A DNA stretch of 21,917 nucleotides, taken from Vulcanimicrobiales bacterium (lineage in GTDB: Bacteria > Vulcanimicrobiota > Vulcanimicrobiia > Vulcanimicrobiales > Vulcanimicrobiaceae). Below, in pieces: positions 1-21,917 of this stretch. A program made the position numbers and the translations under genes. The first letter of the stretch is position 1, and the number at the start of each line of letters is the position of its first letter. Location of the stretch: the NCBI GenBank assembly GCA_038231455.1, contig JBBRLI010000035.1:1-21917 (forward strand). Reading direction: 5' to 3'. Below the pieces are notes generated by a model that was given only the letters and a program-made list of their open reading frames with translations, was not told the origin of the DNA and did not search any database.

Positions 1-500
1 AGGATATCGTTCAGACGCGGTTGCTGGCGCTCGAGGAACGTTTGATTCGTCACGTTGGCGATTGCCGAGGTGCTCGTGTTGAGCGACCGTCGGGTATTGG
101 TGCTCGTGCGCCCAATGACGCGCAGTGAGTCGAGGTTTGCTTCGGCAAGAGCGATTTTGAGCGACGTGGTCGTGGTCGCCGCAACGCTCACGCCATCGGA
201 TTCCGCCGACTGGAAGCCGCCGGCGTTCGTGACGACGTTGTACACGCCCGGCGGTACGGCGATCGTGAACGATCCGTTGGCGTCGGTTTTCGCGGAATAC
301 GATCCGCTGGGCGATTGCGCGGTGACCGTGGCGCCTGCGATCGCGTTGCCGCTTCCGCTCTTGACCGTTCCGCTGAGTGTTGCTTGGGCTTGCGTGTTCT
401 GCGCGATCGTTTCATGTCCGATCGTCGCCGCTCCGGTGGGTCCGACGATCGTTGTGAAACAAAGCGTCGAACACACGAGCGCGCTAAAGAATTTGCGCAC
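1..500 (-). CDS. TonB-dependent receptor-like outer membrane protein, N-terminal part (signal peptide plus carboxypeptidase-regulatory-like domain); runs off the window edge
   Basis: Manual translation from GTG at 500 with AGGAG upstream: MRKFFSALVCSTLCFTTIVGPTGAA...ATLSGTVKSGSGNAIAGATVTAQSPSGSYSAKTDANGSFTIAVPPGVYNVVTNAGGFQS...LRVIGRTST...NDI. The GTV..G.AIAGATV..TDANGSF..PPG.Y pattern is typical of CarboxypepD_reg domains that precede a TonB plug. Absent from the ORF track because no stop lies in the window. Confidence 0.8.
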   Translation of the reverse strand, partial: MRKFFSALVCSTLCFTTIVGPTGAATIGHETIAQNTQAQATLSGTVKSGSGNAIAGATVTAQSPSGSYSAKTDANGSFTIAVPPGVYNVVTNAGGFQSAESDGVSVAATTTTSLKIALAEANLDSLRVIGRTSTNTRRSLNTSTSAIANVTNQTFLERQQPRLNDI

Positions 501-846
501 GAAAATGCTCCTACGACAGTTAGCCCGGAAACCGAGCCATGCCGAACGTACAAACATTTCGTTAAGACGGACTTATCGAAAGTTTACGGTCATTAAGCCC
601 AGATCAAGTCTGGTAGGCCGCTGGCAGCGACGAACTTGCCAATACAGAATGACAAACGCCAAACGCCTCGTCCTCAAAAACCATACCGACTGGCCGCCCC
701 CAGCGCCTAACGAGTCGGCGCTGGTTGCGGGCGAACATGCCTGCTTCGTTCATTTCGGCCGACTGTGTTGCAGCGGTGGGGCGCACTCACGCTCAAGCCA
801 CGCCCGGCAAATCACGGTTTGTGTGATAGGGCTACGAAAAATGGAT

Positions 847-868
847 ATTGTTCACTATTGTTGACAAT
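847..868. promoter_or_regulatory. Putative operator for the XRE protein (imperfect palindrome over the -35 box)
   Basis: ATTGTTCACTATTGTTGACAAT reads as ATTGT-N12-ACAAT with a nested ATTGT-N2-ACAAT; it covers the TTGACA box. Confidence 0.55.
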
Positions 869-889
869 TACGTTTTTGCGCAGTACACT
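861..889 (+). promoter_or_regulatory. Sigma70-type promoter of the XRE-RelE operon
   Basis: TTGACA (861-866), 17-nt spacer, TACACT (884-889); 30 nt upstream of ATG 920. Confidence 0.75.
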
Positions 890-919
890 GGCACTCTCAC
901 CCTTTCGGAGCACAACGAA

Positions 920-1321
920 ATGACGTCAATTGCTGCCAGCGCCCACGCGCCGGCAAAGGACACGCTTGGCTCAAATGTACTCTTCGAACGGGCCCGACTC
1001 GGAATCTCGCAAGCTCAACTCGCCGAGCGCTCCAACGTCTCCCGGACCTGGATCAGCCGAATCGAGGGAGCCGCAGCCGAATCACCCGGCCTCGACGTCA
1101 TCGAGCGCATCGCAAATGCACTCGGCGTCGCGATCGCTGAGCTGTTCATCGAGCATGGCGCAGACGAAGCAAGTGTGGATGACGCGGAACTCGCTCGTCG
1201 TGCCGCCGCTCCCCCAAGCGAATTCGTCGATGCTCGAGCGCTGCTTGAAGCCGTCGACGAAGCTGCCGGCAGACCGAGTCGCCGATATTCGTCCGCAGGA
1301 CGGCCCCGTTTACCGCGTTGA
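920..1321 (+). CDS. XRE/Cro-C1 HTH regulator, probable antitoxin
   Basis: ATG 920 after GGAG (the track start at 848 lies upstream of the promoter). HTH_3 pattern RARLGISQAQLAERSNVSRTWISRIE...PGLDVIERIANALGV plus an acidic C-terminal extension; overlaps the RelE-like gene. Confidence 0.85.
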   Translation: MTSIAASAHAPAKDTLGSNVLFERARLGISQAQLAERSNVSRTWISRIEGAAAESPGLDVIERIANALGVAIAELFIEHGADEASVDDAELARRAAAPPSEFVDARALLEAVDEAAGRPSRRYSSAGRPRLPR

Positions 1322-1601
1322 TTTCCACGCGCGCGTAGCAAAGACGATACAGCGATACGGTCTCGAGAACGACGACTTCAATCCGACCGTGCTGCAGATG
1401 ATCGAAGATCTCGAGAGCGACCCAAAACGGTTCGCTAAGAAAAGCGGGGATCTCGCAGAAGCGCGATCGTACCGCCTCAGCTACCGGAGCTCCGCTTGGC
1501 GGGCCGTTTTTGTTGTTGACGACGTCGCGCGCGTCGTGAAGATTATCGCCCTCGATCGTCACGACGAAGCGTATCGACAGGCGAGCCGACGAATCGATTA
1601 A
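1308..1601 (+). CDS. RelE/ParE superfamily toxin (start uncertain: GTT 1308, TTG 1245 or ATG 1230)
   Basis: VYRVDFHARVAKTIQ...MIEDLESDPKRFAKKSGDLAEARSYRL...WRAVFVVDDVARVVKIIALDRHDEAY follows the RelE layout; 97 aa from 1308. Confidence 0.8.
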   Translation, partial: VYRVDFHARVAKTIQRYGLENDDFNPTVLQMIEDLESDPKRFAKKSGDLAEARSYRLSYRSSAWRAVFVVDDVARVVKIIALDRHDEAYRQASRRID

Positions 1602-1699
1602 CTAGGTTCGGCCGCGTCGTCAAGCGGTTCGAGGCCATCCTCGACCAGTAGTTGAGAAACACTGCGCACGAAAAGAGTCTGCAGCGAACAGTCCTTGCC

Positions 1700-2231
1700 G
1701 ACAGCGTATTACGGAACTTTCTTAGTAAGTTTGTTGCACCCGATTTTTTAAGCAAGGTCGGTAAGCTTATCGTAAATTTGCTTTGCAGACCGCAATGTTT
1801 TCGTGCAAGCTCGTAAATTCGACGCTCAAGCCTTTCTTGAGGCGAAAATAATCGCTTGATAGCGTAAGCACTTCCGCAGCGACGATCGCGTTAAAGAGCC
1901 ATTCCGATAACGTCAGCTCGATCGCCGCCATACGTTTGCTGGTAGTTCGCTGGGCGATGGAACAGGATTCCACCAAACCGAATCCTTTTCGCGTACGCTT
2001 GTTTCCGGTCGTGATCCCGGTTTTTAGCCTAGTGCCCGCGAGGCGCTCGAACGCTTTTTCGAGAGCCTCGTATTCAGGGCCGCTGACTCCGCGATTGCAG
2101 TAAACGAGCAGGTTGTGCGCCTGAAATCGCAACGTGCGGCTGATTGGGAGACCACGATTCTGCGCGTCTACGAGAGACGAGATTGCGAATAGCAGAATAT
2201 CTTTGTCCCAGATCGTGGCCGCGCCAGTCTC
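1700..2231 (-). pseudogene. repA: Truncated, frameshifted plasmid replication initiator protein A (RPA family) fragment
   Basis: Frame 1: GAATIWDKDILLFAISSLVDAQNRGLPISRTLRFQAHNLLVYCNRG...FERLAGTRLKT...GFGLVES...IELTLSEWLFNAI...VLTLSSDYFRLKK. After a 1-nt frameshift near 1831 it continues LERRIYELARKHCGLQSKFTISLPTLLKKSG...RKFR. No start codon for the N-terminal part; the 3' boundary is approximate. Confidence 0.85.
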
Positions 2232-2678
2232 CTAGAGAAACGGTACGAGTGCCGCGCGCTGTGCGTCGCTCCACGGAACGCCCCGCTCGCCGTCGCTGCC
2301 GACGGCGGCAACCTGACCGATGGAGCGCAAATCCGGCGCATTCCCGGCACCGGTAATCGCGTGTTCGAGCACCATACTCGTGCGTCCGAGTGAGGCGAGG
2401 CGCGTCCACACCTTGAGCGGCTCGTCGTAATAGAGCGGCCGCAGAAACTGCATGTTGATTTCGACGGCGAGATGCATGAAGTGCATCGGGCCGTGTTTCT
2501 CGGGATCGTGCGCTGCCTCGAGAAAACTCGCGCGCGCAAATTCGAAATAGATCGGGTAGCTGACATTGCTCACGTGCAGATACGCGTCGGTCTCGCAAAA
2601 TCGCGGACGAAAGTCGACTGCGTGCGTAAACGAACGCAGCCACTCCGTCTCACCGCCCTTGGGAAAGAGCGTCAGCAC
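2232..2678 (-). CDS. Acyl-CoA thioesterase, hotdog fold (YbgC/FadM-like)
   Basis: RFCETDAYLHVSNVSYPIYFEFAR motif; LRPLYYDE; LGRTS. Confidence 0.88.
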   Translation of the reverse strand: MLTLFPKGGETEWLRSFTHAVDFRPRFCETDAYLHVSNVSYPIYFEFARASFLEAAHDPEKHGPMHFMHLAVEINMQFLRPLYYDEPLKVWTRLASLGRTSMVLEHAITGAGNAPDLRSIGQVAAVGSDGERGVPWSDAQRAALVPFL

Positions 2679-2683
2679 CGCGC

Positions 2684-3037
2684 TTAGCGGAGCTGAATGG
2701 TCGGCGTTACGCCTTTGCCGGCAAAGGCTTCTTCAAGAACCGTCTTGAGTTCGCCATTCTCGGCCATCGGTTCGAGGATGTCGGTGTCGCCGTAGAATTT
2801 GCCGTTGATGAACACTTTGGGAAGCGTCGGCCAATCGGTCATATCCGCGAGTGCTTGCCGTTTGTTCATGTCTTCTAACACGTCGACGACTTCGAACGGG
2901 TAGCCGAAGCTGTTGAAGAACTGAATCGTCTCGGCCGTGAAGCCGCAGCGCGGCGCGTCTTTGGTGCCTTTGCCGTACACGAGAATGGTGTTGGCGGCGA
3001 CTTCGTTTTCGATGAGTGATTTGAGCGCGTCGGACAT
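2684..3037 (-). CDS. grxD: Monothiol glutaredoxin (Grx4/GrxD-like)
   Basis: KGTKDAPRCGFT, WPTLPKVFING; adjacent to bolA. Confidence 0.9.
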   Translation of the reverse strand: MSDALKSLIENEVAANTILVYGKGTKDAPRCGFTAETIQFFNSFGYPFEVVDVLEDMNKRQALADMTDWPTLPKVFINGKFYGDTDILEPMAENGELKTVLEEAFAGKGVTPTIQLR

Positions 3038-3041
3038 GCAG

Positions 3042-3275
3042 TTACTCCAAGATGGCGGTTTTGATTTCGAGGGCGTGAATGCGGCCGTCGTTCCGGGCGG
3101 CCTTGAGGGCGCCCTCGACCATGCGATGGCGGTCCATCAGCGATTTGCCGACGAATGCCTTCGAAGCTACAGACACGTTGAAGTGATCCATGGTGCCATT
3201 CCGGTCCACGATCATGATTTGGGCATCGGGCATGGTCTCGCGGATCATTGCGACCATGGTGGTTTCGTCGATCAA
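3042..3275 (-). CDS. bolA: BolA/IbaG family protein
   Basis: DHFNVSVASKAFVGKSLMDRHRMV...IHALEIKT. Confidence 0.92.
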   Translation of the reverse strand: MIDETTMVAMIRETMPDAQIMIVDRNGTMDHFNVSVASKAFVGKSLMDRHRMVEGALKAARNDGRIHALEIKTAILE

Positions 3276-3284
3276 GGTGGTTCC

Positions 3285-3521
3285 TTAGGACTGGAGAGGG
3301 ATCGAGCTCCGGCGCACCGTCTCGATCACGCCTTTGGTTTCGCGCAGCGTCTCGGGTAAGTTCGGGGCCGCGCGCTCGAGAATCTTCACAGCGCCGGCTG
3401 CGAGGATAACGCCTGCAACCCCGAAGAGGATCGCAGGGATGCCGTCGAGCCGGAATTCCTTCCCGATGCGCACCCGCGAGGCGCGCATGATTTTGGGCGG
3501 AAGCGCGAGGAAATTCTTCAT
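3285..3521 (-). CDS. Small hypothetical membrane protein (78 aa), first gene of the bolA-grx operon
   Basis: MKNFLALPPK...GIPAILFGVAGVILAAGAVKIL gives one hydrophobic helix; stop lies 9 nt before bolA. Start trimmed to ATG 3521 to avoid overlapping the divergent gene. Confidence 0.65.
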   Translation of the reverse strand: MKNFLALPPKIMRASRVRIGKEFRLDGIPAILFGVAGVILAAGAVKILERAAPNLPETLRETKGVIETVRRSSIPLQS

Positions 3522-3565
3522 CGTGAAAGAGCGGGTGCGCTCCGTTCGGCGGATAATCCTCGCGC

Positions 3566-5176
3566 ATGGCTGATTCCGCGTTTCGGTGGGACGTCCCATC
3601 GTCGTTCAATTTTGCTCGCGACGTGATCGATGCGCTCGCGGTCGAAGATCGACTCGGACTTGTTTTCGTGGACACGGCGGGTGCGAAAACCGAGTATACG
3701 TTCGGTCAGATCGCCGCCGCCTCGCAGCGCTGGGCCGCCGTTCTGCGCGATGCCGGTGTCAAGAAGGGTGACCGCGTCATCATCGTGCTCCCCAAAGTGC
3801 CCGACTGGCTCTTCGCCATGACGGCGCTGCTGCGGATCGGCGCGGTCGCCGTTCCGGGTGCCGAGCAATTGCGGGCGAAAGACATGGCCTTTCGCGCAAA
3901 TCACAGCGGCGCAACGACGGTCATCGCCCATCGGATGAATGTCGAAGAAGTCGAGACGATGCGCGCCGATTCGCCGACGATCGAGCGCTGGCTCGTCAGC
4001 GGCGGAACGTTTGCGGGCTGGCTTGCCGTGGACGAACTCGTTGCCGCTGCAACGCCGTGGACCGGCGAGCAGACCGTGGCGTCGGATACGGCCTACATCG
4101 TGTATACGAGCGGGACCACAAAAGATCCCAAAGGCGTCGTACACAACGTCGCCTACACGTTTGCAAAACGCATGCAAGCCGCGTACTGGCTAGATGTAAA
4201 ACCGGACGATTTGGTCTGGTCGACGGCGGGGACGGGCTGGGCGAAGTCGCTTTGGAACGTCCTGCTGGGGCCGTGGTCGTGCGGCGCGGCGATCGTCTTA
4301 CATGAAGGCGGCTTTAAGCCCGAAGAACGCATGGATATGATTCGCGACCTCGGTGTGAGCGTGCTCTGCCAAGCGCCGACCGAATATCGTTTGCTTGCAA
4401 AATTGCCGGAACTCGGCAAGCGCTGGCGACTGCCGCTCTTGCGACACTGCGTCTCGGCGGGTGAACCGCTCAATCCCGAAGTGCTGCTGCTTTGGAAAGA
4501 CGCGTTCGATTTAACGATTCTCGACGGCTACGGACAAACCGAGAACTCACTGCTCGTCGCAAACGCCCCCGGGATGGACGTGCGGCCGGGGTCGATGGGC
4601 AAACCGACGCCAGGTCACGACATCGCCGTTGTCGATGCCGACGGCAATGTTTGCGAGCCGGGCGAAGTTGGCGATATCGGATTGCGCGGCAAACCGCCGA
4701 CGCTCTTTGCCGGCTACTATAAAAACGACGAAGAAACGCGCAATTCGCACCGCGGCCCGTGGTATCTCACCGGCGATCGCGCGCAGGTGGATGACGATGG
4801 TTATTTTTGGTTTGTCGGTCGCGCCGATGACGTTATCTCATCAGGTGCGTATCGCATCGGACCATTCGAAGTGGAGAGCGCGCTGCTGGAGCATCCGGCC
4901 GTTGCGGAATCCGCCGTTGTCGGATCACCCGATCCCGACCGCGGAAATATCGTGAAAGCGTTCGTCGTGCTGCGGCCGGGATTCGAACCCTCAGCTGCGC
5001 TTACCAAAGAGTTGCAAGACCACTGCAAGACGGTAACCGCCCCGTATAAATATCCCCGCGAAATCGAATATATCGCCGAGCTTCCGAAGACGCGGTCGGG
5101 GAAAATCCGGCGGGTCGAATTACGCCAAGCCGAACTTAAGAAGAAGGGCGCGACCGCTGCCAGCGGCTTTGTTTAG
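3566..5176 (+). CDS. Acyl-CoA synthetase (AMP-forming, medium-chain ACSM-like)
   Basis: YTSGTTKDPKG, SAGEPLNPE, DGYGQTE, TGDRA, GRADDVI, PKTRSGKI. Confidence 0.95.
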   Translation: MADSAFRWDVPSSFNFARDVIDALAVEDRLGLVFVDTAGAKTEYTFGQIAAASQRWAAVLRDAGVKKGDRVIIVLPKVPDWLFAMTALLRIGAVAVPGAEQLRAKDMAFRANHSGATTVIAHRMNVEEVETMRADSPTIERWLVSGGTFAGWLAVDELVAAATPWTGEQTVASDTAYIVYTSGTTKDPKGVVHNVAYTFAKRMQAAYWLDVKPDDLVWSTAGTGWAKSLWNVLLGPWSCGAAIVLHEGGFKPEERMDMIRDLGVSVLCQAPTEYRLLAKLPELGKRWRLPLLRHCVSAGEPLNPEVLLLWKDAFDLTILDGYGQTENSLLVANAPGMDVRPGSMGKPTPGHDIAVVDADGNVCEPGEVGDIGLRGKPPTLFAGYYKNDEETRNSHRGPWYLTGDRAQVDDDGYFWFVGRADDVISSGAYRIGPFEVESALLEHPAVAESAVVGSPDPDRGNIVKAFVVLRPGFEPSAALTKELQDHCKTVTAPYKYPREIEYIAELPKTRSGKIRRVELRQAELKKKGATAASGFV

Positions 5177-5945
5177 TGGGCTAACGGTCCTCGCGTTTGT
5201 CGCGTGCGCGATTCTCGGCGCTCGATATCTTGCACGGCCTCTCTTCCTGAAGACCCTTTACGTCATGGTTGCGATCGATGTTACTGCAGTTGCAGTATTG
5301 ACTTTTTTTCCGCGCGTTCCGAGCTGGCTCGGTCGTGCGGAACTTTTGGGAATTTGGCTGACGCTTCTCTTCTCGCTGTTTTGCGAACTTCGGAACCATC
5401 GCGCATGGACGCGCGATGCAAACCATGCGCCACTCGAACTCGCACCGCCGTTCATAGGAACGTGGCGCGTCGCTGCGGGTGGTGCGTGGCGGGCACGCAA
5501 TCATCATCAGATCGCCTCCGACCAGCGGTTTGCCTACGATTTTATTCGCACGGAGGGTGACTCGTTTGGATCGACGATCCTCGCGCCGATCGCGGGTCGC
5601 GTCGTTTCGCTGAACAACGATGCGCCGGATCATGCACCGTCCGGTCGCGTGATCGAAGATCCGCAGCCGTTCGGCAATTACGTCGCCATTGCGAGGGCAG
5701 GCGCGACGGTTTTTCTCGTGCATTTACGATCCGGCAGCGTCTGCGTTCGTGTCGGCGATGAAATTGAGGAAGGCACGCCGATCGGCGAATGCGGAAACAG
5801 CGGTCGCACGAGCGGACCGCATCTCCACATCCACGCTCAAGACCAGATGGAGCCGGCGCCGTTTGCGGCCACCGGTATCCCGATCGCGTTTCGCTCGGCA
5901 AACCGAGCGTCGATCGCCGCATACGGTGATCGCCTCACCGGCTGA
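5169..5945 (+). CDS. M23 family metallopeptidase with N-terminal transmembrane helices
   Basis: NHH...QRFAYDF, FGNYV, VHLRSGS, CGNSGRTSGPHLHIH; hydrophobic N-terminus. Confidence 0.85.
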   Translation: MFSGLTVLAFVACAILGARYLARPLFLKTLYVMVAIDVTAVAVLTFFPRVPSWLGRAELLGIWLTLLFSLFCELRNHRAWTRDANHAPLELAPPFIGTWRVAAGGAWRARNHHQIASDQRFAYDFIRTEGDSFGSTILAPIAGRVVSLNNDAPDHAPSGRVIEDPQPFGNYVAIARAGATVFLVHLRSGSVCVRVGDEIEEGTPIGECGNSGRTSGPHLHIHAQDQMEPAPFAATGIPIAFRSANRASIAAYGDRLTG

Positions 5946-6070
5946 GGTCTTCGTAGACGACCGTGGTTCGGCTTGGTTGCTCCAGCCCATATCGCGACGC
6001 TTGAGATCATCAATAAAATGGAAGCGCCGATGGGAAACAACGGTACTGTTCTCTGGGTAAGGGAGTCGCA

Positions 6071-6847
6071 GTGAATACAAGCGAGCCACCCCCGCCGCCG
6101 CGAGGCGAAACCTACATACCGCCGATCGATGCCGTCGATGTCCCTTTTCGCGACACGGCGCCTATCGATCCGGTGCACGATCCGGTCGTCCATGGGACGA
6201 TTGTCGACCCCGCTCCGTCTGCTGTTGCTCCCTCAAAAGCTGCGCGCGTGTTCGGCAATCCGGTTGCCTACGTGTTCCGGCGTTTTGCCGCGAGTTCGAT
6301 CGACCTCGTGCTCGGGTCGTTCGTTATAACGTGGCTGCTCTATGGGATTATCGCAGTCAATCCGCTTACCGGACTGCCGACGAATACCGAAGGCGGCTTC
6401 GATTCAACGCTCGCAATGGGCATCGGCGCGGCGCTCCTGTACGTGTTTCTTGCCGAGGCCATCTTCGGCACGACGCTGGGGAAACTCGCGCTCTCGCTGC
6501 ACGTGTATCCGACGAAAGGCAACTTTGTCGGACTTGCGCGCTCGTTCATTCGCAGTTTGCTGCGCCCGGTCGATCTGCTCGTCGTGGGCGCATTGTTGGC
6601 GCTTGCGCCCGGGCATCGTCGCTTGGGCGATCTCTTCGGCGGTACGATCGTCGCGCGGAGCCCGCTGCGCGCAGCCGCACCGATCGTTGGATGGATTGGC
6701 ATCATTGCCGTTGCGGCGCTGCCGTTTATTTTTGATGGCGGTTTACGATTCTTTATCGTGCTCGCCGCATTTGCACAATTCGTGCCGCATCTCATTAGCG
6801 ATGCAATCGCGGGTCTTGGCGGACTGCTCGCAAGCCCGCACGCCTAA
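6071..6847 (+). CDS. RDD family membrane protein
   Basis: RRFAASSIDL, GTTLGKLALSLHV, RSLLRPVD, RRLGDLFGGTIV; GGGAG precedes the GTG start. Confidence 0.88.
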   Translation: MNTSEPPPPPRGETYIPPIDAVDVPFRDTAPIDPVHDPVVHGTIVDPAPSAVAPSKAARVFGNPVAYVFRRFAASSIDLVLGSFVITWLLYGIIAVNPLTGLPTNTEGGFDSTLAMGIGAALLYVFLAEAIFGTTLGKLALSLHVYPTKGNFVGLARSFIRSLLRPVDLLVVGALLALAPGHRRLGDLFGGTIVARSPLRAAAPIVGWIGIIAVAALPFIFDGGLRFFIVLAAFAQFVPHLISDAIAGLGGLLASPHA

Positions 6848-6883
6848 GCCACAGGAAAGAGCGCGGCTGCGCCTGCACATCCG

Positions 6884-7894
6884 ATGATGCGCGCCGTCCG
6901 TCTGGTAACCACAACTGGCCCCGCCGATCTGCGGGTCGAACGTGTCCCCGATCCGACACCCAACGCGGGCGAGGTGTTGATCCAACTCACGCACGCCGCG
7001 CTCAATCGGCGCGATGTGTTCATCACCAAAGGCATGTATCCGGGGATCAAACTGCCGAGCATTCTTGGGGCAGACGGTGTCGGTCGCCTCGCCGCACTCG
7101 GCGCCGATGTTGTCGGACTGGACCTCGGGACGCGCGTCGTGATCGATCCGATGCTCGGCTGGGGACCGGACGAACGCGTTTGGCTGACGGGCGCAAACGT
7201 TTTAGGCATGCCTGCCGATGGAACGTTTGCGGAATTCGTCGTCGTGCCGGCGATCAACGTGCATCAGGCTCCCGCGAACCTATCGGACGCGGAAGCCGCG
7301 GCGATTCCACTTGCCGGAACGACAGCGTATCGCGCGGTTGTGACGCGCGGCGCGTGCACGCGCGACGATGTCGTCTTCATCCCGGGAGTCGGCAGCGGCG
7401 TCCAGACCTTTGCGCTCACGATTGCGCATCATCTCGGCGCGCGCACGATCGTGACGTCATCGAGTGATGAGAAGCTCGAGCGCGCGCGAGCACTGGGTGC
7501 CGACGTTGCCATCAACTACAAGACCGCAGTATCGTGGCAAAAAGACGTGCGGGCGGCAAGTGACGGCGGCCCCTCACTTGTGATCGATAGCGTCGGTGGT
7601 GCCACACTTGCAGCATGTTTGGATATTGCGCGTTACGCCGCGCGCGTCGTGACGTACGGCGGAACGAACGGCGATGCAACGGTCCGACCCTACTCGATCT
7701 TTTGGAAACAGCTCGACGTCTTGGGCTCCTCGATGGGCAGCCCGCGTGACTTTCGCGAGATGCTCGCACTCTATGCAAGCGGACTGAAACCCGCAATCGA
7801 TACGGTCGTTCCGCTCGAAGACATCGCGCACGCGGCGCTGCGCGTCGAGGCGGGCACCCAGTTCGGCAAAGTGGTGCTCGCGATCGCTCCTTAG
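6884..7894 (+). CDS. MDR-family NAD(P)H-dependent quinone oxidoreductase/alcohol dehydrogenase-like protein
   Basis: AALNRRD, ILGADGVG, GVGSGV nucleotide-binding loop, GSSMGS, FGKVVL; lacks the catalytic Zn Cys/GHE motif. Confidence 0.9.
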   Translation: MMRAVRLVTTTGPADLRVERVPDPTPNAGEVLIQLTHAALNRRDVFITKGMYPGIKLPSILGADGVGRLAALGADVVGLDLGTRVVIDPMLGWGPDERVWLTGANVLGMPADGTFAEFVVVPAINVHQAPANLSDAEAAAIPLAGTTAYRAVVTRGACTRDDVVFIPGVGSGVQTFALTIAHHLGARTIVTSSSDEKLERARALGADVAINYKTAVSWQKDVRAASDGGPSLVIDSVGGATLAACLDIARYAARVVTYGGTNGDATVRPYSIFWKQLDVLGSSMGSPRDFREMLALYASGLKPAIDTVVPLEDIAHAALRVEAGTQFGKVVLAIAP

Positions 7895-8823
7895 CCGACC
7901 AGCGAATATTCGACGATCGTCGCCGGTGCGTCGCTGAGTCCCAGCTCCGCGCGCAAGAGCGGAATCTCGCCGGGTTCTGCGAGCGTTGCAAGGTTGGGCT
8001 CGAGGATCGCGCGCTCCCGCGGCTTTGGTTCGCGTGCGAGCGCAACGCCCTGCACCCGCCCTTCGCTCTCGAGCGCTTCCAGGTAGGCCATCACCTGGCG
8101 CGCGGCTGCCGGCCATAAGTGATCGCCTACCGCTGCGTAAATCGTTGCGACCAGCGCTGGGATCGTCGCGGGTCCCGCCGCGAGGACGGCGAGTATCTCG
8201 CGTTCGCGCTTTGCGCGGTGTTCGATGTACTCATCGATCTTCGCGCGTGGATCGTCGATTTGTTCGCCGTGCCCGCCATAGATGACACGTGCGTCGCCAT
8301 ATGTTTGGCGAAGACGCTGCAGTGTTTGTTGGTACGGTCGCATCGCGCCATGCGGAGGAGCGATCACGACGGTTCCCGATCCGATGATCACATCGCCCGT
8401 GAAGAGCGCGCCTTCTTCCGCGAGGACGTACACCAGATGATCGAAGGTATGCCCGGGTGCATCGAACGTGCGCAGCACGATCTCGCCGATGGAAATGTCG
8501 CGATCGCCGAGGAGGTCTTGCGTATGGGAAAACGCTGCACTAGCGTGTGCGTACACCGGCGCACCGGTGCGCGCGGCGAGCGGCGCGGCGCCGGGATAGT
8601 GATCGGGATGTCCGTGCGTGATGAAAATCGCGGCGATCGTTCCGCCGAGGTCGGCGGCTCCGGCAACGAGCGCCTCGCAGTGCGATTCCGTTACCGGGCC
8701 GGGATCGATTGCAACGATCGTTCCGCCACCGCCGTCAATGAGATACGAATTCGTTCCATCGAGGGTCATCGGTGATGGATTCGGCGCACGCACGCGCGCC
8801 ACGCGCGGGCTGAGCCTTACCAT
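7891..8823 (-). CDS. MBL-fold metallo-hydrolase (LACTB2-like)
   Basis: APNPSPMTLDGTNSY, IDPGP, THGHPDH, PGHTFDH, FTGD, GGHG. Confidence 0.92.
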   Translation of the reverse strand: MVRLSPRVARVRAPNPSPMTLDGTNSYLIDGGGGTIVAIDPGPVTESHCEALVAGAADLGGTIAAIFITHGHPDHYPGAAPLAARTGAPVYAHASAAFSHTQDLLGDRDISIGEIVLRTFDAPGHTFDHLVYVLAEEGALFTGDVIIGSGTVVIAPPHGAMRPYQQTLQRLRQTYGDARVIYGGHGEQIDDPRAKIDEYIEHRAKREREILAVLAAGPATIPALVATIYAAVGDHLWPAAARQVMAYLEALESEGRVQGVALAREPKPRERAILEPNLATLAEPGEIPLLRAELGLSDAPATIVEYSLVG

Positions 8824-9545
8824 TTGCCTTCGAGTTCGGCGGGCATCACGAACGTCGGACCATCGAACACATCCGGAGTGACGGGCAGAATCGGCTTGGT
8901 GCGCGCGAAGGCCATCACGTCGTCGACTGAGGAAAATTCCGCCAGTCGTTCGAGGTGTTTTATGGTTGGAAAAATCATTGCCATGCGCCCTTGGCCGTAT
9001 TCGTCGAGCGCTTCATTCGGACGAATCCAGCGCCCGTCGTGGGTCTCGGAGGCATCGGCTTCGGCCGCCTGGTCGCGGGGCGCTCGCGCGACAAAGAAAC
9101 GCGCATCGAAGCGGCGCGTTTCGACGGTCGGCGTGATCCAGTGCGAGAAATAGGCGAGCGCCGATGCGTCGAGAAATACATCGAGATCGTGCACGATCGC
9201 CTCGAACGTGCGCGCGCCGACGAGTAATTCGCGTCGCGTTGCATCGAGCAGGTCGGCGGAAAGTTCGAGCGGAGCACCACTTGCGGTGCAGCCGAAGAAG
9301 AGTCCGCACTCCTCAAACGATTCGCGAATCGCGGCGACGACGAACCGCGGCTCGACGTCGCGATGAACCTCGCCCACTAACCGTACGGCAAGCGCCGCAT
9401 CGTCCGCATCGACCGCACCGCCCGGATAGACGAACACATCCGGTACGAATTTTGCTTTCGCACTTCGCCGGACCATATAGACTTCGAATCCGTCGCGCGC
9501 GGGGCGCAGACACATCACGGTCGCAGCAGGGCGGGGCTCGCTCAC
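8817..9545 (-). CDS. Nudix hydrolase (NUDT19-like)
   Basis: PRPAATV, FVYPGG, AAIRESFEECG, SHWITP, RRFDARFF, FPT; overlaps the MBL start. Confidence 0.9.
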   Translation of the reverse strand: MSEPRPAATVMCLRPARDGFEVYMVRRSAKAKFVPDVFVYPGGAVDADDAALAVRLVGEVHRDVEPRFVVAAIRESFEECGLFFGCTASGAPLELSADLLDATRRELLVGARTFEAIVHDLDVFLDASALAYFSHWITPTVETRRFDARFFVARAPRDQAAEADASETHDGRWIRPNEALDEYGQGRMAMIFPTIKHLERLAEFSSVDDVMAFARTKPILPVTPDVFDGPTFVMPAELEGKW

Positions 9546-9550
9546 TTCGG

Positions 9551-9576
9551 GGAACTCGTCTTTCGGCGGTTTCGTT
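9551..9576 (+). promoter_or_regulatory. ECF sigma factor-type promoter
   Basis: GGAAC-N18-GTT resembles the SigR/SigH consensus; lies directly before ATG 9579/9585. Confidence 0.45.
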
Positions 9577-9578
9577 GA

Positions 9579-9989
9579 ATGGATATGAACACACGCTTGG
9601 CGGGCTTGGCCCTTGTTTTCTCCCTCGCGCTCGGCACTTCGGCCTTTGCCGATCCGCAGCCGGCGGCAACGCCCATCCCGCTGCCGACCTTACCCGCGAC
9701 AAAGTCGCTCGACCCGGTCGTCCAGTATGGCGCCCAGGTACTTCAGGTGCTCATTCAGCGCCAGAACCAGAACCAGCAGAACAATACGCGCGGAACCGTC
9801 ACCTACTACCGCCGCTTTGACCTTCAGGTCCAGACGGGCAACAATGCGTTCCGCACGGTTCATCTGCATCAGGGCACGGAGATCAATCCGCGCGGGACGA
9901 CGCTCCAAAACGGGATGACCGTCCAGATCAACGGTCAGGCGCAGTCGGACGGCTCGATCAACGCAAATCAGATCAACGTCATCCAGTAA
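9579..9989 (+). CDS. Secreted hypothetical protein with a small beta-rich (OB-fold/DUF5666-like) domain; start may be 9585
   Basis: Signal peptide ending AFA, Pro-rich linker, then GTV...LQNGMTVQINGQAQSDGSINANQINV. Confidence 0.75.
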   Translation: MDMNTRLAGLALVFSLALGTSAFADPQPAATPIPLPTLPATKSLDPVVQYGAQVLQVLIQRQNQNQQNNTRGTVTYYRRFDLQVQTGNNAFRTVHLHQGTEINPRGTTLQNGMTVQINGQAQSDGSINANQINVIQ

Positions 9990-10103
9990 GGCCCTTGCTC
10001 CAGCGCTTAGCGATGTAATGGTGCGTGGCGGCATCTAAGGTCACGGTCGGCCCGTTCCCTTGGAGCGAGTCGACAACCGATCGCATAGCTGAAAGGGACT
10101 TAT

Positions 10104-10715
10104 ATGAAGATCATCCGTTCGATTGCCGCAGTGATGACACTGGGCTTGGCAGCAGCGGTGGCAGCACCGGCGCTAGCCATGGATAAAATGGACTCGGGCA
10201 TGAAGGGGATGTCCATGGCGCGCTTCGGCGGCGGCGTCTACACCGGCAAGCCGGACTTGCCGCTCACGCTCTCGGTGGTACTCGCCGGCGACGGCCCCAA
10301 GGAATTCAAGACGGTTAAGCTCGTCCACGCGCTTGCCGGAGACAAAACTGCCGGCGAAGTCGCTTCGCTCACCAAGAAATACGGCGCTGCGAACGTCGCG
10401 CAGTTCCTCAAGACGTTTGATTTTGTGATCAACGATTCGCTTGCGATCGTCACCAAGGCGAAGATCGCGCTTCCCTCGGATCCCGAGCCCGATCCCAAGG
10501 ACGGCAAAGCACTCGCGGCCGCCCTGTATAAGGCTGGCACGGATTCCAAAGGCAAGTTCACCGTCGAATACATGCTCGACCATCTCGTCTCGCACCCCGT
10601 GCACGTGCAAGTCATGAAAGACATCGACAAGAAATACGGCGTGAAAGCCGACGCAACGTACCACGTTGCGCTCACCCAAGTAATGTCTGACCTCAAAGCC
10701 GTCTACGGCCTCTAG
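10104..10715 (+). CDS. Secreted helical protein of unknown function with Met-rich N-terminus
   Basis: AAGGGA SD, signal peptide ending ALA, C/G-rich third codon positions, terminator directly downstream. Confidence 0.88.
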   Translation: MKIIRSIAAVMTLGLAAAVAAPALAMDKMDSGMKGMSMARFGGGVYTGKPDLPLTLSVVLAGDGPKEFKTVKLVHALAGDKTAGEVASLTKKYGAANVAQFLKTFDFVINDSLAIVTKAKIALPSDPEPDPKDGKALAAALYKAGTDSKGKFTVEYMLDHLVSHPVHVQVMKDIDKKYGVKADATYHVALTQVMSDLKAVYGL

Positions 10716-10734
10716 ACCCCGGCCTGGAAAACCA

Positions 10735-10771
10735 GAAGAGGCATGCCGATCGGCATGCCTCTTCGCTTTTT
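10735..10771. terminator. Intrinsic terminator, probably bidirectional
   Basis: Perfect 30-bp palindrome GAAGAGGCATGCCGATCGGCATGCCTCTTC (10735-10764), followed by GCTTTTT on + and TGGTTTT on -. Confidence 0.88.
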
Positions 10772-10772
10772 G

Positions 10773-11035
10773 ATTGTCTCGCAGTGCCGCGAAACGCGGT
10801 CCTACGAGGCGTCGTCCTTCGGTGGATCAGTTGCTTCCAAGAAGCCCCTCCTCTGAACGTTTTCAGCGCTTTGCAACTAGACGTGTTCACGTCCCCGCAC
10901 GGCGCGCTTCACAGCCGTTACGGTGAGTGATACCCAGGTGGATCTTGCGTTTGACCGCCCTCCTGCTGGGGCTTTTGCGTTGAATTTACCTCGAGGTGTT
11001 CGCATCATACTCCTCGGTTTGGGGACCCACAATAG
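10773..11035. ncRNA. Candidate structured non-coding RNA of unrecognised family
   Basis: Long intergenic gap in an otherwise tightly packed region, many complementary segments and an adjacent bidirectional terminator (details in findings). Family not recognised. Confidence 0.45.
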
Positions 11036-11147
11036 AGGCATTTACCACCTACTTTTATCGTAGGGAATCCATGCACAAACCGGCCGTTCGGTTCGTGCGG
11101 CGGATGCACAAACTGCGAAGCCTTCCTCCGAGGGTCGGCCCCGAAGA

Positions 11148-11867
11148 TTGACATTTCCCCCGGTGTTGTCGAGGGCGTACCGTGCGTTTACGCAAAGACT
11201 CATCCGCGATGCCACCTCGCCCGGAGCGCCGTTGAAGCTCTTTATCCGTCGAGCCGAAGCCGCGCTGATTTTCTCCGCATCGTTCGCGCTTGCCGCGCTC
11301 GTTGTGATCAACAAGACGGCCGTGAGCGCGTATCTTGCGAAGATCGGGATTTTTTCGTATCCCCTGGCGATTTTAATTTTTGCTATCGTCGCCTCGGCGC
11401 CGTTCTCCGTGACCGATGCGATTGCGGTCATGAATGGCGTCGTCTTCGGGCCGCTCTGGGGATCGGTCATTAATGCTGTGGGTCTGGTTCTCGCGGCGAT
11501 CGTCGGCTACGTGATCGCCCTACGCACGAGCAAACTGCTCGACATCGAGGCCAACGTCGCCCGGCTGCCCGCCTGGGCACGGCACTTCCGGATCGGCTCG
11601 TGGCAGTTTCTGCTGACCGTGCGGATCATTCCGGGACTGGGCGGCACGATTGCAACCCAGACCGCTGCGGCACTCAAAGTGCCGCTTTTCCGGCACGTCT
11701 GGACGATGTGCGCCATCGCAGTCCCGATTTGCACGCTCCTTGCCGTGACCGGCAATGGTCTAGCGGGCGTCTTGGAAGCGCGCGTCATGGTGCCGACGAA
11801 GAAATATATTCACGACCTTCGTCCGCATCAGCAACCTTCACCCAACCCGACTGCGAGCCAGCCTTGA
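11148..11867 (+). CDS. VTT/TVP38/TMEM64 (DedA superfamily) membrane protein; start uncertain
   Basis: GVVFGPLWGSVINAVG...GYVIA and LLTVRIIPG motifs; several TM helices. Confidence 0.8.
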   Translation: MTFPPVLSRAYRAFTQRLIRDATSPGAPLKLFIRRAEAALIFSASFALAALVVINKTAVSAYLAKIGIFSYPLAILIFAIVASAPFSVTDAIAVMNGVVFGPLWGSVINAVGLVLAAIVGYVIALRTSKLLDIEANVARLPAWARHFRIGSWQFLLTVRIIPGLGGTIATQTAAALKVPLFRHVWTMCAIAVPICTLLAVTGNGLAGVLEARVMVPTKKYIHDLRPHQQPSPNPTASQP

Positions 11868-13048
11868 ACGTCGCCCTCGTCGATACACCCGACGCGCTTG
11901 CCGCCGTGTGCGAACGCATCGCTCGTTCGCCGCGCGTCGGCGTCGATACGGAATTCCATAACGAGAAGAGCTACACGGCGCATCTGATGGTGATTCAGCT
12001 TGCGTTCGATGACGGCGTTGCGATCGTCGACCCGCTCGCGCTGCGCGACCTTCGCCCGCTCATCGATGCGCTTTCCGGCGCGACCGTCGTCGGACATGCG
12101 CTCTCGAGCGATTTGCGGATCTTCGCAGATACCTTCGATCGGTTGCCCGGGGCGGCGTTCGATACGCAAGCGGCGGCAGCGTTTTGCGGTTACGGACTGA
12201 CGATATCGCTGCTCGATTTGGTTCGCGAACTTGCCGGCGTCACGCTAAAAAAATCGCAGACCGTCTCGGACTGGAGCATGCGTCCGTTCTCGCCGAAGCA
12301 ACTCGAGTATCTCGTCGATGATGTGAAGTATCTCTTTCCGCTCCACGATGCCTTACAGAAAAAGCTGATCGAACGCGGTCGCGCAGAGTGGGCCGAAGAA
12401 GAGATGCGCGCGCTCGTCGACATCGACCGCTACCGCAGCGAATCGGCGCGTTTGTATCTGCGGGTCTCCGGTAACGCGCGCATGAATCGCCGCGAACTCG
12501 GCATTTTGAGCGAGCTTGCGATCCTGCGCGACCGGCTCGCTCGCGAACGCAACATCCCGCTTAAATACGTGATCCCGGACGACGTCCTCGTTGGTCTTGT
12601 TTCGCTGCGCCCAAAACAAGTCGACGAGCTTTCGCAACTGCGACGCCTCGATAATGGGATTAAGAAACACAGCGGCCCGCAGATCATCGAGGCGATCGCG
12701 CGAGGCGAGGCGATTCCCGAGGACGACTTGCCGCCCCGCGCCCCGCGCGCGCTCTCCTCGCAGCGCGAGGCGCTCGTCACCACGATGAATGTGCTCATCA
12801 GCGCCGTCGCAGCCGAAAACGACTTACCCTCGACGCTGTTGCTCTCGCGCAGTGGTCTCGAACGCATCGCCCGCGATTTGCCCGGCTCGGCCGATGAACT
12901 CGTCTCGCTCCTCGGGCTAGCTCCATGGCGTCGCTCGCTTGTCGTCGACCCGCTTTGGGAACTGTTGACGGGCGAACGCGTGGTACGAATCGAGGGTTAC
13001 GCTGAAGGCAACCCGCGTACGAGCTTCGATCTGACCGCAGCAGGCTAG
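11864..13048 (+). CDS. rnd: Ribonuclease D (DEDDy 3'-5' exonuclease plus HRDC)
   Basis: TTG 11864 overlaps the upstream TGA. VGVDTEF, IQL, GHALSSDL, FDTQ, SDWSMRP, YLVDDV, RDRLARERNIP. Confidence 0.92.
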   Translation: MNVALVDTPDALAAVCERIARSPRVGVDTEFHNEKSYTAHLMVIQLAFDDGVAIVDPLALRDLRPLIDALSGATVVGHALSSDLRIFADTFDRLPGAAFDTQAAAAFCGYGLTISLLDLVRELAGVTLKKSQTVSDWSMRPFSPKQLEYLVDDVKYLFPLHDALQKKLIERGRAEWAEEEMRALVDIDRYRSESARLYLRVSGNARMNRRELGILSELAILRDRLARERNIPLKYVIPDDVLVGLVSLRPKQVDELSQLRRLDNGIKKHSGPQIIEAIARGEAIPEDDLPPRAPRALSSQREALVTTMNVLISAVAAENDLPSTLLLSRSGLERIARDLPGSADELVSLLGLAPWRRSLVVDPLWELLTGERVVRIEGYAEGNPRTSFDLTAAG

Positions 13049-13154
13049 GTCAGACGACGCCGGACTAGAGACACGGTTGATCGATCTGCGCGTCGTGCCA
13101 ACTGAACGCGCCTGAAGCTGCTCCCAGGGCGATCGAAAGTGCGAGGGCGATGCG

Positions 13155-13583
13155 TCAGGCCGGCCAGTTGAATGCGACCGAACGCGGCGTACCGGGCCGT
13201 TGGGATCCGACGTTTGATAGCTCTCGTTGCAAGACCGTGACGAGTCCGTTTGGGAACAAGGCGACCACGAACAAAAATCCAACGAAATAGGGCAAAACGG
13301 CTCGCGTACAGCTGTCAAACGCCGTCGTTAGGTGACCGGCTGTGGAGAGCTCGAAGACGATTTGCCGGACGACAAACACGATCCAGGCCGCATTGAAGTA
13401 TGCTAGCGTCACCGTCGACCAAAGAGCAAACTGCGGCCAGCGCATACGTAACCCCAAAATTAATAGGCACGATAGACCCGCGAAGCCGAGCGGCCCGAAC
13501 CATTTCGGAACGAGAAATCCGGCTGTTGCTAGGACGCCCGCGAGCGCGAGTACCACGGTTCTCACAGTCGCTCTCCCTATCAT
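13155..13583 (-). CDS. Hypothetical multi-pass membrane protein (frame stays open after the TGA until TAG at 13065)
   Basis: From ATG 13583 (MIGRATVRTVVLALAGVLATAGFLV...), about four hydrophobic segments. Confidence 0.55.
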   Translation of the reverse strand: MIGRATVRTVVLALAGVLATAGFLVPKWFGPLGFAGLSCLLILGLRMRWPQFALWSTVTLAYFNAAWIVFVVRQIVFELSTAGHLTTAFDSCTRAVLPYFVGFLFVVALFPNGLVTVLQRELSNVGSQRPGTPRSVAFNWPA

Positions 13584-13732
13584 CGAGCGTACCCGTTGTT
13601 TCGCGGAACTGCGGCCCGTGCGGCCCGATTTTTCATCGGGAGCGCCAGCGTCCCGCGCAAGGGCCGTTTGGAACCCGCTTGCGACGTAAATCGTGAAGTG
13701 CGGGGAACTTTTCCGGCGAAGCTTGTCGGGCA

Positions 13733-16474
13733 ATGAATTCGACGCATCCGAACAGTTTTGCCGCCAAAGATACGCTCCGAGTCGGGGACCGCACGTACAC
13801 GTATTTTCGCCTCGCGGCGCTTGAAAAAGCCGGCTTCGACCTGAAGACGCTGCCGTTCTCGCTGAAGATTCTGCTCGAGAACTTGGTCCGCTTCGAAGAC
13901 GGCCGCAGCGTGAGTAAAGCCGATATCGAGGCGCTCGCCGCCTGGAAGCCCGGCACCACGGTCGATCGCGAGATCGCGTACCGCCCCGCGCGCGTGCTGC
14001 TTCAGGATTTCACGGGCGTGCCGTGTGTCGTCGACTTGGCTGCGATGCGCGACGCCGTTGCAACGATGGGCGGCGATCCCAAGCGCATCAACCCGCTGCA
14101 GCCCGTTGAACTTGTGATCGACCACTCGGTTCAAGTCGATGCGTTCGGCGCCGAGGATGCCTTCGAGAAGAATGCGCAGCTCGAGTTCGATCGTAATGGC
14201 GAACGCTATGCCTTTCTCAAATGGGGTCAGGAAGCACTCGATAATTTCCGCGCCGTCCCGCCCGATACCGGAATCGTGCACCAAGTCAATATCGAATTTC
14301 TTGCACGTGTTATTTTCGGCGCCGGCGGCGCTGGTGAGGGCGCGCCAAAAGAAGATGCACCGCTTGCGTATCCCGATACCGTTGTTGGTACGGATTCGCA
14401 TACCACGATGGCAAACGGCGTCGGCGTCGTCGCCTGGGGTGTCGGCGGTATCGAGGCGGAAGCCGCGATGCTCGGCCAGCCGGTCACGATGCTCATTCCG
14501 GAAGTCGTTGGATTCAAGCTGCGCGGGAAGCTTAAAGAAGGCGTGACCGCAACCGACCTCGTGCTGCAAGTGACGCAGATGCTTCGGAAGAAGGGCGTCG
14601 TCGGCAAGTTCGTCGAGTTCTACGGCGCGGGTCTTGCGAATCTCGCCGTCTCGGATCGCACGACGATCGGCAACATGTCGCCCGAATACGGTTCGACGAT
14701 TGCGATCTTCCCGATCGATGCGCAGACGCTCGACTATCTGCGCCTTACCGGCCGCAGCCAAGAACAGATCGCTCTCGTGGAAGCCTATGCGAAAGCGCAA
14801 GGCCTCTTCCGCGATGATACGACACCCGATCCGCGCTACTCCGATACGCTCGAACTCGATCTCTCGATCGTCGAACCGAATCTTGCCGGACCGCGCCGTC
14901 CGCAAGATCGCGTGCCACTCTCCGCGGTGAAGTCGACGTTCAACGTCGCACTCGAAGAGTGGCAGAACGCCCGCGGCGGATCGCCCGCGGCCGTCGATCG
15001 TTTCGAAGGCGAAGGCGGCGGCACGGCCGTTGCAACGCGCCCGCGCACGGAACTCTCCGATGGCGCCGTCGTGATCGCCGCGATCACGAGTTGCACGAAT
15101 ACTTCGAACCCCGCCGTCATGATCGGTGCGGGACTGCTCGCGAAAAAAGCGATCGAACGCGGTCTGCAGACACAGCCGTGGGTGAAGACCTCGCTTGCAC
15201 CGGGTTCGAAAGTCGTTACCGACTATCTGCTCAAAGCCGGTTTGAATACGTATCTCGATCAGCTCGGCTTCAACTTGGTCGGCTACGGCTGCACGACGTG
15301 TATCGGTAATAGCGGACCGCTTGCCGACGAAGTTGCCTCAGCCGTCGCCGAACACGACATGATCGTCGCCGCGGTGCTCTCGGGCAATCGTAACTTCGAA
15401 GGCCGCATCCATCCGCAAGTGCGCGCAAACTATCTTGCATCTCCGCCGCTCGTTGTCGCATACGCGCTCGCAGGACGTATGGATATCGATCTAACGACTG
15501 AACCGATCGGACGCGGATCGAAAGGCGAGGAGATTTTCCTCAAAGACATCTGGCCGACCAACGCGGAGATCGAACAAACGATTGCGACCTCGGTCACCGA
15601 GGCGATGTTCCGCTCGCGCTACGCCGACGTCTTCGCCGGCGACAAACGCTGGCAGACGCTCGAAGTCCCCAAAGGCGAACGCTACGCGTGGGATGAGAAA
15701 AGCGAATACGTCAAACGCGCGCCGTACTTCGATGGCATGCCCGCGCAGCCGGCGCCGCTGGCCGACATCAGCGGTGCTCGTGTGCTCGCCGTTCTCGGTG
15801 ATTCGGTGACGACCGACCACATCTCACCGGCCGGCTCGATTGCGAAGAACTCCGCAGCCGCAAAATACCTGATCGAAAAAGGCATCGATCCCGCCGACTT
15901 CAATTCGTATGGCGCGCGTCGAGGCAATCACGAAGTGATGATGCGCGGCACGTTTGCCAACACGCGTCTGCGCAATCAGCTCGTTCCCGGCGTCGAGGGC
16001 AGCATGACGCGCTACCTCCCGACAAACGAGCAGATGTCGATCTTCGATGCTTCGGCAAAATACCGCGGCACCAAGACACCGCTGATGATTCTCGCTGGAA
16101 AAGAATACGGCTCGGGTTCGTCGCGCGATTGGGCGGCGAAAGGTCCGATGCTGCTCGGCATCCGCGCCGTGATCGCGGAATCGTTCGAACGGATTCATCG
16201 CTCAAATCTCATCGGGATGGGAATTCTTCCGCTGGAATATCCGCAGGGCAAAGACTGCGCCGCCCTCGGCCTTTCCGGTGAGGAAACAATTGCCATCACC
16301 GGCATTGCGGGTGGCATCACGCCGCGGATGACCGTGAAGGTCAGCGCGACCGGTGCCGACGGGAAAGTGACGACATTCGATGCGCTCGTCCGAATCGACA
16401 CCCCTGACGAAGCCGAATACTACCGGCACGGGGGAATTCTCCAATACGTCCTCCGCCAAATCGTCGCGAAGTAA
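13733..16474 (+). CDS. acnA: Aconitate hydratase A
   Basis: [72 protein letters not shown]. Confidence 0.98.
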
Positions 16475-16475
16475 G

Positions 16476-17777
16476 ATGCACAACGGAGCGCACGCGACCG
16501 CTCCCCTCCGACCCGATATCCCCGGTCTGCCCGAAAACGCGGTCGTTATCGCGTTTGAAGGCCCCGACCGGTACGCATCGATCGGCGGCCTTGGCACGCG
16601 CGTTGCCGCGCTTGCAAGAGCGCTCGGCGAGCACGGCGTGAAGACCGATCTGATCTTCGTCGGCGACCCGACGTTTAAGCCCGTCGAACCCGGCGGACCG
16701 AAGCTCACCTTGCGCCGCTGGAGCGGCTGGATTTCGAGCTTCCATCCGCGTAACGCGTACGACGGTGAAGAAGAGAAAATCCGCGACTTCGATGCCTCGA
16801 TCCCGGAGTTCGTCGCAACGCACATCGTCGCGCCGGCAAAAGAACGCGGCGAGCGTGTCGTCGTTTTGCTGGAAGACTGGCAAACCGCGAACGTTGCCGT
16901 GTTGCTCGATCGTCTCTTACGCGAGCGCGGTTTACGCGAGTCGGCAACGCTTTTGTGGAATGCCAACAACGTCTATGGGTTCCACCGCATCGATTGGCGA
17001 GCGCTCGAAAAAGCGACGCAGGTCACCGCGGTCAGCAAGTACATGAAGTTCGAGCTCGGCTACGTGCACGTTAGTTCGCTTGTGATCCCAAACGGCATCC
17101 ACCCGAATATTCTCGATGGGCCGGGCCGACATCTGGTCGACGCGTTCAAGGCGCAGTTTAAAGGCAAGCCAATGCTGTGCAAAGTTGGCCGGTTCGATCC
17201 CGATAAGAACTGGATGCAAGCGATGGACGCGGTCGCCGAGTTGCGGAACGACGGCCACGATGCGCGCCTGATCGTGCGCGGCGGTAAAGAAGCCTACGGC
17301 GATCTCGTGTTCGACCGCGCGCGCGAACGCGGCCTTGTCGTCGAGCGCATCGCCTACGAAGGCGATGACATCGATGAACTTGCTACCGCGATCGGTCGCA
17401 GCCAAGCCCACGTGATCCATCTGCGCGCGTTTTTGAGCGAGGAGACGCTCTTCGCGCTCTACGCTGCCTGCGACGCGGTGCTCGCCAACAGCGGCAAAGA
17501 ACCGTTTGGACTCGTCGGATTAGAAGTCATGGCAGCTGGTGGTATTGCCGTCTGCGGTGCAACGGGTGAAGAGTACGCCGAGCCCTTCGTCAACGCAATC
17601 GTATGCGACACAAGCGACGGCCGCGAACTTGCCACGTACCTCAAAGGCGTAACCGAAGACCACGACGCCGCAGAAAAAATGCGCGCCGCAGGCTACGCAA
17701 CGGCCTCGCGCTATACGTGGGGCAACGTTCTGGCAACACTCGGTCGCAAGATTACGTACCTCGAACACCCGGTGTAA
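16476..17777 (+). CDS. Glycosyltransferase family 4 (GT-B, glycogen synthase-like)
   Basis: ATG 1 nt after the acnA stop; GGLG, EDWQT, VIPNGI, VGRFDPDKN, EPFGLVGLEVMAAG. Confidence 0.9.
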   Translation: MHNGAHATAPLRPDIPGLPENAVVIAFEGPDRYASIGGLGTRVAALARALGEHGVKTDLIFVGDPTFKPVEPGGPKLTLRRWSGWISSFHPRNAYDGEEEKIRDFDASIPEFVATHIVAPAKERGERVVVLLEDWQTANVAVLLDRLLRERGLRESATLLWNANNVYGFHRIDWRALEKATQVTAVSKYMKFELGYVHVSSLVIPNGIHPNILDGPGRHLVDAFKAQFKGKPMLCKVGRFDPDKNWMQAMDAVAELRNDGHDARLIVRGGKEAYGDLVFDRARERGLVVERIAYEGDDIDELATAIGRSQAHVIHLRAFLSEETLFALYAACDAVLANSGKEPFGLVGLEVMAAGGIAVCGATGEEYAEPFVNAIVCDTSDGRELATYLKGVTEDHDAAEKMRAAGYATASRYTWGNVLATLGRKITYLEHPV

Positions 17778-17815
17778 TTCGATAGAGGAGGGCTCTCCAT
17801 CGGGAGGGTCGTCCA

Positions 17816-18010
17816 CTGCCGCCTCGTGTACGTGAAGTGAAGAAACTCTTACTAGAAACAGGGTACACAGTGGTTCGTCGAGGGAAGGGCGATCACACGA
17901 TATATTTTAATCCCACTACTGGTGACTCATATTCGCTCGACGGCGCAGACTCGCATGAAATGCCGCCAGCGGCGTGGGCGAAACTCAAAAAGCGTTTGAA
18001 AATCATCTAA
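17816..18010 (+). CDS. hicA: HicA family toxin (64 aa from CTG; not in the ORF track)
   Basis: (M)PPRVREVKKLLLETGYTVVRRGKGDHTIYFNPTTG...HEMPPAAWAKLKKRLKII has the HicA G-K-G-D-H motif and typical size; stop is 10 nt before hicB. Confidence 0.85.
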   Translation: MPPRVREVKKLLLETGYTVVRRGKGDHTIYFNPTTGDSYSLDGADSHEMPPAAWAKLKKRLKII

Positions 18011-18020
18011 GGAATTATCG

Positions 18021-18233
18021 ATGAGCGAATATGTGGTGATTGTCGAGTACGACCCTGACAGCGGGTCGTATGGCGCCTCGAGCCCTGACCTTCCAGTTGA
18101 CGGTATTGGGAAATCATCGGAAGAAGCGATCGCCCGCTTTCATAATGCATTGCAAGGTTATCTGGAATTCCAAAAAGAGATGGGACTTCCGATCCCCGAT
18201 GTACGCCACACGGTTACGACGGTTCGGGTCTAA
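18021..18233 (+). CDS. hicB: HicB family antitoxin, short form without a DNA-binding domain
   Basis: YVVIVEYD...YGASSPDLPVDGIGKSSEEAI...ALQGYLE...GLPIP; TAAGGA SD. Confidence 0.88.
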   Translation: MSEYVVIVEYDPDSGSYGASSPDLPVDGIGKSSEEAIARFHNALQGYLEFQKEMGLPIPDVRHTVTTVRV

Positions 18234-18302
18234 AGCACCGCCTATTGCTGCGACCGCAAACGACCGCCGGCCTTTGAAATTCTCGAACCTGGATACGGCG
18301 GG

Positions 18303-19301
18303 ATGAAGCCAGCATCGGTCGTGATTGCGATCGCGTTACTGGTTGTCGGCGTCGCGTATGCGTGGAATACAGTTGGCGCTGCCGGACCAGCTCTGCCGCT
18401 CAAATTACTGGGCGACTTCCCCTTGACCGGAAACCCAACGCGCTTCGATTACGCAAGCGCTGACAGAAAAGACGAATGGCTGTGGCTCGCTCACATGGGC
18501 GACGGAACGGTTGAATCATTCGACGTAAAAGCCAACCGCGTCATACTTACGGTTCCGCTGGGCGCCAATGCGAGTGTTCGTGGAATACTTTTTGCTAACG
18601 GCGAGGTGTATGCGGCAGCACAGGGCGTCGGTGCGGTCGTTGTGCTTGATACACACGGTAAACACATTGCATCGATTGCTATCGGCGACCCTGATGGCTT
18701 GGCCTACGATCCCGTCACGATGCGCGTATTTGTCTCTGATGAATCGGGGAATCGCGATGTCGTCATCGACGCGAAGACGCACACGCGATTCGGTACGGTC
18801 GAACTTGGGGGTAAGGCCGGCAACACACAGTATGACCCTGTTTCAAAACACATTTTTGTGGGCGTGCAAACGCGCAACGAGCTTGCCGAGATCGATCCGT
18901 TCACGCTGAAGATCATCAGGCGCTATCCGCTTTCAGGCTGTTTTTCCTCGCATAGTGTCGTGATTGATTCCGATCAGCAAGCAGCCTACGTGGCGTGCCA
19001 GAGCAACGCGCGACTCGTACGTCTTGATATGCGCACGGGCCGGGTAACCGGCTCGGGCGGCGTTGGAGTCGGCGTCGATGTGCTTGCACTCGACGCCTCG
19101 TTGCAGCGTCTCTACGCTTCTTCGGAGTCGGGCGTTATCAGCGTCTACGACGTTCGCGCGGGGCGACTCAATCGGATCGCTCAGGGATTCTTGCACCTGC
19201 ACGCGCATGTCGTCGCAGTCGACCAGCGAACGCATCGAATCTATTTTCCGCTGCAAGATGTTGGTGGAAAGCCGGTAATGCGCGTGATGGAGCCGATTTG
19301 A
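18303..19301 (+). CDS. Secreted YncE/YVTN-like beta-propeller protein
   Basis: Signal-like N-terminus; RFDY, PDGLAYDP...VFVSDE, GNTQYDP, DVLALD...LYASSESG, AHVVAVD...IYFP blade repeats. Confidence 0.85.
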   Translation: MKPASVVIAIALLVVGVAYAWNTVGAAGPALPLKLLGDFPLTGNPTRFDYASADRKDEWLWLAHMGDGTVESFDVKANRVILTVPLGANASVRGILFANGEVYAAAQGVGAVVVLDTHGKHIASIAIGDPDGLAYDPVTMRVFVSDESGNRDVVIDAKTHTRFGTVELGGKAGNTQYDPVSKHIFVGVQTRNELAEIDPFTLKIIRRYPLSGCFSSHSVVIDSDQQAAYVACQSNARLVRLDMRTGRVTGSGGVGVGVDVLALDASLQRLYASSESGVISVYDVRAGRLNRIAQGFLHLHAHVVAVDQRTHRIYFPLQDVGGKPVMRVMEPI

Positions 19302-19339
19302 GTCGTTGCAGCGGAAAATTACTCTGCAGATTCTTTCAT

Positions 19340-21841
19340 CTACGTTCCGACGAGTTCACCAATGCGGTCTGAAACTTCGTCGATGTAACGCGTTGCGTCG
19401 CTGTCCGTTCGGCCTTCGGCGAAGATGTTCAGCGTTGGGTCGGAAGCGTCAGGGAGCACAAGAATCCATCCGCCATCGCGTGAGACGCGGATGCCGTCAA
19501 TTAATTCGATTTCGTGGTGCTTTTGCTCGTCGAGGAGCGTGCGCATTACTTCGCCTTTGCGTTCCCACGGGCAGGCGATCGTGCGGGTGACGAGGTGCCA
19601 TTTCGGCAGTTCGTCGACGAGTTCGCTGAGTTTACGGCGTTCGGCGGCGACCATTTCCATGAGCTTCGTTGCAGCGAAGAGCGCATCGAAGACCGGTTGG
19701 AATTGCGGGAAAATCGGTTCGTGTCCGCCGCCGCCGGCGAAGTCAAGGTTTGCGCGTTCGTGTTCCGCGAAGGCCATGACCGAGCGCCGATCGCTTCGCG
19801 TGCGCACGATCGTTGCGCCATTTTCTTCAGCGATTCGTTCGATCGCGTTTGGAACGGTGACGGGCATTGCGATTCGCGCGCCTTTCTTGGAGCGGGCAAC
19901 GCAGAGCGTCATGAGCGCAAGGAGCCGATCGCCTTCGATCACGCGTCCGGTGTCGTCGATGAGTGCGAACGTTTCGCCGTCGTGGTCGAAGAGGATGCCC
20001 ATGTTCGCGCCGAGTGATAGCGAGACGTTCCGTAGTTGTTCGAGGTAGCGTTCGCGGTCGGCTTTGAACGTGCGCGCTTTTGCTTCGTCATAGTAGGCAT
20101 TGATTGCCACAAGATCCACGCGGAGGTTTGAGAGAATCTTTGGCACGACCATCGCGGCATTGCCGAACGCGTAGTCGACGACGATGCGGAAGCCCGCATC
20201 GGTGATCGCAAGGGGTTTGAGTGCATCAAGGAAGCTGCCTGCGTAGCTCTCGAGCGGGCGCGTCGGGAACATCAGGTGCCCGACTTCATCCATCGCGGTG
20301 CGTCGGAAATCTTCGCGGAAGAAGAGGTTCTCGATCTTGCGCTCGGTGTTCTTATCGACGTTGATTCCGCCGCCGTCGAGCAGTTCGATGAGCAGGGAGT
20401 TGGGATCGGTGGGCGAGATGCGTGTGTGCACCGCACCGTCCCCGCTGGCACGTGTTGCGAAGCGTGCGAGCGGAAGCGGGTAGGCTTGGAGATCTTCAAC
20501 GCCGCATCCCACGCTGAGCAGTCCCGAGATGATGCAACGGTTCATGATGCGTGATGCCGGATGTGCGTCGCGGCTCGTCAGGACTTTTTGTCCCGGCTTG
20601 AGATACGAACCGAACGCCTGGCCGAGCTTCATGGCAAACTCCGGCGTGATCTCGACATTGGCAAGCCCGCTCACGCCCGCTGCGCCAAAGAGCGAGCCCG
20701 GCCACTTGATGCCATAGATGAGCGACATCGAGACGATCGCCCCCGAGCTAACATTTTTGTCCGGCCACATCTTGATATTCGGGCGGACGACGGCGCCGCT
20801 GCCGATCGTGCACGCACTGCCAACGACCGCACCTTCGCTCACCGCAGCGTGATCTTTGATGATGTTCTTGTTGGCGATCGTGCAGTCGTTGAGCGTCGAG
20901 TACTCGCCGAAGTAGTTGCCTTCCCATGCGACGACGCGGTGGAGGCGGGCATACTTGCCGATGACGGCGGAGTCGCCGATCGTCGTATTGCCGCCGATTT
21001 CCGCGTGCTCGCCAACGATAACGTTGCGGCCAAGCACGACGGGGGCGACGATCGTCGCGGCGGGATCGATGCGGCAGCCTTCACCAACCCACACGCCCGG
21101 CGAGTGCTCGGTGCCGGGATACTGGATTTGCACCTTGCCGTTGAGCGCATCGATATTGGCCTGCTGGTACTGCTGCAGGTTGCCGATATCGCACCAGTAG
21201 TCGGTCGTGATATAGCCTTGGAGCGATTTGCCTTCGTGCAGCATGCGCGGGAAGAGATCTTTGGAGAAGTCGTAGTTGCGGCCCATCTCCATGTAATCGA
21301 GAATCGCCGGTTCGAGGGCATAGATGCCGGTGTTGATCGTATCGCTGAAGATTTCGCCCCAGGACGGCTTCTCGAGAAAGCGCGTGATGCGCGCGCGCTC
21401 GTCGGTGACGACGACGCCGTATTCGAGCGGATTGGTTACGCGCTGGAGCGCGATCGTGGCATCGGCTTTGGTCGAGCGGTGGTGGTGCAACATCGCGCTC
21501 AAGTCGAGATCGGTGAGCGCGTCGCCCGAGATGATGAGGAAGCTATCGTCTCGGAGCATCTCTTGGGCGAGCTTCACGGCGCCCGCGGTCCCAAGCGGCG
21601 TGTCTTCGACAACGTATTTGAGCGACACGCCGAATTGCGAACCGTCACCGAAGTAACTCTCGATTTCATCGGCGAGGTAGTGCAGCGTTGCGACGACTTC
21701 GGTGATACCGTGACGGCGGAGCAGATCGAGAATATGCTCCATCACGGGTTTGTTGACGATCGGCGCTAAGGGTTTGGGGCGACGTGAGGTGAGCGGACGC
21801 AACCGCGAACCCTCTCCCCCGGCCATAACGACTGCTTTCAT
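19340..21841 (-). CDS. Mannose-1-phosphate guanylyltransferase-like nucleotidyltransferase, hexapeptide region and phosphomannomutase-like fusion
   Basis: [43 protein letters not shown], left-handed beta-helix repeats, then LFGAAGVSG and a PGM/PMM-like C-terminal half. Confidence 0.93.
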
Positions 21842-21917
21842 CCCTGGGCGCTCCTCGCTTCGAATGCCGTGCCTAGTTGCGTGAACCGCTCGTCAGCGGC
21901 AATCGATTCGACGCTCA

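Follow-up and report, generated by a model that had tools for sequence, protein, structure and literature searches.

A small RNA family of Eremiobacterota with one or two copies of a Shine-Dalgarno-hairpin module and a predicted Gln-Asp-Pro-Pro mini-ORF

Introduction

Short reading frames with proline codons are found in the leaders of bacterial genes; in Salmonella, mgtL of mgtA and mgtP of mgtCBR are proline-codon leader ORFs. Ribosome arrest peptides include SecM, MifM and VemP, as well as ApdA and ApdP of the RAPP type. Di-proline motifs need elongation factor P (EF-P) for their translation. In Firmicutes, the rimP-leader RNA motif is a described family of Rfam. EF-P-dependent coupling of transcription and translation has also been reported (excerpt of PMC5021804). 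In Sinorhizobium, the attenuator-derived rnTrpL acts in trans as a small RNA and encodes the leader peptide peTrpL, according to an excerpt of PMC7968998.

In this study, we describe a locus in a 21,917-nucleotide stretch of DNA from a Vulcanimicrobiales bacterium (genome G000); this whole stretch is called the window below. The initial annotation had proposed a candidate structured RNA at 10773-11035. Like mgtL and mgtP, the locus combines a very short proline-codon ORF with RNA structure; its module was traced through related genomes.

Results

The family is built on a module of about 30 nt, AGGAGGG-hairpin-(C)AAGAUCCACC. The window contains two matches to it on the minus strand, at 10964-10937 and 10852-10821, and the features placed around them are as follows (window coordinates, from the 5' end of the unit).

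11030..11051, minus strand: putative upstream box TAGGTGGTAAATGCCTCTATTG, conserved, overlapping the -35 region
11027..11032, minus strand: inferred -35 hexamer TTGTGG, read from the sequence, with a 17-nt spacer to the -10 hexamer
11004..11009, minus strand: inferred -10 hexamer TATGAT, aligned in relatives with TACGAT, TATAAT or TAAGAT
10727..10999, minus strand: inferred transcript, about 270 nt long, which would start near 10997-11000 and run as far as the U-tract past the terminator
10988..10997, minus strand: 5' palindromic hairpin ACCUCGAGGU, conserved in two-module RNAs
10937..10964, minus strand: module 1 (family pattern match), with AGGAGGG, the hairpin GCG-GUCAAA-CGC and CAAGAUCCACC
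10893..10925, minus strand: hairpin between the modules, CACCGUAACGGC ... GCCGUGCGGGG, with 12 pairs, 8 of them compensatory across 14 relatives
10880..10893, minus strand: small hairpin GACGU/ACGUC, present in G000 and G001 with a single difference in the loop
10821..10852, minus strand: module 2 (family pattern match), with AGGAGGG, the hairpin GCUUC-UUG-GAAGC (start codon in the loop) and AACUGAUCCACC
10802..10840, minus strand: mini-ORF 2, TTG GAA GCA ACT GAT CCA CCG AAG GAC GAC GCC TCG TAG, translated as MEATDPPKDDAS
10778..10808, minus strand: stop-codon helix, CUCGUAG (10808-10802) with CUGCGAG (10784-10778), enclosing the hairpin at 10787-10799
10727..10764, minus strand: intrinsic terminator, a 13-bp stem (10764-10735) followed by UGGUUUUCC, called on both strands

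In genome tallies that include unpublished genomes, the pattern AGGAGGGN{6,30}GATCCACC matched 124 of 201 same-family genomes and 59 of 78 genera, against 0 for the reversed control; 145 of the 201 matched when wobble positions were freed, and a sample of the phylum gave 124 of 206 genomes of the window's family and 0/3 and 0/22 in the two nearest families. Judging by the titles of the sequence records, the module RNA family is found mainly in the uncultured phylum Candidatus Eremiobacterota, family Baltobacteraceae. Occurrence in Planctomycetota is restricted to few lineages: only 4 of 201 sampled genomes match, which is near the reversed-pattern control, and 10 of the 80 loci listed are stand-alone M-Q-D-P-P units with terminators. 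The sister species is identical at 207 of 217 positions (95.4%) over 10797-11010, compared with 38/58 and 86/112 in the flanking non-coding DNA and 80-89% DNA identity in the neighbouring genes. A BLAST search with the whole intergenic region returned the sister species and two short weak matches, and no more. One of these two, in G018, was rejected as a chance match to coding-like sequence.

Rfam 15 gave no match at gathering score, either in the window or in 16 related loci. With E up to 10, the window showed one weak SAH match, which lay outside the element. A comparison with Rfam and a search for conservation with covariation had been suggested for this interval; no Rfam family was matched by the element, which is kept in the sister species and in relatives, and its helices covary. 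The element belongs to an undescribed small RNA family with one or two copies of the module per RNA and without an Rfam match.

Promoter-like hexamers on the 5' side and an intrinsic terminator on the 3' side are a feature of the family, and both occur in the window, the promoter there being a putative one. The box TAGGTG.GA.TT..CC.CTATTG stands 5' of the two-module relatives L158-L162, L164-L166, L168 and L169, and just its CTATTG end is retained in L163 and L167; relatives have TTG... at the -35 place. The -35/-10 pair was not called in a consensus promoter scan because the scan requires 9 matches out of 12. Since the inferred promoter and the terminator define the transcript, its ends were set at about 10999 and 10727. 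This inferred transcript (10727..10999, terminator included) folds with z = -4.30. The 5' end carries ACCUCGAGG in 12 of 14 two-module RNAs and ACCUCGCGA in G075 and G055, and GUCUC-loop-GAGAC replaces the palindromic hairpin in other subfamilies.

The terminator is common to the minus-strand unit and a convergent plus-strand gene, and a hairpin is also kept in the sister species, where the U-run of the minus strand is longer. The gene past the terminator in the window (10104-10715) is the convergent one; no co-oriented gene lies there. The proposal of a stand-alone minus-strand unit that ends at a bidirectional terminator was thus borne out, the terminator being called on both strands. By eye, no antiterminator competing with the perfect 13-bp terminator hairpin was seen in the minimum-free-energy fold. 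RNA libraries of two studies yielded contigs at 10822-10990, 10823-10979, 10757-10954 and 10822-10967, jointly 10757-10990; these Logan contigs give neither strand nor ends, and RNA libraries may contain DNA. No contig of at least 95% identity was found on 10400-10756 or 10991-11400, where missing cover is uninformative. Two contig pieces at 10562-10636 were assigned to other organisms because of their 3-6 differences and loose ends. A 54-aa minus-strand ORF at 10877-11041 was discarded: the sister species has a 2-nt indel that puts it out of frame and leaves the conserved frame without a start, and the apparent Shine-Dalgarno sequence and ATG of this ORF are the -10 box.

The structure of the unit is conserved across the relatives. 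When 32 pairs were tested, 87.2% were paired as against 32-47% when the pairing was slid; 11 pairs showed double changes, and 0 of 500 shuffles equalled the result. The top pair of the inner hairpin of the module is GC in 24, AU in 18, GU in 3 and UG in 2 of 50 modules; its change keeps the pairing and swaps Pro and Ser at residue 3. The inner hairpin of module 2 still pairs, though its sequence is wholly unlike that of module 1. Local folding gave z = -3.0 for module 1 and z = -3.33 for the stop-codon helix. All seven pairs of this helix form in 10 of 14 relatives and six of the seven in the remaining 4, where C-G/G-C and U-G/U-A changes among the relatives are compensatory; the last two codons and the stop of mini-ORF 2 lie within it. 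The small GACGU/ACGUC hairpin does not align in other genera. RNAalifold also proposed long-range pairs, CCUC of the 5' hairpin with GAGG of the Shine-Dalgarno sequence and CCUGGGU with ACCGAAGG; these are invariant, give no covariation signal for that reason, and were set aside.

The initial annotation had listed six local inverted repeats, all of which were found in the sequence at the plus-strand coordinates given for them. Besides GACGT/ACGTC, the repeats present are:

10787-10799, plus-strand coordinates: inverted repeat CCGCG/CGCGG
10853-10866, plus-strand coordinates: inverted repeat CTGAA/TTCAG
10829-10878, plus-strand coordinates: inverted repeat AGTTGC/GCAACT
10933-10970, plus-strand coordinates: inverted repeat CCCAG/CTGGG
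10992-11016, plus-strand coordinates: inverted repeat CGAGG/CCTCG

CCGCG/CGCGG is the variable inner hairpin within the conserved 7-bp stop-codon helix, and CCCAG/CUGGG forms the outer stem of module 1, of which only 2-3 pairs are kept in the 14 aligned relatives. CGAGG/CCTCG exists as a repeat and is not supported as a minus-strand hairpin: it straddles the -10 box, which places the outer arm (11012-11016) upstream of where transcription is predicted to begin. That list did not include the 12-pair hairpin that separates the two modules. The repeat GGTGGATC, noted at 10821 and 10937, is present at both places. It is the reverse complement of GAUCCACC, that is, the Asp-Pro-Pro codons of both modules, and is real and meaningful.

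The overall fold drawn from long-range pairs and a pseudoknot was not supported, as its arms either reach into the promoter or have not been retained in the sister species. One arm of the pair between 10798-10809 and 11012-11027 is upstream of the inferred start, and the same is true of GTCCCC/GGGGAC. In the sister species, substitutions together with a 2-nt insertion at 10968-10972 disrupt the crossing AAGCCCC/GGGGCTT pair. Interval 10773-11035 alone folds no better than chance (z = -1.56 on the plus and -1.44 on the minus strand). The interval itself needs new borders; the 3' end lies further out, at about 10728, and the 5' end falls short of 11035, at about 10999.

A coding signal runs through the family. 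An ATG, GTG or TTG between the Shine-Dalgarno sequence and GAU is in frame in 119 of 151 distinct modules and in the other frames in only 3 and 8, in a set of phylogenetically related modules that includes some chance matches from other phyla. TTG accounts for 81, ATG for 27 and GTG for 11 of the in-frame starts. The Shine-Dalgarno sequence, the start, which the hairpin carries within its loop or next to it, and the near-invariant (C)AA GAU CCA CC together indicate that the module opens a predicted mini-ORF, M-x-x-Q-D-P-P-(G/K). The reading as a purely non-coding RNA is not supported, as the conserved core is a Shine-Dalgarno sequence, a start codon and a Q-D-P-P mini-ORF whose frame is kept. 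Family-type modules without a canonical start have CTG, ACG or ATT/ATA/ATC at the start position. No canonical start is found in module 1 of G000 and G001 or in other family modules, including those of 4 of the 14 two-module relatives; thus, translation of every module cannot be essential. Among the matches listed, the synonymous changes are CCA to CCG (about 20), CCA to CCC (about 6) and CAA to CAG; GAC occurs once and CCU never. GAU, CCA and CAA are stricter than the peptide would need in a GC-rich genome, which points to a constraint at the level of the RNA or of a ligand. Mini-ORF lengths in the family are 8-17 codons, and the frame and length of the tail past D-P-P-G vary in one-module forms.

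A canonical in-frame start is present in module 2 (TTG, 10840-10838) and absent from module 1, whose sole near-cognate codon is ACG at 10950-10948. The frame of module 1 reads QDPPGYHSP, up to TAA at 10920-10918. As judged from its sequence, module 1 retains the RNA fold and the reading frame and has lost the canonical start. Module 2 is predicted to be intact, with TTG at 10840 and 12 codons that read MEATDPPKDDAS, the putative product being an acidic peptide; it has ACU where CAA is expected. The stop of mini-ORF 2 lies five codons past D-P-P in 14 of 14 aligned relatives. Its length is 12 codons in G000 and in the 11 others whose start was read (TTG, ATG or GTG), that is, in 12 of 14 aligned loci, the starts of G001 and G163 being left out of the count. 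Residues 9-12 differ among relatives (KDDAS, KVVNS, KDGTP, KHDSR). In the window, the short ORF (10840-10802) is followed by the intrinsic terminator (10764-10735).

The genomic setting differs between subtypes. The commonest form of the family precedes rimP-nusA (for example, L033), and the unit with its terminator is also found before AurF-like and TetR genes. In L017, amt begins with its ATG no more than about 10-15 nt past the terminator, and in L159/L179 a NUDIX-MBL gene begins at a similar distance. A co-oriented gene therefore stands directly past the terminator in L017 (amt), L179 (NUDIX-MBL) and L033 (rimP-nusA), and not in the window. The rimP leader of the window's own genome has no module. 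The two-module subtype is divergent from a VTT/DedA-RNase D pair in 11 of 12 related loci and in the window, where the VTT/DedA gene at 11148 lies on the plus strand, downstream of the interval on that strand.

Discussion

The family is best read as a leader-type RNA that recruits ribosomes and makes them pause at Asp-Pro-Pro, the window copy having become detached from a downstream gene; we put the probability of this reading at roughly 0.55. Ribosomes would initiate on the module and come to a pause at the Asp-Pro-Pro codons. Where the ribosome then stands, either paused at D-P-P or unwinding the stop-codon helix, may set the fold and the fate of the RNA. Among proline codons, CCA is linked to stronger pauses. 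According to an excerpt of PMC8129111, CCA is used to tune di-proline pausing, and in an excerpt of PMC11611912 strong X-P-P arrests are characterised by an E-site codon with G at its first position. In relatives, the unit and its terminator abut rimP-nusA, amt and NUDIX-MBL genes, and the element is therefore most likely a translation-sensing attenuator there. Since the gene past the terminator in the window is convergent, this copy is probably a detached leader. It may act as an independent small RNA, as a source of a tiny peptide, or both, in the manner of attenuator-derived sRNAs.

A wider proposal, which we consider less likely than not, is put forward only tentatively. The Q-D-P-P mini-ORF could be a new, portable pausing sensor at which ribosomes would stall in response to EF-P activity, the supply of prolyl-tRNA or a bound small molecule. 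Within one bacterial family, the Shine-Dalgarno-hairpin-start cassette would have come to stand before the unrelated operons rimP-nusA-infB, amt and NUDIX-MBL and would also have been freed as single or tandem sRNAs, and a few Planctomycetota would have an M-Q-D-P-P version.

Other explanations have to be weighed against ribosome pausing. The module may be a protein- or RNA-binding site on a purely non-coding structured RNA, with AGGAGG and the start-like triplets as parts of that site. Nucleotide conservation of GAUCCACC and CAA beyond the need of a peptide, the covarying hairpins and the missing canonical start of module 1 would suit such a site, and the window's genome has a csrA gene whose product, CsrA, could be connected with the GGA in AGGAGG and in the UUGGAA loops. 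This is unlikely, because starts are concentrated in one frame (119 versus 3 and 8), with TTG, ATG and GTG alternating at one position, the Pro and Gln codon changes are synonymous, and mini-ORF 2 ends at a fixed place in all 14 relatives; in addition, the loop GGA is unconserved, many members having UUGACA, AUGACU or GUGACA. A riboswitch-like sensor, in which a small aptamer for a metabolite or ion hides or exposes its own Shine-Dalgarno sequence and the mini-ORF couples it to the terminator, is a still more doubtful explanation. Invariant nucleotides do lie in internal loops between covarying stems, the modules can be in tandem as in some riboswitch classes, and the unit with its terminator precedes genes as unrelated as rimP-nusA, amt, NUDIX-MBL, AurF-like and TetR. 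However, these genes share no pathway that would point to a ligand, the module is a mere 30 nt or so, and the invariant GGA/UCC pairing gives no covariation signal; no riboswitch model, glutamine-related ones included, matched the element in the window (E up to 10) or in 16 relatives (gathering score).

It is also rather improbable that the RNA is an mRNA whose functional molecule is the 12-residue acidic peptide MEATDPPKDDAS. Although the N-terminal motif and the end of the ORF (five codons past D-P-P, 14/14) are conserved, and an excerpt of PMC7968998 offers a precedent in peTrpL, a leader peptide with a function of its own, residues 9-12 are variable, and what is conserved there is largely explained by the stop-codon helix. 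Residue 3 follows a base pair, and the one-module tails past D-P-P-G shift in frame and length. Very little speaks for a plus-strand feature, such as a long 5' UTR of the VTT/DedA gene at 11148, or for chance hairpins in GC-rich DNA, and we regard both as highly improbable. The interval does lie upstream of a plus-strand gene and alone folds like its shuffles, but the Shine-Dalgarno sequence, start, frame, stop helix and promoter-terminator order all read on the minus strand. Moreover, the unit is divergent from the VTT/DedA gene in 11 of 12 related loci, and identity with the sister species falls on both of its flanks. Further candidates were rejected: a housekeeping RNA (no Rfam match, and a 6S candidate is present elsewhere in the genome), mimicry of the 16S rRNA 3' end by a GGAA-loop hairpin and a GAUC.ACC tail (the GGAA loop is unconserved, and the 16S gene is unassembled in G000), and a CsrA sponge (loop sequences are unconserved across members).

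Ribosome pausing thus remains the preferred reading, and the element may be of interest in several respects. About 30 nt unite a near-perfect Shine-Dalgarno sequence, a covarying hairpin that presents the start, and an invariant Asp-Pro-Pro stretch. If the pause model is true, the module would offer a compact natural reporter for translation that depends on EF-P or proline, and one leader cassette would have been reused across operons and freed as an sRNA. If it is false, the strict nucleotide conservation points to a protein or ligand partner. The element is open to direct in vitro testing without culturing the organism.

Among the matches listed, literature searches yielded nothing relevant on regulatory RNAs of Eremiobacterota, on MQDPP, or on small proline arrest-peptide ORFs in terminated sRNAs. 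Comparison with known systems shows partial likeness in each case. Like 6S RNA, the element is a stand-alone structured RNA of about 200 nt; the 6S model (RF00013) matched nothing in the window, whether the gathering score or E up to 10 was applied, and a full-length, sub-threshold 6S candidate (28.7 bits) lies elsewhere, at G000:C38:4065-4249. With the CsrB/RsmZ sponges it shares repeated GGA motifs on a terminated small RNA. Unlike them, it has just two modules with varying loops (UUGGAA, UUGACA, AUGACU, GUGACA and others), and a sponge leaves the frame and start-codon signals of the modules unexplained. The rimP-leader motif occupies the same genomic place as the commonest relatives, before rimP-nusA, but differs in that neither the window nor the 16 related loci gave an Rfam match at gathering score.

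Closer parallels are found among translated leaders. The conserved nascent motif of the module ends in prolines and lies upstream of genes that would be regulated, as in arrest peptides; SecM, MifM, VemP, ApdA and ApdP have longer ORFs and open a downstream Shine-Dalgarno sequence to control translation of sec or yidC genes, whereas the module ORFs have 8-17 codons and a merely predicted arrest. The window copy resembles rnTrpL in being a terminated leader with a mini-ORF that may serve as an independent small RNA. Unlike rnTrpL, which attenuates a known operon through Trp codons and has mapped targets, it has no known target, Trp logic or homology. The family and mgtL/mgtP both place a very short proline-codon ORF in a structured leader. 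No sequence relation to mgtL/mgtP was found, and the module family differs in its intrinsic terminators, in its invariant Shine-Dalgarno-hairpin-start arrangement, sometimes in tandem, and in a window copy without a downstream gene. In mgtL/mgtP-type leaders, the speed of the ribosome at prolines is thought to decide downstream transcription, and the same may apply to the module family.

Results

A conserved minus-strand RNA gene

In this study, the element at 10773-11035 was found to belong to a large family without an Rfam match; it is a minus-strand unit, is conserved, and is under coding-type as well as structure-type constraint. The interval is flanked by two plus-strand genes, a 203-aa ORF without a Pfam match upstream and a VTT/DedA-family gene, then an RNase D gene, downstream. 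The 203-aa ORF runs into a perfect 13-bp hairpin (10735-10764) that was predicted to terminate transcription in both directions.

Features of the locus
10104-10715, +, 203-aa ORF
11148 (start), +, VTT/DedA-family gene
11051-11030, -, conserved upstream box TAGGTGGTAAATGCCTCTATTG, immediately 5' of the -35 region, with some overlap
11032-11027, -, putative -35 hexamer TTGTGG, from sequence and aligned relatives
11009-11004, -, putative -10 hexamer TATGAT, from sequence and aligned relatives
10997-10988, -, 5' hairpin ACCUCGAGGU
10964-10937, -, module 1, without a canonical start; frame QDPPGYHSP to TAA at 10920-10918
10925-10893, -, hairpin between modules
10852-10821, -, module 2
10840-10802, -, mini-ORF 2, product MEATDPPKDDAS
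10808-10802 with 10784-10778, -, stop-codon helix
10764-10735, -, terminator, U-tract to about 10728

A module consists of an AGGAGGG Shine-Dalgarno site, a short hairpin and Asp-Pro-Pro (D-P-P) codons. Transcription would start near 10997-11000; a promoter consensus scan called neither hexamer. The same upstream box is present in the two-module relatives L158-L162, L164-L166, L168 and L169, and only its CTATTG end is kept in L163 and L167.

When 41 related genomes were searched with BLAST, G001, the sister species, was the one genome to match over the whole region, which is conserved there. The window's genome (G000) and G001 are identical at 207/217 positions over 10797-11010, at 38/58 on the terminator side and at 86/112 on the promoter-distal side, and the neighbouring genes show 80-89% identity at the DNA level. 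This indicates that the core is more constrained than protein-coding DNA. A 54-aa minus-strand ORF was rejected as the cause of conservation, because a 2-nt insertion in G001 at 10968-10972 shifts its frame.

The initial annotation had proposed a novel structured RNA here. The six local inverted repeats that it listed and the two occurrences of the repeat GGTGGATC lie at the positions it reported, and its novelty with respect to Rfam was upheld: no family reached gathering score in the window, and the sole match in 10600-11300 (E up to 10) was a chance-level SAH outside the interval. Its larger architecture was not sustained. Bases upstream of the likely transcription start are required for its helix at 10992-11016 and for its pairings with 11012-11027 (long-range) and with 11021, and the arm 10968-10974 of its proposed pseudoknot is altered in G001. 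Folded by itself, the interval is no more stable than shuffles (z = -1.56 on the plus strand, -1.44 on the minus strand); the 273-nt RNA, terminator included, gives z = -4.30.

Contigs on the element were found in four RNA-library runs from two studies (10822-10990 and 10823-10979 without differences, 10757-10954 with seven, 10822-10967 with G001 variants); their strand and ends are not given, and DNA is possible in such libraries.

Several other features of the locus were observed. The VTT/DedA (11148-11867, +) and RNase D (11600-13048, +) ORFs, as listed, share 268 nt, and RNase D probably begins at a later position than the one listed. The direct repeat ATGCACAAAC (11071-11080 and 11104-11113, 33 nt apart), in the gap that separates the RNA promoter from the divergent VTT/DedA gene, is partially retained in G001 and could be a regulator site. 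The 3.4-kb G001 locus examined has no homologue of the 203-aa ORF; the locus has a different convergent open frame of 135 codons. Outside the window, G000:C38:4065-4249 (+) matches 6S RNA over the full length but below threshold (28.7 bits, cut-off 46.4, E 8.2e-4) and is probably the 6S RNA of this genome.

Distribution of the module

The family was entered through a weak match in G022 (unpublished; identical sequence in public locus L070), a shorter homologue adjoining a bidirectional terminator. Both units carry AGGAGGG, a hairpin and CAAGAUCCACC on the minus strand, and the window has two copies of the module. The pattern AGGAGGGN{6,30}GATCCACC matched 124 of 201 sampled same-family genomes, in 59 of 78 genera; the reversed pattern matched none in the same sample. 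With wobble positions freed, 145/201 matched. Across a phylum sample of 301 genomes, matches occurred in 124 of the 206 genomes of the window's family and in 0/3 and 0/22 of the two nearest families; elsewhere their frequency was no higher than the control. These three tallies include the unpublished genomes G020, G022, G045, G046, G058, G068, G112, G116, G124, G135, G149, G178 and G186. Rfam matched no family in 16 related loci.

A scan of named genomes yielded at least 120 loci. Among the 80 matches listed, 43 were titled Eremiobacterota, Vulcanimicrobiota, Baltobacteraceae or genera of Baltobacteraceae, and 11 Planctomycetota or its families. Ten Planctomycetota loci are short terminator-ended units with AGGAGGGC, a hairpin and ATG CAA GAT CCA CC (M-Q-D-P-P), one of them with a second copy spelled GTG CAG GAT CCC CCT. 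Only 4/201 sampled Planctomycetota genomes matched, so the module is rare there. A loose scan of the G000 assembly (93.67% complete) gave just the pair of modules in the window and one match that is probably due to chance. Two relatives (L174 in G179, L175 in G114) carry a degraded second module in which AAU replaces GAU, and in G114 its frame ends early; thus, modules can decay.

Coding signal and covariation

Start codons were surveyed between AGGAGG and GAU in 151 distinct modules from the collected loci. ATG, GTG or TTG stood in frame with GAU in 119 of them, and in the other two frames in only 3 and 8. The starts (TTG 81, ATG 27, GTG 11) lie mostly 4-7 nt past AGGAGG. Some of the 32 modules without an in-frame start are chance matches inside genes of other phyla; others are family members with CTG, ACG or ATT/ATA/ATC at the start position. 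The peptides begin M-(E/T/S/N/D)-(P/S/L)-Q-D-P-P-(G/K). Mini-ORF 2 stops five codons past D-P-P in 14/14 two-module RNAs, and counts 12 codons in G000 and the 11 relatives with a start read (not G001, G163).

Pairing is also conserved. In the 14 two-module RNAs, 32 tested pairs were 87.2% paired, against 32-47% with the partner slid; 11 pairs changed on both sides, and none of 500 shuffles did as well. Eight of the 11 belong to the 12-pair hairpin between the modules. A 7-mer lying 6-18 nt beyond mini-ORF 2 forms a helix with the final 7 nt of that frame, which contain the stop codon (7/7 pairs in 10 RNAs, 6/7 in the remaining four), with C-G/G-C and U-G/U-A exchanges. For the inner hairpin, 50 aligned modules have GC 24, AU 18, GU 3 and UG 2 at the top pair, where exchange turns residue 3 from Pro to Ser and retains pairing; the nearly invariant GGA/UCC and GCG/CGC pairs give no covariation signal for or against.

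Genomic context in relatives

In the 12-locus context table, whose L003 row is based on the unpublished G022, window-type loci have VTT/DedA and RNase D upstream on the opposite strand in 11/12, NUDIX downstream on the RNA's strand in 9/12 (mostly followed by an MBL-fold gene), and a convergent homologue of the 203-aa gene between these in 6/12. The NUDIX ATG of the G214 genus lies a few bases past the terminator U-run. The commonest subfamily form has RimP and NusA downstream; further subfamilies have AurF-like or TetR genes. An ammonium transporter gene lies about 10 nt past the terminator in L017 and is the next downstream gene in L021. Most relatives carry the Q-D-P-P module in the rimP-nusA leader. 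The G000 leader (contig C3:122000-122120) lacks it and contains hexamers resembling a promoter and a hairpin resembling a terminator. The start codons of amt in L017 and of NUDIX in L159/L179 lie within about 10-15 nt of the U-run, without a visible Shine-Dalgarno site, which is unusual for a translation start.

Discussion

Di-proline motifs require EF-P, and D-P-P and P-P-G are strong pausing contexts. Ribosomes may start on the module and then pause at Asp-Pro-Pro, and the pause may set the fate of the RNA or read-through. That GAU, CCA and CAA are so strictly kept, and that module 1 has lost its start, points to a possible non-coding or ligand-binding role as an alternative. Among the matches listed, the Gln codon is CAA and at times CAG, the Asp codon is GAT with GAC once, and the first Pro codon (wobble positions freed) is CCA, with CCG about 20 times, CCC about six times and CCT never. 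As regards ribosome pausing, published accounts describe CCA as a tuner of di-proline pausing (PMC8129111), strong X-P-P arrests as marked by a G-initial E-site codon (PMC11611912), and EF-P as acting on attenuators via coupling (PMC5021804).

No prior description of the family was found in the literature searched, from which subscription journals and supplements were excluded. Searches on small RNAs, riboswitches, leader peptides and noncoding RNAs of the phylum gave nothing relevant among the matches listed, and those on MQDPP and on proline arrest-peptide small ORFs with sRNA and terminator gave nothing within that same scope.

Since the gene that the copy in the window faces is convergent, this copy is read as a detached leader, which may work as an independent small RNA, as a source of peptide, or both. 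This role is proposed by analogy with rnTrpL/peTrpL, described as a free small RNA and peptide source (PMC7968998).
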